The notes beneath the pieces were generated by a model. That model did not search any database. It worked only from the letters and a program-made list of their open reading frames with translations, and was not told the DNA's origin. From positions 1,072,716 through 1,136,715 of the forward strand of contig OZ243924.1 in the NCBI GenBank assembly GCA_965213725.1: 64,000 nucleotides of DNA. The letters are read 5' to 3'. This document shows positions 1 to 64,000 of the stretch, in pieces. Positions within the stretch are counted from its first letter, which is position 1; each line of letters starts with the position of its first letter. The DNA comes from Dehalococcoidia bacterium (GTDB lineage Bacteria > Chloroflexota > Dehalococcoidia > Lucifugimonadales > UBA3495). The position numbers and the translations under genes are program-made.

Positions 1-201
1 CAGCCCTTTCGCCTGCTTCTGCTCCACCAGGGCGACGCCGCCGACGCGGAGTTGATTCACTGGCTCAAGGATCGCATGGACGAGATTTTTGGCGTCGGTC
101 CGTGGGTGATGGTGGCGGCCACGGCCAGCATAGTCATCGCCATTCCGGCGGCCATCGGGCTGTTCTACTACTACCAGCAACGGCGGGGCGGGGCGCCGTG
201 A
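1..201 (+). CDS. hypothetical protein, C-terminal fragment with hydrophobic anchor (5' end outside window)
   Basis: Frame 1 is open from the window edge to TGA at 199-201. The tail reads VMVAATASIVIAIPAAIGLFYYYQQRRGG, a TM-like segment followed by basic residues. Confidence 0.4.
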   Translation, partial: QPFRLLLLHQGDAADAELIHWLKDRMDEIFGVGPWVMVAATASIVIAIPAAIGLFYYYQQRRGGAP

Positions 202-392
202 CCCGAAAGCCGAATCGCGGCCAGCCGCGCTTGCCAGCAGGCGGCTTATTGGGTAGACTAACGCTCGCTATCCCGCGTTGCTCTGCCCCGGCATAGAGCT
301 GCGCGGCGCCGCTGCCGCGGCAGGCCGTGAAGGGCGGCGCCCAGACCCCGGCCAAGCGCTATTTTCAGCAAGGAGGATGCTGCGAAATCGCT

Positions 393-578
393 ATGTTTGA
401 CAAAGAATCGCTGGACAATCTATTCGACGATCTGCGCGACCAGTATGAGCTGGAACCCGACTGGGAGGAGATTCAGCGGGCGGCCCACTTGGGCGTGGCC
501 CGGCTGGACGGCGGCGTGGAAATCGGCGATGTAGACCCCCGCGTCGCCGAACTGGTGCTCCGCTACAACCCCGGCTAG
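393..578 (+). CDS. small acidic hypothetical protein (61 aa)
   Basis: ATG at 393 lies inside the 327-578 ORF, whose track start is GTG. AAGGAGG sits at 370-376, a rather long spacer. TAG stop is followed by a hairpin terminator. Confidence 0.5.
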   Translation: MFDKESLDNLFDDLRDQYELEPDWEEIQRAAHLGVARLDGGVEIGDVDPRVAELVLRYNPG

Positions 579-604
579 ACCGGCGGACGCTCAGCCGCAG
601 GATG

Positions 605-635
605 AAAAAACGGCCCCGCCTTTGGGGCCGTTTTT
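605..635. terminator. bidirectional rho-independent terminator
   Basis: aaaaaa-CGGCCCC-gccttt-GGGGCCG-ttttt, an A-run and a T-run flanking a GC stem, located between convergent genes. Confidence 0.75.
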
Positions 636-660
636 AGTTTCCCCATTCAGGGGGCGGGAG

Positions 661-2493
661 CTACTCGATCTCCCGGAAGCTGCTCAGGATCTCCTCCTGC
701 TGCTGGCCGTATACGAGCAGGTCAGCTTGGCAGATGCCCGTGGAGATGAAGAAGCCGTAATCCTCCGGAGCGTTCCATGAGTGATAGGCGTGGTCTACCA
801 CGTGATACCGGCAATCTCCCTCTTGGGGCTGCCAGATGTATTCCCAATAAATATATTCGCCTCCGCCGCCGCTATCCAGCGGCTTAAAATAAGCGTGGGT
901 TCGGGCATTGTCTCGCTTCGACACTCTTTCACGATAGGCAAAACCGAATCGCCCATCCCCGTCCTTAACATTCAGGATAACGATGTTCAGATAGGGCCGC
1001 CCCCCGGCGGAAGGCGCGTCGGCGCCCCAAGCCCAGCTTCCGCCGTGTCTTATGGAGTATTTGTGCGTATTCCCCCCGTGGGTGAAGGTAAACTCCTGCT
1101 GGGGCAGCGGCCCGGGCGTTGGCGTCGGCTTGGGCGTTGGCGTCGGCGTCGGCGTCGGCTTGGGCATCGGCGTGGGCGTTGGCGTTGGCGTCGGCTTGGG
1201 CGTTGGCGTCGGCGTCGGTGTAGGCGTAGGCGTCGGCGTCGGCTTGGGCGTCGGCTTGGGCGTGGGCGTCGGTGTGGGAACTGAGGGCGTGGGTGTAGGC
1301 GTCGAGGTGGGTGTAGGCGTCGGGGTTGGCGTGGGCGTGGGGGTAGACCGCGGCGTCGGCACGGGAGTTGCTGCGGGCGTCCTGCCGGCGGGGCGGCCGG
1401 TTCCTATAGCATCCATCCACTGGATGAACCTGTCTAGCGGCACGGCCAGTTCCAATCGCTCCGCCGCCGGGTTTGCTGCCGTATTGATTCCGACAATACG
1501 CCCGGCGTTGTTGAGCAGCGGGCCGCCGGAACTGCCGGATTCCACATCTGCGCCATGCTCGATAAAATATCCGCCCCTGTATTGCTCAAGGCCGTCTTGC
1601 ACAATCGTGCCTTCCGTTACCACCGGCTCGGAGACCGTAACCCCGCGGCCGGCTTTGTTGCCGCCGGGATAGCCGGAGGCGTATACCACATCGCCCTTGG
1701 CCCAACTGCCGCCCCAGCCATTCCAGTTTGAGAGTGTTTTCCGAAGACCTGGGGTTGAATTCATCCACCGAGTAAATATCTCATGTTCGATTACCGCTAT
1801 ATCGAAATCCCTGTCCGTGGCCGAAACCTGGCCGGTAACACATTCTTGCGTTAAGGCCCAGCACACCCTGACATCAGAATCACCCGCGACAACGTGCTGG
1901 CTGGTTGCTACCACGTAGTCGGGTGCGTCCCCGGATACTGCGTTCGCTCTGTTATAGAAAAACCCCGATCCCGTGCCGCTCGACGTTTCAATGTAAACAG
2001 TCAATGCAGCCGCAGTTTGCTTCATTCCCAGGGATTGAGCTAAAAGAGGGGTGGGCGCAGGCGTGGGCCGCGGCGCCGCAGGCGTGGGCGTGGGCTGCGG
2101 CGTTGCCGCAGGCGTTACGGTGGGAGGCGGGGCTAGGGTGAGCGTGGGCCGCGGCGTTGCCGTAGGCATGGCGGCGGCAGCGGCGGCGGGGCGGGCTTGG
2201 ATGGTGGCTTCCGGGGCGTCGGTCGCCACCGGCAGGGGGGCGACCGTGGGTAGCGGAGTGGCGGCGGGCCGGTTAGCCGGCGTCGAACCGCCATTCCCTC
2301 CGTTGCCATCATCCCTTACCAGCAGCACGGCGACGACAATGGCGATGGCGGCCACGGCTATGACAGCGGCGAGGGTACGGATGCAGCCGCCCCGGAACAT
2401 TGTTGTGGACGGGGGCGGCGCCGTCGCCGTGCCGCAATAGGCGCAGAACTTGACCGTGGGCGGGATGGTTCGCTGACAGTTGCGGCACCGCAT
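661..2493 (-). CDS. membrane-anchored trypsin-like serine protease with N-terminal zinc ribbon, P/T-rich linkers and an unknown C-terminal domain
   Basis: N-terminus [21 protein letters not shown] (CxxC..CxxC). TM segment [22 protein letters not shown]. Protease triad context SQHVV / DFDIAVIE / GSSGGPLL. Start lies 10 nt after the kinase stop. Confidence 0.8.
1105..1375 (-). repeat. low-complexity coding repeat encoding a (TP/KP)n linker
   Basis: Periodic ggcgtcggc/ggcttgggc units translate on the minus strand to [16 protein letters not shown]... Three overlapping shadow ORFs arise from this periodicity. Confidence 0.85.
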
Positions 2494-2503
2494 CGCGGGC
2501 GGC

Positions 2504-3718
2504 TCAGGCCGCCTTTCTCCCGCAATCGTGGCAGTAAGCGGCGTTGACCGGCCCGCCTATCCCGCAGTAGGCGCAAGGGCGGCTGCCCGGTTGCAGCGTC
2601 GCGCAGCATTTCTCTTGGTCGCAGTAGATCAGATCGTTCAGATTCATATGGCCGCATTGAGGACAAGCGACAGCCCCGATAGGCGGCGGCGCGGGCGGCG
2701 GCGGGGCGGCCTGTCCGCTCTGAAGCAGATCCCGGTACGAAGATGAGCCGGGCGCCGCCGGGGCCGGTTGGGGCGCCGGGGCCGGTTGGGGCGGGGGCGC
2801 GGCGTTCCCGCCGCTCAGGATGCTTTCCAAATCCGGCACCTGCTCCACCGGAAGGGCGCAATACTCTTCCAGCTTTGCCGCCAGATTGCGTACAGCGTCG
2901 TCCGGGTTGTTTCTCAGCGCGCGGAAACAGTCGGAATTCGCCGGGTCTTGATAATCGCTTTTCTTGAGAATCAGGTTATCGTCGTTATTAAACTGCTGCC
3001 ACAAGTCCGGCTGGGCGGCCAAAGCCCGCAGGCTGAGATAAATTACGAACGCCGGAAAATTGTCTATGCGTTCATCATAATTACCGGAGTCCCGCTGGGG
3101 ATGCTGAAAATTCTGATGCCCGATTTCCGGGCTGCGTTCCCCCTGATACTGCGGCAGAAACACGCCATCGTAATCCACCAGCCGGATGGTGCCGTCGTCC
3201 TGCACCATAATGTTGCCGTGTTGCAGGTCGTTGTGGGCGATAGCCACCCGGTTATGTTGCAGACTATCGGCTACTCCCTTCCATCGCCGGACTATGCGGG
3301 ATAGCGTGCCGGGCGCGTTCAGATGGACGGGCGCGTTAATCTGATTGCGAACGTATTTGTCCAGCGCGTTGCCGTTGACCCAATCCATTTTGATGATGGG
3401 ATACCATTGCCCCCGCACCATGATTCCCTCTGGATGAAACTCAAACTCTACAAAAGCCGGGGGCAGGCTCCCTTGCAGAAAGGCGTGCAGATGGTCGTAC
3501 CGCGCCTGCTGGTTATTCACCGGGCGGGTGAAACAGCGGACGGCGTAAACGGCGCCGTTGCAGGAGACTTTGTACACCGACGCAAAGTTTCCCGACCAAA
3601 CCAGTTTCCGGCCCCGCGGGTCAGCCTCCGCCTCGCCGCCGCAAAGATCCTGATCCCGAAAACACAGCTTCGGGTTCTGAATGGCGTCGGTATAGTCGGT
3701 TACATTGGGCCACGGCAT
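2504..3718 (-). CDS. atypical Ser/Thr protein kinase-like protein with C-terminal double zinc ribbon
   Basis: ATG at 3718 (MPWPNV) preceded by GAGGGGA. Motifs [27 protein letters not shown] and LVDYDG. P/A-rich linker, then CPQCG..YCDQ..CAYCG..CHDCG. The ORF-track N-terminal extension to 4270 overlaps the upstream gene. Confidence 0.8.
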
Positions 3719-3741
3719 AGCTTCCCCTCGCTCTTGGGGAT

Positions 3742-4503
3742 TTATTCGACCTTGATGGTGATCAGAGTGGTGTCGTCGTTTCGCATCGCCCGCCCGGCGC
3801 GTTTTGCTTGCAGCCAGGCTTCCCACTGTTGCGGCGAATCCAGGGACAGCAGCGTTTCCCACGGCTTGCCGCCGGATTCTTGTTCTTGCAGAATCCAGCA
3901 GGCCAGGGCGTCGGACGCCAGTATCAGCCGGTCGCCCCTCCGGCATTGGCCGTTCATTTGGCGAACTTTGGGCCACAGCCCGCCGTTGTTGGCCGGGTTG
4001 CTGCAGATCAAGGGCGGGGTGTCGTTGAAGCTCCCGGCGTTGTCCATCGGGAAAGACCGGGCGAGGGCGCTGTCGCGGATGACGAAAAGGCAGCAGTCGC
4101 CGACGGCCACAGCCCGCCAAGGGTAGACGCCGGGGCGGGCCGGGGTTTGGGCAAGCTCCAGCCCCAGCAGCGTTGACAGAGCGCCGGCCCGGGTCTTGGC
4201 TTCGCCGTGCCAGGGGATGCGCGGCCACGGCACCGCCCGATTCCATTCCTCTTGGGGCTGTATCAGCCACCGGGACAAGGATGCGCCGTCGAGGTTGGAA
4301 AGATCAAGGGGACGGTAGATAAAGGCGCGGGTCAGCGCTTGCGCCCACGGCCGGGCGAAGGCGGACTCGGTGGCGCCGTCGCACAGAGCGATTCTGGCCG
4401 GGCCGCCATTGGCCGGGTAGCTGATCCGGGAATCGTCCTCGCACTCGTCAGGGCGGTTGCCCGCTTTGGCCGTCTGAAATCTTCGCGGCGGTAGCAGTCC
4501 CAT
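3742..4503 (-). CDS. PP2C-family (SpoIIE-like) protein phosphatase
   Basis: ATG at 4503 preceded by AAGGAGG, 10 nt after the vWA stop. Motifs IALCDGATES, VAVGDCCLFV, LILASDAL and RNDDTTLITI. Confidence 0.8.
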   Translation of the reverse strand: MGLLPPRRFQTAKAGNRPDECEDDSRISYPANGGPARIALCDGATESAFARPWAQALTRAFIYRPLDLSNLDGASLSRWLIQPQEEWNRAVPWPRIPWHGEAKTRAGALSTLLGLELAQTPARPGVYPWRAVAVGDCCLFVIRDSALARSFPMDNAGSFNDTPPLICSNPANNGGLWPKVRQMNGQCRRGDRLILASDALACWILQEQESGGKPWETLLSLDSPQQWEAWLQAKRAGRAMRNDDTTLITIKVE

Positions 4504-4513
4504 CGGAGCCTCC

Positions 4514-5380
4514 TTAATGCAGGTTGAGGTCGGACGCGGCCCTGGTGCCAATTTCGAGGAACTGCACCAGAGCATCCATATCGGCGTTGAAAACGTACCC
4601 CCGCGAATTGTTGCTGATGGACAGGTCCATGGCGGAAGCTTGGGCGCGGCTGGATTCGGGCAGCACCGACGACATTCGGAACAACACCTTGGCATATTCG
4701 TCATCCCGGGGGAGGGCGTCCTCACGGTCGGGATACTGCACTGGCAATGCCGAAACTTCGGAAAGGTGAATATTGAACACCAGCGCGTTGCCGTCGCCGG
4801 TCTGCATTCCCATTATCCGCTGGGCCGGCGGTTCCGGGTCGCCGTCGGTGGCGGCGCCATCGCTGACGTTTATGATGATGGGCGGGAAGGAGTCGGGATG
4901 TTGGGCAATCCAGTTTTCGACGGAGCGGGCGGCGGTTTGGAAGGCGGCGCACATAGGCGTGCCGTATTCGGCGTGGGGATGCAACCAGACGGGCATCTGC
5001 CGGGTAACTTCCACTAGGCCGCCGGCCCCGTCGCTTACCTTCACTTGCATTTCCACCATTTCGGCCACATCGACCACTTGGCTGATGGGCAGGAAGGGCT
5101 GATCCCGGGATGTTCCTTGCAGGATGCTGCTGATTATGGAGCTGCCGATTGAGTCGGTGCAGTAGCCGATGATGCCAATGTCGAAGTAATCGCGGACGTC
5201 CATTCCCTGGGAGCAGCGCTGGGACACGGTGTCCAGAATCCGGTTGATGGCGGCAGCGGCCTGGTCCATCTTGCGCTGGCCGGGCTGGCCGGCGAGGGCT
5301 TGGGTCATGGATCCGGACTGGTCTATGAGGAACAGGAAACAGGCGGGGTTGGCGCGGCTGATGTCGGCGGAATAGGGCAT
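4514..5380 (-). CDS. von Willebrand factor A (vWA) domain protein with MIDAS motif (TerY-like)
   Basis: FLFLIDQSGSM matches the DxSxS MIDAS motif and NVSDGAATDG lies later in the protein. AGGAGG upstream of ATG at 5380. Confidence 0.85.
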   Translation of the reverse strand: MPYSADISRANPACFLFLIDQSGSMTQALAGQPGQRKMDQAAAAINRILDTVSQRCSQGMDVRDYFDIGIIGYCTDSIGSSIISSILQGTSRDQPFLPISQVVDVAEMVEMQVKVSDGAGGLVEVTRQMPVWLHPHAEYGTPMCAAFQTAARSVENWIAQHPDSFPPIIINVSDGAATDGDPEPPAQRIMGMQTGDGNALVFNIHLSEVSALPVQYPDREDALPRDDEYAKVLFRMSSVLPESSRAQASAMDLSISNNSRGYVFNADMDALVQFLEIGTRAASDLNLH

Positions 5381-5445
5381 TTCGGGGCCTCCTGCGGGGT
5401 TTCGCGGTATGCGCCGGATTGTTTGGTATCATAGGCAAGGGATTT

Positions 5446-6087
5446 ATGGATAGTCAAACTGGCTCTGCCATCACAACGGCATCACCCGCCGCCCGCCTGC
5501 CCCGGCCGTCCCCCCAGTTGGCGGCGGCGGCGCTGCTGCTGGCCGCGGGCCTGGCGGCGCTGCTGGCCTGGGGCGGCGGATTGCCGCCGGCTCAGAATCT
5601 GGAGCCGGGCGGCGTTCCCGCCTTTCGCTATGTCAACAGCGGGTGGGTCTCGCCGCTGGACTGGCAGGAGGCCGGCCCCTTCGCCGCGGAGCTGCGGGCC
5701 TTTGTCATCGGCAGCCAGGAAGAGCTGGACGCCTTTGAGGAGGGCTTCGTCAGCAAGCGGATTTACGGCAACGCCACCACCCTGGAGCGCATCGAGTTCG
5801 ACCGCGTGGCGTTGCTGGCGGCCTACTATGTCTGGCGTCCGGTGCGGGGCGACCCGCTGTCGGTGGCCGGCTTGCAACTGGAGCAAGAGCGGGCGGTGGT
5901 GCAGGTTGAGCTGGACGAAGACCCGCAGGGACGCGAGTACCCCTACCTGTTCGCGCCGATGATTATGGTGGCGGTGGAACGCTCGCTGTTCCCGGAGGGC
6001 GAGCCGGTGGAGTTCGTCTTTGAGCTGAACGGCCGACCCGAGGTCATACGGACTGCCACGCCGAACCCGGCGGCCCCCTCTTCCTGA
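5446..6087 (+). CDS. hypothetical secreted or membrane-anchored protein
   Basis: ATG at 5446 inside an ORF whose track start is TTG at 5419. Hydrophobic LAAAALLLAAGLAALLAWGG near the N-terminus. Divergent from the vWA operon. Confidence 0.55.
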   Translation: MDSQTGSAITTASPAARLPRPSPQLAAAALLLAAGLAALLAWGGGLPPAQNLEPGGVPAFRYVNSGWVSPLDWQEAGPFAAELRAFVIGSQEELDAFEEGFVSKRIYGNATTLERIEFDRVALLAAYYVWRPVRGDPLSVAGLQLEQERAVVQVELDEDPQGREYPYLFAPMIMVAVERSLFPEGEPVEFVFELNGRPEVIRTATPNPAAPSS

Positions 6088-6214
6088 GTCCAGCCAATGG
6101 GGTACGGGGCGGCCTGCCGGCCGCAGGCGGGTAGAGGACAGCCGCGATTCGGGTTATGATGAGGCCGCAGTCAAACAACAGTCACCGGCAAGAATCACAG
6201 GACAGGAGCGAACA

Positions 6215-6649
6215 ATGGCAGAGTACATACCATCAACCACCGATTGGGTGCGCGAGCAAGTGGAGGTCTATGAGAGCAGCGGCGGCACTCAGGGAACGAC
6301 CCTGCGCGATACCGGGCTGCCGGTCATCATAGTCACCAACCGGGGCAACCAGACCGGGGCAATCCGCAAGACGCCGCTGATGCGCGTGAAGGATGGGGAC
6401 AACTACGTGCTGGTAGGTTCCCGGGGCGGGGCGCCCAAGAACCCGGTGTGGGTCTACAATCTGCGCGCCGACGGCGACGTGGAAGTCCGGGACGAAACCG
6501 AAGTCCATACGATGAAGGTCCGCGAGGTTGCCGACGATGCCGAGCGGGCACGGCTCTGGGACATCGCGGTGGCGGCCTTCCCGCCCTACGAGGAATATCA
6601 GGGCCGGACTTCCCGACGGATTCCGGTGTTCGTCGCGGAGCCGGCCTAA
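6215..6649 (+). CDS. deazaflavin (F420)-dependent nitroreductase-family oxidoreductase (FDOR-A/DDN-like)
   Basis: AGGAG RBS. Family-typical VTNRGNQTGAIRKTPLM...VGSRGGAPKNPVWVYNLRA. Confidence 0.85.
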   Translation: MAEYIPSTTDWVREQVEVYESSGGTQGTTLRDTGLPVIIVTNRGNQTGAIRKTPLMRVKDGDNYVLVGSRGGAPKNPVWVYNLRADGDVEVRDETEVHTMKVREVADDAERARLWDIAVAAFPPYEEYQGRTSRRIPVFVAEPA

Positions 6650-6684
6650 CGGCCGCCCGCAACGCAGCCCAACCGATGCAACCG

Positions 6685-6712
6685 CCCGCGGCAATGCCGC
6701 GGGTTCGCTTTA
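6685..6712 (+). terminator. putative intrinsic terminator
   Basis: CCCGCGGC-aat-GCCGCGGG followed by ttcgcttta, 36 nt after the FDOR stop. Confidence 0.4.
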
Positions 6713-6769
6713 TCCGCGGCACGCGAGGAGACCCGGCGCCCCGGCTTCGCGGCCGCCTGGAGGAGGGAT

Positions 6770-8362
6770 ATGACCAAACCCAGAATCGCCGTTTTCTCCG
6801 GCCCCAGAGCCACTATAGCCAACTCCCCCACGCTGGTGACCGGCAATAAGGGGAGGCTGCCGGGCGAGCGGATCCTGCCCGGCAGGTACGACCACCTGGC
6901 GCCCCAGATGCTTCACGAGCCGGTGACCGTCAGGATAAGGAAGTACAGCGCTCACCCGCTGGAAGCGGATGCCGCCTCCGTCTACCACCAAGACGGGAAG
7001 GACTACTACGAAGTGGAGCTGCGGCCCGAGGACGGCCCGTATCCCCTGCCCTACGTGGCGCGGCGGGCCAACGGCTCCGGCCAAGGCCGGCCCTTCGAGG
7101 ACGCCGACCTGTACGACCCTTCCTTGGACTTCGGGGGCAGACAGTTCTTCTACCCCGACGCTTCACGGATGTTCGCGGAAATAGACCGCACCATCTCCGG
7201 CCGGGACGAAACCGGGGAGGGCAGCACGCTGGATCGCAAGGCCGACTTCGAGTTCATCCGCGTCCTTCCCCCGGGCGGCTACACCGGGAGGGGAGAGAAA
7301 TCCGGCGTGGACTATTTCCCCTACAAGCCTCTCGCCATAAGGCGCTCCCCCAGGTATCGGGATCTGGCCCAGGCCGTCAACTCGGTGCAGGCGGCCATGG
7401 CCAGCGGGGAATACGCCGGGGGCATCTGGCTGGAGGGCAGCCCGACGGTGGAAGAGACCATCTACTGGTTGAGCCTGCTGATAGACACTGATTTGGCTCT
7501 GGCTGGAATCGCCGCCCAGCGCCCCCACGGGCAGTTGGCGAACGACGGCGACCGCAACATCGTGGACGCCGTGGACTACGCGCTTTCCGGCAAGGGCGCG
7601 GGAATCGGGGCCGTGGGGGTGCAGGACGAACGGATATACGCCGCCCGCGAGTTCAAGAAAGCCGACGACCGGCCGGGCAACTACAAGGCCACCGGCGGGC
7701 ACGGCGGCATCCTCGGGACGGTGGGGCCGCCCGTGACCATCTGGTATAAGCCCGCCTACCGGCACACCGCCTCTTCGTCCGTAAACCTGTCCCGGCTTCC
7801 CGTCCGGCTGGAGTTCCCAGACTTCGCCGACGCTGCCGGGCCGGTTCAGGTGGCCGTGAAGGATGATGCGGGCGCGCTGCTGCCGGAAAGCATACCCAGA
7901 GTCCACATCGTCAAGTACGGCGCATACATGGACGAGGACGAAACGGCCAATCCCGACAACGAGGTGGACATCATGGCCCGCATCGCCCAGGGGCTGGAGT
8001 CCCAGGCCAGCAGCGACCCGCAGTCGCCCAAGCTGCACGGCTTCGTGCTGGAAGGGTCTTCACCCTACGGGCTGGCCTCCATGTCGCAGCACCGGGCCTT
8101 GGAAATCGCCGCATTCAGCGGTATGCCGGTGGTCAGGGTGGGCCGGGCCGACCCCGGCGGCCGGGTGCCCAGCGGCTGGGACGACCTGACCATCGCGGGC
8201 AGCAACTTGGACACCAACAAGGCCCGGCTGCTGCTGATGGCCTCGCTGCTCAAGCTGGGCCGCCTGCCCAAGGCCCGCGACCCCAGGAATCCCGGCCGGG
8301 CCGAGCGCAGCGCGACCGCCGACAAGGTGGCGCAGTACCAGGAGATTTTCGAGAACCACTAG
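6770..8362 (+). CDS. asparaginase/glutaminase-family protein with large insertions
   Basis: GGAGGAGGG RBS. N-terminal IAVFSGPRATIANS resembles the TGGTIAG block and WLEGSPTVEETIYWLSLL resembles HGTDTMEET. At 530 aa it is longer than classical enzymes. Confidence 0.65.
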   Translation: MTKPRIAVFSGPRATIANSPTLVTGNKGRLPGERILPGRYDHLAPQMLHEPVTVRIRKYSAHPLEADAASVYHQDGKDYYEVELRPEDGPYPLPYVARRANGSGQGRPFEDADLYDPSLDFGGRQFFYPDASRMFAEIDRTISGRDETGEGSTLDRKADFEFIRVLPPGGYTGRGEKSGVDYFPYKPLAIRRSPRYRDLAQAVNSVQAAMASGEYAGGIWLEGSPTVEETIYWLSLLIDTDLALAGIAAQRPHGQLANDGDRNIVDAVDYALSGKGAGIGAVGVQDERIYAAREFKKADDRPGNYKATGGHGGILGTVGPPVTIWYKPAYRHTASSSVNLSRLPVRLEFPDFADAAGPVQVAVKDDAGALLPESIPRVHIVKYGAYMDEDETANPDNEVDIMARIAQGLESQASSDPQSPKLHGFVLEGSSPYGLASMSQHRALEIAAFSGMPVVRVGRADPGGRVPSGWDDLTIAGSNLDTNKARLLLMASLLKLGRLPKARDPRNPGRAERSATADKVAQYQEIFENH

Positions 8363-8401
8363 GGGGCGTCCGTTCAACGTTCCGCGAAACGGGTTCATCC
8401 T

Positions 8402-8441
8402 TCGGCAAGCTCAGGATGAACTCGGCAAACTCAGGATGAAT
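8402..8441. repeat. 20-bp tandem duplication spanning the thiD stop codon
   Basis: tcggcaagctcaggatgaac / tcggcaaactcaggatgaat are 18/20 identical. The second copy contains the thiD TGA at 8431-8433. Confidence 0.9.
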
Positions 8442-9249
8442 GGCCGCTCCGCCACAGCTCGTGGAAATGGTTGAGCGGGCCGTGTCCTCGGCCCATGGGG
8501 AAACCGGCGCGGATGGCGGCGGTCACGTAGTCTTTGGCCTGCTGTACCGCCGCGGGGAGCGCCAAGCCCTTGGCCAGCCCGGCGGCGATGGCCGATGCCA
8601 GGGTGCAGCCTGTGCCGTGGTTGTTGGCGGTCTGGATGCGCTCCGCGGTGAAGGTGAGGAAATCCGAGCCGTCGAATAACACGTCGGTGGCCGGGCCTTC
8701 GATGCGCCCTGCCTTTACCAACGCGTTACGCGCCCCCAACTCGCTGACCAACGCCCTCGCCGCCGCCTTGAGGCCGTCCACCGTGCCGGTTTCCAGCCCG
8801 GTCAGGATGCGGGCTTCGTGGCTGTTGGGCGTTATTACCGTCGCCAGCGGAAACAGGGACGACTTTACGGCATCCATCGCCGCGTCGTCGAACAGCCTAG
8901 CCCCCGTCCGGTTCACCATCACCGGGTCAATCACCGCCGGGGCCAGGGCGTGAAACTCCAGCCGCTCGGCTACGCAACGGATGACTTCGGCGCCGGGCAG
9001 CATTCCGGTCTTGACGGCGTCGGCGCCGATGTCCGCCATAATGGCGTCTATCTGGGCTTCAATCAGGGACGTGGGCATCGACTGGGCGGCGGTCACGCCT
9101 AGGGTGTTCTGGGCCGTGACCGTGGTGATGGCGCAGGAGCCGAAAACGCCCAATGCCCCGAAGGTCTTCAGGTCGGCCTGTATGCCCGCTCCGGCCCCGG
9201 AGTCAGACCCGGCGATGGTCATTACCCGAGGGATGCGCGGGGTGGTCAT
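8431..9249 (-). CDS. thiD: hydroxymethylpyrimidine/phosphomethylpyrimidine kinase
   Basis: [22 protein letters not shown] and [17 protein letters not shown] are hallmark ThiD blocks. Start chosen at ATG 9249 (MTTPRIP). Confidence 0.9.
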
Positions 9250-9310
9250 CGGCCTTTGCCTCGCGTTGGAAATGGGGCGGCCTTCACCAATTTTATCACG
9301 CCGCATCCGT

Positions 9311-9332
9311 TATACTTCCCGTATACTTCCCG
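9311..9332. repeat. perfect 11-bp tandem duplication in the thiD leader
   Basis: tatacttcccg occurs twice, back to back. Confidence 0.9.
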
Positions 9333-9424
9333 CAGCTTCAACGGCGGATACGGATTCCACTGCACTGCTGAAAATCGCCTCTCCCCTAGGAAGGGGATTT
9401 GCCAATCTCTGGAGGTGAAAGACG

Positions 9425-9841
9425 ATGATGGTAATGTATTTTCCCCAGACGGATTCAATCAGCCTCCACAGTGGGGAGAATGGTGAGGGCGAGGGCGACT
9501 GGTTGTTAAACGACCACCGGGTCACCTTGAGCTTTACGGGGGAACAGAACGGCCCCGTCAATGGGGTGGAAGTATTTGACATTACCGGCCGCTACCTACC
9601 CCTAGCGCCGGAGCGCGGCTATGATGCCGCAACCGACACCTTGACCTTGTGCAAAAAGTCGGCTGGCAACCTCCGGGTGGTGGAGAACGGCGAGTTCGTA
9701 CTCTACATACTGCCAGACAACCGTGAGGATTGGGAATGGCCGGTAGCCCTAGACATACGCAACGCGTCCAAGCACCTAGGCGAGGTGAACGAGACCATCA
9801 TCCGCAAGCTGAAACAGGAATCCGAGTCCAGCGCGGGCTAG
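9425..9841 (+). CDS. DUF2283-like protein (two repeats)
   Basis: GGAGGTGA RBS. YFPQTDSISL...VNGVEVFD and YDAATDTLTL...ALDIRNASKHL resemble the YuzE/DUF2283 pattern. Confidence 0.55.
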   Translation: MMVMYFPQTDSISLHSGENGEGEGDWLLNDHRVTLSFTGEQNGPVNGVEVFDITGRYLPLAPERGYDAATDTLTLCKKSAGNLRVVENGEFVLYILPDNREDWEWPVALDIRNASKHLGEVNETIIRKLKQESESSAG

Positions 9842-9990
9842 GGCCTGCGCACACACGGAGGGATGGGAGAGCGGATATTCCACCAGACTGTAATCTGGCG
9901 CCCAAAGGGATTTTCCGCCCGTCAATTCGCCTCTTTCGCCAGCATCCTGTTGTATATTATGACCATGCCGCGGAGAGGGACTGCCCGGTA

Positions 9991-10881
9991 ATGCTTGAAT
10001 TTAACCATTTCCGCAAGGCCCGTATAGCGAGGTTCGGATATATGACTGCTTTGCAAGGTCATCCCGCATACAGGATGGGCGAGCGTTACGGGGATCACCC
10101 GGACGACGGCCAGTATCCGGGGACTCTGATTATTGTTGAGGGCATTGACGGCTCAGGCAAGAGCACCCAGATTGACCTGTTGCAAAAATGGCTCAGGAGC
10201 CGCAACCTGGTAACAGTGTTCACGGAATGGAACTCTTCGCCCATCGTCAAGCGCACCACCAAGCAGGCGAAGGTCAGGGAACTCCTTACCCCGATGTCTT
10301 TCAGCCTCATCCACGCCGCGGATTTCGCCAGCCGGGTACACGCGCAGATTCTGCCGGCCCTGCGGGCCGGGGCAATTGTGCTGGCCGACCGCTACGTCTA
10401 CACCGCCTTTGCCAGGGATGCAACGCGGGGCGTGAACCGCGACTGGGTGCGGCGCATTTACTCCTTTGCGGTCAAGCCCTCGCTGAGCTTGTACTTCAGA
10501 GTCCCGCTGGACGTTTCCATTGAACGGCTCAATGCCGGGCGAACGGAACTCAAGTATTATGAGGCCGGCCAGGATATGGGCTTCTCCAGCGACCGGGAAG
10601 AATCCTTCCGCATCTTCCAGAGCAAACTGCTGGACGAGTACGAGGGCCTGACCGAAGAATTTGGCCTGATGACCATTGACGCCACCCTGCCCATCGCGGT
10701 GCAGCAACAGCAGGTGCGGCGCTACGTCGAACCGCTGATCGAGGACGCCATGGAAGTGGGGGGGCAGACCGTGCCCGAGGCGTTGGGCAGCGCCGGCCTG
10801 ACCGGGCGCTACATCACCGATCCCCCGCGCCGGAGGCTCACCGAGCAGGATATTCTGCTTCAGCAAAACGGAAAAGGATAA
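9991..10881 (+). CDS. thymidylate kinase-like protein, paralog 1 (extended termini)
   Basis: P-loop IVEGIDGSGKSTQ and DRY-type LADRYVYT. ATG at 9991 after GGAGAGGGA. The track ORF start at 9730 overlaps the upstream gene. Confidence 0.75.
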   Translation: MLEFNHFRKARIARFGYMTALQGHPAYRMGERYGDHPDDGQYPGTLIIVEGIDGSGKSTQIDLLQKWLRSRNLVTVFTEWNSSPIVKRTTKQAKVRELLTPMSFSLIHAADFASRVHAQILPALRAGAIVLADRYVYTAFARDATRGVNRDWVRRIYSFAVKPSLSLYFRVPLDVSIERLNAGRTELKYYEAGQDMGFSSDREESFRIFQSKLLDEYEGLTEEFGLMTIDATLPIAVQQQQVRRYVEPLIEDAMEVGGQTVPEALGSAGLTGRYITDPPRRRLTEQDILLQQNGKG

Positions 10882-10884
10882 GGA

Positions 10885-10922
10885 GCGTGTCTCCCCAGCA
10901 GCAGCGTGTCTCCCCAGCAGCA
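10885..10922. repeat. perfect 19-bp tandem duplication between the two tmk-like genes
   Basis: gcgtgtctccccagcagca occurs twice, back to back. Confidence 0.95.
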
Positions 10923-10947
10923 TTGCGCAGCGGGGCAGTGAAGTGAA

Positions 10948-11646
10948 ATGAGCAGGTTGAGCTTCTACGGCCATACCCCGCCGGGGATTGACGCCGAATC
11001 CGTGCCGGGCCGTCTTATCGTGATAGAGGGCACCGATGGCGTGGGGCGTTCGACGCAGATTGCGATGTTGCAGGAATGGCTGGAGTCCGAGGGCTATGCC
11101 GTGCTGGTCACCGGATTCCGCCGTTCGGAACTGGCCGCGTCAGGAATAGACCGGGCCATGCGGGGCAACACGCTGGACGCCCTCACCCTGAATCTGTTCT
11201 ACGCCACCGATTTCTGGGACCGCCTGGAAAAGAACATCCTCCCGGCCCTCCGCACTGGCATGGTGGCCCTAGTGGACCGTTACATCTTCTCCGTCATCGC
11301 CAGGGCGAGGGTGCGCGGAGTGCCGGCCGGCTGGCTGAACGACGTCTTCGAGTTCGCCGTGGTGCCGGACCGCGTGCTGTTTCTCGACGTGGACGTGGAG
11401 CATCTCCTGCCCAGAGTGCTGTCGGTGCGCCAACTGGACCATTGGGAATCCGGCGAGGATTTCCTGCGCGGGCCGGACCTGTATGACAACTTCATCCGCT
11501 ACCAGGGCGCGTTGATTGAAGAGTTCCGCAGCTTGGCCCAAAAGCACAATTTCGTGACCGTGGACGCCCGGCGCAGCGTGGGGGACGTATTCCGGGCGCT
11601 GCAAAGCGAAATCCGGGAAGTGCTGGGGGGAATGAGCGAGCAATAA
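10948..11646 (+). CDS. thymidylate kinase-like protein, paralog 2 (P-loop Lys replaced by Arg)
   Basis: VIEGTDGVGRSTQ has GR in place of GK. VDRYIFS is present. Same fold signature as paralog 1. Confidence 0.75.
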   Translation: MSRLSFYGHTPPGIDAESVPGRLIVIEGTDGVGRSTQIAMLQEWLESEGYAVLVTGFRRSELAASGIDRAMRGNTLDALTLNLFYATDFWDRLEKNILPALRTGMVALVDRYIFSVIARARVRGVPAGWLNDVFEFAVVPDRVLFLDVDVEHLLPRVLSVRQLDHWESGEDFLRGPDLYDNFIRYQGALIEEFRSLAQKHNFVTVDARRSVGDVFRALQSEIREVLGGMSEQ

Positions 11647-11786
11647 CCTCCACGCTACGGGGCAGTCATGCCCCGGCGCGAATATATGCCCGGTCTTGTG
11701 AAGCCCGTTCGCCGGGGCCGGGGCGCGGGAACCGGCCGCCGAGGAAAGCGTGAACTTGACCGGCCGCGCCTAGCTGACAACGCCCC

Positions 11787-12149
11787 CTAATCCTCCACCA
11801 GCGTCCGCGTCACGTCCACCGTGGCATACGACCAAGCAATGCGGAAAGGCCCCTCGCCGGTGTTTATCAGTCGGTGGCGGGTTCCGGGGGTGATGAAGGC
11901 GGCGTCGCCTGCCCCAACCCGGTGTTCCGCGCCGTTGATCATCAGGATGCCCTGGCCCTCGATGACGATCACCGACTCTTCGGCGTTGTGGTAGTGAGTA
12001 GTATTGGAGCAGCCAGGGTCAAAGCCGGTGATGCCGCTGGAAATCTCCGTCGCGCCGAATTCCTTGTTGATGTGGCTGGCAACGGTCACTCCCTCGGCCC
12101 GTTGCAGTTGCGGCACTTCCTCGCCGCGAATCACTCTCGGCTCCGGCAT
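11787..12149 (-). CDS. cupin domain protein
   Basis: ATG at 12149 after GAGGAGGGAAG. Cupin motifs TTHYHNAEESVIVIEG and AAFITPGTRHRLIN. Confidence 0.8.
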   Translation of the reverse strand: MPEPRVIRGEEVPQLQRAEGVTVASHINKEFGATEISSGITGFDPGCSNTTHYHNAEESVIVIEGQGILMINGAEHRVGAGDAAFITPGTRHRLINTGEGPFRIAWSYATVDVTRTLVED

Positions 12150-12239
12150 AGCTTCCCTCCTCGATTTTATCAAACGCCGGGCGCGCAAAGAGCGCCGGGT
12201 TTATTTCCGCTTTTCTTGGCGCTCTTGGCGTTTAATCAA

Positions 12240-13694
12240 TTACTCCTGTTCCAAGAACCGGCGCACCCAATCGGCATGGGGCTGGCGGTCTTTCATATTA
12301 TAGAGGATGACGGCGTTGCGGACGGAATCGGCTTGGAAGAAACGCTCGTAGAGTATCTGACGCGCTCCGAAAGCGCTGCATGACACGTCCCAGGCCAAGC
12401 GGAAGAGGCGCACCCGATCGCGGGCCGAGGCAGTGTCGGTTTCCAGGTAACGGTTGATTTCCGCGGCCAGCGGGCCTTCCAAGTCGGCCTCGGTGGGCAG
12501 GGCCATCAGGCTGCTGGAACCCAGCAGGTGGATGATCTCGCCCATACGCGGGTACATACGGATGAACAGGTTGCGGGCGGCTTGCAGGGGCAGTTCCGCC
12601 GGGGCCATCACGCCCCAGCGGTCTACGGCGGCGTCGGTCTCGGCGGCCCGCAGGCAGGCTTTGGTGACCTCCAGGTTCTCGATGATTTCGGCGATCATCT
12701 GCTGCGCCTGCTGCTGTTGCGTCGAGCCCAGCGCTTCGGTCATCAGCGTCGCCAGGCCCAGCACGAACTCGCACTTGGCGACGTTCTTGGTGACCACCTG
12801 GTGACCGGAATGCAGATGGCGGTTGGTGGCGATCTGCAAGTTGTTGCACAACTCCACGTCGCCCAGCAGAAACACCCGCTCCCAGGGCACCAGCACGTGG
12901 TCGAAAAAGGCCACGGCGTCCATTTCCTCGAACCGCGAACCCAAGGGGTGGTCGAAGCGGGAGCCGCCGTAGTCGAAGCTCTCGCGGCACTGGAAGCGCA
13001 GGCCCGGCGTGTTGTTGGGCAGGGCGAAGGCGAAGGAATAGCGCTCCGGGGCCTGGCCCGGCAACTGGTGCGAGGTGGTGGGATACAGCGCGATTTCCTC
13101 GGACAGCGGGGCCAGGGTGGCCAGCACCCGCGCCCCGTTGACGATGATGCCGGCGTCGGTTTCCTTCTCCACCGACAGGGCCACGTCGGTGCGGTCTTCC
13201 AGTGGCGTGGCGCCGGGGGCGCGGCTGCGTTGCAGGTTCAGCAGCGTATGAGTCAGCACCAAGTCGTTCTCCCGCACGTGTTCGTAGTAGTTGTTGATGT
13301 TGTCCTTGAACTCAGGGCGGTTCTGGGCGAAATAATCCCCGGCGGCAGCCATAGCCATTATGTTGACGTTCATAAAGTCGGGGCTGCGGCCCATCATCCC
13401 AAAGGTGGAGCGCGCCCAGTGGCGCATCTGCACCCGGCGGGCCTCCAGGTCGGCCATGGTGCGGGGCAGTATGAAGGACGTTCCCACCCGGTCGCCGGTG
13501 GCGGGCGACACGTAGGTCATCTCGTCACGAAGGGCCGGGTCGTGCTGCATATCATAGAGCCGGGCCAGCGACTCCACCCCGCCCCGCAGCGCCGGATGGG
13601 TGGTGACGTCCTTCACCCGCTCGCCGTGCAGGTAGACCTCCGGCCCGTTCTCTTTGAGGTTGGCGATGTATTCCGCCCCGGTTCTGGCTGGCAT
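12240..13694 (-). CDS. 4-hydroxyphenylacetate 3-monooxygenase oxygenase-component family protein (HpaB-like)
   Basis: 484 aa. N-terminus TGAEYIANLKENGPEVYLHGERVKDVTTHPALR and the central region are typical of the HpaB/group D flavin monooxygenase family. Confidence 0.8.
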   Translation of the reverse strand: MPARTGAEYIANLKENGPEVYLHGERVKDVTTHPALRGGVESLARLYDMQHDPALRDEMTYVSPATGDRVGTSFILPRTMADLEARRVQMRHWARSTFGMMGRSPDFMNVNIMAMAAAGDYFAQNRPEFKDNINNYYEHVRENDLVLTHTLLNLQRSRAPGATPLEDRTDVALSVEKETDAGIIVNGARVLATLAPLSEEIALYPTTSHQLPGQAPERYSFAFALPNNTPGLRFQCRESFDYGGSRFDHPLGSRFEEMDAVAFFDHVLVPWERVFLLGDVELCNNLQIATNRHLHSGHQVVTKNVAKCEFVLGLATLMTEALGSTQQQQAQQMIAEIIENLEVTKACLRAAETDAAVDRWGVMAPAELPLQAARNLFIRMYPRMGEIIHLLGSSSLMALPTEADLEGPLAAEINRYLETDTASARDRVRLFRLAWDVSCSAFGARQILYERFFQADSVRNAVILYNMKDRQPHADWVRRFLEQE

Positions 13695-13886
13695 GGCGCG
13701 GCCCCCTGCGGTCTGCTTGCGGCTTCCTTGCGGGGAATGGTAACACGCCCGGCCCGCCCCGTCACGCAGTCCCGTCGAATAATCCCCTATCCCCGGTATA
13801 GGGGGAGAACCGAATTGAGAATTAGGATGTCATAATGTACCATTCCGCCGTGACGCCAATTCAGACGCTGGCAAGGAGATTGACCG

Positions 13887-14204
13887 ATGTACGTAATCAT
13901 CGCGCCCATTCAGGTTAAGGAAGGCTGCAAAGACCAGTTTATGGAGGCCATCATCGAGGACGCCAAGGGTTCGGTGAACGATGAGCCGGGCTGCCTGCGC
14001 TTCGACGTGATTCAGGACTCCGGGGACGAAAACCGCATCTGGCTGTATGAGGTCTACCAAGACGAGGACGCCTTCCACGCCCACACTCAGGCGCCCCACT
14101 TCATCAAGTTCCGCGACGCCACCGCCGATATCCGCGTCGAGGGCATCCAGGGCGCGGCCCGGGGCAGCAGCAACGTCTGGCCCACCGATGCGGAATGGAA
14201 GTAA
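13887..14204 (+). CDS. antibiotic-biosynthesis-monooxygenase (ABM) domain protein, copy 1
   Basis: AAGGAG RBS. Contains EPGCLRFDVIQD...DEDAFHAHTQAPHF. Confidence 0.8.
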   Translation: MYVIIAPIQVKEGCKDQFMEAIIEDAKGSVNDEPGCLRFDVIQDSGDENRIWLYEVYQDEDAFHAHTQAPHFIKFRDATADIRVEGIQGAARGSSNVWPTDAEWK

Positions 14205-14220
14205 CGAAAGGAGACGCGCC

Positions 14221-14541
14221 ATGTATGTCATAATCGCGCCCATACAGATAAAGGAAGGCGCCAAAGAGCAGGTGCTGGCGGCTCTGGTGCCCAACGCCCG
14301 GGCGGCGGTGGAGACCGAGCCGGGCTGCCTGCGCTTCGACGTGATTCAGGACGCGGGGGACGAAAACCGGGTGTGGGTCTACGAGATTTACGTGGACGAG
14401 GACGCCTTCAACCACCACACTCAGACCGACCACTACCTGAAAGCCATCGAGACCATCGGCCCCAACCGGGCCGAGGGCGGCTTGCAAGGCGCGGCCCGGG
14501 GCAGCGTCAACGTCTGGCCCCCGGACGCGGAATGGAAGTGA
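14221..14541 (+). CDS. ABM domain protein, copy 2 (tandem paralog)
   Basis: ATG at 14221 after GGAG. The protein aligns along its whole length with copy 1 (MYVIIAPIQ.KEG.K...EPGCLRFDVIQD). Confidence 0.8.
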   Translation: MYVIIAPIQIKEGAKEQVLAALVPNARAAVETEPGCLRFDVIQDAGDENRVWVYEIYVDEDAFNHHTQTDHYLKAIETIGPNRAEGGLQGAARGSVNVWPPDAEWK

Positions 14542-14607
14542 GGGAGCGCCCCTAGGCCGGGCCTCCTCCGGGGGCGGGGCAGTCCGGTTGACGCGGCAAC
14601 AATACAT

Positions 14608-14640
14608 TCCCTCTCCCAAAGGGAGGGGGCGAGGGAGCGG
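14608..14640 (+). repeat. dispersed hairpin plus G-rich element (family A)
   Basis: ccctctccc-aaa-gggaggggg-cgagggagcgg ends 2 nt before the ridA-like ATG. Confidence 0.7.
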
Positions 14641-14642
14641 AT

Positions 14643-15038
14643 ATGTCCAAGACGATATTGCAGAGCGACGCCGTGGCCGTGCCGCGGGGCATAATGTCCC
14701 AGGGCGTCGCGGTTCCGGCGGGGCGGATGGTGTTCGCCTCCGGGCAGGTGGCCCGCGGCGTTGACGGCGAGCTGGTGGGGCGCGGCGACATCCGGGCGCA
14801 GACTCGCAAGACGCTGGAAAACCTGCAAGCGGTGTTGGCCGAGGGCGGGGCGACCATGGACGACGTGGTGAAAGTCACCGTGTTTCTCACCAACCTAGAC
14901 GAACACTTCGCCGCCGTCCACGAAGTCCGCGCCGAGTTCTTTTCCGTCGGCTACCCGGCCAGCACCCTGGTGGAAGTCAGCCGTCTGGTAGACCCGGAGA
15001 TGCTGATTGAGATTGAGGCTATCGCGGTGGCGCCGTAG
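14643..15038 (+). CDS. RidA/YjgF/TdcF family reactive-intermediate deaminase
   Basis: GRMVFASGQV...IRAQTRKTLENLQAVL...VKVTVFL...YPASTLVEVSRL. Confidence 0.9.
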   Translation: MSKTILQSDAVAVPRGIMSQGVAVPAGRMVFASGQVARGVDGELVGRGDIRAQTRKTLENLQAVLAEGGATMDDVVKVTVFLTNLDEHFAAVHEVRAEFFSVGYPASTLVEVSRLVDPEMLIEIEAIAVAP

Positions 15039-15044
15039 GAGCAA

Positions 15045-15076
15045 AACGTTGGGGCGCTCATTTGCGCCCCAACGTA
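15045..15076. terminator. hairpin terminator between convergent genes
   Basis: AACGTTGGGGCGC-tcattt-GCGCCCCAACGT, a 12-13 bp perfect stem. Confidence 0.6.
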
Positions 15077-15125
15077 AATATCCGAACCTGCGCCCATTCC
15101 GCCCGGCCCCTTGCGGCGGCCGGTT

Positions 15126-15638
15126 CTAGCCGCGGTTGGCGGCTGCGGCCACGCCGTCGGGAACGAGGTCGGCTTCCCACGGGCCGGGGAAATTGCCTTG
15201 GGGCCGGTCGCCGCTCATAAACAGGCCGTCCTGCCGGTGCCACTGCTCGCGGGGCGTTTCGTAATAGACCTCGATGCCGTTGCCGTCGGGGTCTTGCAGG
15301 TAGATGCCCAGCGAGAGGCCGTGGTCGGAAACGCGCTTGATGGGCACGTTCTTTTCCTTCAGGTTGTTATAGAAGTCGGTCAGGTCTTCCAGGCTGGTCA
15401 TGCGCCAAGCCATATGATTCAGCCCCACCTGCCCGGCGCGGGGGCCTTCGGCGTTTTCGCCGACTTCCATCAGCGCAATCTCGTGGGACTCGTTCAAGTT
15501 GGCTGACATAAAGGCGGCGCGGCCTTCCATGAAGTCATAGGTATGCAGTCCCAGCACAGACTCGTACCACTCCCGGGCGTCCTTGGCGCTACGCACATAA
15601 ATGTTGACGTGTCCCAGATGGCTAGGCGTGTATCCCAT
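15126..15638 (-). CDS. VOC-family (glyoxalase/extradiol dioxygenase-like) protein
   Basis: ATG at 15638 after GAGGAGG. Contains HLGHVNIYV...GLNHMAWR...HGLSLGIYLQDPDGNGIEVY. Confidence 0.85.
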   Translation of the reverse strand: MGYTPSHLGHVNIYVRSAKDAREWYESVLGLHTYDFMEGRAAFMSANLNESHEIALMEVGENAEGPRAGQVGLNHMAWRMTSLEDLTDFYNNLKEKNVPIKRVSDHGLSLGIYLQDPDGNGIEVYYETPREQWHRQDGLFMSGDRPQGNFPGPWEADLVPDGVAAAANRG

Positions 15639-15719
15639 ATCCCGCCTCCTCAAGGATGATCGTATATCGCCGTAAAACTATCACAGCGCAGCCATACCCC
15701 GCAAGGCCGCCCAGCCGCC

Positions 15720-16555
15720 GGTATTTTCAGCATTTGTTGGTAATAGGTTAGAAGAGGAAATCTGTGAGCCGGCTCGCCGGCTTGGCGGGAGGCGCCGGGA
15801 TGGCGCGGCAAAGGGTTTACCGGAAGGCCCGGCAGTGTCCCCGGTGCGGTTCCAATTGGCTCCCCAAGTATGGCAGGTCCCTGGGCAAGCAGACCTGCCG
15901 TTGCGGGCAATGCCTGTACCCCACTTCACCGAAGGCGCACCGCGGCCGCACCCAGCCCCGGAGGTCAGAAGCCGGGTGCTGGCGTTATACCCCGAGGGGA
16001 TGAGCTTGGCGTCCACCGGCCGGGTGGAGGGTCTCAAAGGCGAGACGGTCTACGGACTGGTTAAAAAAGCCCGGGCCGCCGGGGCCTTGATGCCCCGTCT
16101 GGTGCGGGAACGGGTTCTCGGGCGCCGGAAGCCGGCCCGGGGCATCGCACTGGATGAGATGTGGCCCGGCGTGGGCGCCCGGGGAAGCGGCGGGAGGTCT
16201 GGATTTGGACGGCGGTCATTGAAGAAGCCGATGGCCGCCGGTGGGTGGATTTTGAGGCGGGCGGCCGGAGCGAGGCCACTTTCCTCCGGCTGTACGAACG
16301 GCTGCCGGAGGCGGAGTTGTACCGGAGTGGTCATTATGCGGTGTATGAGTGGCTGCCCCGGGACCGGCGCCTGGCAAAGAAGGGCGGGGCGGTGAACTGG
16401 AACGAGGGGCTGCATTCCCGGCTGCGGGACAAGTTGAAGCGGTTGCAACGGCGTGCCAAGGGGTACAGCAAAAGCCTGGGGATGCTGCGGGATTCCCTGG
16501 CCTTGGTCTGCCTGCGCTTGGGGCTGATTTAATGCCAACAAATGCTGAGAATACC
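15720..16555 (+). mobile_element. IS1-family insertion sequence, copy 1 (836 bp)
   Basis: Terminal inverted repeats ggtattttcagcatttgttgg (left) and ccaacaaatgctgagaatacc (right) match 20/21. Direct repeat cagccgcc at 15712-15719 and 16556-16563. InsA Zn-finger, HTH and DDE-domain ORFs lie inside. Confidence 0.85.
15764..16532 (+). pseudogene. IS1 transposase (InsA/InsB-like) split over three frames
   Basis: CPRCGSNW..CRCGQC is in one frame, the HTH region plus ALDEMW in a second, and KRREVWIWTAV...NWNEGLHSRLR in a third. The breaks fall at a C4 run and a G4 run. An A6G motif lies at 16063-16069. Confidence 0.75.
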
Positions 16556-16609
16556 CAGCCGCCGGTACTCTCGGCGTGCGTTGGCGTTGCTGTTGGCCGC
16601 GCCGTCCCG

Positions 16610-16702
16610 GTCATTCCCGCGAAGGCGGGAACCCATAGGCCCTTGCGGTAAGAAAGCCCGTATTCCCCGAAAGCTGCGGATTTCCGCCTTCGCAGGAATG
16701 AC
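16610..16702. repeat. inverted pair of REP-like palindromic units (family B)
   Basis: gtcattcccgcgaaggcgggaaccc at 16610-16634, and its reverse-complement relative ggatttccgccttcgcaggaatgac at 16678-16702. Confidence 0.75.
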
Positions 16703-16940
16703 GGAGCGGGCAATGCCAGCACACCTTTTAGAACACCGGGAAACTGAACGGGCTGGTGCGGCGGACGAAAGGGTGCGCCGGAATCATTGCAATGCTGATG
16801 TATTCCCTTACGCCGGCCAGCCGGGGCGTCCGGGGGTCGGCGGCGCCATTTAATAGCAGCTCATATTGAGAATACCAAGCCGCTATTTCTTTGGGAAAAG
16901 GTTATCTTGCGCCCAAGGAGCGTCCGTTCCGGCCAGGCCC

Positions 16941-16951
16941 TGTGCTAAAAT
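16941..16951 (+). promoter_or_regulatory. possible extended -10 promoter for tRNA-Lys
   Basis: tgTGcTAAAAT lies about 30 nt upstream of the tRNA 5' end. No good -35 element. Confidence 0.3.
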
Positions 16952-16981
16952 GGGAAGCAGCCCTTTCGAGACTGTTACCTT

Positions 16982-17058
16982 GGGCCGTTAGCTCAGCAAG
17001 GCAGAGCACCGGACTTTTAATCCGGGTGTCGTGGGTTCGATCCCCACACGGCCCACCA
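16982..17058 (+). tRNA. tRNA-Lys (anticodon UUU), CCA encoded
   Basis: Manual fold: acceptor GGGCCGT/ACGGCCC, D stem GCTC/GAGC, anticodon stem CCGGA/TCCGG with loop CTTTTAA, T arm GTGGG-TTCGATC-CCCAC, then A-CCA. Confidence 0.9.
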
Positions 17059-17130
17059 AGCAATGATAGGGGGAGCCTCCTGCGCCCGGTGGCTCCCAGG
17101 GTCGGGGACACCGATATGGCAGCCGCGCCC

Positions 17131-19015
17131 TCAAAAGCTGGGTTGGTACGCCTGTCGCCACAGGGCTAGGTTGAGCAGTTTATAGAGCAGGGGGCCATTG
17201 TCCCGGCGCCGGCCGATATGTTCCCGGATACAGCCAGCCAGAGCCTCGTTGTCGAAAAGGCCGGAGCGCTGCGTTGCCGGGTCCAACAACACCGATTGCA
17301 GATAATCGGCCAAGGAAGTACGCAGCCAGTGGCTCATCGGCACACCGAAACCCGTCTTGGGCCGGTCCAGGATGTAATCCGGCAAGACACCGCGCAGGGC
17401 CCGCCGCAATATGTACTTCTTTTGCCGGCCCTTCACTTTATACTCCGACGGCAGTCCCATAGCATAGGCGGCTAGGCGGGTATCCACCATCGGCACGCGA
17501 ACTTCGATGCCGTGGGACATCGTGGACTTGTCCACCTTCTCAAAATAGAGGTCGGGCAGGATTATACTGGCGTCGGTGTGCAGAATTCTCTGCACGTTAT
17601 CGAGTCCCTCGAGACGCCGGTGTAGTTCCTTGTAACGCTGGAAGGGATCGGTGGACTCCAGGCAGGAACGACTCTCTGCCGTAAGGAACCGGGTCGGCGG
17701 CCGGTCCAGAGGTTCAGTGGATAGAATGTTAGCTACCAGAATTTCCGGGTTGGATTGACTGAATGCTCTTGACTCTACCAGCGGCCGGTTTGCGCCGGTC
17801 AATCGGCGGGCGAGAGGTTCCATTTTGACCATGAAACGGCTGGCCAACCGCCACCAGAACAAGTTCCTCATACGAGCGTACCGGGCGTAGCCGCCAAACA
17901 TCTCGTCGCCGCCCTCCCCTTGCAGGATGACCCTGGTATCGCCGTCCAGTTGTTCGCCCAAGAGGTACAAGGGGATGCTGGCCGGGTTGCCGAAGGGTCC
18001 ATCATGGCGATTAACCAGCCGTTCAATTACTTCGGGAACATTCCCGGCGGATACATGCAACTCGTGATGCTCAGTCCCAAAACTATCGGCCACCATTCGG
18101 GCTTGGGGCAGTTCATTGACGCCCCGGTCAAAGTCAAACCCGGCGGAGAAAGTTTTCAGCCGCCCGGCGTAATGTTTGCTGGCGAAAGCTGTAATGGCGG
18201 AGGAGTCGATACCGCCGCTCAAAAACACGCCAACAGGAACATCGCTCACCAAGTGACTTTTGACGGCGGCCTCGAGGAGCGAATGGACGGTGCGCGTTGC
18301 GGTGGGCAGATCGTCGGTGACGGGCTCCACATCGAGGATCGAGGCGAATGGCCCGGATTTTACGCCAGAGGCGTCGCTGGTCAGCAGATGACCGGGGAGC
18401 AACTTGCTGATGCCGGCGAACATCGTGTTGGCGCCCAGTGCAGTCTGGTAATACAGGTATTCGTGCAAACCCGGCCAGTCCACCCGCGCCGGGACTTCAC
18501 CGGAAGCCAGCATCGCCTTGATTTCCGAGCCGAATATCACCCCCCCCCCCCCCCCCGGGAATACAATAGTAGTAGAGCGGCTTGATGCCGAAGCGGTCCC
18601 GGGCCAGGCTCAGCCGCCGTTCCCGGCCGTCCCACACGGCCATAGCGAACATCCCCTCGAACTTGGGGAAGGCGGCCTCGCCCCACTCCATGTAGGAATG
18701 CAACGCGACCTCGGTGTCGGAATGGCCGCGGAAACGATGCCCCTTGCCTTCCAGGGACTTTCGCAAGGCGCGGAAATTATAGATTTCGCCGTTGTAGGCA
18801 ATCACGAAGCGGCCGTCGTCCGACTGCATCGGCTGATGCCCCTGCGCCGAAAGGTCAATGATGCTCAACCGGGTATGCGCGAACCCCACCGGGCCGCTGG
18901 CGTACACGCCGCTGTCGTCCGGCCCCCGGTGGCGAAGGGATGCGGCCATGCGCCGGAGTACGGCGCAGTCAACGCCGGGCCCGTTCGGGTGGTGTATTCC
19001 GCTGATTCCACACAT
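17131..19015 (-). pseudogene. asnB: asparagine synthase (glutamine-hydrolysing), reading frame broken at a G17 tract
   Basis: The N-terminal ORF starts MCGISG (class II amidotransferase Cys) and ends ...KPLYYYCIPGGGGGG. The C-terminal ORF starts (V)IFGSEIKAML... in another frame. One G fewer restores a single protein of about 628 aa. Confidence 0.85.
18540..18556 (-). repeat. 17-nt homopolymer (G17 on the coding strand) inside asnB
   Basis: The plus strand reads 17 consecutive C, bounded by a at 18539 and g at 18557. Confidence 0.95.
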
Positions 19016-19077
19016 ATCAGGCGAATTGTACACCTTTACCATAAACCTCTTCCAGAGGGAGAGGGAGCTTTTTTAAC

Positions 19078-19099
19078 GGTGTTGTTAGCAACAGTTGCC
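19078..19099 (+). repeat. solo IS1-type terminal repeat
   Basis: ggtgttgttagcaacagttgcc matches 20/22 to the end of IS1 copy 2 (ggtattgttagcaacagttgct). No transposase gene is adjacent. Confidence 0.7.
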
Positions 19100-19165
19100 G
19101 ATTGACCGGGTTGACCGGCGGACGGCCTATGTGCTAGGATTTTTCCCGCTAAGAGAGGGGCGCGG

Positions 19166-19864
19166 TTGGGATTCTTCCAGATTTTTGCAGTTTTGGGCAG
19201 GGCAGGGCGATTGGTCAATACCCGTTCCTCAGACGATAACCCTCCGGGCAATGGCGAGTGGCTCTCGTTGCGGGACGCCTGCCGTCTGCTGGACGTCAGC
19301 GATACGACTCTGCGGCAGTGGGCCGACGCCGGTCATCTGCGGGTGTACCGCACGCCGGGCGGACACCGCCGTTTCCTGCGCCAGGATGTGGAGTCGCTGA
19401 CCCGAACGGCCCGGTCGTCCGCCGCCCAGTCCAGCGGCGATTCCGGCGAGGGCCCGGCCCTGCGTCGAATCCGGCGTCGGCTGAGCCGAGACAGCGTTAC
19501 CCACCAATCGTGGTTCCAAGCCGTGGAGCCGGAAGGCCACGACCGGATGCGCTTGTTCGGGCGCCGCCTGCTTTCTCTTCTGTTGCAGGAGTCCGGGCCA
19601 CGGCGCCGCCGACAGGAATTGCTGGCCGAGGCCCGTATGCTGGGCCAAGAATACGGCTCGGAAATGCTGGAACGGAGCGTCGCCCTTACCGATACCGTGG
19701 AAGCGTTCGTCTTCTTCCGCAGCATGGTGCTGGACGGCGCTCCCGCCGCGTCGTGGTCGCGCATTCTTGAAACCTCCGACCGGGTTCTGGCCGGACTGTG
19801 CAGTTCCTACCAGCGCAATTTCAACGCAAACGAATTGCCCCCGGCCTCAAGGGGGAAGGGTTAG
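19166..19864 (+). CDS. MerR/excisionase-type HTH DNA-binding protein with an uncharacterised C-terminal domain
   Basis: LSLRDACRLLDVSDTTLRQWADAGHLRVYRTPGGHRRF. Track start is TTG at 19166, preceded by GAGAGGGG. The start is uncertain. Confidence 0.55.
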   Translation: MGFFQIFAVLGRAGRLVNTRSSDDNPPGNGEWLSLRDACRLLDVSDTTLRQWADAGHLRVYRTPGGHRRFLRQDVESLTRTARSSAAQSSGDSGEGPALRRIRRRLSRDSVTHQSWFQAVEPEGHDRMRLFGRRLLSLLLQESGPRRRRQELLAEARMLGQEYGSEMLERSVALTDTVEAFVFFRSMVLDGAPAASWSRILETSDRVLAGLCSSYQRNFNANELPPASRGKG

Positions 19865-19872
19865 AGCGGGGG
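19838..19872 (+). repeat. dispersed hairpin plus G-rich element (family A)
   Basis: cccccggcc-tcaa-gggggaagggttagagcgggggg overlaps the 3' end of the HTH gene. Confidence 0.6.
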
Positions 19873-19896
19873 GCGATCTCCCGCAGGAAAGAGGTA

Positions 19897-20955
19897 ATGG
19901 CTATGGATATGACTGACCGCAAGCTGCTCAACCTGATTCAAGGCCCGTTCCCAATGGTGGAGCGGCCCTACTTGGACTTGGCGGAACAGTTGGAAATTAC
20001 CGAAGAGGACGCGCTGGCCCGGCTCACCGAGCTGAAGCGGCAGAACGTCCTCCGCCAGATAAGCGCCATCTTCGACACCCGGCGGCTGGGCTACAAGACC
20101 ACGCTGGTGGCTATGGCCTTTGAGCCGGGAACCCTGCACCGGGCGGCCATGGAAATCAACCGGCATCCCGGCGTCAGCCACAACTACGCCCGGGAAGGCT
20201 CTTATTACAATCTCTGGTTCACCTTGGCCGTGCCGCCGGAGCATGACCTGGAAGCTACGGCGCAGCGCATGGGCCGCAAGACCGGAGCGCTGGAATCACG
20301 CATCATGCCCACCATCCGCTTCTTCAAAATCGGCGTCAACTTCGATATGGTGAAGCAGCAGGGGTCGTCCTATAACTTCAGCCCCGACGGGTTCGACAAG
20401 GCCGAAGCCGATAGCTGGAACAAGCCGCAGCCCGTAACCGAGTGGGAAAAGGATGCCATCCGCGAGATGCAGGAAGACCTGCCGCTGATTTCCCGGCCCT
20501 TTGGCCCCATCGCGGAGCGGCTGGGCATCACCACCCCGGAACTGTTCGCGCTGGCCGAGGATTTCCAGCGGCGCCGCATCATGCGCCGCTACAGCGCGGT
20601 GCTGCACCACCGCCGCTCCGGTTTCCGCTCCAACGCCATGATTGTCTGGAAGGTGCCACCGGAACGCTCCGAGGAAGTGGGCATGATCATGGCCGGGCAC
20701 AAGGCGGTGACCCACTGCTACGAGCGGCCCACTTTCCCCGACTGGCCCTATACCCACTTCACCATGGTGCACGCCACCACGCCGGAGGGCTGCGAGGAAT
20801 ACAGCCGTGAAATCGCCGAGGCCACCGGCATCACCGACCGCTTGGCCTTGTACAGCACGCGGGAATACAAGAAGACACGGGTGCGCTACTTCGTTCCCGA
20901 CTATGACGAATATCTGGAGTCGGAGGCTCCCGGCGCCCTCGCTACTGCGGACTGA
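19897..20955 (+). CDS. fused siroheme decarboxylase-like protein (AhbA/AhbB or NirD/L/G/H family, two Lrp/AsnC-like repeats)
   Basis: ATG at 19897 after AGGAAAGAGG. Two repeats of the pattern DRKLLNLIQGPFPMVERPY...LAEQLEITEE...L and KDAIREMQEDLPLISRPFGPIAERLGITTPE. Confidence 0.75.
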   Translation: MAMDMTDRKLLNLIQGPFPMVERPYLDLAEQLEITEEDALARLTELKRQNVLRQISAIFDTRRLGYKTTLVAMAFEPGTLHRAAMEINRHPGVSHNYAREGSYYNLWFTLAVPPEHDLEATAQRMGRKTGALESRIMPTIRFFKIGVNFDMVKQQGSSYNFSPDGFDKAEADSWNKPQPVTEWEKDAIREMQEDLPLISRPFGPIAERLGITTPELFALAEDFQRRRIMRRYSAVLHHRRSGFRSNAMIVWKVPPERSEEVGMIMAGHKAVTHCYERPTFPDWPYTHFTMVHATTPEGCEEYSREIAEATGITDRLALYSTREYKKTRVRYFVPDYDEYLESEAPGALATAD

Positions 20956-21055
20956 ATTCACCCCGGACGCCTGAATCAGGATTTTCTAATCCCGTTGATC
21001 CCTAATGACCCTGTAAATCTTGACTCAGACATCAGCGTCAAAAACGGATGGCTGT

Positions 21056-21790
21056 ATGACCGCCTACTACCCGGTCTATCTCAACCTGAGAGGCCGCCGC
21101 TGCGTCATCGTCGGCGGCGGGGCCGTGGCCGAGGGCAAGATTGGCCGGCTGCTGGACTCCGGTGCGGACATCTGCGTCGTCAGCCCCGACGCGACGCCCG
21201 GCATCCGGCAGTTCGTTGCCGACGGGGCCGTGCGCTGGGAGCAGCGCCAGTACCGGCGCGGCGACCTTGACGGCGCGTTCATAGCCATCGCCGCCACCAA
21301 CGTTCGCGAGGTCAACCGGCGCATCTTCGAGGAAGCGGAAGCGCGGGGCGTCATGCTCAACGCGGTGGACGACCCGCCCAATTGCAGCTTCATCGCCCCG
21401 TCCATCGTACAGCGCGGGCCGGTGACCCTGGCAATCTCCACCGGCGGCGTATCGCCGGCGCTGGCCCGCAAGCTGCGCGAGGCGCTACAGGCGTCGGAGG
21501 ATCTGGCTTGGGCCGACCTGTCCGGCGTGATGGCGGAGGCCCGCGCCCGCCTTCGGGAGGCCGGGCTGCTGTCCCGCATTGCCCCCCAACGCTGGCAGTG
21601 CTGCCTCACCCCGCAACTGCTGGCGATGGCGCAGGACGGCCGGCAGGCTGAAGCTGCGGAGACCCTGCTGGCCGGGCTGATGGGCGATGATGGCCGCGGA
21701 CTGTGCCCGGACATTTCGCAATGCCAGCCGGAAAGCTGCCAACGGCGCGAACTCCCGCGAAATTCCCCTCTCCCCAGAGGAAAGGGCTAG
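21056..21790 (+). CDS. sirC: precorrin-2 dehydrogenase / sirohydrochlorin ferrochelatase (SirC/CysG N-terminal type)
   Basis: YYPVYLNLRGRRCVIVGGGAVAEGKIGRLLDSGADICVVSP is a Rossmann signature. ATG at 21056 is preferred over the track TTG at 21020. Confidence 0.8.
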   Translation: MTAYYPVYLNLRGRRCVIVGGGAVAEGKIGRLLDSGADICVVSPDATPGIRQFVADGAVRWEQRQYRRGDLDGAFIAIAATNVREVNRRIFEEAEARGVMLNAVDDPPNCSFIAPSIVQRGPVTLAISTGGVSPALARKLREALQASEDLAWADLSGVMAEARARLREAGLLSRIAPQRWQCCLTPQLLAMAQDGRQAEAAETLLAGLMGDDGRGLCPDISQCQPESCQRRELPRNSPLPRGKG

Positions 21791-21798
21791 GGTGAGGG
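21765..21798 (+). repeat. dispersed hairpin plus G-rich element (family A)
   Basis: cccctctcccc-aga-ggaaagggctagggtgaggg covers the sirC stop and ends 7 nt before the hemC ATG. Confidence 0.7.
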
Positions 21799-21805
21799 CT
21801 TCGCT

Positions 21806-22762
21806 ATGACCTCCAACCGGTCCATCCGGGTCGGCAGCCGGGGCAGCCCCTTGGCGCTGATACAGGATGACGAGGCTATCACGCAACTCAAGGCGCGCCA
21901 CCCGGAGCTGGAGTTCGAGGTGGTCGTAGTGCGCACCAGCGGCGACGCCAACCAGTCCGCGCCGTTGGCCGGCATGGGGCTGGGCGTGTTCGTCAGCGAG
22001 CTGGAGGAACGCCTGCTGTCCGGCGATCTGGACCTGGCCGTTCACAGCCTCAAGGACTTGCCCACCAGCCTCCCCGACGGCCTGACCCTGGGCGCGATTC
22101 TGGAGCGCAAAGACCCCCGGGACGTTCTGGTGAACCGCTGGAACTGCCCCCCGGAAGAGCTGCCCCACGGCGCCCGCATCGGCACCAGCAGCCCTCGCCG
22201 CGCCGCTCAACTGCGCCGCTATGTCCCCAATGTGGAGGTCGTGCCGATCCGGGGCAACGTCGAAACCCGGCTGCGCAAGGCCGAGGGCGACGAGGCCGAC
22301 GGCGCGGTGCTGGCCGCCGCCGGGCTGGCGCGCTTGGGCTTGAAGGACCGGGTGGCCGCCTATCTGTCTCCCCAGCGTTTCGTGCCGCCGCCGGGCCAGG
22401 GCGCGCTGGCGGTGGAAGTGCGGGCCGACGACCAACGAATGCTGGACATCCTGGAGTCCATCGAACACCCGGCCACCCGTTTCGAGGTGACCGCGGAGCG
22501 GGCCTTTCTCGAAACCCTGGGCGGCGGCTGCTCCATCCCCGTGGGAGCCTACGCCCGCTGCATGGGCCGCGAACTGCTGATGACCGTCTTCCTCAGCAAC
22601 ACCGAAGGCTCCCGCGTTTTCACCGCCAAGGTTGATGGCCTCAAGCACGACCCCAAGCAGCTTGCCGGCGACGCCTACCTGGCCGTAGCCGAGCGCGGCG
22701 GCGCCGACCTGCTGGAAGGCGCTCGCCGGCCGCAAGGCCCGCCCGCGACGGAGAATCTGTGA
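21806..22762 (+). CDS. hemC: hydroxymethylbilane synthase (porphobilinogen deaminase)
   Basis: IRVGSRGSPLALIQ...VRTSGD...LKDLPT...IGTSSPRRAAQL...RGNVETRL...GGCSIPVGAY. Confidence 0.9.
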   Translation: MTSNRSIRVGSRGSPLALIQDDEAITQLKARHPELEFEVVVVRTSGDANQSAPLAGMGLGVFVSELEERLLSGDLDLAVHSLKDLPTSLPDGLTLGAILERKDPRDVLVNRWNCPPEELPHGARIGTSSPRRAAQLRRYVPNVEVVPIRGNVETRLRKAEGDEADGAVLAAAGLARLGLKDRVAAYLSPQRFVPPPGQGALAVEVRADDQRMLDILESIEHPATRFEVTAERAFLETLGGGCSIPVGAYARCMGRELLMTVFLSNTEGSRVFTAKVDGLKHDPKQLAGDAYLAVAERGGADLLEGARRPQGPPATENL

Positions 22763-23574
22763 TGGAGACCGCAGCCGTCAAGTATGACCCTAGGGCGCTG
22801 GCTGTCGGCCAAGCCGTGTTGCGCGAAACGGGAGCGAAGGACGTTATCCTGTTTGGCTCCCGCGCCCGCGGCGACTACCGCGACGATTCCGACATAGACC
22901 TGCTGCTAATCCATCAGTCCATCCTTTGTCTCGACTCCAAATGCGATGAAGTCAGGGACAAATTCCGCCGTAATGCCGAAGCAAAAGCCCATGTCCTCTA
23001 CGGAACGCCGGTATTGGTAGACTTGACGTGGTTCACGCCCAAAGAATTCGACCGGATGCGGCGCAGCCACAACGACGTAAGCGCCATAGCGGCCGAGGAA
23101 GGGGTTGCCATGAGCGGTGGGCCGGCCAACGAGCAATACCCCAACGATGACTACTCGGACGAGTGGAGCGTAACTTCCCAGCGTTGCTATCACGCCAAAA
23201 TACATCTGCAAGGGATGTCTTCGTTGGTACAAGCCGGACAGCCGGATTTATTGATCGGTCAGCAGGCCCAGCAGTCCCTGGAACACGCGATAAAGGCCCT
23301 AATCTCGGCCAGCGGAAACCGATACCGGCGCGTCCATAACTTGGAGGAGCTGGAGCGCGATATGCGCCGGGCGGATCCCGGGTTCAGTTACCGTATGGAG
23401 TCTCCGCTGCGAATGCTTAGCGATTACGCCGGGCCGGAAATATATCGGGTAAAGTCCAATGCGTCTATAGGCGACAGCAACGAACTCCATCGCCAAGTTG
23501 AAAGTGACATTCAGCAAGTCTTCCGGCGCATCGCTATCCTGACCGGCAAAGACCCCTGGCAAGAGCAGCTCTGA
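22762..23574 (+). CDS. fused minimal nucleotidyltransferase (MNT) - HEPN domain protein
   Basis: N-terminal ILFGSRARGDYRDDSDIDLLLI (GSxxxG..SDxD). C-terminal HEPN-type Rx4H in NRYRRVHNL. ATG overlaps the hemC TGA (TGATG). Local GC is about 52% in a counted line, against about 67% in the neighbours. Confidence 0.8.
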   Translation: METAAVKYDPRALAVGQAVLRETGAKDVILFGSRARGDYRDDSDIDLLLIHQSILCLDSKCDEVRDKFRRNAEAKAHVLYGTPVLVDLTWFTPKEFDRMRRSHNDVSAIAAEEGVAMSGGPANEQYPNDDYSDEWSVTSQRCYHAKIHLQGMSSLVQAGQPDLLIGQQAQQSLEHAIKALISASGNRYRRVHNLEELERDMRRADPGFSYRMESPLRMLSDYAGPEIYRVKSNASIGDSNELHRQVESDIQQVFRRIAILTGKDPWQEQL

Positions 23575-23613
23575 AAACCCTCTGCGGCCTCGGGTTTAAT
23601 CTCTACGAATAGG

Positions 23614-25248
23614 ATGAATACGTTGGCGGGCAAAGTCTACCTAATCGGCGCCGGGCCCGGCGACCCCGGCCTGATCACCGTCAAGGGCCGCGACGTTTTG
23701 GCGCGGGCCGACGTTGTGGTCTACGACCGGCTGGCCCACCCGTCGCTGCTGGACTACGCGCCTCCCTCCGCCGAGCGGGTGTTCGCAGGCAAGGCACGGG
23801 GGCGGCAGGAGCTGACGCAGGACGGCATCAACGCCCTGCTGGTGGAGCGGGCGCAGGCCGGGCTGACCGTGGCCCGGCTCAAGGGGGGCGATCCCTTCGT
23901 GTTTGGGCGCGGCGGCGAGGAAGCGCTGGCCTTGGCCCGTGGCGGCATCCCCTTCGAGGTGGTGCCGGGCGTGTCGTCCGCGGTGGCGGCCCCGGCCTAT
24001 GCCGGCATCCCGGTCACCCACCGGGGCATCGCCGCCGGGTTCACCGTGGTCAGCGGCAGCGAAGACCCGGCCAAGCCCGTGTCGCCTGATGGTGGTTCCG
24101 GGGTGCGCTGGGACGAACTGGCCCGGTCGCTGGCCGCCCGCGGCGGGACGCTGCTGACACTGATGGGCTGGGCGTCCATCGAGGGGATACTGGACGGGTT
24201 GCAACGGGCGGGGCTTTCCGCCGCTACGCCGGTGGCCCTGATTCAGTGGGGAACTTGGAATCGTCAGAAAACGGTGACCGGAACGCTGGCCGACGCCGCC
24301 GACCGGGGCCGCGCCGCCGGGCTGGCCGCGCCGGTGGCGGCGGTCATCGGCGAGGTGGTGCGGCTGCGCGAGGAACTGGCCTGGTTCGACAACCGCCCGC
24401 TGTTCGGCCAGCGAGTGCTGGTCACCCGCTCCCGCACTCAGGCGTCTCGGCTGTGCGAGCTGCTGGAGGACGCCGGAGCGCAGCCGGTGGAGTTGCCCGC
24501 CATCGAGATTGCCCCGCCGCAGGATTTCGCGCCGCTGGACCGCGCCGTATGCCGCTTGTCATCCTACGCCTGGGTCATCTTCGCCAGCGTCAACGCCGTG
24601 GACGCGGTGTTCGCCCGGCTGGATGAGCAAGGCCGGGACGCCCGCGCTTTTGGAGCGGCCCGCGTGGGGGCCATCGGCCCGGCCACCGCCGCCGCCCTGG
24701 CGCAGCGGGGCATCCGAGCCGACTTCACGCCGTCGCGCTCCGTATCGGCGGCGGCCCTGGAGGAACTGGCGGCTTACCCCTGGAGCGGCTTATCCGTGCT
24801 GCTGCCGTCGGCGGACATCGGGCGTGACGAGCTGGCCGAAGGGCTGTCCCGCCTTGGCGCCGCCGTCGAACGGGTGACCGCCTACCGCACCATACCGGCG
24901 CCGGACGCGGCTCAGCGGGCCGCCCGCGCCTTCACCGACGGCATAGACGTCGTTACCTTCACCAGCTCGTCCACGGTTCGCAACCTGCTTTCCATACTGG
25001 ACCGGAACGGACTGGACCGGAACGGCAACGGACGCGCCGCACTGGACCGGAACGGCGTCGGACGCGCCGCACTGGACGGCAGCCTGGTCGCCTGCATTGG
25101 CCCCGTAACCGCCGCCGCCGCCCGCGAGCTGGGCCTCCGGGTGGACATCGAAGCCCAAGAACACACCGTGGAAGGGCTGGCCTCCGCTCTGGTTGATTAT
25201 TTTTCCAACACAGAGACCGCCGAGAACAGTGAACAGATCAAAAATTGA
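23614..25248 (+). CDS. cobA-hemD: bifunctional uroporphyrinogen-III C-methyltransferase / uroporphyrinogen-III synthase
   Basis: N-terminal VYLIGAGPGDPGLITVKG...VVYDRL...LKGGDPFVFGRGGEE. The C-terminal half has HemD-like repeats (VLVTR...FTSSSTVRN). Confidence 0.9.
   Translation: MNTLAGKVYLIGAGPGDPGLITVKGRDVLARADVVVYDRLAHPSLLDYAPPSAERVFAGKARGRQELTQDGINALLVERAQAGLTVARLKGGDPFVFGRGGEEALALARGGIPFEVVPGVSSAVAAPAYAGIPVTHRGIAAGFTVVSGSEDPAKPVSPDGGSGVRWDELARSLAARGGTLLTLMGWASIEGILDGLQRAGLSAATPVALIQWGTWNRQKTVTGTLADAADRGRAAGLAAPVAAVIGEVVRLREELAWFDNRPLFGQRVLVTRSRTQASRLCELLEDAGAQPVELPAIEIAPPQDFAPLDRAVCRLSSYAWVIFASVNAVDAVFARLDEQGRDARAFGAARVGAIGPATAAALAQRGIRADFTPSRSVSAAALEELAAYPWSGLSVLLPSADIGRDELAEGLSRLGAAVERVTAYRTIPAPDAAQRAARAFTDGIDVVTFTSSSTVRNLLSILDRNGLDRNGNGRAALDRNGVGRAALDGSLVACIGPVTAAAARELGLRVDIEAQEHTVEGLASALVDYFSNTETAENSEQIKN
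24997..25080 (+). repeat. in-frame 15/30-bp tandem repeat inside the HemD domain
   Basis: ctggaccggaacgg units encode LDRNG-LDRNGNGRAA-LDRNGVGRAA-LDG. Confidence 0.85.
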
Positions 25249-25289
25249 ATCTCTGCGCCCTCTGAGCATAATTAAAAAGGAGAAAAGCA

Positions 25290-26273
25290 ATGACTGCCTA
25301 TCCCGACACCCGGTTGCGCCGCCTGCGCGGTTCGCACCCGATGCGCAATCTGGCGCAGGAAACCCGCCTTTCGCCCAAAGAGTTCATCTACCCTATGTTC
25401 GTGATGCACGGACAAGGGAAGCGTGAACCCATCGAGCCGATGCCGGGCTGTAGCCAGATGTCGCTGGACGTGATGTCCGAGGAAGTGGGCGAAGCGGCGG
25501 AACTGGGCATCGGGGGGGTGCTGCTCTTCGGCCTGCCCGCCGAGAAAGACCCGCTGGGGACGGAGGGCTACGACCCGGAGGGAATCGTGCAGGAGGCGGT
25601 GCGCGTCATCAAGCGCGACCACCCCGAGATGCTGGTGTCCACCGACGTGTGTATGTGCGAGTACACCGACCACGGCCATTGCGGCGTCATAGACAACGGG
25701 CGGGTGGACAACGACCGGACGTTGGAGCTGCTGGCCCGCACTGCCCTGTCCCACGTGCAGGCCGGGGCCGACCTGCCCGCGCCGTCGGCGATGATGGACG
25801 GGCAAGTATGGGCCATCCGCCAAGCCCTCAACGCCAACGGCTATGACGACACGCCCATTATGGGCTACGCCGCCAAGTACGCCTCCGCCTTCTACGGCCC
25901 CTTCCGCGTTGCCGCCGGCTCCACGCCCCAGTTCGGCGACCGCAAGACCTACCAGATGGACCCGGCCAACGCCCGCATGGCCATGCGCGAAATCGAGAGC
26001 GACATCGCCGAGGGGGCCGACATCGTGATGGTCAAGCCCGCCATGGCCTACATGGACGTCATCCGCGAGGCGCGCCAGCGCTTCAACCACCCCCTGGCCG
26101 CTTACAACGTCAGCGGCGAATACTCTATGGTCAAGGCCGCCTCCCAGCAGGGCTGGGTAAATGAGCGCCCGGTCACCACCGAACTGCTGACCGGCATCAA
26201 ACGCGCCGGGGCCGACATCATCATCAGCTACTTCGCCAAAGATATCGCCTGCTGGCAGCGGGAAACGGAGTAG
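25290..26273 (+). CDS. hemB: porphobilinogen synthase (delta-aminolevulinate dehydratase), Zn-type
   Basis: AAAGGAG RBS. Contains RLRRLR...FIYPMFV...DVCMCEYTDHGHCG...YAAKYASAFYGPFR...MVKPA. Confidence 0.95.
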   Translation: MTAYPDTRLRRLRGSHPMRNLAQETRLSPKEFIYPMFVMHGQGKREPIEPMPGCSQMSLDVMSEEVGEAAELGIGGVLLFGLPAEKDPLGTEGYDPEGIVQEAVRVIKRDHPEMLVSTDVCMCEYTDHGHCGVIDNGRVDNDRTLELLARTALSHVQAGADLPAPSAMMDGQVWAIRQALNANGYDDTPIMGYAAKYASAFYGPFRVAAGSTPQFGDRKTYQMDPANARMAMREIESDIAEGADIVMVKPAMAYMDVIREARQRFNHPLAAYNVSGEYSMVKAASQQGWVNERPVTTELLTGIKRAGADIIISYFAKDIACWQRETE

Positions 26274-26659
26274 TCCGGGAAATCCCCTCTCCAGGAGGGC
26301 GAGGGCGCGCCCTTGCGGAGGTAACGGACTGCCCTTTTGGAAAGCAGACAAGATTGGCGAGGATCAAGCGGCTGCGCAAGGGTTAGGCGGGTGTGGCAAT
26401 GACCTAGCGTGATGCTGCCGCAAGCATGGCGGAGTTGGGCAATGGCCGCAATGACGCCTGAAGAGCGTTGCGCGCGCTTGGAGACTCGCCAAGAGAACGC
26501 GGCAGCCAAATAAGGCTTGACCAATCCCGAAACCCGTCTGATTAAGCGGCTGGCGGGTTTGATGATTGCCGCAACTGCTTTCGCAACCCTGATCGAGCGA
26601 ATCAGTTAACAGACTGCTGGCCCGGTTCTGTTGCATTTTGCGGGGTAGTGGCAGTATTG

Positions 26660-28217
26660 TCACTCCCCACGGTTCCTTGACGCTATCAGTTCCGTCTGGT
26701 CGCCAATCCGCCCGCCCCGGCGCCGGTAGCCGTACTGCGGAAGGTTCAAGGGTTTCCCAGCCAGCAGGTTTTCTACGCTGAATCCCTGTATCACCGGGTA
26801 GGTGTCAGAATCGTCGTGGAACGTGGCCCTGCTGCGCTGGTTCTCCACTGTCCGCATAAACCGGCCAAAGCATACCATCACGCCGGCGGTGGCGCCGAAA
26901 TCATCAACACTGGTCTTCAACGCCCGCACCGCGTCCGGCGTCACGTTGCCCCCCTTGACCTGGATGATGGCGAACTCCGGCGTTGGCTTTTTCCCTAGCC
27001 GGAAGGGGTAGAATTCCAATACCCCGTCCACCCCGCCATCGGCGCCCTTGCTTCCCGGTTCGTGAAACATCCCACTGGCTCCGATTGCCCCGCAAACCCA
27101 CTTCTCAAACTCGAACTTGTCCCGCTGGGCCAGTTGCTCGGCGCCAGGGACATTGACCGGCACGCCCCGCACCAGCACGTCGTCGGTGGTCAGATGCTCA
27201 AAGTTGCGCAGTATCCGCTCCCTGACCAGCCCGATGGAGAAGGCTGATATGTCAATTCCAATCCAGCGGCGGCCCAGCCGCTCAGCGGCGTGTACCGCCG
27301 TGCCGCAACCGCAAAATGGATCCAGCACCAAGCCGTCTGGCGGGGAGGATGCGGCAATCACCCGCTCCAATAGGGCCAATGGCTTTTGCGTGGGGTAGCC
27401 AAGATGTTCTTTCGCCCATGGCAGCAAGCTATGATGCACAAAGACATCATCCGGGAGCTTTCCTTTGTCATAATCTCTTTCTGAACCGTCAGCCCGCTTT
27501 TGCCCGGAATCCCATTTGTGCTCGACTCTGACCTCATCCACGTTGAAGACGTAGCCTTTGGGCTTTTTGGAATAGAATAGCAGGACATCGTGTTTGCGCG
27601 CCCACCGTTTTTTTGATGCTCCGCCGCCGCTGTAATACCAGATAAACTCGTTCTGGAAGCTGGCCTTTCCAAAGATGACGTCCATAACGAGTTTGAGGTA
27701 GTGGCTGGCGGTAGGGTCACAGTGCAGGTAAATGGAACCCGTACCGGCCAGCACCCGGCGCATCGGGATTAGCCGCGCCGCCATGTTGAGCAGGTAAGCG
27801 TCCAGCCGGTACTTGCGGGTTTTGCCCCCCCCCGTTTATGTCAACTCGCTGCGCCAAGCGCACAATGTCGGCCAGCAACCGGGTGTGGGGGCCTGCCGAC
27901 AACTCCCACAGCAACTCGTCCTCTTTCGGCCCCCACGTCCAAGTATCGTTGAACGCCTCTGCCGGGCGGGCATCCCGGTCTTTGCCCTTGAAGGGCAGGT
28001 TCTAGTGACTGTTGGAGTTGAAAGGCGGGTCTAGGTAAATCAGGTCAACGGAACCCGTCGGTAGGGCCAGTTCGTCCTTCAGGACATTCAGGCAGTCGTC
28101 GGCGTACAGGAGTCGGTTCACGGCGCAACCTCTCCAGTCTGGTATGTACATATCTACGCCGATTTTATACTGGAAGCTGGCAAGGGCGTCAATTCGCAGG
28201 GTAGGCCCGCTAGCCAC
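26660..28217 (-). pseudogene. beta-class N4/N6 DNA methyltransferase fused to an Mrr-like PD-(D/E)xK nuclease domain; disrupted
   Basis: DLIYLDPPFNSNSH then in-frame TAG at 28002-28004. Frame changes at the G9 tract at 27825-27833 (..VDINGGG|KTRKYRLDAYLLNMAARL..). Downstream: GSIYLHCDP, DPFCGCGT, then ADGGVDGVLEF...AIIQVKGG. The probable start is ATG 28151. Confidence 0.8.
27825..27833 (-). repeat. G9 homopolymer at the methyltransferase frameshift site
   Basis: Nine consecutive C on the plus strand. Eight would join the two reading frames. Confidence 0.9.
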
Positions 28218-28308
28218 TACCCCGCAAAATGCAACAGAACCGCTGGCCCTTGTGAGTGCCCCGCCGCATTGGACTTGTATGGCGGCGGGGTTTTATAGCT
28301 GAGGGAAG

Positions 28309-28381
28309 TACCCCTGGAGGGACTCGAACCCCCGACGCGCGACTTAGGACGCCGCCGCTCTATCCTCTGAGCTACAGGGGC
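28309..28381 (-). tRNA. tRNA-Arg (anticodon CCU)
   Basis: Manual fold of the reverse complement: GCCCCTG-TA-GCTC-AGAGGATA-GAGC-G-GCGGC-GTCCTAA-GTCGC-GCGTC-GGGGG-TTCGAGT-CCCTC-CAGGGGT-A. It has a G1-U72 wobble and no encoded CCA. Confidence 0.8.
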
Positions 28382-28401
28382 ATGACACAGCATCAGATAC
28401 C

Positions 28402-28430
28402 AGCATCCCAAAAGGCCGGTTGCCTGTCAA
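28402..28430 (-). promoter_or_regulatory. possible sigma70-type promoter for tRNA-Arg
   Basis: On the minus strand: TTGACA, a 17-nt spacer, then GATGCT. It ends about 20 nt upstream of the tRNA 5' end. Confidence 0.3.
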
Positions 28431-28498
28431 GGGGCTTGCCGAAGCCTCCGTCCCTTTCCGATTCCAACCCCGCCGTTACCGGCTTTTGGCGTCCGCCC

Positions 28499-28523
28499 GT
28501 CATTGCGGCGAAAGCAGTAATCC
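28499..28523 (+). repeat. REP-like palindromic unit (family B), degenerate copy
   Basis: gtcattgcggcgaaagcagtaatcc compares with gtcattcccgcgaaggcgggaaccc at 16610. A ccgtattccc motif follows, as in the 16.6 kb copy. Confidence 0.6.
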
Positions 28524-28661
28524 GGCGCTGTACACGGCAAGGACTTTCCGTATTCCCCCTTGCCCCGTATTCCCGAATATCGGTGAGTGGCGGAGTGACT
28601 TTGGAGAGGCTATGGACGCCTCCAACGAACCGCAGGGCAACGAACCGCCGGGCGGCTGCGC

Positions 28662-29966
28662 TCATTCCAAGCGCCGGATGCGCGGCAGGGCGACGGCTGA
28701 GATGACGCTGATGGAGGCCAGCGCCGCGCCGTTTACCAGCAGCGCCCCCGGAGCGCCCACGGCCCCGGCCAAGGCCCCCACGCCCACGTGGCCCACCGGA
28801 GCGAATCCTATGCTGAGCACCCACGATCCCATAGCCCGCCCCCGTTCCTCATCGGACACCGCGTCCTGCATCAGGGTCTTATAGAGGGTGTCAACGGCCA
28901 TGGCGCAGGCGTTGACCAGCAGCAGCACCCCGATGAAGGAGTAGATGTTGTTCGTCAGGGAGAAGGCCATCAGCCCGGCGCCGAAACCGGCCGCTGTGAC
29001 AAACATCATCAGCCCCTTCTTCCTGACTCCCCCCAGTCCGGCCAGCACCCACAGCCCCAGCAGTCCCCCGCCTTGGCGGGAGGCGGTCATAACGCCCAGC
29101 CCGGCGGGGCCGACGTGAAGCACCTCCTTGGCGAACACCGGCAGCAGGGTCATGTGCGTGAAGCCGAGTATTTCGGTGGCCGCCGTCAGCAGCATGAGGG
29201 CCAGCAGCAGCCGGTAGTTCCGCAGCAGCCGGACGTATCCCGTCAGGTTTCGCAGCACCGACGCAGCGGCAGGCCGCAAGGAGCGGCCGGTGTCTCCTAT
29301 CGTCAGGGTCGCCGCCGCAGACAGCAGGTAGCATACCGCCGCCGCCGCGAACTGCCAGCCGGCGCCCGCGGCCTCGATCACCGCCCCGGAGACCAGCGAA
29401 CCGGCGATTCCTCCGCCCTGCATGGCCATGGCTCCCAAGGCCAGCCCGTTCAGGGCATACTCCGGGCCTACGATGTCGTAGGTGAAGGTTTGCCGGACGG
29501 TTAGGACAAAAGCGAAAGCGCCGCCCAAGCCGGCAACCAGGGCTATGATTGCCCAGACGTTCTCCAGGCCGCCCAGCAGCAGCAGGGCCATAATCAAGGC
29601 AACGGCGGCCGCTCCCAGCGTGCCTCCCTGAAGCAGCGCCCGCCGCTCCCAGCGGTCGGCGATGGCCCCGGACAGCAGCCCCAGCAGGAAGAAGGGCAGC
29701 ATACGGGCCGCGGCCCCCACGCCCACCATCAGCTCCGAGCCGGTCAGCTCGAAGATGAGCCAGCCGACCGACACCTGCTCCATCCCCGTCGCCAGGGAGT
29801 AGAGAAGGGTGGAGGCCCACAGCAGGCGGAAGTCCCTGATGCGGAGGGAGACTGCCCAGTTCCTGATACCGCTCACAATGCCCGATGATACACCTTGCGT
29901 TGAGAGTGTGCGCAATAAATCCGCTCCCCTTATAGGGAGCCGGAGCAATGGCGGACTCCCGCGCAT
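28662..29966 (-). CDS. MFS transporter
   Basis: About 12 hydrophobic segments. Contains IRDFRLLWAST and GAIADRWERR, typical of the MFS_1/EntS-like N-terminus. The start codon is uncertain. Confidence 0.8.
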   Translation of the reverse strand: MRGSPPLLRLPIRGADLLRTLSTQGVSSGIVSGIRNWAVSLRIRDFRLLWASTLLYSLATGMEQVSVGWLIFELTGSELMVGVGAAARMLPFFLLGLLSGAIADRWERRALLQGGTLGAAAVALIMALLLLGGLENVWAIIALVAGLGGAFAFVLTVRQTFTYDIVGPEYALNGLALGAMAMQGGGIAGSLVSGAVIEAAGAGWQFAAAAVCYLLSAAATLTIGDTGRSLRPAAASVLRNLTGYVRLLRNYRLLLALMLLTAATEILGFTHMTLLPVFAKEVLHVGPAGLGVMTASRQGGGLLGLWVLAGLGGVRKKGLMMFVTAAGFGAGLMAFSLTNNIYSFIGVLLLVNACAMAVDTLYKTLMQDAVSDEERGRAMGSWVLSIGFAPVGHVGVGALAGAVGAPGALLVNGAALASISVISAVALPRIRRLE

Positions 29967-29975
29967 CCCAATTAT

Positions 29976-30006
29976 CCCCTCTTGCGGAGAAGGGTTGGGG
30001 TGGAAG
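29976..30006 (+). repeat. dispersed hairpin plus G-rich element (family A)
   Basis: cccctcttgcggagaagggttggggtggaag lies in the divergent intergenic region. Confidence 0.55.
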
Positions 30007-30070
30007 TGAAACCCGGCGCGCCTAAAGTGTTATTATTGGCCTGCGACTGCCCGGCACAGGAGGTATTGAT

Positions 30071-31087
30071 ATGCCGTTCGGGAATAATGACTGGCTGGCT
30101 CTCACCCGGGAAGAACCGCTCGAACCGGAAATCCCGCTGTGCGATCCGCACCACCATTTCTGGGATGGACGGTTGCAGAGCATCCCCTACCAGCGATACC
30201 TGCTCCACGAGCTTATGGCCGACCTGAACTCCGGCCACAACGTCCGCTCTACGGTGTTCCTAGAAGCCCGCTCGATGTACCGGGCCTCGGGGCCGGAGGA
30301 ACTGAGGCCCGTGGGCGAGGTGGAGTTCGTGCAGGGACTGGCCGCGGCCAGCGCCAGCGGCGTCTACGGCGAAGCGAGGGCCGCCGCCGCCATCATCGGC
30401 GCCGCCGACCTCAAGCTGGGCGACGGCGTGGCCCGGGTGCTGGAGGCCCTACAAGCGGCCAGCCCCAACCGCTTCCGCGGCATACGCCACAACGTCACCT
30501 GGAGCCCGGATCCGGAAATTGATAACCGCGAAACGCCGGGCGTTCTGTCCAGCGACTCCTTCCGCGCCGGGGCGAGGGCGCTGGCCCGCATGGGCCTGTC
30601 GCTGGACATTATGCTGTCCTTCCCGCAGCTCGGCGAGGTGGCCGAATTCGCCCAAGCCGTTCCCGAAGCGTCCATCATCCTCAACCACCTGGGCGGCGTC
30701 AGCCGGACGGGGCTCTACGCCGGAAAGGATGGCGAAATCATCCCGGCCTGGCGCGAGGGTATCGCGGCGGTGGCCCGGAACCCCAACGTCACCTGCAAGC
30801 TGGGCGGGATGGGGATGCCCCGCTGGGGGTTCGATTGGCCCTACCGGAACGTACCCATCGGCTCCGAAGAGCTGGCCGAGGCAATGGCGCCGTGGATGAA
30901 CTACGCCATCGAGCAGTTCGGGCCGTCCCGCTGTATGTTCGAGAGCAACTTCCCGCCGGACAAGGTGTCCTTCTCATACAACGTTATGTACAACGCTTTC
31001 AAGCGCCTCTCTCAGGGTTACAGCGCCAGCGAGAGGGCCGATATGCTCCACGACACGGCGGTCAGGGTCTACCGCATCGAAACGTAA
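30071..31087 (+). CDS. amidohydrolase-2 (TIM-barrel metal-dependent hydrolase) family protein
   Basis: CAGGAGG RBS. N-terminal LCDPHHHFWD metal motif. ILNHLGG in the C-terminal half. Confidence 0.8.
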   Translation: MPFGNNDWLALTREEPLEPEIPLCDPHHHFWDGRLQSIPYQRYLLHELMADLNSGHNVRSTVFLEARSMYRASGPEELRPVGEVEFVQGLAAASASGVYGEARAAAAIIGAADLKLGDGVARVLEALQAASPNRFRGIRHNVTWSPDPEIDNRETPGVLSSDSFRAGARALARMGLSLDIMLSFPQLGEVAEFAQAVPEASIILNHLGGVSRTGLYAGKDGEIIPAWREGIAAVARNPNVTCKLGGMGMPRWGFDWPYRNVPIGSEELAEAMAPWMNYAIEQFGPSRCMFESNFPPDKVSFSYNVMYNAFKRLSQGYSASERADMLHDTAVRVYRIET

Positions 31088-31089
31088 AT

Positions 31090-31123
31090 CTCCTCTCCCA
31101 CCGGGGGAAGGTTAAGGCGGGAG
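31090..31123 (+). repeat. dispersed hairpin plus G-rich element (family A)
   Basis: ctcctctccc-accg-ggggaaggttaaggcgggag fills the 42-nt gap between two genes. Confidence 0.65.
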
Positions 31124-31129
31124 ACTTCC

Positions 31130-32668
31130 ATGAAGTACGACGTCATCATCGTGGGAGCCGGCTCGGCGGGCTGCGTGCTGGCTAACCGGCTGTCGGAAGA
31201 CCCCGGCCGCTCCGTGCTGCTGCTGGAGGCCGGGCCGGACTACCCGGAACGCCTGCCCGGCGAGCTGAAGTACGATATGAACCAAGCCGCCTCGGAAGAG
31301 GGCGCGGCCCACAACTGGTCGCTGGCGGGCCAGTCCACGCCCCAGCAGCCGCGCCCGCTCCACGTGGCCCGGGGGCGGGTGACCGGCGGCAGCAGCGCCA
31401 TCAACCACCAGATCGTGCTGCGCGGGATGCCCGAGGACTTCGACGCTTGGGCCGCGGCGGGCAACGACCAGTGGAGCTACCTGAAGACGCTGCCCTACTT
31501 CCGCAAGCTGGAAAGCGACGCGGACATCCAAGACGACTTCCACGGCTCCGGCGGCCCCATCCCGGTGTGGCGTCATCCCCGGGAAAACTGGCTGCCCCTG
31601 CAAGAAGCCTTTTACCAAGCCTGCCGGGACGCGGGCTTCCCGGACGACCCGGATATGAACCACCCCGAGGCCGCCGGGGTGGGGCAAATGCCCCTGAACA
31701 ACCCCGGCGGGGTGCGGATGAGCACGGCAATCACCTACCTGGACGCCTGCCGCCACCGCCTGAACCTCACCATCCGGCCCAACGCACTGGCGAGGCGCGT
31801 CGTGTTCGATGCCGGTTCAACCGGCCCGCCCAGAGCGGTCGGGGTCGAGGTGGACAGCGGGGGCGAGGCATTCATCGTCGAGGGTGAGGAGATCATCCTC
31901 AGCGCCGGGGCCATTCACTCGCCGCACCTGCTGCTGCTGTCGGGCGTGGGGCCGGCCAAAGAGCTGCGTCCGCTGGGAATCCGGCCCGTGGCCGACCTGC
32001 CGGGCGTGGGTCGCGGCATGAAGAACCATCCCTCGGTCTCCATCGTGTTCCGCTCGCATCCCGAAAGCCGTCTTGCGCCGGACGCGCCCCGGAACCAGGT
32101 CGGCCTGCGCTTCACCGCCGAGGGTTCCGACAGGCGCAATGACATACAGGTGCAGCCGACAACGTCGTACCCGGAAAGCGCGGAGCCGCCGGATATTCGT
32201 TTTGGCTGCCGCATAGAATACCCCTACAGCGAGGGCCTGCTGACCCTCGCATCCGCCGACGTGACGGAGCAGCCGCGCCTTGACTTCCGATTCCTCACCG
32301 ATCCCAGAGACACCGAACGGTTCAGGGACGCGGTGCGGCGGACGGTCAGGATATTGGAGCATCCGGCCTTCAACGGGCTGCTGGCGGAGCGGCTGTCGCC
32401 CGCCGCCGCCGACCTGTCCGATGACGATGCGCTGGATGCCTGGCTCCGGCGGAACGCGGGCATCGCCGGGCATCAGTCGGTCACCTGCAAGATGGGCCCT
32501 GCATCCGACCCGGCGGCGGTGGTAGACCAGTATTGCCGCGTCCACGGCCTCGCCGGGCTGCGGGTCATTGACGCCTCGGCCATGCCCGACATCGTGCGGG
32601 CCAACACCAACGCCACCGTCATTATGATGGCGGAGCGGGCCGCCGACTTCATCCGGGAGGGCCGGTAA
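31130..32668 (+). CDS. GMC-family (choline dehydrogenase-like) FAD oxidoreductase
   Basis: YDVIIVGAGSAGCVLANRLSED...GGSSAINHQ...GAIHSPHLLLLSGVGP...HQSVTCKMG. Confidence 0.9.
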   Translation: MKYDVIIVGAGSAGCVLANRLSEDPGRSVLLLEAGPDYPERLPGELKYDMNQAASEEGAAHNWSLAGQSTPQQPRPLHVARGRVTGGSSAINHQIVLRGMPEDFDAWAAAGNDQWSYLKTLPYFRKLESDADIQDDFHGSGGPIPVWRHPRENWLPLQEAFYQACRDAGFPDDPDMNHPEAAGVGQMPLNNPGGVRMSTAITYLDACRHRLNLTIRPNALARRVVFDAGSTGPPRAVGVEVDSGGEAFIVEGEEIILSAGAIHSPHLLLLSGVGPAKELRPLGIRPVADLPGVGRGMKNHPSVSIVFRSHPESRLAPDAPRNQVGLRFTAEGSDRRNDIQVQPTTSYPESAEPPDIRFGCRIEYPYSEGLLTLASADVTEQPRLDFRFLTDPRDTERFRDAVRRTVRILEHPAFNGLLAERLSPAAADLSDDDALDAWLRRNAGIAGHQSVTCKMGPASDPAAVVDQYCRVHGLAGLRVIDASAMPDIVRANTNATVIMMAERAADFIREGR

Positions 32669-32705
32669 ACGCTCTCCCCGACGGCGGCATCCTTTAGGAG
32701 TAACT

Positions 32706-33728
32706 ATGTCCCTCCCCGATTCCGGCCGGTTCAATTTGACCGCCGATATGCCCATCTGCCGCATCCTGAACGGGATGTGGCAGGTATCCGGCGCCCACGG
32801 CCCCATCGAGCCAAAGGCGGCGCTCCGCAATATGTTTGACTACCTGGACGCCGGGTTCACTACCTGGGATCTGGCTGACCACTATGGCCCGGCGGAAGAC
32901 TTCATCGGCGAGTTCCGGCGGCAGTTGGCGTCGGCGCGAGGCGAGGAGGCCCTGTCCGGGATACAGGCGTTCACCAAGTGGGTGCCCCGGCCCGGGCCGA
33001 TGACGCGGCCGGTGGTAGAAGGCAGCATAGACATCTCCCGCCGCCGCATGGGAATGGAGCGGCTGGACCTGTTGCAATTCCACTGGTGGGACTATCGGGA
33101 CAGCCGCTACCTGGACGCCCTGTCCCACTTGGCCGACCTGCGGGACGAGGGCAAGGTTCGTGAAGTGGCGCTGACCAACTTCGACACGCAACGGATGCAG
33201 GACATCGCCGGACATGGCCTTCCGGTGGTGTCGAACCAGGTGCAGTATTCCCTGATTGACCGGCGCCCCGAAGCGGCTATGGCCCGGTTCTGCCAGTCCC
33301 GCGGAATCAAGCTGCTGGCCTACGGGACGCTCTGCGGCGGCCTTTTGTCTGACCGCTGCCTCGGCCGGCCGGAACCCTCGCCCGGCTCCCTCAACACCGC
33401 CAGCCTGCGCAAGTACAAGCAGATGATTGACGCCTGGGGCGGCTGGGGGCTGTTCCAGCAACTGCTTTCGACCTTGCGGACAGTCGCCGACAAGCACAAA
33501 GCCACCATCGCCAACGTTGCTGTGAAGTATGTCCTCGACCGTCCCGCCGTTGCGGGCGTCATCGTCGGCGCCAGGCTGGGCGTGGCGGATCACATCGGCG
33601 GCAACGCCCGGGCTTTCGGGGTCAGCTTGGACGCTGACGACCTGGAGGTCATCGAAGCCGTCCTGTCGCAGTCGAGGGATCTCTACCGCCTTATCGGCGA
33701 CTGCGGCGACGAATACCGGCGGCGGTAG
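32706..33728 (+). CDS. aldo/keto reductase
   Basis: AGGAG RBS. Contains TWDLADHYGPAEDFIGEF...LDLLQFHWWD...VALTNFD...NQVQYSL. Confidence 0.9.
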   Translation: MSLPDSGRFNLTADMPICRILNGMWQVSGAHGPIEPKAALRNMFDYLDAGFTTWDLADHYGPAEDFIGEFRRQLASARGEEALSGIQAFTKWVPRPGPMTRPVVEGSIDISRRRMGMERLDLLQFHWWDYRDSRYLDALSHLADLRDEGKVREVALTNFDTQRMQDIAGHGLPVVSNQVQYSLIDRRPEAAMARFCQSRGIKLLAYGTLCGGLLSDRCLGRPEPSPGSLNTASLRKYKQMIDAWGGWGLFQQLLSTLRTVADKHKATIANVAVKYVLDRPAVAGVIVGARLGVADHIGGNARAFGVSLDADDLEVIEAVLSQSRDLYRLIGDCGDEYRRR

Positions 33729-33760
33729 GCGTGCGGCAAAGCCCGCCCTCCCATGGCGGT

Positions 33761-34321
33761 TTATCCCACCGGCAGCACCGGCTCGGTGCGGTCGCCGGGA
33801 AGGTCAACCTCAAAGGCGTTCAGGAAGAAGGCGGTCTGCGCGTAGTGGCCCATCAGCGCGGTCAGCTCGACGAGGTGCTGCGTCCCGAACTGTTCGAGGG
33901 CAATCTGGAAGGTTGACGCCGATACCCGGTGGTTGTTGTAGAACTCGTTGCAGAAGTTGACGATGGCCTGCTCGTCCGCTGCCATGTATGGCAGGGGCTG
34001 CCGATCCCGTAGGGCGTCTATGATGGCGTCGCTGACGCCTGCCTTTCGCGCGTCCCCGGCGTGGGCGTTCCAGATGTAGGGGCAGTCGAAGTGCCGGGCA
34101 GTCGCCAGGATCGCCAGCTCCTGTATCCGTTTGGGGAAGGCGCTCTCGAAGCGCAAATAGGACGTGAGATGAGCGCGCCGCCGGGCCATCTCCGGGCTGT
34201 TGATGGTGATGGAGTTGGGGCCTCCGCTGATGGTTCCCCCGGTGTCCTTGGTCAGTTCGTCGAACGCTTCCCTGAATTCCTCCGGCACCATGTCCCGGGA
34301 GACTATGGGTACTCTAGCCAT
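33761..34321 (-). CDS. carboxymuconolactone decarboxylase (AhpD-like) family protein
   Basis: ATG at 34321 (MARVPIV). Contains ELAILATARHFDCPYIWNAHAGDARKAG. Confidence 0.8.
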   Translation of the reverse strand: MARVPIVSRDMVPEEFREAFDELTKDTGGTISGGPNSITINSPEMARRRAHLTSYLRFESAFPKRIQELAILATARHFDCPYIWNAHAGDARKAGVSDAIIDALRDRQPLPYMAADEQAIVNFCNEFYNNHRVSASTFQIALEQFGTQHLVELTALMGHYAQTAFFLNAFEVDLPGDRTEPVLPVG

Positions 34322-34398
34322 GATTACCCCCGTTATACAATCGTGATACCCGATTCTATCATCTAGCGGTGACGGTTCCATAGAAGGGCCTCATAGCC

Positions 34399-34750
34399 GG
34401 TATTCTCAACATAAGGCGTAATAGAGTTATAATAGCGGCAAGCCGGTTGCAGGAGGCAGGATGATGGCCCGTCCCCCAAGCTCAACGCCACGGCCTCCGT
34501 TGCCCGGACTGTGGCTCCAACCGGAGGGCCAAGCATGGCTTCAATCAAGGGATGCAACGCTACCGTTGCGGGGACTGCGGCCGACGCTATCACGACCGGC
34601 GGGGCGTACCGCCGGCCCGGAGCGGCGGTCAAGGAGCGGGCCTTGCCGATGTATGCCAAAGGGAACAGTCTGAGGGTCATCGGGCGGGTGCTGGGGTACA
34701 GCGCCCCGGCGGTGCTGGGGTGGGTGAAAAAAGGGGACGCCAGGCCCTGA
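34399..34750 (+). mobile_element. truncated IS1-family remnant (left end plus frameshifted insA, no insB)
   Basis: The end sequence ggtattctcaacat matches the first 10 nt of the copy 1 terminus (right-end complement). AGGAGG-ATG at 34461, then CPDCGSN..YRCGDCG and the HTH (VKERALPMYAKGNSLRVIGRVLGYS) fall in three different frames. Confidence 0.6.
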
Positions 34751-34813
34751 GCCTGTTGCAGGAGCGGAACCGGCAGCGCACCGAGGGAAAGGCGGGCCGT
34801 CGTCCGGCGAAGG

Positions 34814-34844
34814 AAAAGGCCCCAGGCGCGCCTAGGGCCTTTTC
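34814..34844 (+). terminator. hairpin terminator-like structure
   Basis: AAAAGGCCC-caggcgcgccta-GGGCCTTTT followed by c. Confidence 0.45.
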
Positions 34845-34945
34845 TCTGAGGGGAATCTCTGAAATATCCCCCTTCCCTGGGAGGCGGTAGAGCCTGCCTC
34901 AGCGAAAGCGTGGGGGATGGCGTTCCCCCTGCCCGGCCGGACCCC

Positions 34946-36160
34946 CTACCCGGGGATATCGTCGTAGTAGTGTTCCTCGGAGATGACCCGGTTCCGGCGC
35001 AGGGCCGCTATCTCCTCCCCGCTGTACTCCAGCAGACCCCCCAGCACCTCTTCGTTGTGTTCCCCCACCTGCGGCGTGCTGCCTATGCTTACCGGCGTCC
35101 TCGAAAAGTGCCAGTAGTCCCCGGACACCGCTATCTCCCCGGCCAGAAAGTCCGGCACCTCCACCATCGCCCTCCGCTCCCACGGATGCGGATCCGCCGC
35201 CGCCTGCGGTATCGTGTTCACCGGCGCCGCCACCACGTCATGCTCCGTGAAGTGCGCTATGGCCTGCTCCATGCTCTTGTCCGCCAGCAGTTCCCCCATG
35301 GCCCCGTCCACCAGTTCCCGGTGGGCCGCCCGCTCGTGCCGCGTGCTGAAGCGCGGATCCTCCAGCCACTCCGGCCGCCCCAGGGCGTTGCACACCCGGT
35401 GCCAGTGGTGCTGATCTCCGGCCGACACCAGCACCCAACCCTCCCGGCAGGGGTAGATGCCCGAGGGCGGCGCCGTAGTATCGCCCCGCTTGGGCGGTAT
35501 CTTGGTGCCGTGATAGGCGGTTATAGGTATCTCGGTCATGGAATAGCCGGTGTCCGCCAAGCAGACGTCCAAGCTCTGGCCCAGCCCGGAAGCCTCCCGC
35601 TCGTGCAGCGCCGCCAAGGCCCCGATGGCCGCGTGCAGGGCCGTGATGCGGTCGATGATCGGCACCCCCGTGCGTATGGGGGGCATCCCCTCCTCCCCGG
35701 TCACCATGGCGATGCCCGACATGGTCTGCCCGATGGGGTCGTAGCCGATGTTGTCGCGGTAGGGGCCGAACTGCCCGTAGGCCGACACGTTGACCATGAT
35801 GATGCCGGGGTTCAGTTCCTTGAGGGTTTCGTAGCCGAAGCCCATCTTCTCGATGGTGCCGGGGCGGAAGTTCTGCACCAGCACGTCGGAGACCTTGACC
35901 AGTTCCCGCAGGGCGGCCTGGCCTTCTTCCTTGCGCAGGTCGATGGAGAGGGACTTCTTGCCGGAGTTGTACTGCACCCAGTAGGACGACTGTTTTCTGA
36001 CCCAAGGGCCGTGGTAGCGGGTTTCCTCGCCGCCCAGACGCTCGACCTTGATGACCTCGGCGCCCAGGCGGGCCAGCACTTGGGCGCAGCGGGGCCCGGC
36101 TTGGTGGCGGCCCAAGTCAATGACCCGCACGTGCTCCAGAGGATGATTCAATCCTGCCAT
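34946..36160 (-). CDS. CaiB/BaiF family (class III) CoA transferase
   Basis: AAGGGAG RBS. Contains VRVIDLGRHQAGPRCAQVLARLGAEVIKVE... Confidence 0.9.
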   Translation of the reverse strand: MAGLNHPLEHVRVIDLGRHQAGPRCAQVLARLGAEVIKVERLGGEETRYHGPWVRKQSSYWVQYNSGKKSLSIDLRKEEGQAALRELVKVSDVLVQNFRPGTIEKMGFGYETLKELNPGIIMVNVSAYGQFGPYRDNIGYDPIGQTMSGIAMVTGEEGMPPIRTGVPIIDRITALHAAIGALAALHEREASGLGQSLDVCLADTGYSMTEIPITAYHGTKIPPKRGDTTAPPSGIYPCREGWVLVSAGDQHHWHRVCNALGRPEWLEDPRFSTRHERAAHRELVDGAMGELLADKSMEQAIAHFTEHDVVAAPVNTIPQAAADPHPWERRAMVEVPDFLAGEIAVSGDYWHFSRTPVSIGSTPQVGEHNEEVLGGLLEYSGEEIAALRRNRVISEEHYYDDIPG

Positions 36161-36353
36161 GTCGGTAACTCCCTTTCCCCGCCGCGGGCGCGGGAACGCG
36201 GTTGGCTTGGCCGCATTCTACGGCCCCAGGCCGCGCCCGGCAAGACGGGAAAATCATAGGCGCAATTCGTAACATTCCTGTAAGGTTTAGTAATATAATA
36301 TGGTCTCTCGCTCACTATATCGACGCTCAAAGACCGCAATAGGAGGAGCGACT

Positions 36354-36551
36354 ATGTTCAAGCTGCGAGGCTGCCCCAAGTGCCGTGGAGACCTCTACAC
36401 CGGGGAGGACATCTATGGCGTGTATCTATCCTGCATCCAGTGCGGCCGGTATTTTGCCGTTGCCGAAGCGCCCGGCCGGGGCGTCCAGCCAGCGCCGGAC
36501 GCTCAGCCCGCCGGGCCTCCGGGGCTGGAGGAACTGGAGCTGGCCGCTTAG
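36354..36551 (+). CDS. small zinc-ribbon protein (65 aa)
   Basis: AGGAGG at 36341-36346. Reads MFKLRGCPKCRGDLYTGEDIYGVYLSCIQCGRYF. Confidence 0.5.
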   Translation: MFKLRGCPKCRGDLYTGEDIYGVYLSCIQCGRYFAVAEAPGRGVQPAPDAQPAGPPGLEELELAA

Positions 36552-36602
36552 GGAGGCCGGGTCTTTAATCGGTATTCCCAGCGCGGGCCGTCATTGCCTG
36601 CA

Positions 36603-36640
36603 CCGTCCCGCCTCTCGGGAAAGACCGGGAGGCGGGACGG
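36603..36640. terminator. 12-bp-stem hairpin between convergent genes
   Basis: CCGTCCCGCCTC-N14-GAGGCGGGACGG. Confidence 0.5.
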
Positions 36641-36685
36641 CGCGGCCAGACAGCAATATCGGCGCACGTTGGGAGTACCGGCCCC

Positions 36686-38687
36686 TTAGGGCTGCTCGAT
36701 GTTCAGCGGGCCGAAGGCGGCGCTGGGGTAGTTGTTTTCGCCCACGCCGGCGGTGTCCACCGGCACGTAGGCCCGGACGTGCTTGCCGTTGTCATCGGTA
36801 TGCGGGGTGTACTCGAACGAGCATTCTCCTGCGGCCCGGGTGCCATAGTCCTTGGGCTGCCGGGCCGAGTCCATGTCCGTGAAAGTCACCCCGTCGTCGG
36901 AGCGCTGCCAGGTCCAGAGTTTGCGGCGGTCTTCGCCGGTGTCGGCGCCGCAGAAGCCGTCGCCGGCGTCGCCGACACTCTGGACTCGGTTGGGATACAC
37001 CCGGTCGGGATCCAGCCGCACCGTTACCATCGTGTGAAAGCCGCTGCCATCGGTGTCGGCCTCGATGGTGCCGCAAATCGGGTCGGAAAGTACGGCATTA
37101 GAAGTGACGCGGAAGCGGGGTTCAACCAAGTCCGGGAACACGTCCCTGTAATCCGCAAAGCTAAGCGGCGAATCGCCGATGTCAGTGTTGCCGAAGCTCA
37201 GCTCCTCCAGGCTGTTCAATCCCCACCTGGAACCGTAGGCGGGGGCGATGTTGCCCAATTTGGTGTTGGAGAGATGCAGCTCGCGCAGTTCCGACAAGCC
37301 GTCAAACTGGCTGGCATGAATGCAGGCCAGCGAACGGTTGCCGTTCAGATACAGCTCGCGCAGGCTGGACAGCCCGTCAAATACCTCCGGCGGTAGCGGT
37401 CCCAGTGCGGAGTTGCCGTTCAGACGCAGGATTTCCAGGCTGGTGAGGCCGTCGAACACCTCCTCGGGCAGGTCGGTCAGATCGTTGCCGTTCAGACGCA
37501 ACTGTTCCAGGCTGGAGAGGCCATCAAATACATCTTCGGGCAGGGTTGCCAGCGAGTTGTTGTCCAGATACAGCCGTTCCAGGTTTGGAGCGCCATCAAA
37601 CACGTTTTCGGGCAGGGTGGTCAGCGGGTTGTTTTCCAGATACAAGTTATGCAATCCGGGAAGGTTGTCGAAGTCGCCTTCTTGCAGCTCGCGCAGTCGC
37701 TGACCTCTCAGGATAAACGTAAGACCGGCGGCGAGCTCCATTCGCTGGACGGTACGGCGCTGCAATCGCTCTCGGCAAACTCCGTGAGGACGATGTCGAC
37801 CACCTTCTGCGTGCGTTCGTGGAGGGGGTTGCCGGCGGTGCAGTCGGCCAGCCGTTCCAGGGATTCGCAAATCGGGTCGGTCAGGCCGCCGGTGGTGATC
37901 CGGGTGTCGGCCTCGACCAAGGCGGGCAGCGCGGCCTGGTAGTCGGCAAAGGAGATCGACGAACCAGCGATGGGCGTGTCGCCAAACCGCAGATCCGCCA
38001 ACGAGGTCAAGTTCCACCTGGTGAAGTGGGTGGGGTTTATGTTGCCCAAGGCGGTGTTATTCAAACGCAGCAGTCTCAGGCTGGACAAGCCGTCGAACTG
38101 GCTGGCGTGAATGCAGGCCAGCGGGGGGTTCGATTCCAGATGCAGAGTCTCCAGGGGCAACCCCTCAAACAAGTCCGGCGGCAGCCAGTCCAGTTGGTTG
38201 TTGTTCAGGCGGATGTTTGCCAGGCTGGTGGTCTCGGCGAACACGCCGTCGGGCAGGGTCGTCAGATCGTTGTTGTAAATACGCAGGTGGGTCAGGCTGG
38301 AAAGTCCGTCGAAGACGCCGCTGGGCAGCTCGGTCAGATCGTTGTCGAACAGATTCAGTTGTACCAGGCTGGTGAGGCCCTCGAAGTCGTCGCTTTGCAC
38401 GGAACTCAGGTTATTGCCTACCCGGAGAGTACCGGTGATGCCGTTCAAGTCCGCGGTGGTGACAGCGCTGCAATCGGTCTCGGAGAGCTTGGCGAGGATA
38501 GCGTCAACCACCTTCTGAGTGCGCCCGTCGAGGGGGCGGCTGCCGCAGGAGGCCGTCGCTTCCTGGGCCTGCGCGGGGGCGCCAGCCCAAAGGCCACGGC
38601 CAGCACCGCCGCCATGGCCGCCAGCAGCGACAGCAACGCCAACTTCGCGCCAAGGGGTTTGCCGTCCTGATTTTCCCGTCCGGTCAC
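36686..38687 (-). pseudogene. secreted leucine-rich-repeat (LRR) protein with internally duplicated cap-LRR module; two frameshifts
   Basis: AGGAGG-N7-GTG at 38687 opens a signal-like KLALLSLLAAMAAVLAVAFG. The frame changes near 38590 and again near 37735. There are two modules, each RTQKVVD..DCSAV followed by about 9 LRRs (LxxLxLxxNxLxxLPxxVFDGL) and DPIC, then a C-terminal domain of about 150 aa. Confidence 0.7.
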
Positions 38688-38805
38688 AAAGGCGCCTCCT
38701 GCCGAACAATCCGCGGCCAATCCTAGCACAAATTCCGGTTAACTTCATTCCCGGCATGGGCATTTTCAACGCGCGCTGCCAACGCGCTATTTCCGAATAT
38801 CAACC

Positions 38806-38868
38806 GTCATTCCCGCTTTCGCCGGAATGACGGAGTTTGAGCAATGCCAACGCATATTGGGAATGCCC
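38806..38868 (+). repeat. REP-like hairpin (family B) fused to a degenerate IS1 right-end sequence (MITE-like scar)
   Basis: gtcattcccgctttcgccggaatgac is self-complementary. It is followed by ggagtttgagcaatgccaacgcatattgggaatgcc, which compares with aatgccaacaaatgctgagaatacc of IS1 copy 1. Confidence 0.6.
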
Positions 38869-39029
38869 TACAATTGGTCAGTTTCTGAATTTAATTCGGA
38901 AATTTGCCGAAAATTATTGACTGTTGCCGCGCTAAGGGCTAGCTTTGCTGTAGAGGGATAAGGCCCTTTTAAGGGTCTCCCGCACAGCATTATTTTTCTT
39001 TTCCCACACGTGTTTGAGGAGGTGGAGCG

Positions 39030-39203
39030 ATGGTCTTGGAACAGGCGTATGGCGCGCTGGCGGTGGAGGATGCGCCGGTCTGTCGGCATCATTGGGTCAT
39101 AGAGCCGGCCAACGGGCGCTACAGCAGGGGAGAATGCCGGAACTGCCACCAGATCCGCACCTTCGAGAACTCCATCTATGCCGGGGGCGACGACGAAGAG
39201 TAG
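39030..39203 (+). CDS. small Cys/His-rich hypothetical protein (57 aa, below the ORF-track cutoff)
   Basis: GAGGAGG at 39016-39022, ATG at 39030. Reads MVLEQAYGALAVEDAPVCRHHWVIEPANGRYSRGECRNCHQIRTFENSIYAGGDDEE. Stop is TAG at 39201-39203. Confidence 0.45.
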   Translation: MVLEQAYGALAVEDAPVCRHHWVIEPANGRYSRGECRNCHQIRTFENSIYAGGDDEE

Positions 39204-39274
39204 GGCCGGCGCCGGGCCGTATCGTCTGCCGGGGCAGGCCGTCAGCCTGCCCCGGTTTGCGTCTTGCGGAGTCC

Positions 39275-40192
39275 TTACAGAAGGGCGACCGGGTTGACCG
39301 GGGAGCCGGTGCCGCCGACCACCCGCAGGGGGTTGATCGTGAGCATAAATTCGTAGCGGCCCTCATCGGCGCAGGCTTCGGCCAAGGGCTGGAGCAGCGC
39401 GTTGTCCAGCAGGCCAATGCCATAGGCGAAGATGGAGCCGTGCACCGCCCAACTCAGTTCATACCCGTTGGGGGTATGATCCATCATGTCCCACCCCAAG
39501 AGACAGATGTCCGACTCGCGGATGAACTTCAGGCAGCTCATGTGCAGGCCGGGGCGCTCCAGGGGATTGCTGCCCCATACCGGGTTGCCGTCGGCGTTCC
39601 AAGCCTCGCGCCCGCCATAGACCAAGAGCGCGTCTCCGGGCCGCATCTCGACGCCCTGCTCGCCGGCGATGTCCGCCAGTTCCCAGCCGTGGATGGGGGT
39701 ATCCATGGTGACATAGGCCCCGCCCCGGTGCTTGGGCACGTCCAGCAGCACGCCCCGGGTGATTAGGCCCTCTTTCCAATGATGCACCGCTCCCCACTGG
39801 GCGCCGTCCATAGTGATTTCTTCCTCGGGGTTGCGCCCGTTCCACATCCCGTTCTCGTCCCAGACGTGGCACAGGGCGTCCAGGTGCGTGGTGGCCGTGC
39901 CATGGTAGGAGATGCCGTAGTAGTCGGCGGAGAACCCGGCGGAGGGGCTGCGGTACACCTTTTTCATATAGTGAATGGCCGGCGTCGGGTTATTGGGCGC
40001 CGGGATAGACGGGAACTCGCGGCTGAGGGACACGGCCCGGCCCGACTTGACCAGTCCGGCGGCCTCGATGCGCTTCTCCGGCGTAATCATATTGACCGCG
40101 CCCACCTGATCGTCGTCGCCCCAGCGTCCCCAATTGCGGTCGTCCTTCAGGTAAGCCAGCACCTCTTCCTTGGTGGGGATTCTGCGTTCCAT
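39275..40192 (-). CDS. cyclase-family protein (kynurenine formamidase-like)
   Basis: GAGGAGG RBS. Contains NWGRWGDDDQVGAVN...THLDALCHVW... Confidence 0.85.
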   Translation of the reverse strand: MERRIPTKEEVLAYLKDDRNWGRWGDDDQVGAVNMITPEKRIEAAGLVKSGRAVSLSREFPSIPAPNNPTPAIHYMKKVYRSPSAGFSADYYGISYHGTATTHLDALCHVWDENGMWNGRNPEEEITMDGAQWGAVHHWKEGLITRGVLLDVPKHRGGAYVTMDTPIHGWELADIAGEQGVEMRPGDALLVYGGREAWNADGNPVWGSNPLERPGLHMSCLKFIRESDICLLGWDMMDHTPNGYELSWAVHGSIFAYGIGLLDNALLQPLAEACADEGRYEFMLTINPLRVVGGTGSPVNPVALL

Positions 40193-40219
40193 ATATGACG
40201 CCTCCTCGGTGTTCTGGGC

Positions 40220-40660
40220 TTAATTCTTCACCGCGGACTCGGCTAGGCAGTTGAAGAAGTTGTCCATCATATTGCGGGACACGTTCTCCATCATCCGCTG
40301 CCCCACGCGGGCTATCAGGCCGCCGGCCTGGCCCTCGCCGTCCACGGTGACGGTGGTGACGCCGCCGGCCTCGGCCAGCGTGACGAACGCTTCCCCGTTG
40401 ACGAATCCCGGCGCGCCGTTGGCCGACACTACCATTCGGTAGGACTCGTAGGGGTTCCAGTCCTTGATGCTGACCTTGGCGTTGAAGCTGCCCCGCACCG
40501 GCCCGAATTGCGCGCTGATGGACGCCTCATAGTTGCTGTCGCCTACGTCCTCCAGCCGCTGGCAACCGGGGATGCAACCCTGCAAGGATTCCGGCTGGGT
40601 GATCGTGCGCCACACGGTCTCCCGCGGGGCGTTGATTTCATAGCTGCCGTTCAGTTTCAC
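40220..40660 (-). CDS. SRPBCC/CoxG-family protein
   Basis: GTG start. Contains GSYEINAPRETVWRTITQPESLQGCIPGC...GLIARVGQRMMENVSRNMMDNFF. Confidence 0.8.
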   Translation of the reverse strand: MKLNGSYEINAPRETVWRTITQPESLQGCIPGCQRLEDVGDSNYEASISAQFGPVRGSFNAKVSIKDWNPYESYRMVVSANGAPGFVNGEAFVTLAEAGGVTTVTVDGEGQAGGLIARVGQRMMENVSRNMMDNFFNCLAESAVKN

Positions 40661-40730
40661 GATGACGGTTCCTTATGCGTATATCTCGTCAGGTATCATA
40701 TTGTCCGATGCCCGTGGGCCGCTGTCAGCG

Positions 40731-41972
40731 CTACAGCCGCTCGTCGGCCAGCAGCAACAGTTCCAGCAATGCCTGCGCGCCGTTGGCGCAGTCCTCGGGC
40801 GAGGAGTATTCCTGTACGGCGTGGCTGATGCCCTCTACGCTGGGGACGAAGAGCATGGCCATGGGGGCAATGGCGGCGATGGCTTGGGCGTCGTGGCCCG
40901 CGCCGCTGGGAACGCGCTCCCAGGCGAAACCGGCCCGCCCGGCGGCCTCGCCCACCCAGTCCTGCATCGCTGGGACGATGGGAACCGGGTCGGTGAAGCG
41001 GTGGCGGTTGATGGTGATTGCCACGCCGTCCTCCATCTCCGACTGCCGGGCCGCGCGGGTCAGTTCCCGCTCGGCGGCCTCCAGGGCGGTCATCTCCAGG
41101 TCGCGGAATTCCACCCCGACGGTGGCGCGGCCGGGGATGACGTTGACTGCGTTGGGGGTGACGTCCAAGGCGCCGGTGGTGGCGACGCGGCAGATTTCGT
41201 CTTCGGCGGCCATTTTTTGTATTTGCACCACCAGCTTGGAGGCGGCGACCAGCGCATCGCGCCGCTCATCCATGGGCGTGGTGCCGGCGTGGTTGGAGCT
41301 GCCGGCGATTTCCAGCTCGAAGACCGCCCGCCCGGTGATGCCGGTGACCACGCCGATGGGCGTGCCGGAACGGTACAGGTACGGCCCCTGCTCGATGTGC
41401 AGCTCGAAGTAGGCCGCCAGCTCGCCCGGCCGGCGGGCCGCTTCCGCCACCCGCGACAGGTCGCCGCCGATGTCGGCCATGCGCTCGGCCAGCGTGACGC
41501 CCTCGGCGTCCACCGCCGCCAAGTCTTCCGGCTCCAGCATACCGGCCATGGCCCGGCTGCCGATGAGCCATCGGTGGAAGCGGGTGCCTTCCTCGTTGGT
41601 GAACACGATCGCCTCAATGGGATGGCGTGTGACGTGGCTGTTCTCTCCCAGCGTCCTGACCACCTCGATGGCCCCCATCACGCCCAGCGCGCCATCGTAC
41701 TTGCCGCCCAGCGGCACGGTGTCGGTATGGGAACCGAGGGCGATGGCGGGCAGCGAGTCCTCGGCTCCGGCGCGGCGCCCGATGATGTTGCCGGCGGCGT
41801 CTATGCGCGTCTCCAGCCCGGCCTGGCGCATCAGGCCCATGGTGTACTCGCGGCTGGCAACATCGGCGGGCGAGAAGGCCAGCCGGTTCATTCCCTCCGG
41901 CGTCTCCCCGAACTTGCCCAGCTCGTCCAGGGTGCGGTTGAGGCGCGCTGCGTTGATGGCGAAACCGGGCAT
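40731..41972 (-). CDS. M20-family Zn-dependent amidohydrolase (allantoate amidohydrolase / N-carbamoyl-L-amino-acid hydrolase type)
   Basis: IALGSHTDTVPLGGKYDGALGVMGAIEV...FTNEEGTRF... Confidence 0.85.
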   Translation of the reverse strand: MPGFAINAARLNRTLDELGKFGETPEGMNRLAFSPADVASREYTMGLMRQAGLETRIDAAGNIIGRRAGAEDSLPAIALGSHTDTVPLGGKYDGALGVMGAIEVVRTLGENSHVTRHPIEAIVFTNEEGTRFHRWLIGSRAMAGMLEPEDLAAVDAEGVTLAERMADIGGDLSRVAEAARRPGELAAYFELHIEQGPYLYRSGTPIGVVTGITGRAVFELEIAGSSNHAGTTPMDERRDALVAASKLVVQIQKMAAEDEICRVATTGALDVTPNAVNVIPGRATVGVEFRDLEMTALEAAERELTRAARQSEMEDGVAITINRHRFTDPVPIVPAMQDWVGEAAGRAGFAWERVPSGAGHDAQAIAAIAPMAMLFVPSVEGISHAVQEYSSPEDCANGAQALLELLLLADERL

Positions 41973-42033
41973 AGTGACGTTTCTCCGTTACAGAATGCAG
42001 TATTCGCGGGCCGGAACCAAAAGCGGCCCCGCG

Positions 42034-43152
42034 TTACTTGAACTTGGGAATCACCTTGTCGGTGAGGCAGCGCATGGTGTTCATCACCACCTCGCGGGGG
42101 ACGGAGGACGTCCAATTGACCTCGAACATGATCTCGTCGGTGCTGAAGTCATCCCGCAGCAGCTCAATCTTGTCGCAGACCTCCTCCGGCGTGCCGAACA
42201 GGTTGACCTCCTCGGTGGCTTCGGGGCTGGCCGTGCCTGCGTCGGTGCTGCCGATGGCGATGCGGCCGGCGTAGTAGCGGCGGGCTAGGTTCATCAGGTT
42301 CTCGGTTTGCCGGTCGGCCTCTTCCTTGGTGTCGGCCACCAGGGTGGGGATGCGAACCACGGTGGCGGGATCTCCGGGGTGGCCTGCATCGCTCCAAGCC
42401 TTGCGGTAGGCTTTCACGTCTTCCTTCAGCACCGCCGAGCCGCGGGGGTTGTGGGGGGAGCTGCCGGCGCCGATGGCTATGCGGTAGCCCTGCTCGCCCA
42501 TGGGCACAAAGCTCTCTTGGCTGTCCACCGGCAGCAGCATCGGCGGGTAGGGCTTCTGGTATGGCTTGGGAATAGCCAGGTAGGACTCGTAGAAGGCGGG
42601 GTAGCTGTAATACTTGCCCTCGAACCCGGAGAAATGATCCTCGGTCCAGAGCTGCTTCATCACCTCCAGGTACTCGAAGAACTGCTCCCGGCGGGCGGCG
42701 GAACCGCGGGTGCGCCCGCCGGCGCCGTAGATGAAGCGGCCCCGGCTGACCTGGTCTACGATGGCGACCTGCTCGGCGGTCTGGATCGGGTCTTCCAGCA
42801 TCAGGTTGTCGAACCCGTACCGCTCGTGGGGCAAGGCCGCCGGGGACAGCGTTTCGTCGGGCTGCTTCATCACCGGGCGGTGGATTGACGAGCCAATCTT
42901 GATGCGCTCGGTGCGCTCGGCAATGACTGCGGCCAGCATCAGCACCTGGGGGTCCATGCTGGCCTGCTTGGAGAAGTGCCCGCCGCCCAGCCAGATGTAG
43001 TCCCAGCCCATCGCTTCAACGGCGTCAATCTCTTCGTAGTTCTTGATGTAGGCGTCTTCCTCAAGGAGCTTGCCTCCCTGATAATCGGGGTGCCACGGCA
43101 CCAGATCGCCTTGATACAGGGCATTCCAAGTGTTGAACAGTCCGAAATCCAT
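42034..43152 (-). CDS. LLM-class (luciferase-like) flavin-dependent oxidoreductase
   Basis: ATG at 43152 after GGAGGAGG. Starts MDFGLFNTW and contains WDYIWLGGGHF. Confidence 0.85.
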   Translation of the reverse strand: MDFGLFNTWNALYQGDLVPWHPDYQGGKLLEEDAYIKNYEEIDAVEAMGWDYIWLGGGHFSKQASMDPQVLMLAAVIAERTERIKIGSSIHRPVMKQPDETLSPAALPHERYGFDNLMLEDPIQTAEQVAIVDQVSRGRFIYGAGGRTRGSAARREQFFEYLEVMKQLWTEDHFSGFEGKYYSYPAFYESYLAIPKPYQKPYPPMLLPVDSQESFVPMGEQGYRIAIGAGSSPHNPRGSAVLKEDVKAYRKAWSDAGHPGDPATVVRIPTLVADTKEEADRQTENLMNLARRYYAGRIAIGSTDAGTASPEATEEVNLFGTPEEVCDKIELLRDDFSTDEIMFEVNWTSSVPREVVMNTMRCLTDKVIPKFK

Positions 43153-43314
43153 TTCGCCCCTCCTCCCGGTTCGGCGTTGCATCCTTTGCACTGCGCCCAA
43201 TCTAGCACCGGCGGCAAACAGCGTCAACGCTGGCCCGGCCCTAGCCCGGCCAGCGGGAAGCCAGGAGCTTGATGAAGGAGAGACGCCAGCCGAAGGACGA
43301 TGCGGAAGCAGGCG

Positions 43315-44208
43315 CTAGATTTGGCGCAGGCGGGGGTCCAGGCGGTCACGGAGCCAGTCGCCCAGGAGATTGAGGGCCAGAACCGTCAGCATGATAGCCA
43401 GCCCCGGGAAGAGCGATACCCACCAGTAGGTAACTATCACTTCGCGGCCATCGGCCACCATCAGCCCCCAGGCGGGGGAGGGCCGTTGAATCCCGACGCC
43501 GAGGAAGCTCAAGGAGGCTTCCAGCAATATGACAAAGCCAATTTGCAGGGTTGCGAGCACGATGATGGTATTGATGACGTTGGGAAGGATGTGACGGGTG
43601 ATGATGCGGAAATCGGACGCCCCGGTTACCTTTGCGCGGGCGATGTAGTCCTGTTGACGGATGCTAAGCACCTCGCCCCTGACCTGGCGGGCGTAGTAAG
43701 CCCAAAGAATGTAGCTAATCACAATCAATACGGTGCCCAGCCCCGGCCCTATTGCCGCCGCCAGCACCAGGGCGAACAGGATGCTGGGAATGGAAAGCGT
43801 GATGTCCACCAGTCGCATGATTAGCAAGTCGAATTTTCCCCCGAAGTATCCCGCGACCAGTCCCAGGGAGATACCGATGAATCCGCCCAGCGCTATCCCA
43901 ATCAACGAGACTTTCACGGAGACGCGCGCTCCGTGGATGATGCGACTCAAGATGTCCCTTCCCAGCCGGTCGGTGCCAAGGATATGCTCGCTGGTGCCGC
44001 CATCCCATACCGGAGGCAGGTAACGCTTGGGGAGTCCTCCCTCCTTGGGGCCGTAGGGAGCTATCTGGTCGGCGAAAGCAGCGGGAACTACCAGCAGAGC
44101 CAGAATCAATATGATCGGCACCCAGGGCAGGCGACGAATACTGGCTATTCTGGGCAATAACCTTGCGGGCGTGTACCAAGGCTTATCCGGGGCTAAGATT
44201 ACATCCAT
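43315..44208 (-). CDS. ABC transporter permease (DppC/OppC type)
   Basis: ILGTDRLGRDILSRIIHGARVS and EASLSFLGVGIQRPSPAWG form the EAA-loop region. Confidence 0.9.
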   Translation of the reverse strand: MDVILAPDKPWYTPARLLPRIASIRRLPWVPIILILALLVVPAAFADQIAPYGPKEGGLPKRYLPPVWDGGTSEHILGTDRLGRDILSRIIHGARVSVKVSLIGIALGGFIGISLGLVAGYFGGKFDLLIMRLVDITLSIPSILFALVLAAAIGPGLGTVLIVISYILWAYYARQVRGEVLSIRQQDYIARAKVTGASDFRIITRHILPNVINTIIVLATLQIGFVILLEASLSFLGVGIQRPSPAWGLMVADGREVIVTYWWVSLFPGLAIMLTVLALNLLGDWLRDRLDPRLRQI

Positions 44209-44240
44209 CCGATGTCTCTTCTGTTGGTCTGGGCCTTGCG

Positions 44241-45161
44241 CTATATCGAGTAACGGATTCGGGGGTCAAGATAGGCGTAGAGGATATCAACGATTAGATT
44301 GCACGCTACGAATATGCCAGCAAAAACGATTATCACTGCCTGCAACACAGGAAAGTCCCGATTTCGCACCGCCTCTATGGCGAGCAGCCCGGTGCCAGGC
44401 CATTGGAACACTTGCTCGGTGATTACGGAGCCTGTCAGGAGAATCCCGGCAATGACGCCATAGTAGGTGAGAGGGCCTATGGCGGCATTTCGAAGACAAT
44501 GCTTCCAGACCACCTTCCTTTCCGGCAGTCCCTTGATTCGCGCCATCTTGACGTACTCGGAATCCAGCACGTCAAGCATCGAAGAGCGCAACAGCCGCAT
44601 TACGGCCGCCACCTGGAACCAACCCAAGGCGATGGCGGGCATTATCATGTGCTTGATGGAGCCGGTCCCGGACGCGGGCAGCCACCCCAATTGGACGGCG
44701 AACACCCACATCAGCATCAGCCCCAGCCAGAAGGAGGGGACAGACTGGCCCAGCAGGGCGATAATCTTGCCGAAGTAGTCGAAGGGAGTGTCCCGTTTCA
44801 CCGCGGCCAGCACGCCGATGGGAACCGCGATGATAGTGCTAATGGCGAGCGAGAAGATGGCTAGCTGGATAGTCGCCGGCAACCGCTCCGCCACCAATTC
44901 CATTGCCGAGTCCGGCTTGACCAGCGAATCGCCCAAGTCCCCCTTCAGGGCGTTTTGTATGAACTTCCAGTATTGGACAACGATGGGCTTGTCGAATCCC
45001 CAGCGTTCGTTGAGCCGGTTGTACTGTTCCTCGGTGGCGTCCTCCGGCAACAGGATGTCCAGGGGGTTCCCGGAGAGGCGCCCCATGCCGAACACCAAAA
45101 AGCTCACCACCAGAAGGGTTATGAGGCTGTGGAGGACACGAATGAGGAGGTAACGACGCAT
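44241..45161 (-). CDS. ABC transporter permease (DppB/OppB type)
   Basis: Starts MRRYLLIRVLHSLITLLVVSFLVF and contains EYVKMARIKGLPERKVVWKHCLRNA. Confidence 0.9.
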   Translation of the reverse strand: MRRYLLIRVLHSLITLLVVSFLVFGMGRLSGNPLDILLPEDATEEQYNRLNERWGFDKPIVVQYWKFIQNALKGDLGDSLVKPDSAMELVAERLPATIQLAIFSLAISTIIAVPIGVLAAVKRDTPFDYFGKIIALLGQSVPSFWLGLMLMWVFAVQLGWLPASGTGSIKHMIMPAIALGWFQVAAVMRLLRSSMLDVLDSEYVKMARIKGLPERKVVWKHCLRNAAIGPLTYYGVIAGILLTGSVITEQVFQWPGTGLLAIEAVRNRDFPVLQAVIIVFAGIFVACNLIVDILYAYLDPRIRYSI

Positions 45162-45298
45162 GGCGATGCGGTTCCAAAAAAGGGATCAGTCAACGCAATT
45201 CAGCGGCCAATACACGATTGGCGCAGGTGCCGCCAGCCCCCTAGGGTATGGACTGGCGGCGCGACACAATTCGACCATTCCAGTGGCGCGAAGGGCAC

Positions 45299-47137
45299 TC
45301 ACTCCCTGACGCCGCGGATCAAGTGAATGTGGTCCAGGGAAGTCGGCGTCTGGCCTGAGAACACATACTCTGCGACCACCTCAGGGTCCACAGTCAATTC
45401 ATAGAAGATTTGAGCGATTGGCACGCTGATGTAGTTGTCGAAGGCGAAGTTGCCCATTCGGCGGGCTATCTCGTCGCGCTCCGCCAAGTCTACAGTTGCC
45501 TTCAACTGCTGATACATGGCTTCAAGCTCGTCGTACATCGCGGCGTGCGTAACGCCCTCGTCGGCGTAGAAGACCCGCACCGCCTCCTGGGTTGTGCGAA
45601 TGGGCAGGTTGCGGCTCATCCACATCTTGTCCCAAGCCTGCTTGGCTACCAGGTCCGGGCGCAGGGCAGTGTATTCCATCTCCTGAAGGTTGACCGTGAT
45701 TCCCACTGCGTCCAGGTCAAGTTGAATCGCCTCGGCAATTTGGGACAACTCCGGATTTCCTGAGAAGTTCATGGTCGGGAAGTCAATCTCAATATCTCCG
45801 GGCCCGTATCCCGCATCCGCCAGAAGCTGTCTGGCCCGCTCCGGGTCGAATCCATAGTTGGCCTCGAAATCCGCCTCGAACCTCGGAGCCCATCCCTCAT
45901 GGCCCGGAGTCCATCCGTAAACGTATACCGGCGTGGCGCTTCCCTTGTAGATGAATTCCATGATGTTTGCGCGGTTGACGGCCCGGTTGATTGCCTCCCG
46001 GACTCGGATGTCTTCAAAGGGCTGGTCCGGCCTGTAAGATTCGTCGCCGGTCAGGAAGTATTGGCCCAGCATGAAGGAGACAGTCTGAATGGTAGGCTGC
46101 TGGGAGCTGACGATGCGCATTCCGCGATTGGCGGCCTCCGCTTGAAGGTCGCGGCTCAGGTTGGCCATGTGGGCATCGCCGGCCAGCAGCACCGCCATGC
46201 GGGTGGCGTCCTCGGTGATGAACTTGAGCTCGAATTCGGGGAAATCGGGCGTGGCTCCGTCCCAGTGTTCGGTTTCGGCCATCTCGTAGGACACGCCCAA
46301 CCCCGGCTTCCGCTCTAGGTAGCGGTAGTGTCCAGTACCCGCAGGACGATCGTCGATGGCGTCGAGCCCTTCGGCATCGAACTGCGCCTTGCTCATGATG
46401 TACAGGTCGCCAGCGGTGCGCGAGAACAGCCGCAAGCCGTCTAGGAACGGAGTCTCGAAGTTGAAAGAGACTTGATAATCGCCCCCGGGGACCAGCGTTA
46501 CCGTGCGCCACACCGGGCTCATGGTGGAAACAGAATCATCGGACGAGAGCAGAGAATGCACCCAGGCCACGTCGGCGGAGGTGAATTCTCCGTTGCCGAA
46601 ATGGAACTGGACCCCCTCGCGCAGGTCGAAACTCCACTGGGTGAAGTCATCATTGAATTCCCAACTGACGGCCAAGCCCGGGCCGGCTGCGCCTGTCTTC
46701 GGGTCGTTTCGCAAGAGCGTATCAGCGAAGGGCACGTGTTGCTGCAACAACGACCAAGGCCCTTCCCATATCCGGTTGGTTTCCTGTAGCACGGGCATTG
46801 CCGCGATTACCCGCTGCGCCTTAAGTTCCCCCACCGGAGCAGGAGCCATGGTGGCCGTAGGTACGGGCGTCGGGGTGGCGGCAGGAGCGCCTCCGCCAGC
46901 AGGCGTTGCCGTCGGCCTGAAAGTGGTTAGAGTCGCCGTGGGTTGCGGCGCGACAGTCTGCGCCGGTGCGGCAGGGGCAGTTGTTGGTGCCCCTGCGGGA
47001 GGTACTGTTGCCGGTTGCGCCGCCGGAGCCGGTGCGGAAGTTGCTGTCGGATCCTCGCCACCGCAAGCAACGATAATCGTTACCAGGATTCCCAAAATCC
47101 ATAACGGATTTATCAAATGTTTGCTAAGAAATTTCAT
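45299..47137 (-). CDS. ABC transporter substrate-binding lipoprotein (family 5, peptide/nickel type) with A/P/T-rich tether
   Basis: Lipobox IIVAC, a long APAPAAQPATVPP... linker, and a 500-aa SBP_bac_5-like body. Confidence 0.9.
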   Translation of the reverse strand: MKFLSKHLINPLWILGILVTIIVACGGEDPTATSAPAPAAQPATVPPAGAPTTAPAAPAQTVAPQPTATLTTFRPTATPAGGGAPAATPTPVPTATMAPAPVGELKAQRVIAAMPVLQETNRIWEGPWSLLQQHVPFADTLLRNDPKTGAAGPGLAVSWEFNDDFTQWSFDLREGVQFHFGNGEFTSADVAWVHSLLSSDDSVSTMSPVWRTVTLVPGGDYQVSFNFETPFLDGLRLFSRTAGDLYIMSKAQFDAEGLDAIDDRPAGTGHYRYLERKPGLGVSYEMAETEHWDGATPDFPEFELKFITEDATRMAVLLAGDAHMANLSRDLQAEAANRGMRIVSSQQPTIQTVSFMLGQYFLTGDESYRPDQPFEDIRVREAINRAVNRANIMEFIYKGSATPVYVYGWTPGHEGWAPRFEADFEANYGFDPERARQLLADAGYGPGDIEIDFPTMNFSGNPELSQIAEAIQLDLDAVGITVNLQEMEYTALRPDLVAKQAWDKMWMSRNLPIRTTQEAVRVFYADEGVTHAAMYDELEAMYQQLKATVDLAERDEIARRMGNFAFDNYISVPIAQIFYELTVDPEVVAEYVFSGQTPTSLDHIHLIRGVRE

Positions 47138-47240
47138 AAACCTGCTTACTTTCCTAGTTTTGTTGGCACTATGGCACTTTCTATTACTGGCAAGGATTCT
47201 AGATCGGGACGACCGCTATTGTCAAGTAGGAGTTACGCAG

Positions 47241-48070
47241 GGTATTGTTAGCAACAGTTGCTATTGCATCAGGCCCAGCCGCAGGCAGACCAGGGCCACC
47301 GAACCCGCCAGCATCGCCGCGCTCTTGCTGTACCCTTTCGTCTGCCGCATCAGCCGGTTCAGCTTCCCCCCGCAGCCGGGAATGCAGACCCTCGTTCCAG
47401 TTCACCGGCCCGCCCTTGCCGGCCCGGTGCCGGGCCGGCGGCAGCCAGGACTGATACACCACATAGGCATCACTACAGTACGTCTCCGCCTCCGGCAGCC
47501 GCCCGTACAGCCGCAAAAATGTAGCCTCGCCACGGCCGCCGAGCTCGATATCCACCTGCCGCCGCCCGTCAGCCCCCAGGCTCACCGCCGTCCAGAGCCA
47601 CGCCTCCCGCCGTTTCTCCCCATGCCGGCCGCCCACGCAGCTCCACATCTCATCGAAGGCCGTTATCCGGTCCGCGGCCTAGCGTCCCCTTTCCTGCTGT
47701 TGCCAGAGCAGCAGGGTCAGGGCCCAGCAGACTTTTTTTCAATCCGGCCGTACACCGTCAGCAGTGGAACGTCCAGGGTGCGCCCCACGGCCCGGATGCT
47801 GGCTCCCTCGCAGTACATGGCGATGGCCTGCTCTCTGACCTCCTGGGAGTGGAAGCGGCGGCCGGCCTCCGGGGTGAAATGGCGGACGCAATCGCCGCAG
47901 CGGCAGCGTTGCTTGCCCAGGGCGGAGCGGCCATACTTGCGCACCCAGTTGGAGCCGCCATGGGGGCAGCGGACGTGGTGGCGGTATATGCGGGCAGCGG
48001 CCATGACAAGCCTCCTTGCCGGGTTGATGCCACCCCGATTCTGGCATAAACAACTGTTGCTAACAATACC
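47241..48070 (-). mobile_element. IS1-family insertion sequence, copy 2 (830 bp), inserted in the left end of the IS701-like element
   Basis: Perfect 20-bp inverted repeats ggtattgttagcaacagttg / caactgttgctaacaatacc. 8-bp direct repeat ttacgcag at 47233-47240 and 48071-48078. Confidence 0.9.
47261..48004 (-). pseudogene. IS1 insA plus insB with slippery A7; the insB frame carries a TAG and a G-run frameshift
   Basis: InsA (47717-48004) is intact, with a Zn finger plus HTH ending EKKSAGP*. The A7 motif lies at 47733-47739. The -1 frame hits TAG at 47679-47681 before DEMW. The C-terminus shifts at a G6 run; the other frame reads KLNRLMRQTKGYSKS..LVCLRLGLMQ*. Confidence 0.75.
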
Positions 48071-48111
48071 TTACGCAGTTGAGGGGGTAACAGGTTCACT
48101 TGGGACTGGGT

Positions 48112-49146
48112 ATGATTCCCCTGGAAGAGAGACGGAGAGGCGGTGAGAGAGTGAACCCGGCCAAGAGTGAACCGCTGGACTACATCAACTTTCTGGTGGC
48201 GGCCCAGAAGAGCTTTACTTGCAGCGAAGCGGCCCGGTGCCAGCCGGAGACGCCGGAGGCTGCGGCCCACGACGCTTTCACCCGCCTGCTGCGGAGACAG
48301 CCTCCCGATACTGGGGCGCTGTGGCAGGAAACCCAGGGGCTGGTTCAACGGGAGGCCGGGGTCCTGATTCTGGATGACACCACCCTAGACAAGCCCCGCG
48401 CCAGGAAGATGGAACTGGTGACCCGCCACTGGAGCGGACGGCATCGCCGGGTGGTGTCCGGTATCAATCTGCTCACCCTGCTCTGGTCTGACGGCGACGC
48501 CCTGATACCCTGCGATTTCCGCATCTACGACAAACCTTGGAGCGGAAAGAACAAGAACGATTATTTCCGGGAGATGTTGGCAGCGGCCCACGGGCGGGGA
48601 TTCCAACTCAGCTATGTCCTCTTCGACAGCTGGTACAGCAGCCTGGAAAACCTGAAGCAGGCCCGCTCTTGCGGGTGGCTCTGGCTGACCCAATTCCGAT
48701 GCAACCGGCGGGTGAACCCCGAGGGAAGGGGCAACGTCCGGGTGGACACGGTGGAAATTCCCCCGGAAGGCCGGGAAGTCCACCTGCGGGGCTACGGATG
48801 GGTCAAGGTGTTTCGGACCGTCTCCCCAAACGGCGGCGCGGAATACTGGGCCACCAACGGCTTGGAGTTGACCCGGCAACAACAGGAAGCACTCAAGGAT
48901 CAGGCCTGGGGCATCGAGACTTACCACCGGGGACTGAAGCAGTGTTGCGGGGTAGAGAAATGCCAGGCGCGAAAGGCCGAAGCCCAGCGGTGCCACATCG
49001 GACTGGCCATCCGGTCCTTTTTGCGCTTGGAAGTCCACCGCCTGCGCTCCGGCGTCAGTTGGTACGAAGCCGTGGCAAAGGTCGTCCGCCCTGCCATCCA
49101 GCAATATCTGGCTCAACTCCAGTACTCCCTGAATCCAACTGCGTAA
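48112..49146 (+). CDS. DDE transposase (IS4-superfamily, IS701/DDE_5-like)
   Basis: Candidate catalytic contexts VLILDDTTLDK, YVLFDSWYSS and WGIETYHRGLKQ. The TAA stop lies inside the right inverted repeat. The start is uncertain (track TTG 48100, ATG 48112). Confidence 0.8.
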   Translation: MIPLEERRRGGERVNPAKSEPLDYINFLVAAQKSFTCSEAARCQPETPEAAAHDAFTRLLRRQPPDTGALWQETQGLVQREAGVLILDDTTLDKPRARKMELVTRHWSGRHRRVVSGINLLTLLWSDGDALIPCDFRIYDKPWSGKNKNDYFREMLAAAHGRGFQLSYVLFDSWYSSLENLKQARSCGWLWLTQFRCNRRVNPEGRGNVRVDTVEIPPEGREVHLRGYGWVKVFRTVSPNGGAEYWATNGLELTRQQQEALKDQAWGIETYHRGLKQCCGVEKCQARKAEAQRCHIGLAIRSFLRLEVHRLRSGVSWYEAVAKVVRPAIQQYLAQLQYSLNPTA

Positions 49147-49432
49147 CTCCTATCAAGTTAAAAATCGTCTCCAAGCAGGCTGTATCAAGCGGTAATCAGG
49201 CTAAAATAAGGCAAAGAGCAAAGAGTGGTAGAGTTCCGTCAACGGTCCAGTGCATGGAGTTGTTGGTTGAAGTTCGTGGTTGCCTGCCGTCTGGGGGCTT
49301 GAACGACTGTTCCCATCGTCCTGCCCTTCCGGGGCAGTATGTAAAAGACGGCGCCGAAGGGCTAAACTGCACCCCAGCGATTGAATTACCTCCGGGGGGC
49401 CACCGCCCGCCCGGAGCCGGAGGGCAAGCCCG

Positions 49433-51244
49433 ATGAGTCAACTTGATGCGGCCAGCGGAATTGCTTGGCGGGAATGGAACGAGGAAGCATTCGAGGCCGC
49501 CAAAGCCGAGGGCAAGCCGGTGCTGCTTACTCTGGGGGCCACTTGGTGCCACTGGTGCCATGTTATGGACCGGACATCTTATGCCGACGAAAGGGTCATC
49601 GGGCTGATTAACTCCCGGTTCATCCCGGTGCGCGTGGATGTAGACCAACGGCCCGACATATCGCTGCGATACAACCAGGGCGGTTTTCCTTCGGTGGCCT
49701 TCCTGACCGGGAGCGGCGAGTTCCTCACCGGACGGCCCTATACGCCGCCGGACGAGATGGCCGCCCTGCTAGAGCAGGTTTCCCGCGGCGAGGCCCTTGC
49801 GCCCGGCGGACGCGCCGCAGATCATTCTGCACCGCCCGCCCGCGCCGGAGCCAACGCTTCCGTTGAGGCAGTGACGGCCCGGCTGACCGAGCTTTACGAC
49901 GAGCGGTTCGGCGGTTTTGGACTGGAGCCCAAACAACCTCCCTGGGAGGCGCTGCGGTTCCTGACCGCCCGCTACGGCCTAACCGGAGACCGCGCCATTC
50001 TGAGAATGGTCGAGACCACCTTGCAGGGGATGTGGAACGGCATCTGCGACCATAAGGATCAAGGGTTTTTCCGTTACTCGGTCAGCCGCGACTGGAAAGT
50101 GCCGCATTACGAGAAGATGCTGGTCAGCAACGCCAGCCTGGCCGTGTCCTATCTGGAAGCGTTTCGGCTCACCCGGAAGGCAGCGTACAAGACTGCCGTC
50201 GTCAGTATCTTGGACTACCTACTGACCACGCTGTTCAGCCCCCGGCAAGGGTTGTTCTTTGCCAGCCAAGACGCCGACGAACCCTTCTACCAGATGTCCT
50301 GGAAAGACCGGAGCGCCACTGCGCCGCCGCCCGTTGACCGCACGTTCTACGCCGGTTGGAACGCCCTAGCCGCCGATGCCCTGATCCAAGCGGCCAACGC
50401 GCTGGGCAGCCCGGTTTATCTCCGTCTGGGAGCCGACATTCTGGAAAACCTGTGGCACGAGAGCTGGGCCTCGGCAGGCGGATTGCAGCGCCGCGCCGGG
50501 GAGCCGGGCGACGCCGCGCCCATCCTGGCCGACCAAGTGAATTTCCTGCGGGCCTGGCTGACCCTGCACCAGTCCACAGGTCAGCCGGAATGCTTGGCGC
50601 GGGCGGCGGAAGTCGCCGAGACCGTCGGGCGGCTGTTCGGCGCGCCCGGCGGAGGCTGCTACGACGCCGCACCGCCCCGGCCCTTTGAGGCGGGGCTGCT
50701 TCCGCGGGAGCAGCCGGCGCTGGACAACGGCTGCTGGGCCGAGGCGCTGCTGGCCTTGTCTCACCTGACCGGCGACTCCTGGTATTGGAACCAAGCGGCG
50801 GCGGCCCTGAAAATCTTTGAGTCCGTCGTGCCAGGCAAGAGCTACCTCGGCTCCCACGCCTCCCGGCGCATGGAGGAAGATGAGGAGGCGTTGTTCCTGC
50901 CGGCGGGCGCGGCCTGGGGACGGGCGCGGGATATGCTGACCCATGGGCCGGTGAGCCTGACGCTGGTGGGCGACTCATCCGGCCCGGCCTACCGTCGGCT
51001 GCACCGGGCGGCGCTGCGGGTCTATGCTCCCCACCGGGTGGTACAACCGCTGGACGTGGAGCGGGACGCCGGGCAAATACTCGGATTGGGGTTCCCCTTG
51101 CGCGAAGAAGCGGCGCTCTACGTCTGCATGGGAGAGCGCTGCCTGGCTCCCGTCACCACGCCCCGGGGCCTCCGGGAGGTGGCCCGCTCCCGCCCATGGG
51201 CCTCCGGGCAGGTTTCGGAACCCGCTCGGACGGCAGACCGCTGA
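49433..51244 (+). CDS. thioredoxin-domain protein of the DUF255/YyaL type (N-terminal Trx fold plus alpha/alpha-toroid)
   Basis: GGAGGG RBS. Contains KPVLLTLGATWCHWCHVMDRTSYADERV...IPVRVDVDQRPDI. Confidence 0.85.
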   Translation: MSQLDAASGIAWREWNEEAFEAAKAEGKPVLLTLGATWCHWCHVMDRTSYADERVIGLINSRFIPVRVDVDQRPDISLRYNQGGFPSVAFLTGSGEFLTGRPYTPPDEMAALLEQVSRGEALAPGGRAADHSAPPARAGANASVEAVTARLTELYDERFGGFGLEPKQPPWEALRFLTARYGLTGDRAILRMVETTLQGMWNGICDHKDQGFFRYSVSRDWKVPHYEKMLVSNASLAVSYLEAFRLTRKAAYKTAVVSILDYLLTTLFSPRQGLFFASQDADEPFYQMSWKDRSATAPPPVDRTFYAGWNALAADALIQAANALGSPVYLRLGADILENLWHESWASAGGLQRRAGEPGDAAPILADQVNFLRAWLTLHQSTGQPECLARAAEVAETVGRLFGAPGGGCYDAAPPRPFEAGLLPREQPALDNGCWAEALLALSHLTGDSWYWNQAAAALKIFESVVPGKSYLGSHASRRMEEDEEALFLPAGAAWGRARDMLTHGPVSLTLVGDSSGPAYRRLHRAALRVYAPHRVVQPLDVERDAGQILGLGFPLREEAALYVCMGERCLAPVTTPRGLREVARSRPWASGQVSEPARTADR

Positions 51245-51413
51245 CCGCATCCGGCCCGCCCGGCATACAGCCAGTCCTCGAGTGAGCCCCTCGGCATTAC
51301 CCGGGGCAATCGCGCGGGGACGGAAATCCTCTCTGCTTTTGGGATATGGGATTTCCGTCAGTGCTTTCTCAGCGCAGGTCGGGAAAAGCGCCACCTCCGG
51401 GCGTGCAGCCCGG

Positions 51414-51992
51414 CTAGTGCGGCGGCTGGGGCTGCTGACCTTCCACGAAGGTGTTGCGGAAGCGGTAGAGGGTGAACTCCGGCTCCACCGGGGCGACGGG
51501 CAGGTAGCCGGCCTCTTCGATTTTGGCGACTATGAAGTGGGGGCCGTCGGTGGTCAAGGCGGCGGACAGCGCGCCTTCCAGTTCCTCCAGGTCGTTGACG
51601 GTGGCGGCGCCGGAGATGCCGCAGGACAAGGCCACCTGCTCCAGGTTGGTGCCGGTGCCGGTGTGGCTCATCTGGTGGCCGGTCTGGCCCCACGCCTCGT
51701 TGTCGTACACCACCACTATCAGGTTCTTGGGCCTCTCCCGCCCGATGGACGCCAGCGCTCCGAGGTTCATCAGCAGCGAGCCGTCGCCGTCCAGCGAGAT
51801 GACCTGTTCGTCGGTGGCGAGGGCCATGCCCAGGGCGATGGAGGAGCAGAGGCCCATATTGCCGTAGGTGTAAAAGTTGCGGTCGCGGTGCCCCGCATGC
51901 CACAGCTCGTCGGATGTGGGGCCAAGATTGCCCACGATGGGGCGGTCTCCGGCCAAGCGAACCGCCAGTTGAGTCGCGTCGAACCTACGCAA
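51414..51992 (-). CDS. TPP-dependent sulfopyruvate/phosphonopyruvate decarboxylase, beta subunit-like
   Basis: TTG start after GGAGGG. TPP-binding ISLDGDGSLLMNLG...VVVYDNEAWG. Overlaps the alpha-like gene by 8 nt. Confidence 0.75.
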   Translation of the reverse strand: MRRFDATQLAVRLAGDRPIVGNLGPTSDELWHAGHRDRNFYTYGNMGLCSSIALGMALATDEQVISLDGDGSLLMNLGALASIGRERPKNLIVVVYDNEAWGQTGHQMSHTGTGTNLEQVALSCGISGAATVNDLEELEGALSAALTTDGPHFIVAKIEEAGYLPVAPVEPEFTLYRFRNTFVEGQQPQPPH

Positions 51993-52515
51993 ATTTCCCT
52001 CCGTGCAACCTCTGGGTCAGGCAGATCGCCACGGGCTGGCGGTTGGCGTAGCACAGCTTCATGGCGCCGTCTAGAAGGTTGTCCATCCGGTAGTCGTCTT
52101 CAATGGTGTAGCTGACTACACCGAACAGGTCGAGGATCGGCACCGTCGTCCGGCCCATGGGCACCTGGGAGATGTTGAATTCCCCGGTCCCGCCCCGCAT
52201 ATTGATGAAGAAAGGGATGGGAGCTCGGGCCGGCAGGCACAGGCTGGCCAGGGCGTTGATGCTGTTGCCGAAGCCGCTGGTCTGCATGAACACCGCGGCG
52301 TTTCGCCCGGCGGCGTAGGAGCCGACCGCGATGCCGACAGCCTCCTCTTCCCGCGTGGCCGACACCAAGTGGAAGAAGGGATCCTGATCAATGATTCTGG
52401 TCACCCGATGTATGGATGAGTCAGGCACGTAGGCGATGAGGGATGTGTCCCAATCCTTAAGCGCCTGCACGATGAGGCTCGCCCAATTCTCGGCGGGGGG
52501 GTTGTTAGCGTTCAT
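51985..52515 (-). CDS. TPP-dependent sulfopyruvate/phosphonopyruvate decarboxylase, alpha subunit-like
   Basis: IAYVPDSSIHRV...VSATREEEAVGIAVGSYAAGRNAAVFMQTSGFGNSINAL. Start is either ATG 52515 or ATG 52599. Confidence 0.7.
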   Translation of the reverse strand: MNANNPPAENWASLIVQALKDWDTSLIAYVPDSSIHRVTRIIDQDPFFHLVSATREEEAVGIAVGSYAAGRNAAVFMQTSGFGNSINALASLCLPARAPIPFFINMRGGTGEFNISQVPMGRTTVPILDLFGVVSYTIEDDYRMDNLLDGAMKLCYANRQPVAICLTQRLHGGKFA

Positions 52516-52644
52516 GGTCAAATCCCGCTGTATATCTGGCTTGTCCGCGCCGGGGCGCGGGTCGCGTTCCAAAATATCAGCGGGGCGGGTTAATGTCAAA
52601 AGCGAGGGCAGCCCAGTGGCCCGGGTCTTTAAGGAATGCGGGGG

Positions 52645-52935
52645 CTAGTCATGGTCAACCCGCTTGATGAGAGAACTCGGTCCCCTTCGGATAGCTCCCG
52701 GCGGCATATCATAAAGCGACCGGAGAGACGGCAACCTGTGAATGGCCCGCGGCCCCACCTTAAAAAGGTGAGCCCCTTTGCCCAATTCAGCAGAGGCACG
52801 GTCTGTCAGGACGCGGTAATCGTCCGCCAGAATAGTTCGCCCGTCTGGGTGGACAGCCAGGTACTTCCCCCAATGCTCCGCCTCCAGCGGCTTCCCGTAC
52901 TGCTCATACAACTGGTCTGTGTCGCTGAAATCCAT
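52645..52935 (-). CDS. small hypothetical protein (DUF5678-like N-terminal half)
   Basis: YEQYGKPLEAEHWGKYLAVHPDGRTILADDY...GAHLFKVG. No clear RBS was seen. Confidence 0.4.
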   Translation of the reverse strand: MDFSDTDQLYEQYGKPLEAEHWGKYLAVHPDGRTILADDYRVLTDRASAELGKGAHLFKVGPRAIHRLPSLRSLYDMPPGAIRRGPSSLIKRVDHD

Positions 52936-53074
52936 TGGCTTGCCTCCCGCCTGCTGAATTGTGGGCGTTGCACCTGCTCATTTTAGCAGGGAACCGGGTA
53001 ATCCCGTTGACTGGCCCGGAAACCCCGCCCGCCCCGCTTTCCCAATCAGGCGCGGCGTGTGTTAGAATAGCGGC

Positions 53075-53860
53075 ATGGCGCAGCAGCAAGAAAACCCGAT
53101 TTACTGGGAACAGCACGCATCCCGCTGGAACATTACGCTCATATTCGCCTTGGTGGTGGCAGTGCTGGGCATTACGACCATGCAACTCCTGCTGATTGCC
53201 TTGGGCTTGGCCATGGCAGCATATAGCTGGCTTACCACGCCCCGGCAGTACCTGCTCTACCGCGACCGCATGATGATCGTGTACGGGATGCCCCGGACAC
53301 GAATCATATCCTTTGCCGAAATCTCCCACGCCGAACTGCTGGCAATGCCCTTTGGCGAGCGGTTGCGCCTCCGAATGGTGGCCGGCAACCGCATGATGCT
53401 GATGATGCGCGACCCCGGCGCCTTTCTCGGCCATCTGGAGGACGCCCTAGCCCGCTACCACGGCGAGCAGACGGGCGGCGGGGGTTACGTCGAAAGCTAC
53501 GGCGCGGTCGTGGCCCCGCCGGGCGAGACTGACCGGGAAACGGCGGAAGAGATCGAAGCGGAACCCGCCGGAGCATACCGGGCCGAAGAAGATTATTCGC
53601 CAGCGGATCCCGAGACCTATCCCGGACGGGTGGAGGAAGCATCCAGAACTTCCGGCAGCTACACTGAAATTGAGGAGCCGCAGCCGTCGGCCCCGGCGAC
53701 CCCCCCGGAGCCGGCGGAGGACGCGCCGCGGTTCTCCGGCAGCTACACCGAAACGCCCGAGCCCGACTACTCCGGCGAGGGCCGCCCGGCCTACGGCGCC
53801 GAGGTGGAGCCGGAAACGGGCCGCCCGCAGGAGCAGGATCGCCCGCCCAGCCCGTACTAA
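53075..53860 (+). CDS. membrane protein with bacterial PH-like domain and acidic disordered tail
   Basis: Two TM segments (ITLIFALVVAVLGITTMQLLLIALGLAMAAYSWL), then YLLYRDRMMIVYG. The tail carries a repeated SGSYTE motif. Confidence 0.55.
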   Translation: MAQQQENPIYWEQHASRWNITLIFALVVAVLGITTMQLLLIALGLAMAAYSWLTTPRQYLLYRDRMMIVYGMPRTRIISFAEISHAELLAMPFGERLRLRMVAGNRMMLMMRDPGAFLGHLEDALARYHGEQTGGGGYVESYGAVVAPPGETDRETAEEIEAEPAGAYRAEEDYSPADPETYPGRVEEASRTSGSYTEIEEPQPSAPATPPEPAEDAPRFSGSYTETPEPDYSGEGRPAYGAEVEPETGRPQEQDRPPSPY

Positions 53861-54070
53861 CCCCAAGGTACGGGCGACGGGCGTCAGTCCTGTCCAGTCA
53901 GCAGCCGAACCTGCCGCCGGTGCTCCTTGCCGTGATGACCCGAATCCCGGCCTCAATTTCCTGGTAAACGACGGAATAGGGAACCGGGCCAGCCCATCCG
54001 GGCTTGGCGAACATCCGGCGCGCCCGCCATCCGTCATCTTGCCACCCTCCTGCCGAAATTGTGGGCCGCC

Positions 54071-54703
54071 CTAGCGGTATGCCGCTAGGCTTTTTTCCGG
54101 GTCGTAGACCGGTCGCACCAGCTCGAAGGTGTCGGCGGTATGGCAGTACATACTGCCGGCCAGGCGGCCCGTCGGCTTCATCAGGTGGTGGTTGATGCGG
54201 TGGCCGTTGATTAGGTCATCGCGGACGTGCATCAGCAGGATGGTTCCGATGACCAGCCCGTGCCCGCCCGGGCCTTCGCCGAGGTTGACCACTTGGTTGA
54301 GGCGGCATTCCATGTTGACCGGGGACTCGGCCACCCGGGGCGGCTTGACTAGGTCGGAAGGGATGGAGGTGAGGCCGGCAATCTCGAACTCGTCCACCTC
54401 CTCGGGGAACTCGGCGGCGGTGCGGTTCATCGCTTCCGCGATGTCGTCCACCACGATGTTGACCACGAACTCCCCGGTCTCCTCCACGTTGCGCAGCGTG
54501 TCCTTGCTCTTGCTCCCCACGTGGCGGGAGGACGAAAACACCACTGTGGGCGGGTCGTAGGCCACGGCGTTGAAGAAGGAATAGGGGGCAAGGTTGTCCA
54601 CGCCGTCGGGCGACTGGGTGGAGACGAAAGCGATGGGGCGCGGCACCACCACGCCGGTCAGAACACGGTAAAAGTTCTCGAAGGTCTGTGGGTCGATTTT
54701 CAA
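54071..54703 (-). CDS. flavin reductase-like (FMN-binding split-barrel) protein
   Basis: TTG start after GAGGTGG. Contains FYRVLTGVVVPRPIAFVSTQSPDGVDNLAPYSFFNAV. Confidence 0.85.
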   Translation of the reverse strand: MKIDPQTFENFYRVLTGVVVPRPIAFVSTQSPDGVDNLAPYSFFNAVAYDPPTVVFSSSRHVGSKSKDTLRNVEETGEFVVNIVVDDIAEAMNRTAAEFPEEVDEFEIAGLTSIPSDLVKPPRVAESPVNMECRLNQVVNLGEGPGGHGLVIGTILLMHVRDDLINGHRINHHLMKPTGRLAGSMYCHTADTFELVRPVYDPEKSLAAYR

Positions 54704-54827
54704 GAGGCCACCTCAACTCGATTTTGCGCTATGGATTGCTCCACTGATTATAGCCGCAACACCGCAGCCGGGCCACACGAACAATTCTTGCCGAGAAGAG
54801 ACGGCGCGGCAGGCGTTGCGGAAAGGA

Positions 54828-55346
54828 TCACAATCTCGCGCCGCAGTCGGCGCAGAAGAGCGCGTCAGGCCACGGCTCCCAGCCGCACTTGGGGCAGGGG
54901 AGCGCTGCGGACGGTTCAGGGGTTCCCGCTGCCCCCGCTTCCGGCGGCCGGGCGCCCGCAGCAGGCGGCCGGATTCGTTGGCCGTCCGCCCCGGCCCGCA
55001 GCGGGTCGGGGCCGTAGCGGTTGGGGCCGGACGTTCCCGGCTGCGTCAGCAGCCGGGTCAACCGCACACCGGCAAAGGGCATGATTCCCAGCGCGGCCCA
55101 CGTGCCTGGCCGGTCCACGTCGTGCAGCCGCCGCACCGTTACCGACCACAAAGGCAGCAGCATCGCCGCGATGTATATGCCCCACAAAGGGAGCAGGGCG
55201 GGAAACCAGCCAACGCTGACCACAAATATGACAATCAGCCAGACAACGAAGAAGGCGTAGAACCACCAGTATTCCGGCCGGCTGGCCCGGCCCTTAAAGT
55301 TGGCGTAGTTGCGAAAGCCGGACAGGACTGCGTGTATAGGATTCAC
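54828..55346 (-). CDS. DUF805 membrane protein with C-terminal zinc ribbon, paralog 2
   Basis: GTG at 55346 after GGGAGGA. Contains FKGRASRPEYWWF...TVRRLHDVDRPG...NRYGPDP...CPKCG..FCADCG. Confidence 0.75.
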   Translation of the reverse strand: MNPIHAVLSGFRNYANFKGRASRPEYWWFYAFFVVWLIVIFVVSVGWFPALLPLWGIYIAAMLLPLWSVTVRRLHDVDRPGTWAALGIMPFAGVRLTRLLTQPGTSGPNRYGPDPLRAGADGQRIRPPAAGARPPEAGAAGTPEPSAALPCPKCGWEPWPDALFCADCGARL

Positions 55347-55408
55347 GCCCGGCGTCCTCCCTGCGGCCAATGGCCCCCTTCGTCTGCAACGGGTTGGCTG
55401 CGGGAATC

Positions 55409-56041
55409 TCAAACAGACGTGCCGCAGACAGTGCAGAACCGGGCTTCCGGCTGCAACTGCATCCCGCATTCGGTGCAGAACCGCCTGTCCCCGGGCTCCT
55501 GATCCGGCGGGGAGTCCGGCAGGCCGGTGTCGTAGGGGTCTTCGACGTAACTTCCCGCTGTTGGCGACGGATAGTAGGGCTGGCCGGGGTCTTGGTAGTA
55601 GCCATAGCCGCCCGCGTCCTGCTGGGATTGCAAGGGGTTGGGGCCGTAGCGGTTGGGGTGCGGGTCGCTAGGCTGTATCAGGAACACCAGCAGGACTAGG
55701 AATCCGCCTATGGATCCCAATGCTATGAGAGCTATTCCAATGACAATGAAGCCGGTGAAGCTCAGAATTGCCCCGGCCACTACACCCCCTAAGGCCAAAC
55801 CGATGGGCAACAGGACCCACCATCCTGTCCGGTTAGTGTCATGCAGTCGCCGCACTGTGACCGCCAGCGACGGCAGCAAGAGCGCCAAGGAGATGATAAA
55901 CCCTATGAACGGGATCCAAGAGGTGACGAGCCTCACAATGAAGGTAAACAGGAAGAACCACCAGAATTCCGGCCGGGAGGCCCGCCCGCTGAAGTCTAGG
56001 TACTTCTGGAAACACGTTTTGATTGAATCGGTAAAGCTCAC
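55409..56041 (-). CDS. DUF805 membrane protein with C-terminal zinc ribbon, paralog 1
   Basis: GTG start. Contains FSGRASRPEFWWF...TVRRLHDTNRTGWW...NRYGPNP...CTECG..FCTVCG. Confidence 0.8.
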   Translation of the reverse strand: MSFTDSIKTCFQKYLDFSGRASRPEFWWFFLFTFIVRLVTSWIPFIGFIISLALLLPSLAVTVRRLHDTNRTGWWVLLPIGLALGGVVAGAILSFTGFIVIGIALIALGSIGGFLVLLVFLIQPSDPHPNRYGPNPLQSQQDAGGYGYYQDPGQPYYPSPTAGSYVEDPYDTGLPDSPPDQEPGDRRFCTECGMQLQPEARFCTVCGTSV

Positions 56042-56179
56042 GTCCCTTGTCCCTCGCGGTAGAGTAGCCCTAATCGCTGCGGGCGGGCGGCTGCCGCCCG
56101 CCCTTTCTTTTGCTATTTTGACCTTGTGATATTATCACGTCAGAGCAACCTATTCAGCAATTGGCGCAGGGGGACGGTT

Positions 56180-57022
56180 ATGAAAGTTGGCGTTAGCACG
56201 GTGATCAACAGCAACTCGATGAACGTGGCGGAACTGGCGCAGCGGGCCGAGGAAGCGGGCTTCGACTCCTTCTGGCTGCCGGAGCATCCCGTCATTCCGG
56301 TTCACACCACGTCGCGGTACGGCGGCACGCCCGACGGCTCGATACCGCCTTTCATGGCCGACATGGGCGACCCGTTCATCGGCCTGGCCATGGCCTCGGC
56401 CACCACCACGCGCATCAAGCTGGGCACCGCTGTATGCTTGGTGCCGGAGCACAGCCCCTTGGTGCAGGCCAAGCAGATCGCGGCCCTGGACCACCACTCC
56501 GGGGGACGGTTCATCTTCGGCGTCGGCACGGGCTGGCTGCGGGAGGAATCGGAGATAATGGGCGGCGACTTCGAGCATCGCTGGACGCAGACCCGGGAGG
56601 CCCTCGAGGTGATGAAGGCTCTGTGGACGCAAGATGAGGCGGAGTACCATGGGTGCTACTTCGATTTTCCGGCCATCAAGGTGTTCCCCAAACCGGCCCA
56701 GAAGCCGCACCCGCCGGTGTTCCTAGGCGGCGCGGCCCGCAACGTCCTCCGCCGGGTGGTGGCTCACGGCGACGGCTGGATGCCCGTCCGGGCCACGCCG
56801 GAGGATGTGCGAGCCGCCCGCGCCACGCTGGACGAGCTGGCCGAGTCCGCCGGGCGCGACCCGAAGAGCATTGAGATCTGCGTATCCGGCGCCGCCGACA
56901 GGGACGAAATTCAGCGAATGGAAGAGGCCGGCGCCACCATGGCCACCGTGCGCCTGCCCAGCAGCGCCCCCGGCGAGGCCCTGCCCGCGCTGGAACGGCT
57001 GGCGGAGGAAACGCTGCGGTAG
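56180..57022 (+). CDS. LLM-class F420-dependent oxidoreductase-like protein
   Basis: ATG at 56180. Contains AEEAGFDSFWLPEHP...GGRFIFGVGTGW...FPKPAQKPHPPVFLGG...GDGWMP. Confidence 0.85.
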   Translation: MKVGVSTVINSNSMNVAELAQRAEEAGFDSFWLPEHPVIPVHTTSRYGGTPDGSIPPFMADMGDPFIGLAMASATTTRIKLGTAVCLVPEHSPLVQAKQIAALDHHSGGRFIFGVGTGWLREESEIMGGDFEHRWTQTREALEVMKALWTQDEAEYHGCYFDFPAIKVFPKPAQKPHPPVFLGGAARNVLRRVVAHGDGWMPVRATPEDVRAARATLDELAESAGRDPKSIEICVSGAADRDEIQRMEEAGATMATVRLPSSAPGEALPALERLAEETLR

Positions 57023-57063
57023 GGGGTAACGCGGGCGTTATAAATCCAGGGGGTACAATTCAC

Positions 57064-57405
57064 GTGTACACGGTTCTGGAGTTGGAAATCGAAGGCGGTT
57101 CCTGCCCGTACCGCGAGTTCCTCCAGTCGGTTCAACGGAGCGGCGACCTCAAAGCGATGGCGGTTATCGACAAGATTGTAGATAATCTCATACATGAGGG
57201 CCTCGCTCTGTTGAATACTAATATGATGGACAACATTGAGGACGACATCTACGAGTTGCGAGGCGGGAGATACCGGGTGTTTTGCTATTACGACCGCCGC
57301 TCCAACCTGTTTCTGTTGCTCCACGGATTTCGCAAGCGTACCCAAAGAACACCGGAGGGGCAGAAAGCGAGAGCCCGTTCGCTGGTCGCTCAATACCGAA
57401 ATTAA
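57064..57405 (+). CDS. higB: type II toxin, RelE/HigB (Gp49-like) family
   Basis: GTG start. Contains CPYREFLQS...IYELRGGRYRVFCYYDRRSNLFLLLHGFRKRTQRTP. AT-rich, about 42% GC in a counted line. Confidence 0.8.
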   Translation: MYTVLELEIEGGSCPYREFLQSVQRSGDLKAMAVIDKIVDNLIHEGLALLNTNMMDNIEDDIYELRGGRYRVFCYYDRRSNLFLLLHGFRKRTQRTPEGQKARARSLVAQYRN

Positions 57406-57421
57406 AGAGGTTGCCGGGAAT

Positions 57422-57796
57422 ATGCGGAACGCCATTGAAGGTATAACAGAAAGGATAAAAGATGACGAATACCGGATGGAGTTCGGCGAGGAGGCCGCCA
57501 AAATGGGCTTTGCCCTCGCGCTGACCTTCGCCCGCCAAGAGCGGAACCTGACCCAGCAGCAGTTGGCCGACCTGCTGGGCGTCAGCAAGGCATACGTCAT
57601 CCGGCTGGAAAGCGGCGAGGCCAACCCCTCCATCGCCAAGGCCGGGCGCATCTTCGCCGCGTTGTGGCTTACGCCCATAGACAAGCCCTTCCCCCTGCTC
57701 AGGGGCTACGGCCCCTACGAACCGCCCCGCAGCGCCGCGTCCGAACCTGCCACGCCGGAGCATCCCCGCCGGAAGGCGGCGCAGGCAGGGAACTGA
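57422..57796 (+). CDS. higA: XRE-family HTH antitoxin (HigA-like)
   Basis: ATG at 57422, 16 nt after the higB stop. Contains RQERNLTQQQLADLLGVSKAYVIRLESGEANPS. Confidence 0.8.
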   Translation: MRNAIEGITERIKDDEYRMEFGEEAAKMGFALALTFARQERNLTQQQLADLLGVSKAYVIRLESGEANPSIAKAGRIFAALWLTPIDKPFPLLRGYGPYEPPRSAASEPATPEHPRRKAAQAGN

Positions 57797-57839
57797 GGGC
57801 AGACATCGGTTACAATAGGACATAAACGCCAACGCAGAG

Positions 57840-58046
57840 ATGGGGAGCGTGCTGATTTCCGAAGTGCGGGAACACCAAAAACAGTCGGCCAACTCCGCCC
57901 CCCGCCGACCTCGAGGCCGGGCGCGACATCCCCTAGTCGCCTGGATCATTGCTTCCCTGCGGATAATGTGGTCGGCAGTGCGGCATCCCGGAAAAGCGGG
58001 GATGATCGATTACCGGACTGGGGATGTGTGGTTAATCGATGACTGA
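57840..58046 (+). CDS. small hypothetical protein (68 aa)
   Basis: An ORF only. Its stop overlaps the next ORF start (ATGACTGA). Confidence 0.25.
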   Translation: MGSVLISEVREHQKQSANSAPRRPRGRARHPLVAWIIASLRIMWSAVRHPGKAGMIDYRTGDVWLIDD

Positions 58047-58272
58047 GCAGGAACCAGCCAGTTGGAACCGGCCATTCATCTTTCTCGTGTCCTTCTGTAT
58101 GTTTATTGCTGTGCTGACCCTGCTCTTGGCCGTTGGGCTGTCGGTTTATGCCGACCGGGCCTTGGCGGATAGCGAGGGGATGACCGCCAGGGCGTCGGTG
58201 GAGCGTCTGTGGCAGGGTTTTTTCGCTGCTTTGGGCGCGCTGTTCGGGTTGTTGACCGGCAAGGGACTGTAG
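58039..58272 (+). CDS. small hypothetical membrane protein (77 aa)
   Basis: TM segment FIFLVSFCMFIAVLTLLLAVGLSVY and a hydrophobic C-terminus. Confidence 0.3.
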   Translation: MTEQEPASWNRPFIFLVSFCMFIAVLTLLLAVGLSVYADRALADSEGMTARASVERLWQGFFAALGALFGLLTGKGL

Positions 58273-58289
58273 ACTGTAAGGAGCCGCAG

Positions 58290-59090
58290 ATGCGCGTAGA
58301 CGTACACACCCACATCTGGCCCGACCGGATTGCGCCGGCGGTGCTGGAGAACATGGTGGGAACCTTTGGCTACCCGGCGGTGGGCATCAACACCGTGGAC
58401 GGCATCAAGGCGCACATGAAGGCGTCTGGGGTGGACAAAGCCGTAGTGCTGGGCGTGGTGGAACGGCTGGAGCACCTGCCGGGGGCCAACGACTGGCTCA
58501 TCAGCATCCAAGACGATACGCTGGTTCCCTTCGGGGCGATGCACCCCGACCTGGAGGACAAGGCGGTGGAAGTCAGGCGGATGCGCGACGCGGGCATCAA
58601 GGGTTTCAAGCTGCACCCGATGGTCAACGGCTACTACCCCGACGATCCGCGTATGTTCCCCTTCTACGAAGAAATGGGCAGCGATATGGTGGTGGAGATC
58701 CACTCGGGCCGTTGGGCGCATACCCAGCCGGGCGACACCATCTGGGCGGAACCGGCGCGGATAATGAACGTGGCGAGACAGTTCCCAAAACTGAAGCTCA
58801 TCGCTCTGCACCTAGGCGGGTTCTATATGCTGGACGAGGCGGAGCGGGAGTTAATCGGGCGCGACAACGTGCTGATAGACACCACTTGGCCCCCGGCGCT
58901 GAAGGAGCTGGGCAGCGGGACGCTGGCGGGCATCGTCAGCCGCCACGGGGCGGAGAAGGTATGCTTCGGCACCGACTTCCCGCTGGCCGACATGGCGGAG
59001 GACGCCAAGTTCATCGAGTCCCTGCCCCTGCCCGACGCCGCCAAGGAACGGATGCTGGGCGAGAACGCCCGCGAGCTGATTGGGCTGTAG
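58290..59090 (+). CDS. amidohydrolase-family (TIM-barrel metal hydrolase) protein
   Basis: TAAGGAG RBS. Starts MRVDVHTHIWP and contains GFKLHP. Confidence 0.8.
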   Translation: MRVDVHTHIWPDRIAPAVLENMVGTFGYPAVGINTVDGIKAHMKASGVDKAVVLGVVERLEHLPGANDWLISIQDDTLVPFGAMHPDLEDKAVEVRRMRDAGIKGFKLHPMVNGYYPDDPRMFPFYEEMGSDMVVEIHSGRWAHTQPGDTIWAEPARIMNVARQFPKLKLIALHLGGFYMLDEAERELIGRDNVLIDTTWPPALKELGSGTLAGIVSRHGAEKVCFGTDFPLADMAEDAKFIESLPLPDAAKERMLGENARELIGL

Positions 59091-59136
59091 TATGCGCTGT
59101 TAACGGCTGGCAAGCCGCGTAAACCTGCATATGAGG

Positions 59137-61644
59137 CTAATAGCCTCTTATCTGTTGGGATAACGAAGTCTCGAAATGCTGATATTGCTCTCTCGCTTGC
59201 TCTGCTAAGTTGCGATATCTGCCATATTCGAATTGCGCCATTTGAACGATATTCTGACGCTGTTCGATAGGCGGTATCGGTATTCGTATGTTCTCAACGA
59301 ATTTCCTGGTAATGCCACCTTGCGCCCCCCCTGATATTTCTCGGGCGATTTGTTGCTGCCCCAGCCACGATTTGAGGAAGAAAAAGAGATAAAACGTATT
59401 GAGTCGGATCCGCGCTTCTGTTTCTTCGAGAGGATAGTTTTCATCCCCAGGGAATGTCGCACTCACCGTGAGCTTGAATATGTGTTCATTTATCAAGCAA
59501 CGTTCGATTTGAAAATCCTCCGGTACAAGGCCAACTTTTCCGGTTGTCGCCCCGTCTTTTGCGATAAGAATATCCAGAGAATTAACTCTCCCTCTGTCGC
59601 TGTTGCTCTTGAAAAAGTCGTCATCAACGTAAGATAGGTTTTCCAAGCTGATAGATCCGTCTGCGGTGATATTTCCGACAAGCAGTATCGGAATATCCCC
59701 CACGCTATATTTTGCGCCGCCTTTTGGAGACCTGCCGCTCTGAATCGCCTGGCTGACCAGTTGATTCAATTTGGCGGTAGGGTACGGGATGTTGCCGAAT
59801 TCGCGTTCGATTATGGGGCCAAGCACATAATATTGCGGGTCCAGCCGTCCGCTGTCCTGCACGGATTTTATGGAAACTCGTGTAACGCCGTCATCCAGAG
59901 AACCCGTGCCGTTGACAAAATGTTTGAGCAGGCCGGGCAATTCGTTGGCGTCAGGACGTCCAGTGGCATCATATCCGATGTGATTAGTCAAGGCCATGAA
60001 TATCGGATAATCTTCAGAGCGACTATCGCTGAGTTCCCATTTTTTCGCAATCAATAGGCTGGTTTTCATACCTGATCCCGCTTTGCGGAAGGCATGGGAT
60101 GGCAGAGAAATGATCGAGGAAACCCTATAGTTCTCTAGAATGTAATTGCGCACGTGTCTGTCAGAGGGGTTGGAAAGAATACCATCAGGAACTACCATCC
60201 CTAGCATACCGCCAGGGCGCAGAAACAAAGTGCATCTTTCAATGAACAAAACTTCCGACTTGGCTGATTGTCTCTCACTTGCCAGTTGGTAGTCCACCAG
60301 TTGCGCTTGGCCCAGCTTGTCACTTTCGTTACTTCTTATGGTGTCTCCGAAAGGAGGATTTGTCAGAACATGGGTGAATCCTCTGTTGACAATACCAGGA
60401 TTGTTAAAAGTCGCATCAAGGCCGCTGCCAATTTCGATATTGGTATGGCCGTCTTCGTTGATGACCATATCCATCATGGCTACACGGGCGATTTTTTCGT
60501 TGATTTCGATACCGTACAAACTCCGTTTCGCAAAATTGTCCTTCAGGCGGAAAATGGTCCGGTCGTCTCCAGCGTAATCAGCATCGATCTGGCTGAAAAC
60601 CTGTTTCATTGAGTAGACCAAGAACCCGCCGCTACCGCAAGCCGGATCAAGAATTACAGCATCGTTAGAAGGGTCCATTATGGACACCATAAAGTCCACT
60701 ATTTCCCGTCGTGTGAAGTATTGTCCCAGCCGCCCTCGAAATACCTCGCCCAAAAACTGCTCAAAGGCCCTGCCTTTGGCATCAGGGTCAGTACGATCAA
60801 GGGACACATGTTGCAGCAGCCTGACAACCGTAGCGATTTTTCGCGGTTCTGAGCCAATGCCATCAGTAAACAGCCCTGGGTCTTCCTTACAAGCGCTCTC
60901 GTATTGCCCAAGCACGCGCTGGGCAACCATGAATTCCGTTTCCCGCTCGCCCCATTGAAACCCGTAAGGCTCTCCGTTTCGCGTTTGCCGCTCGTCATAC
61001 AGTTTGGCAAACATCAGTTTACTCATTTCGTCAAAAGCCTCGGTCGGGTCAAGCCGTCCGCCGGACCACAGCTCGTTATGGCATTGCTCGAAAATGTTGG
61101 ACAGGGATGAAATGCTGATTTCTCGCAGGTCATTCTCGCTTGCCCTGACAAATGTATATTCAGGGACATCGCCGTAATTCACCGGAACATCAGCAATAAT
61201 GTTCCGGCTGCGTTCCAGGCCACCAAACCCTTGAACTTGCCAGCTTATCTTTGTGATGGAATCATAATAGATAGCAAATTCGGACGCCAGCGCATTAGCG
61301 TATCCAAAGGCTTGTTCAGTCTTTTGAACTTGCTCTGCCTGGGTGATGGTCGGTGATGCCGTCTCGACTGTAATATAGGGAGATCGCAGGCGGTCATCTC
61401 GAAACACAACAACATCGGCCCAATTGTTAGGACTGCGATTCGGTATAGTCACTTCCAGGTCAATACGGCTTGGAGGGTATTGATAATCGAAAATAAGAGA
61501 CAACACTATTCCAGCCCTGACCTTTTCTTCCGGGTCACTCCAGCGGTATCGCTTTTCCCTCGCTAAACTATACGTGACTGAATCCGCCGTCTCGTCAACA
61601 GCGACAATTCCTAGCTCGTGGCCTCGTTCCAACAATTCCGGCAT
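59137..61644 (-). CDS. single-polypeptide restriction-modification-specificity enzyme (type IIB/IIG-like): HsdR-N-like domain, gamma-class N6-adenine methyltransferase and one HsdS-type TRD
   Basis: ILDPACGSGGFL (motif I) and LTNPPFG (motif IV). The N-terminal block IDLEV..ADVVVF..YITVETA is HSDR_N-like. The C-terminal GDIPILLVGNI...LDILIAKDGATTGKVG is TRD-like. The gene is visibly AT-rich, 38-53% GC in two counted lines. Confidence 0.85.
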   Translation of the reverse strand: MPELLERGHELGIVAVDETADSVTYSLAREKRYRWSDPEEKVRAGIVLSLIFDYQYPPSRIDLEVTIPNRSPNNWADVVVFRDDRLRSPYITVETASPTITQAEQVQKTEQAFGYANALASEFAIYYDSITKISWQVQGFGGLERSRNIIADVPVNYGDVPEYTFVRASENDLREISISSLSNIFEQCHNELWSGGRLDPTEAFDEMSKLMFAKLYDERQTRNGEPYGFQWGERETEFMVAQRVLGQYESACKEDPGLFTDGIGSEPRKIATVVRLLQHVSLDRTDPDAKGRAFEQFLGEVFRGRLGQYFTRREIVDFMVSIMDPSNDAVILDPACGSGGFLVYSMKQVFSQIDADYAGDDRTIFRLKDNFAKRSLYGIEINEKIARVAMMDMVINEDGHTNIEIGSGLDATFNNPGIVNRGFTHVLTNPPFGDTIRSNESDKLGQAQLVDYQLASERQSAKSEVLFIERCTLFLRPGGMLGMVVPDGILSNPSDRHVRNYILENYRVSSIISLPSHAFRKAGSGMKTSLLIAKKWELSDSRSEDYPIFMALTNHIGYDATGRPDANELPGLLKHFVNGTGSLDDGVTRVSIKSVQDSGRLDPQYYVLGPIIEREFGNIPYPTAKLNQLVSQAIQSGRSPKGGAKYSVGDIPILLVGNITADGSISLENLSYVDDDFFKSNSDRGRVNSLDILIAKDGATTGKVGLVPEDFQIERCLINEHIFKLTVSATFPGDENYPLEETEARIRLNTFYLFFFLKSWLGQQQIAREISGGAQGGITRKFVENIRIPIPPIEQRQNIVQMAQFEYGRYRNLAEQAREQYQHFETSLSQQIRGY

Positions 61645-61778
61645 AGGTATCAGACACCTTCCTTGCCAAGTACCTGCTCTTAATTTGCTAGGGCCTCTAT
61701 CTTGCGACAATGGTAGCCCATGACTCGCAGCAGCGCGAGGGGCAAATGTCAGCAATTCACAACCTAGCGTACCATTCT

Positions 61779-61820
61779 CTGCCGTCCGGCCGGGGGGCGC
61801 GCCACACGCGCCCCCGGCAG
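61779..61820 (-). terminator. long GC hairpin downstream of the GMC oxidoreductase gene
   Basis: ctgccg..ccggggggcgcg-ccaca-cgcgcccccgg..cggcag. No T-tract follows. It marks the boundary of the low-GC segment. Confidence 0.45.
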
Positions 61821-61828
61821 TCGGCTCT

Positions 61829-63379
61829 CTACCGCCCCTCTTTGATGAACTCCGCCACGCGCTCGCCTATGGTCATGGTGGTGACGTTGGTGTTGGCGCG
61901 GATGCAGTTGGGCATTATGGAGGCGTCCACCACGCGGATGTTCTCCAGGCCGTGAATCCGGCCGTACTGGTCTACCACGGCCATGGGGTCGCTGGCCGGG
62001 CCCATCTTGCAGGTGCAGGATATGTGCTGGCCGGTGGTGGCCTCGCGCATCATGTAGACGTCGAGGGCCTCGTCGGTAGCCAGATCTTCGTCGGTGGGCT
62101 CGATGCGTTCCTCGACGATATCGCTGAACGACTCGTGGGCGCCGAGGCGGGCGCACAGCCGGACCGCGTCGCGCAGGCGGCGGCGGTCTTCGGGGTCTTC
62201 CATGTAGTTGTAATCGAGGAAAGGCTGCTCCTCCGGGTCGGTGGACGTCAGCCTGAGCTGCCCGGCGCTGAGCTCCAGGTCGAGAACGCTGAGCATACGG
62301 ATGCCCACCGCGTCCATGCGCTCTCCGCCCCGGTCCACCCGCTCGGTAGCGTAGGATTGCATGAAGATCATCATGTCGTTGCGCAGGTCTGAGCCTTCGG
62401 CAGTCCAGCGCAGGGTCATCTGCACGCGGGGGGCGAAACCGTCCAGCGGATACTCCGGCTTGGTGCGGAAGGTGGTGTAGACCGTGGGATGGTCGCGCAG
62501 GTTCTGGCCCACGCCGGGCAGGTCGTGAACCACGGGGATGCCCACCTCGTCCAGGTGGGCCGCCGGGCCGACGCCCGACAGCAGCAGGATGTGGGGCGAA
62601 CCGATGGCCCCGGAGGAAAGGATGATCTGCTCGCCCTCGGCGGTGAAGCGCTGGCCGCCGCTTTCCACTTCCACGCCCACGGCCTTCTTGCCCTCGAAAA
62701 GCACGCGGCGGGTGACGCAGTTGGCGCGGATGGTCAGGTTGAGCCGGTGCCGGGCCGGGTCGAGGTAGCCTAGGGCGGTGCTCCAGCGTATTCCGTTGGG
62801 GTTGTTGAAGGGAACCGGGCCAACACCGCTGGCCTCCGGGTGGTTGTGGTCCGGGGTATCGGCAAACCCGGCGTCGCGGCAGGCCCGGTAGAAGGCGGCT
62901 TGGTCGGGCAGCAGTTCCTCGCGCTTGAAGCGGCGGGCGATGATGGGGCCGTCGGAGTTGTGGAAGTCATCGCCGGGGAAATCGGTGTCGGTCTCGATGC
63001 GCCGCAGGAAGGGCAGCAGCTTGATGAAGCTCCATTCGTCGTTGCCCATTTCGGCCCAAGAATCGTAGTCCTGCGGGACGCCGCGCAGAAAGACTTGGCC
63101 GTTGATGGCGCTGGAGCCGCCGGTCACTTTGCCCCGGGGCACCATCATCGGGGGCGCGGTGCCGGTGGGCTGGCCCCAGAACTGCCAGTTATGGTCGCTG
63201 GTCATAACGTCGGTGGCGGTGGCGTAGCCGAACTTAACCTCGTCGGGCAGCCGCTCGAAATCAGGGTAGTCATCGCCGGCCTCCAGCAACAGCACGGATA
63301 CCGAGGGATCTTCGCTAAGCCGCGAGGCCACGATGGAGCCGGCCGACCCGGCGCCCACCACGATGTAGTCATATTTCAT
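61829..63379 (-). CDS. GMC-family FAD oxidoreductase (paralog of 31130-32668)
   Basis: ATG at 63379 after AAGGAG. Contains YDYIVVGAGSAGSIVASRLSED...GGSSAINGQ...GAIGSPHILLLSGVGP...HISCTCKMG. Confidence 0.9.
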   Translation of the reverse strand: MKYDYIVVGAGSAGSIVASRLSEDPSVSVLLLEAGDDYPDFERLPDEVKFGYATATDVMTSDHNWQFWGQPTGTAPPMMVPRGKVTGGSSAINGQVFLRGVPQDYDSWAEMGNDEWSFIKLLPFLRRIETDTDFPGDDFHNSDGPIIARRFKREELLPDQAAFYRACRDAGFADTPDHNHPEASGVGPVPFNNPNGIRWSTALGYLDPARHRLNLTIRANCVTRRVLFEGKKAVGVEVESGGQRFTAEGEQIILSSGAIGSPHILLLSGVGPAAHLDEVGIPVVHDLPGVGQNLRDHPTVYTTFRTKPEYPLDGFAPRVQMTLRWTAEGSDLRNDMMIFMQSYATERVDRGGERMDAVGIRMLSVLDLELSAGQLRLTSTDPEEQPFLDYNYMEDPEDRRRLRDAVRLCARLGAHESFSDIVEERIEPTDEDLATDEALDVYMMREATTGQHISCTCKMGPASDPMAVVDQYGRIHGLENIRVVDASIMPNCIRANTNVTTMTIGERVAEFIKEGR

Positions 63380-63551
63380 CGCCGCTCTCCTTGCGCTTGC
63401 CTGTGTTTGTTCAGGGGCGATGATACGGCGGGGGTTGTAGGGCGTCAACCGGGGAAGGCGCCCGCTGCATCAGCATGAAGCGCCCGACCCTGCGCCGCCC
63501 GGGCGGACGGCCCTATGATATAGTTACGGCTCAGACGGCACCGGAGGCCCG

Positions 63552-64000
63552 ATGATGACAACCGCCGCCAACATCGCTAACGCTTGGATCAACCGCACCC
63601 TGCCCGACATTTTCTACGAAGAGCCGGAGCCGATCGAGGACGCCATGCTCCAAGAGCTACCCCTAGTCTACATCTCCCGGCTGCTGCGGCAACGGTATGA
63701 AGGGCGCGAGGACGTTTTCATTTCCGGCAAGGTGTTCGTCTCCTACGACCGGAGCAACGGCAACGCCCGGGTCGCCCCCGACCTATTCATCGCCTTCGGC
63801 GTCCCGGCCGCCGTCATCCGGGAGAACCTGCCCAATTTCTGGCTCTGGGAAACCGGCAAGGCGCCCGACTTCGCGCTGGAAGTGGCGTCCAAGAGCACCG
63901 CCGCCAACGACTTGGGAAACAAGCGCCGGCTGTACGAAAGGCTGGGCATACCGGAATACTGGCGGCTCGACCCCTCGCCCGGGGCGGATCTGTACGGCCA
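63552..64000 (+). CDS. Uma2-family (DUF820) PD-(D/E)xK endonuclease, 3' end outside window
   Basis: GGAGG RBS. Contains APDLFIAFGV...APDFALEVASKSTAANDLGNKRRLYERLGIPEYWRLDP. Confidence 0.75.
   Translation, partial: MMTTAANIANAWINRTLPDIFYEEPEPIEDAMLQELPLVYISRLLRQRYEGREDVFISGKVFVSYDRSNGNARVAPDLFIAFGVPAAVIRENLPNFWLWETGKAPDFALEVASKSTAANDLGNKRRLYERLGIPEYWRLDPSPGADLYG

Follow-up and report, generated by a model that had tools for sequence, protein, structure and literature searches.

We analyzed a 64,000-nt stretch of DNA from a Dehalococcoidia bacterium (the window), in which four minus-strand open reading frames encode, in order, a vWA protein, a PP2C phosphatase, an atypical Ser/Thr kinase, and a protease (Table 1). 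The initial annotation had described these as co-directional genes separated by 10, 23, and 10 nt, and both coordinates and gaps proved exact. Its account of the Shine-Dalgarno sequences also holds, with clear sites before the first three genes (AGGAGG upstream of the vWA and PP2C starts, GAGGGGAAG upstream of the kinase start) and only a distant GGGAG before the protease. The 10-nt gap between kinase and protease is repeated at the loci of seven distinct relatives (L001, L002, L009, L011, L012, L016, and L023), suggesting that translation of the two genes is coupled. A promoter-like site, whose putative function is proposed from its match to the consensus, lies within the short divergent intergenic region common to the vWA gene and the gene upstream of it. 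At the other end is a strong terminator hairpin with a 12-bp stem, A-U pairs counted; the 67-nt stretch containing it folds at -29 kcal/mol (z-score, -2.5). The four-gene operon is real and conserved, and its arrangement recurs far above chance expectation.

Table 1. Features of the operon and its immediate surroundings (positions in the window; aa, amino acids)
Feature	Position	Strand	Basis or remark
Intrinsic-terminator-like hairpin, then U-run	about 606..635	-	Directly after protease stop codon
Fourth gene (protease), 610 aa	661..2493	-	
C-terminal extracytoplasmic domain (CTD), aa 463-610, predicted	664..1107	-	AlphaFold2 + Foldseek
Pro/Thr-rich linker	1108..1398	-	
Extracytoplasmic trypsin-like serine protease domain, aa about 155-365	1399..2031	-	Trypsin_2, 1e-15
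Single transmembrane helix, aa about 37-59, predicted N-terminus-in	2317..2385	-	Hydropathy scan
N-terminal cytoplasmic zinc ribbon, aa 3-23	2425..2487	-	Pfam Zn_Ribbon_1, 5e-05
Kinase gene, 404 aa	2504..3718	-	PADLOC STK_OB, 2.6e-71
Kinase C-terminal double zinc ribbon, aa 352-400	2519..2665	-	Pfam DZR, below cut-off
Pro-rich linker between kinase domain and zinc ribbon	about 2666-2800	-	
Atypical TerY-P-type Ser/Thr kinase domain, aa 1 to about 306	2801..3718	-	PADLOC STK_OB + motifs
PP2C-fold Ser/Thr phosphatase, 253 aa	3742..4503	-	PADLOC PP2C, 2.9e-30
TerY-like cytoplasmic vWA protein, 288 aa	4514..5380	-	PADLOC TerY, 1.4e-82 over full length
Divergently transcribed gene	5419..6087	+	Likely start ATG at 5446, 213 aa
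Promoter-like site, TTGACT-18 nt-TATGAT	5428..5457	-	Upstream of vWA gene; 10/12 consensus matches

Profile searches with the PADLOC triad models and Pfam Trypsin_2, together with structure prediction for PP2C, show that the four domain calls and the assignment of the first three genes to the TerY-P triad were correct. All of the motifs quoted in support of them are present, on invariant family columns. The vWA protein, for which 2885 homologs were found, also matches Pfam VWA_2 below the Pfam cut-off. Its MIDAS metal site is complete (DQSGSM, T141, D174), and residues D20, S22, S24, T141, and D174 are invariant among 28 homologs. The PP2C protein itself has no match in Pfam, and many of its homologs carry PF13672. 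Because Pfam gave no PP2C match, we checked the call with an AlphaFold2 model (pLDDT, 94.6), whose top Foldseek matches are PBCP, RsbX, tPphA, PstP, PppA, and SpoIIE (E about 1e-8), confirming the PP2C fold at the level of predicted structure. D23, D42-G43, G135-D136, D198, and D243-D244 are invariant among 29 homologs, including the metal-binding Asp residues.

The kinase matches PADLOC STK_OB over profile positions 1-299 of 562 only, without the OB fold found in the anti-phage TerY-P that has been validated experimentally; a Pkinase match falls below the Pfam cut-off. Its AHNDLQHGN and VDYDG motifs are conserved in 83 sequences. A family-wide AVRCF motif appears to put Arg at the presumed position of the canonical beta-3 Lys, as judged from its place relative to the glycine-rich loop rather than from a structure-based alignment. 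CxxC...CxxC stands at the extreme C terminus of all type-A kinases. The zinc ribbons reported earlier in kinase and protease are both real, at the kinase C terminus and the protease N terminus, and are the key feature of this operon.

The zinc ribbon of the fourth protein (MRCxNCxxxIPxxxxFCAYCG) is the most conserved part of the gene across loci. It precedes a transmembrane helix, called like all such segments here with a simple hydropathy window, and this zinc ribbon-helix unit is abbreviated ZnR-TM below. Five K/R and no D/E residues lie before the helix, a positive-inside charge distribution, and the segment between ribbon and helix is Ser/Thr-rich in the window protein and its relatives. 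The protease domain has an intact His/Asp/Ser triad, and the His/Asp/GSSGGP triad is kept in every operon-linked trypsin ectodomain. The window domain shares 57% identity with P0005, a secreted protease that stands alone, compared with only about 28-33% for the trypsin domains found in other operon-linked relatives. The overall plan resembles that of DegS/HtrA: the protein is anchored in the membrane near its N terminus, its extracytoplasmic protease has a chymotrypsin fold and a His/Asp/Ser triad, and the non-catalytic domain at the C terminus could act as a gate for the protease. Unlike DegS/HtrA, the window protein has an N-terminal cytoplasmic zinc ribbon and a PsbP-like domain instead of a PDZ domain, and it scores only 25-52 bits against the NCBIfam HtrA/DegS models, whose cut-offs are far higher (408-470 bits). 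The DNA of the Pro/Thr-rich linker holds a 6-nt tandem array (1115-1360).

The CTD has no Pfam match and had been considered unassignable, a view that its predicted structure (AlphaFold2 pLDDT, 93.3) now revises. Foldseek matches in the PDB are CyanoP/PsbP, EagT6, MTC28, Mog1, LpqN, and DcrB (TM-score about 0.45-0.64; E from 1.7e-4 to about 1e-2), pointing to a PsbP/Mog1/DcrB/LpqN-like alpha-beta sandwich. The CTD thus shares a predicted alpha-beta-alpha sandwich with PsbP/Mog1/DcrB/LpqN/MTC28/DUF1795 (Eag) proteins, several of which are secreted or envelope proteins, but it has no detectable similarity to them at the sequence level and constitutes a rare family of its own, with 228 clusters in 1.84 billion representatives and two invariant Cys residues. 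It is almost always found at the C terminus of ZnR-TM or kinase proteins.

The triad itself is already known, and our main new result is comparative: at every locus compared, a kinase with a zinc-ribbon tail is paired with a ZnR-TM protein encoded by the next gene. In a census of 79 genome loci anchored on TerY, the gene after such a kinase starts with a zinc ribbon and then a membrane helix at 20 of 20 loci, compared with 0 of 47 loci where the kinase has another tail. Most of those 47 have a membrane segment on the kinase itself; in some, a beta-propeller or an unassigned domain comes after it. The 20-versus-47 split corresponds to few independent evolutionary events, because the pairing is concentrated in one Dehalococcoidia clade and a small second clade (L072, L075). 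The reverse look-up agrees with the earlier proposal that the fourth gene belongs with the triad: all seven ZnR-TM-trypsin-CTD proteins that we looked up are encoded directly after TerY-PP2C-STK, and a close trypsin homolog without zinc ribbon or CTD (L008) has no triad nearby.

The idea that the triad is extended by a protease as such needs correction, since the conserved part is the N-terminal zinc ribbon and membrane helix, and the ectodomain is interchangeable. The anchor carries trypsin plus CTD at six loci, trypsin alone at one, CTD alone at two, an OpuAC substrate-binding domain at two, WD40 at two, and unassigned domains at seven, which is the distribution that sensor modules should show. 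Kinases with this same domain in sister clades have one or more membrane segments of their own, and one-polypeptide fusions join the kinase domain to a transmembrane segment and PD40 propeller (L037), to a transmembrane segment and WD40 (L085, L081), or to a double zinc ribbon, transmembrane segment, and ectodomain (L031, L038). WD40 is part of the kinase polypeptide in L085 and of the separate fourth protein in L072 and L075, and trypsin plus CTD is also found fused to ordinary Pkinase-domain proteins (P0022, P0030, P0059). Of the "proteolytic effector or sensor" suggested initially, the receptor or sensor is therefore favored over the effector, given the interchangeable ectodomain and the kinase-membrane helix-ectodomain fusions.

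The product of the divergently transcribed gene combines a membrane anchor with an extracytoplasmic domain about 150 aa long (FRYVNSGW...) that is highly conserved, and it shows 58-84% identity in aligned relatives; the gene call in L088 is also 213 aa. It has no Pfam match and no significant PDB sequence match. This gene is seen only beside loci with the protease and/or CTD in the fourth gene, and its product may be a partner or substrate of that ectodomain. The flanking genes are housekeeping genes (ThiD, asparaginase, F420H2 quinone reductase, thymidylate kinases, HpaB). Synteny of the locus extends to genomes whose TerY proteins are only about 66-70% identical, indicating vertical inheritance rather than a mobile defence island. 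With such flanks and synteny, the locus is not a typical defence island.

PknB/PASTA-type receptor Ser/Thr kinases have extracellular sensor domains, and the threonine-phosphorylation pathway of the T6SS combines PpkA, which has a periplasmic vWA domain, with the PP2C PppA. The window operon likewise combines a kinase/PP2C pair with a transmembrane segment and an extracytoplasmic sensor of variable type; the structural matches to its PP2C include PppA, and the fused relatives L037, L085, and L031 have exactly the layout of one-polypeptide receptor kinases. It differs in having receptor and kinase on two polypeptides, which zinc ribbons apparently hold together, in the atypical kinase with its presumed Arg substitution, and in a vWA protein that is cytoplasmic and stand-alone, unlike PpkA.

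The TerY-P triad, described by Anantharaman, Iyer, and Aravind in 2012 as summarized in PMC11090510, consists of a TerY vWA protein, a PP2C, and a Ser/Thr kinase with a C-terminal zinc ribbon. The window operon matches it in the three proteins, their order, the tight operon, and the kinase zinc ribbon but has the fourth gene invariably attached, and no ter, CoCoNuT/McrBC-like, or DNA-processing genes were found in its visible flanks. According to PMC7699616 (summarizing Gao 2020) and bioRxiv 10.1101/2022.08.12.503731, OB-fold TerY-P protects against T7-like/Autographiviridae phages without cell death. The earlier statement that no mechanism has been demonstrated for TerY-P still stands, whereas "uncharacterised" does not apply to the OB-fold version. 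The window proteins strongly match all of the PADLOC models (TerY, PP2C, STK_OB) of the anti-phage system of Gao et al. 2020, and the kinases share a domain family, including the AVRCF, HxDLQHGN, and DYD motifs. However, the validated kinase ends in an OB fold and the window kinase in a double zinc ribbon, and the window operon adds a membrane protein as its fourth member and lies among housekeeping genes at a syntenic locus.

Our best explanation, which we hold with about even confidence, is that the operon encodes a zinc-ribbon subtype of the TerY-P phospho-switch in which the kinase is coupled to the fourth protein as a detachable receptor subunit. The fourth protein is probably the separate, outward-facing receptor of the kinase. 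Its N terminus would lie inside, so that the zinc ribbon is in the cytoplasm and Pro/Thr-rich stalks carry the trypsin-like protease and the PsbP-like domain on the outside of the cell. The double zinc ribbon of the kinase would dock on this cytoplasmic ribbon, directly or via a shared partner, tethering the kinase to the membrane. An extracytoplasmic event would then alter kinase activity, candidates being engagement of a ligand or substrate by the protease/PsbP-like module and cleavage of the co-conserved divergent membrane protein. The kinase and PP2C would determine whether the TerY vWA protein, or else the Ser/Thr-rich juxtamembrane tail, is phosphorylated, switching MIDAS-dependent binding to a downstream target; this output follows the TerY-P hypothesis of Anantharaman et al. 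2012 in the form summarized in PMC11090510. The same CoCoNuT paper proposes nucleic acid as the partner of the kinase zinc ribbon, which could bind it here instead of docking, whereas the pairing in our data points to the ribbon of the membrane protein. The system could serve in sensing of envelope or extracellular cues or in surveillance for phage at the cell surface, and its fourth protein hints at how the poorly understood TerY-P switch connects to that surface.

A counterpoint to the receptor reading is that the sole experimentally established role of TerY-P is phage defence, by a system that has no fourth gene and whose kinase carries an OB fold. The operon might be an anti-phage variant in which the triad senses infection and the membrane-anchored protease is an effector or surface sensor. 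The protease could, for example, break down host receptors or the receptor-binding proteins of phages, or it could signal envelope damage during adsorption or injection. The PADLOC matches and known phage protection are in keeping with this, as are the fast-evolving ectodomain with its swapped domains, the weak resemblance of the CTD fold to prophage surface lipoproteins, and the transposases, HicAB, or Uma2 genes near some relatives' loci. We nevertheless consider it unlikely: the OB-fold portion seen in the validated system is missing from this kinase, the flanks and synteny argue for vertical inheritance, TerY relatives were not found on viral contigs, and an OpuAC solute-binding ectodomain is hard to see as a defence effector.

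Signaling could also run from the inside out, with the TerY/PP2C/kinase switch phosphorylating the juxtamembrane tail of the fourth protein. This would control how active or stable a surface protease is, or whether it is released, and the protease would serve in quality control of envelope proteins, remodelling of the cell surface, or nutrient acquisition. The Ser/Thr-rich segment, the catalytic triad intact in all operon-linked trypsin ectodomains, the relationship to HtrA/DegS-type proteases (at scores far below family cut-offs), and a possible substrate in the divergent membrane protein would fit. Non-enzymatic ectodomains (OpuAC, WD40, CTD alone) in the same position are better explained by ligand sensing, and the kinase-TM-propeller fusions look like classic receptor kinases. 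We judge this alternative quite improbable. That the fourth gene is an unrelated neighbor merely sharing the transcript of the triad might be read from the weak, distant Shine-Dalgarno sequence of the protease and from its closest trypsin homolog being a stand-alone secreted protease away from any triad (L008). We give this almost no credence, and the comparative data effectively refute it: the ZnR-TM gene follows the zinc-ribbon-tailed kinase at 20 of 20 loci and in seven of seven reverse look-ups, the 10-nt spacing is conserved, and the association persists where the ectodomain has been replaced and where the flanking genes differ.

TerY-P systems are a widespread signaling triad and a validated anti-phage system. 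In the window, four minus-strand ORFs (661-5380) encode a TerY-like vWA protein, a PP2C phosphatase, a kinase, and a protease-containing fourth protein, separated by gaps of exactly 10, 23, and 10 nt. AGGAGG-type ribosome-binding sites lie 5' of the vWA and PP2C starts and GAGGGGAAG lies 5' of the kinase start; the fourth gene has only a distant GGGAG. The initial annotation had described a four-gene operon here and was right in every checkable detail, including coordinates, gaps, Shine-Dalgarno signals, and motifs. ORFs on the opposite strand within the operon were rejected as genes; they arise from the high GC content and from the repeats of the linker.

Features of the TerY-P operon and its surroundings (window positions unless stated)
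Feature	Position	Strand	Basis or remark
TerY-like vWA gene, 288 aa	4514-5380	-	PADLOC TerY, MIDAS
PP2C phosphatase gene, 253 aa	3742-4503	-	PADLOC PP2C, predicted structure
Kinase gene, 404 aa	2504-3718	-	PADLOC STK_OB, DZR
Protease-containing fourth gene, 610 aa	661-2493	-	Trypsin_2, N-terminal zinc ribbon
Divergent fifth gene, 213 aa from likely ATG at 5446	5419-6087	+	Start as called in relative locus L088
Promoter-like TTGACT-18-TATGAT	5457-5428	-	Consensus match
Hairpin then U-run, directly 3' of fourth-gene stop	~606-635	-	-29 kcal/mol
AVRCF motif (kinase aa ~60-64)	3520-3540	-	Arg at presumed beta-3 Lys position
6-nt tandem array, ~40 copies, encoding the fourth protein's Pro/Thr linker	1115-1360		
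Two adjacent thymidylate-kinase-like genes, beside a ThiD-like kinase gene	9730-11646	+	
Tandem-kinase gene in relative locus L004	5819-7981 (in L004)		Two TerY-P kinase domains and zinc ribbon

The vWA and PP2C calls made from the sequence are borne out. The vWA protein matches the PADLOC TerY model across its full length (1.4e-82), and its MIDAS residues D20, S22, S24, T141, and D174 are invariant columns; its Pfam match is below the cut-off and an NCBIfam search returned nothing. The phosphatase matches PADLOC PP2C (2.9e-30) but has no match in Pfam or NCBIfam, and as Pfam gave no support we checked this call separately through homologs and structure prediction. PF13672 is present in many homologs, Asp residues D23, D42, D136, D198, D243, and D244 are invariant, and an AlphaFold2 model from 29 homologs (pLDDT 94.6) has PBCP, RsbX, tPphA, PstP, PppA, SpoIIE, and Stp1 as its leading Foldseek matches (E ~1e-8). 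Among PDB sequences, profile searches with the PP2C and TerY alignments and a single-sequence TerY search found nothing significant, and the kinase found weak generic-kinase matches only (best E, 0.003); there appears to be no solved structure for any TerY-P component.

The kinase, rightly recognized as atypical in the initial annotation, matches the PADLOC kinase model STK_OB (2.6e-71) over profile positions 1-299 of 562 and no further, and scores 20.5 bits against a Pfam Pkinase cut-off of 31.7. A C-terminal DZR match at aa 352-400 is below the Pfam cut-off, with CxxC motifs at the extreme C terminus. Of 83 kinases, at least 90% keep the AHxDLQHGN, VDYD, and AVRCF motifs. The Arg of AVRCF is assigned to the beta-3 Lys position by its location after the glycine-rich loop rather than by structure-based alignment, and the conserved motifs suggest that TerY-P-type kinases share an atypical but conserved active-site configuration. 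PADLOC matches to PD-T4-6 and RT-Protease were rejected, as they stem from folds generic to kinases and trypsins and from the low complexity of the P/T linker.

As summarized in PMC11090510, the TerY-P triad defined by Anantharaman (2012) comprises a TerY vWA protein, a PP2C phosphatase, and a kinase with a C-terminal zinc ribbon. The window has a TerY-like vWA protein with MIDAS, an adjacent PP2C-like phosphatase, a Ser/Thr kinase-zinc ribbon fusion, and a single co-directional cluster, so that PADLOC matches, DZR, and the 10- and 23-nt gaps all agree with the TerY-P assignment proposed at the outset. The operon is a four- or five-gene variant of this already known kind; the variant is new. 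In contrast to the anti-phage TerY-P systems of Gao (2020) and PADLOC, whose kinases have a C-terminal OB fold, the window kinase lacks this fold. All tested relatives' kinases match STK_OB positions 1 to ~300, and only that of locus L070 reaches the OB region (positions 1-470).

The fourth protein carries an N-terminal zinc ribbon (a near-cut-off Pfam match), a membrane helix, a trypsin domain, and a C-terminal domain, and an N-terminus-in topology is predicted from how its charges are distributed. The trypsin-like call holds: the protease matches Pfam Trypsin_2 (1e-15), and the His/Asp/Ser triad is kept in all operon-linked trypsin ectodomains. This triad and the chymotrypsin fold are shared with HtrA/DegP/DegS (S1C), but the C-terminal PDZ domain(s) of those proteins have no match in the window protease. 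NCBIfam, which settled none of the domain calls, scores the protease at no more than 52 bits where 450 is the cut-off. Database versions of 410 and 418 aa lack the C-terminal domain because short-read contigs of the near-identical relatives L001 and L088 stop within the fourth gene, in or near its P/T-linker region.

The window trypsin domain (1399-2031) shares 57% identity with P0005, a secreted protease that stands alone, versus ~28-33% with its counterparts in other operon-linked relatives, while the C-terminal domain (664-1107) is 64% identical to that of locus L002. A trypsin domain of a different sublineage beside a C-terminal domain close to that of L002 indicates, on these identities, domain replacement within a retained architecture. 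A close homolog of the window trypsin domain, in L008, has neither zinc ribbon nor C-terminal domain, and no triad is nearby.

The interpretation in the initial annotation stands in part: the domain calls and the triad assignment hold, and the C-terminal domain it described as unassignable (aa 463-610) now has a confident model (pLDDT 93.3) with a predicted PsbP/Mog1-like alpha-beta sandwich fold. Its closest solved structures are CyanoP/PsbP, MTC28, LpqN, DcrB, Mog1, and Eag/DUF1795 chaperones (Foldseek TM-score ~0.45-0.64; ~0.5-0.64 for CyanoP, MTC28, Mog1, LpqN, and DcrB), and Pfam gives no sequence-level family match; the modeled likeness to the PsbP/Mog1/DcrB superfamily is one of fold. 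The family is rare (228 clusters among 1.84 billion representatives), has two invariant cysteines, and is nearly always C-terminal, on zinc-ribbon membrane proteins or kinase-containing proteins. A scan of metagenome contigs with a narrowed alignment of the domain yielded no confirmed relatives. Among viral structures, the model (m79cc85699820) resembled only prophage "host cell surface-exposed lipoproteins", and those marginally, with Foldseek E ~1e-3 and TM-scores of at most 0.58.

The link that the initial annotation drew between the protease and the triad recurs elsewhere. All seven looked-up proteins with the window's zinc ribbon-helix-trypsin-C-terminal domain architecture (L001, L002, L003, L004/5, L089, L090, and L091) directly follow TerY-PP2C-kinase. 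The operon is partly fragmented in L090, and L089 looks like a decaying copy, with a DDE transposase between the PP2C and kinase genes (4099-5286) and a split kinase. In L016 the fourth gene (13027-14858) is apparently frameshifted, with a 155-aa ORF followed by trypsin and C-terminal domain matches in other frames; this may be decay or an assembly error. L007 encodes a zinc ribbon-C-terminal domain protein without protease, located after a zinc ribbon-bearing kinase of the TerY-P type. Outside triads, an ordinary Pkinase domain is fused to trypsin and the C-terminal domain in database proteins P0022, P0030, and P0059; we rejected P0030 as a TerY-P Rosetta stone, as it has an ordinary Pkinase domain and no detectable triad genes adjacent.

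A TerY-anchored scan of one genome per species gave 79 loci, mostly from Dehalococcoidia and other Chloroflexota (57-74% TerY identity), with others in Bacillota, Planctomycetota, Pseudomonadota, and further phyla (43-49%). The vWA-PP2C-kinase order is the same in the great majority of the ~75 related loci with enough sequence. A next gene that opens with a zinc ribbon (consensus M[RK]CxxCxxxIPxxxxFCAYCG) and then a hydrophobic helix is present in all 20 loci with a zinc ribbon-ended kinase, compared with 0 of 47 loci with other kinase tails. The conserved partner is therefore the zinc ribbon-plus-helix anchor and not the protease. Ectodomains on this anchor vary: trypsin with the C-terminal domain (6 loci), trypsin alone (1), the C-terminal domain alone (2), an OpuAC solute-binding domain (2), a WD40 propeller (2), and unassigned domains (7).

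Kinases of the sister Dehalococcoidia clade, and of most other sampled phyla, have at least one hydrophobic segment within their own tail. Ectodomains fused to the kinase in this way include a PD40 propeller (L037) and WD40 (L081 and L085) behind a membrane helix, and a double zinc ribbon, helix, and unknown ectodomain (L031 and L038). Zinc ribbon-ended and membrane helix-bearing kinases form sister clades in a neighbor-joining tree, and a second, distant pair of zinc ribbon-ended kinases (L072 and L075) has WD40 on a split fourth protein. Finding the same parts in both fused and split form is a classic sign that the proteins function together as a unit. Receptor-type (Hanks) kinases carry kinase, membrane helix, and sensor on one polypeptide, a layout found in L031, L037, L081, and L085, whereas the window divides these parts between two genes; they also have the canonical beta-3 Lys where the window family has Arg, a position inferred from motif location.

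We propose that the fourth protein serves the kinase as a detachable membrane or receptor subunit. The predicted N-terminus-in topology would place its zinc ribbon in the cytoplasm, near the kinase C-terminal double zinc ribbon, and the protease and PsbP-like domain outside the cell on Pro/Thr stalks. We infer that the two ribbons dock, and likewise the direction and output of signaling: kinase and PP2C may set the phosphorylation of either the TerY vWA protein or a Ser/Thr-rich juxtamembrane tail. Alternatively, as suggested in PMC11090510, the zinc ribbon of the kinase may bind nucleic acid; docking instead would make it, in one large TerY-P branch, the attachment for a membrane protein with an outer-domain sensor. 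TerY-P kinases would in that case be mostly membrane-tethered and receptor-like, and the very common proteins that join a zinc ribbon to a membrane helix would gain a possible function. Our literature searches found no described TerY-P mechanism and no described zinc ribbon-helix fourth component.

Whether this module serves in phage defense can be weighed against its genomic setting. PMC7699616 and bioRxiv 10.1101/2022.08.12.503731 describe protection from T7-like/Autographiviridae phages by OB-fold-kinase TerY-P that apparently does not involve cell death; this phage-resistance evidence concerns TerY-P members other than the window's. Surface surveillance in phage defense is a possible role for the window system. 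The window locus fits a resident signaling module better than a mobile defense island, because its kinase lacks the OB fold, its flanks are housekeeping genes, it is syntenic across genomes with only ~66-70% TerY identity, and a scan of viral contigs found no TerY relatives. The thymidylate-kinase-like/ThiD-like trio also occurs near the L090 operon, supporting long-range synteny of the chromosomal region.

Most sampled TerY-P kinases are membrane-tethered in some way, including the OB-type relative L070. Its kinase (11626-13251) has a hydrophobic segment near the C terminus, which together with the OB-region match suggests that OB-type kinases may be membrane-tethered too. It is conceivable, although we consider it rather unlikely, that zinc ribbon docking defines an unrecognized class of split receptor Ser/Thr kinases and that TerY-P systems generally are membrane-surveillance switches. 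If so, this would explain how defense versions detect podophages at the envelope. The abundant proteins of Chloroflexota and other Terrabacteria that combine a zinc ribbon, a membrane helix, and a variable ectodomain might then be plug-in receptors for zinc ribbon-tailed kinases. The main value of the window's TerY-P variant itself lies in a concrete hypothesis, open to test, about the job of the kinase tail and the site at which the signal is sensed; the parts list also gains a PsbP-like extracellular domain of a rare family and a conserved putative partner protein.

This putative partner, the product of the divergent fifth gene, combines a membrane anchor with a very conserved ~150-aa extracytoplasmic domain (FRYVNSGW...) and is 58-84% identical in aligned relatives. 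The domain matches nothing in Pfam or among PDB sequences, and its profile is not similar to that of the C-terminal domain of the fourth protein. The gene is seen only beside TerY-P loci with protease and/or C-terminal domain in the fourth gene, and its product is a candidate partner or substrate.

Several loci carry additional copies of TerY-P components. An extra vWA paralog lies beyond the fifth gene in L004, L011, L012, and L063, and in L013, L014, L017-L019, and L061 the PP2C gene is preceded by a tandem run of two or three TerY vWA paralogs. L004, L005, and L065 encode a single 720-aa protein with two tandem TerY-P kinase domains followed by a zinc ribbon. Two separate kinase genes are present in L003 and L015, one with a long coiled-coil-like tail, and L017 and L018 have two kinases each, of which one is zinc ribbon-ended and the other has membrane segments of its own.

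Follow-up and report, generated by a model that had tools for sequence, protein, structure and literature searches.

A fused MNT-HEPN gene occupies a recombining cargo slot at the hemC stop codon of a Dehalococcoidia tetrapyrrole operon

Introduction

Minimal nucleotidyltransferase (MNT) and HEPN domains are combined in several described toxin-antitoxin (TA) arrangements. In type VII systems (MntA/HepT), an MNT with the motif GSX10DXD is paired with a HEPN protein of family PF01934 or PF08780 that carries RX4HXY with an acceptor tyrosine, whereas class II modules consist of two separate adjacent genes, one for a PF05168 HEPN protein and one for a PF01909 MNT with GSX10DXD. Archaea and thermophilic bacteria have many such class II pairs, whose biochemistry has never been studied; in one survey, no RX4H motif was detected in this class (PMC7641770). 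The halves can also be joined in one chain. FhepTA (SO_1440) of Shewanella oneidensis has a toxic HEPN half and auto-oligoAMPylates, and its MNT half blocks HEPN dimerisation (Yao et al., NAR 2026; PMC13000451). HEPN-T fusions to MNT, and their clustering with restriction-modification (R-M) genes, were listed by Anantharaman et al., who regard MNT-fused HEPN domains as usually devoid of RNase residues and acting as substrate-binding domains (PMC3710099). With respect to genomic location, TA islets are reported to spread through recombination at flanking core genes (PMC13617665). Here we describe a fused MNT-HEPN gene embedded in a tetrapyrrole operon of a Dehalococcoidia bacterium and compare both the protein and its address with these systems.

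Results

The gene at the hemC/cobA junction

The window, that is, the whole stretch of 64,000 nucleotides that was analysed, contains a block of co-oriented tetrapyrrole genes on the + strand. The block opens with a fused AhbA/AhbB-like (NirDL-type) siroheme decarboxylase gene (19798..20955; Pfam NirdL-like_HTH and AsnC_trans_reg2, two stretches each) and continues with a sirC-type precorrin-2 dehydrogenase gene (21020..21790; NAD_binding_7 and Sirohm_synth_M), the porphobilinogen deaminase gene hemC (21806..22762; Porphobil_deam, 256 bits), the MNT-HEPN gene (22762..23574), a fused cobA-hemD (23614..25248; TP_methylase and HEM4), and hemB (25290..26273; ALAD, 480 bits), with which the block ends in the window. 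The MNT-HEPN gene, whose product is designated P0001, is an intact open reading frame of 813 nt encoding 270 amino acids in a single frame without an internal stop. Its ATG (22762-22764) shares its A with the hemC TGA (22760-22762), giving TGATG, just as the initial annotation had described. The last codons of hemC (…ATENL*) contain GGAG (22750-22753), 8 nt 5' of the P0001 start. Comparison of junctions revealed that the hemC terminus, …TENL plus stop, is conserved genus-wide, and that the predicted translational coupling of the MNT-HEPN gene to hemC recurs in many genomes. On the other side, a 39-nt spacer (23575..23613) keeps the native cobA leader and is like the short hemC-cobA spacer of empty sites (junction sequences of 29 genomes). 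No + strand promoter or terminator was found inside the gene; one weak promoter-like match lies on the minus strand. An Rfam search of positions 18000-30000 returned a single match, a tRNA at 28309-28381, and an RNA antitoxin or other structured RNA at the locus was therefore rejected.

The initial annotation gave about 52% GC for one counted 60-nt line of the gene, against about 67% in its neighbours. The direction of this difference holds and its size was overstated: the gene has 57.6% GC overall (48% to 63% in individual 60-nt lines), compared with 69.9% in hemC, 70.9% in cobA-hemD, and 63.2% in the genome. Within the genome, it stands at the 5.6th percentile for GC and only at the 20th percentile, below the median, for GC3. 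Part of the contrast arises because the neighbours are unusually GC-rich, the flanking genes being at the 95th-99th percentile for GC. Moreover, a lower GC3 (0.62-0.73) is common to all P0001 orthologues and is therefore no marker of recent arrival. On these grounds, a recent foreign origin deduced from composition was rejected.

P0001 is a single-chain class II MNT-HEPN protein

P0001 scores above the Pfam gathering thresholds for NTP_transf_2 (33 bits, cutoff 21), Polbeta (27.9, cutoff 26.9), and HEPN PF05168 (26.6, cutoff 22), and the combination of an NTP_transf_2-type MNT with a PF05168 HEPN was matched in all 75 relatives aligned. The NTase catalytic motif GSx10DxD (G32, S33 … D44-I-D46, then LL) lies at residues 32-48 (GSRARGDYRDDSDIDLL; 22855..22905, +), and its residues G32, S33, D44, and D46 are invariant in the alignment; the third catalytic carboxylate, D87, is retained in only 73% of relatives. 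The HEPN Rx4H motif, R187-Y-R-R-V-H192 (RYRRVH, residues 187-192, followed by N-L), is encoded at 23320..23337 (+). Its R187 is kept in 57/75 sequences (76%), Y188 in 73/75 (97%), and H192 in 72/75 (96%). Position H+2 (L194) is Leu in 67 and Ile in 8 of the 75 and never Tyr; the conserved tyrosine is the one at R+1 (Y188). A further conserved pair, E174 and K178, sits on a HEPN helix. Both catalytic motifs are thus where they were initially placed, in a fused minimal-NTase/HEPN protein, and proper alignment did not reveal a loss of the catalytic residues of either half.

The AF2 model of P0001 has a pLDDT of 92.9. When it was used in fold searches, the NTase half was closest to MNT antitoxins and HI0073, and the HEPN half was closest to AF0298 (2hsb; TMt 0.68); the best full-length matches were aminoglycoside/lincosamide nucleotidyltransferases at a TM of about 0.5. 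A sequence search of the PDB found relatives for the NTase half only, its motif region aligning to the MNT antitoxins 2rff and 8xeh, and the HEPN half reached TT1696 weakly (E = 0.29). The gene has a dN/dS of 0.16-0.26 against its orthologues, which indicates purifying selection.

P0001 is a single-chain class II MNT-HEPN protein, composed of a PF01909 minimal nucleotidyltransferase with GSX10DXD and a PF05168/HEPN-T domain; it departs from the class II definition in that its halves form one 270-aa ORF and not two separate adjacent genes. The parallel to type VII MntA/HepT drawn in the initial annotation holds for the MNT motif, which is invariant in the 75 relatives, and fails for the HEPN half, which is of class II and, with Leu or Ile at H+2, has no RX4HXY acceptor tyrosine (PMC7641770). 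In agreement with this, none of the 75 members matches PF01934 or PF08780 at E <= 0.1, whereas all match PF05168, and the NCBIfam MntA_antitoxin model gives P0001 27 bits against a cutoff of 60. Nor does P0001 belong to other families tested: with the NCBIfam ANT(9) models it reaches 14-15 bits where 340-505 are required, KNTase_C matches 0/75, and the match to Hailong HalB is confined to residues 29-53 and has 29 bits (cutoff 190). In PADLOC, P0001 matches the candidate PDC-S09 (profiles of about 100 aa) only inside the NTase half, at residues 17-98.

The hemC stop codon is a cargo slot with alternative tenants

Comparison across the family showed that cargo is carried at one fixed site, the stop codon of hemC in the ahbAB-sirC-hemC-cobA/hemD-hemB block, and that in this genome the slot is occupied by the P0001 gene. 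In 136 family genomes, the hemC-to-cobA gap is shorter than 150 nt (empty) in 68, 150-500 nt in 14, 500-1200 nt in 36, 1200-3500 nt in 17, and 4185 nt in one; that is, about half of the genomes (68/136, gaps of 150-4185 nt) carry something in the slot. At least nine kinds of cargo were identified among the genomes sampled, including the fused MNT-HEPN gene, VapBC, a Zeta toxin, DUF4258 with a zinc ribbon, PaREP1, a HEPN-like pair, a type II R-M system, and an HSDR_N protein (profile scores: PIN 68 bits, Zeta_toxin 39, PaREP1 49, DUF4258 38.5, N6_N4_Mtase 97.5, HSDR_N 31.8). Some slots hold stacks of several cassettes, and the sampled cargo without exception reads in the direction of the operon and has a lower GC content.

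The MNT-HEPN clade is tied to this site. All 23 tested copies at >=51% identity (21 genomes/contigs, four genera) adjoin hemC, and homologues at 41-45% identity are located elsewhere. Of 32 congeners, 13 have a P0001-type gene, as does about 7% of the family sample; hemC runs directly into cobA in 13 of the 32 congeners and in five genomes that belong to the same order but to other families. Several copies are damaged: one is frameshifted and degraded (G024), one interrupted (L054), and one truncated (G111). The initial annotation regarded the gene as a horizontally acquired module captured by the operon at an unusual address. It is indeed an accessory insert, and it is not universally present at the junction with native codon usage; it is, however, neither recent nor singular, given a clade locked to the junction in four genera. 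Within this lineage the address is not unusual, since throughout the family it serves as a slot for VapBC, Zeta, DUF4258, PaREP1, R-M, and other cassettes as well. The conflict or addiction character attributed to the gene agrees with the other cargo found at the same site, which is of that type.

No mobility gene or integrase was seen beside the P0001 gene within the window, and no direct or inverted repeats were found bracketing it; insertion by a transposon, integron, or integrase was rejected on both counts. One IS1-like element was observed, inside the cargo of a single genome (G129). Across the 136 genomes, the hemC/cobA slot has what defines a TA or defence hotspot, namely, the same core flanks enclosing alternative, unrelated cargo or nothing; and, as in TA islets, exchange proceeds by homologous recombination via the flanks without mobile-element machinery.

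Alleles and cassettes are exchanged by homologous recombination

The cassettes and alleles of the slot move by homologous recombination; hemC upstream and cobA downstream serve as conserved homology arms, and the MNT-HEPN gene adds further anchors through its own conserved ends. The clearest example is a swapped allelic core at codons 51-245 (22912..23496, +), which spans what is left of the NTase domain, then the linker, and then the greater part of the HEPN domain. Compared with the contig encoding P0003 (locus L014), nucleotide identity falls from 98% to 60-77% in this core and then rises again, and dS is 0.074 in hemC, 0.053 in codons 1-50, and 1.33 in codons 51-245, so that dS jumps about 20-fold across breakpoints lying within the gene. 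An independent contig (run X7) breaks at 22913 and 23470, agreeing with the same breakpoints. Likewise, two genomes (G015 and G005) differ by a dS of 0.087 in hemC and of about 1.0 in the MNT-HEPN gene, and pairwise identities of the gene and of hemC are uncorrelated (Mantel r = 0.09, p = 0.25). Movement by homologous recombination therefore accounts for old, divergent alleles in near-identical backgrounds. Fast point-mutational divergence or positive selection was rejected as the source of the low identity, since dS rises about 20-fold alongside non-synonymous change and dN/dS is about 0.2.

Tandem arrays fit the same process. The tandem copies are mutually only 53% and 63% identical, and duplicated hemC 3' and cobA 5' arms lie between them; in one genome (G017), a 424-nt cobA-hemD 5' fragment is duplicated between the copies, with duplicated arms 4-7% off the resident arms. 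These values led us to reject recent tandem duplication as the origin of the two-copy arrays.

Discussion

Taken together, these results indicate that the gene is a real fused MNT-HEPN module of toxin-antitoxin type, and that at least nine kinds of cassette, this one included, alternate in one slot in a family of uncultured Dehalococcoidia. We assign a probability of roughly 0.6 to the following explanation as a whole: P0001 is a class II MNT-HEPN one-gene module, a latent RNase restrained by its NTase, that occupies the recombining hemC slot and is read via the operon. The HEPN half would be a latent RNase built on R187...H192, and the N-terminal NTase would hold this activity in check, either within its own chain (in cis) or across a dimer (in trans). 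Restraint may operate by nucleotidylylation of a conserved tyrosine (candidate Y188), by a block of HEPN dimerisation, or by both, as in the class I protein FhepTA, and the outcome would be a one-gene toxin-antitoxin or abortive-infection-type module. Expression would be by operon read-through and translational coupling to hemC, to which the GGAG 8 nt upstream and the TGATG overlap point. Several points count against this explanation: D87 and R187 are kept in only 73% and 76% of relatives, the type VII tyrosine at H+2 is absent (L194), and class II was reported in one survey to be without RX4H (PMC7641770); to these are added the aminoglycoside/lincosamide nucleotidyltransferases found as best full-length folds and the view of MNT-fused HEPN domains taken by Anantharaman et al. 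(PMC3710099).

The last two points lead to a different idea, which we judge unlikely, that P0001 is a KNTase-like small-molecule nucleotidyltransferase acting on an antibiotic or other metabolite, whose HEPN-like domain binds substrate or nucleotide in a domain-swapped dimer and has no RNase activity. The top full-length folds are ANT(4')-Ia/KNTase (6p01, 6un8, 1kny; TM 0.48-0.55 over about 267 columns), ANT(9), LinB, and AadA, and the conserved E174 and K178 on the HEPN helix may resemble the KNTase catalytic Glu/Lys pair. A substrate-binding role would also accord with most MNT-fused HEPN domains being held to be inactive (Anantharaman et al., PMC3710099). However, R187 and H192 are conserved in P0001, whereas the Aminoglycoside_NT_C family is without Rx4-6H; KNTase_C, the ANT(9) models, and ANT structures only 9-13% identical to P0001 all speak against membership; and the other slot tenants that could be annotated are all TA or R-M modules.

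The fixed position invites the suggestion of a domesticated regulator of the tetrapyrrole pathway, an NTase-HEPN protein that modifies an enzyme or cleaves or tunes the operon mRNA. The strict hemC/cobA placement of the 23 tested copies in four genera, the recurrent coupling to hemC, and the purifying selection are in its favour, as are GlnE/GlnD, a precedent for the regulation of enzymes by NTase-HEPN-like proteins (PMC3710099). We nevertheless consider it improbable: the gene occurs in just 13/32 congeners and about 7% of the family sample, the site being otherwise empty or filled by VapBC, Zeta, R-M, or other cassettes; it is degraded in G024 and L054; and ancient alleles swapped between near-identical backgrounds, together with tandem stacking, are traits of conflict genes. 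Movement via flanking homology is enough to explain the positional fidelity of the clade. A neutral passenger or decaying remnant without current function, persisting as its imprecise deletion would harm an essential operon, is very improbable. The damaged copies (G024, L054, G111), the patchy presence, and a GC3 under the genome median are what it would predict, but the P0001 gene is intact, dN/dS is 0.16-0.26 at a dS above 1, the catalytic motifs are invariant or nearly so, and the AF2 model is very confident.

Within the explanation of P0001 as a slot-borne MNT-HEPN module, a broader proposal can be made, tentatively and with some doubt: the hemC stop may be a 'safe-harbour' arena for competing addiction or defence modules, in which MNT-HEPN is a one-protein TA/abortive-infection RNase with interior specificity types under balancing selection. 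From residence in an essential operon that is constitutively read, cargo would gain transcription at no cost, translational coupling, and protection from deletion, and the site would act as a filter that passes only promoter-less, terminator-less, co-oriented cassettes. The swapped codons 51-245 would then define mutually non-neutralising specificity types that balancing selection has long kept. If true, class II HEPN/MNT would thereby receive its first functional assignment.

The locus is informative in other respects. The P0001 clade offers a compact, single-gene, well-folding representative of class II with its motifs intact, as well as a natural allele series and natural knock-outs for TA tests. 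It also shows that slots for TA and R-M cargo are not confined to tRNA genes, prophages, and inter-operon gaps, and that long persistence inside an essential biosynthetic operon is possible; the slot persists without mobility genes, its neighbours presumably supplying transcription, translation, and recombination. When these Dehalococcoidia are annotated, a conflict-type gene inside a metabolic operon is not to be taken for a pathway member.

Among known proteins, FhepTA provides the logic that we regard, by analogy, as the best available model for P0001. Each is a single chain of about 270-276 aa in which an MNT carrying GSx10DxD precedes a HEPN domain carrying R...H, and both are accessory and patchy in distribution. 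Compared with FhepTA by description, they differ in that its HEPN is HepT-like (class I; RφxxxHxY, acceptor Tyr at H+2), whereas that of P0001 is PF05168 (class II) with Leu/Ile at H+2; furthermore, FhepTA sits in a prophage or mobile island and P0001 inside a biosynthetic operon without mobility genes. The two-gene class II modules (AF0298, 2hsb; TM0613, 1o3u; TT1696, 1ufb) share both Pfam families with P0001, but their halves are separate and not fused, and the P0001 clade keeps a clear Rx4H where the class II consensus is reported without it (PMC7641770). ANT(4')-Ia, ANT(9), LinB, and AadA resemble P0001 in joining a Pol-beta-type NTase to a helical HEPN-like domain, with a fold match at a TM of about 0.5; in contrast, identity is 9-13%, no KNTase_C or ANT family match is obtained, and their C-terminal domains are without the Rx4-6H (PMC3710099) that P0001 retains.

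As for the address, the hemC slot is like the core defence hotspots of P. aeruginosa (PMC10250203), the defence islands of E. coli (PMC10121019), and the TA islets of Photorhabdus (PMC13617665) in presenting one conserved address with alternative TA or R-M cargo, and it has no recognisable mobile-element genes, as is also the case for core-gene-flanked hotspots. It differs from such hotspots in lying at a stop codon inside a co-directional essential biosynthetic operon and not between operons or beside a tRNA gene; in identified cargo that is all co-oriented and in some cases probably translationally coupled to the upstream gene, judging by the junctions; in its very small cassettes (0.7-2.6 kb), with exchange breakpoints also within a cargo gene; and in its persistence over many genera of one family.

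Setting of the MNT-HEPN gene in the tetrapyrrole operon

The MNT-HEPN gene (P0001; window 22762-23574, + strand) is an intact ORF of 813 nt encoding 270 aa. Its ATG overlaps the hemC stop by one base (…GAGAATCTGTGATGGAG…), and a GGAG lies 8 nt 5' of this start, within the final hemC codons. Its same-strand neighbours encode, by Pfam, a fused AhbA/B-like decarboxylase, SirC, HemC, CobA-HemD, and HemB, and a scan of the + strand inside the gene revealed no terminator-like or promoter-like site. The stop overlap, the GGAG, and the lack of terminators suggest that the gene is expressed by read-through of the operon transcript and by coupling to hemC. The initial annotation had described a low-GC, toxin-antitoxin-like gene; the ORF, the stop overlap, and both domains were borne out, but the GC contrast was somewhat overstated. 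The gene has a GC content of 57.6% (hemC, 69.9%; cobA-hemD, 70.9%; genome, 63.2%) and lies at the 5.6th percentile of GC, yet at the 20th of GC3, while the flanking genes themselves lie at the 95th-99th percentile. The source is an uncultured Dehalococcoidia bacterium, and a related run carries the label sponge metagenome.

The overlapping junction is common to seven genomes and to L014, the contig encoding the homologue P0003 (the remnant in genome G024 reads TAATG); in five copies the gene starts 30-100 nt downstream, without overlap. The hemC C-terminus (…A-T-E-N-L-stop) is conserved in the genus and encodes GGAG(A/G)A just 5' of the stop (window 22750-22762). Empty sites keep this sequence as well, and the insertion point therefore carries a ready-made ribosome-binding site, which may favour the capture of promoter-less cassettes.

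In the HemD part of cobA-hemD, an in-frame repeat (…LDRNGLDRNGNGRAALDRNGVGRAALDG…, window 24997-25080) differs between strains, and 30 nt are missing at 25029 from a contig of another run with 96% identity, which supports copy-number variation of this loop. An ORF on the - strand with N6_N4_Mtase and Mrr_cat domains in Pfam (26660-27784) comes directly after hemB, and a tRNA lies at 28309-28381; with this ORF, a second accessory locus of R-M type is found within a few hundred bases of the operon. The cobA-hemD gene just 3' of MNT-HEPN in G018 is split (L016, G018:C1:959524-960254), with an in-frame TGA and a match that breaks near residues 115-135; the essential gene adjoining the slot is here either a pseudogene or misassembled.

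The hemC|cobA junction is a family-wide cargo slot

We located MNT-HEPN, hemC, and cobA in the genus, family, and order, and added metagenome contigs encoding close homologues. All placeable copies of at least 51% identity directly follow hemC (23 copies in 21 genomes or contigs, four GTDB genera); homologues of 41-45% identity sit at other loci, amid PIN and methylase genes. Within the genus, 12 of 32 genomes hold MNT-HEPN at the junction (two with two copies) and 13 are empty; the others carry a frameshifted MNT-HEPN remnant (one), VapBC (three), a type II R-M system (two), or an HSDR_N protein alone (one). The empty state is likely ancestral, as the junction holds no insert in any of the five genomes from the order's other families.

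Across 136 genomes of the family, the hemC-to-cobA gap is <150 nt in 68, 150-500 nt in 14, 500-1200 nt in 36, 1200-3500 nt in 17, and 4185 nt in one. The neighbouring junctions, sirC|hemC and cobA|hemB, are short in every genome where they were observed. The hemC|cobA site, with its alternative cargo and short junctions on either side, therefore serves throughout the family as a specific slot for TA and R-M modules, with MNT-HEPN as one tenant. What had initially been taken for an unusual address of a conflict gene holds at least nine kinds of cargo, and half of the gaps (68/136) are ≥150 nt.

Twenty sampled gaps have a GC content of 47-59%, and their annotatable ORFs run in the direction of the operon. 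They contain Zeta_toxin with a 97-aa partner, a 111-aa protein with a HEPN-like protein, PaREP1, DUF4258 with a zinc-ribbon protein, an N6_N4 methylase with a protein of ~240 aa (the methylases from four genera share 67-95% identity), HSDR_N proteins, a membrane coiled-coil protein, and stacked modules (Zeta plus R-M, for example). One cargo has itself been invaded by an IS1-like element and a methylase: in G129 (L064, G129:C1:313300-317700), the g18-type pair of 111-aa and HEPN-like genes is broken by an insert of ~3 kb that comprises a small ORF, a 546-aa methylase-type gene, and an IS1-like transposase, and cuts the HEPN-like ORF in two. The transposase is the sole mobile-element gene seen in the slot; the intact MTase-Mrr-like 546-aa gene is related to the ORF at window 26660-27784. 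The HSDR_N protein (~370 aa, restriction-enzyme N-terminal nuclease-like; L013 6842-7957, L067, L068) stands alone in the slot of G097 and G100 and behind MNT-HEPN in G156 (L013), and may be a further single-gene defence candidate. A different ORF of 242 aa without a Pfam match follows MNT-HEPN in L055 (3079-3807).

Cargo and alleles are exchanged by recombination

The identity of the MNT-HEPN protein is decoupled from that of the adjoining hemC: 73% versus 97% between the window genome and L014, 71% versus 98% between G015 and G005, and 86% for both between G018 and the distal copy of G008. Accordingly, a Mantel test on pairwise identities of the two revealed no correlation (r = 0.09, p = 0.25). 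Between the window and L014, nucleotide identity stays at 96-98% across hemC and the initial ~150 nt of MNT-HEPN, falls to 60-77% in codons 51-245, and returns to 88-97% beyond; dS rises from 0.074 in hemC and 0.053 in codons 1-50 to 1.33 in codons 51-245, and dN/dS is 0.16-0.26. The dS step and the low dN/dS indicate replacement by an old, functional allele rather than rapid mutation. An independent assembly agrees with these breakpoints: a contig from another run, ~96% identical to the window over the flanks, is mostly below the 85% threshold across 22913-23470, where just 23260-23391 aligned (~79% identity). The breakpoints fall in the best-conserved parts of the gene, the GSRARGDY..DSDIDLL segment and the 3' end.

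Tandem copies are 53% identical in G017 and 63% identical in G008. Between those of G017, 424 nt of cobA 5' sequence (96.0% versus the resident copy) runs into 106 nt from the 3' part of hemC (93.4%). In G008, an exact 82-nt tail of hemC, including …GGAGAACCTGTGATG, precedes the second copy. Such arrays are the products expected if a hemC tail-cassette-cobA head fragment had inserted by a single crossover, although duplication followed by allele replacement could also have produced them. Around the window's gene we found no bracketing repeats, integrase, or structured RNA. The remnant in G024 (L048, G024:C1:3126016-3126661) is frameshifted and still starts at the hemC stop; it shares 81% identity with the window's protein over the first 26 residues and is fragmented beyond, a case of natural, in-place erosion of the cassette.

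P0001 is probably a toxin-antitoxin-like protein

P0001 matches NTP_transf_2 (33 bits), Polbeta (27.9), and HEPN PF05168 (26.6), all above gathering scores. A database search yielded full-length relatives in ~90 clusters with identities of 50-75%, and a further tail with 30-45%. Across 75 aligned relatives, the GSx10DxD residues G32, S33, D44, and D46 are invariant and D87 is present in 73%; in the HEPN half, R187, Y188, and H192 are present in 76%, 97%, and 96%, respectively, and R141, H144, H148, E174, H175, and K178 are each conserved in >90%. The residue at H+2 of the HEPN motif is Leu or Ile, and the conserved Tyr sits at R+1. All 75 relatives match NTP_transf_2 and PF05168, and none matches DUF86/HepT, NTase_sub_bind, or KNTase_C. 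Fused paralogues of 30-45% identity, up to 7-11 per genome (G064, G083, G005, G015, and others of the family), are scattered elsewhere on the chromosome, an expansion within the lineage of the sort usual for TA families; one more full-length paralogue (C1:2800999-2801643, 38% identity) is encoded in the genome of the window itself.

The AlphaFold model of P0001 is confident (pLDDT 92.9, pTM 0.88). Its modelled NTase half is closest to MNT antitoxins and HI0073, and its HEPN half to AF0298 (TMt 0.68); searched by sequence against solved structures, the NTase half alone finds matches (2rff; Legionella MNT 8xeh). The whole-chain neighbours are ANT(4')/KNTase, ANT(9), LinB, and HalB (TM 0.35-0.55, 9-17% identity). 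The first three of these neighbours raise the main rival reading, a KNTase-like small-molecule transferase, as does the argument of Anantharaman et al. that HEPN domains fused to MNT are usually inactive, substrate-binding domains (PMC3710099). We consider that reading improbable, as it fits poorly with the clear Rx4H, the TA and R-M co-tenants, and the lack of any KNTase_C match among the 75 relatives. The same Rx4H in the clade and the same company at the slot favour a toxin-antitoxin-like function, to which we assign a probability of roughly 0.6. Taking domain make-up, catalytic-motif conservation, purifying selection, the nature of the co-tenants, and recombinational exchange as established, we propose that the HEPN half would be a latent RNase, which the NTase would restrain through nucleotidylylation of a tyrosine, a block on HEPN dimerisation, or both.

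Comparison with known systems

The sole experimental model of a fused protein is FhepTA of Shewanella, in which the isolated HEPN half is toxic but the intact protein is not; its MNT modifies the Tyr of RφxxxHxY with three AMP and blocks HEPN dimerisation (PMC13000451). P0001 falls outside that family, with a PF05168 (class II) HEPN, Leu/Ile at H+2, and the conserved Tyr at R+1. Yao et al. (2020) defined class II as PF05168/PF01909 and reported no biochemistry for it; their consensus has a conserved Tyr but no RX4H (PMC7641770), whereas the P0001 clade has a clear Rx4H. The fused MNT/HEPN-T architecture is already known from comparative genomics, where HEPN-T shows MNT fusions and R-M clustering (PMC3710099), and hotspots flanked by core genes, as well as small TA islets spreading through recombination at such genes, have been described (PMC10250203, PMC10121019, PMC13617665). 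The hemC|cobA slot differs from these in lying within an essential operon of co-directional genes, precisely at a stop codon; in having all identified cargo co-oriented and some of it predicted to be translationally coupled; in persisting over many genera of the family with its cargo kinds each locked to the site; in exchange breakpoints inside the cargo gene itself; and in a HEPN from the uncharacterised class II. Collectively, these findings contradict nothing in current understanding and represent a variation on known systems rather than a new kind, with the slot as a clean natural example of intra-operon cargo and the MNT-HEPN clade as a tractable entry point to class II function.
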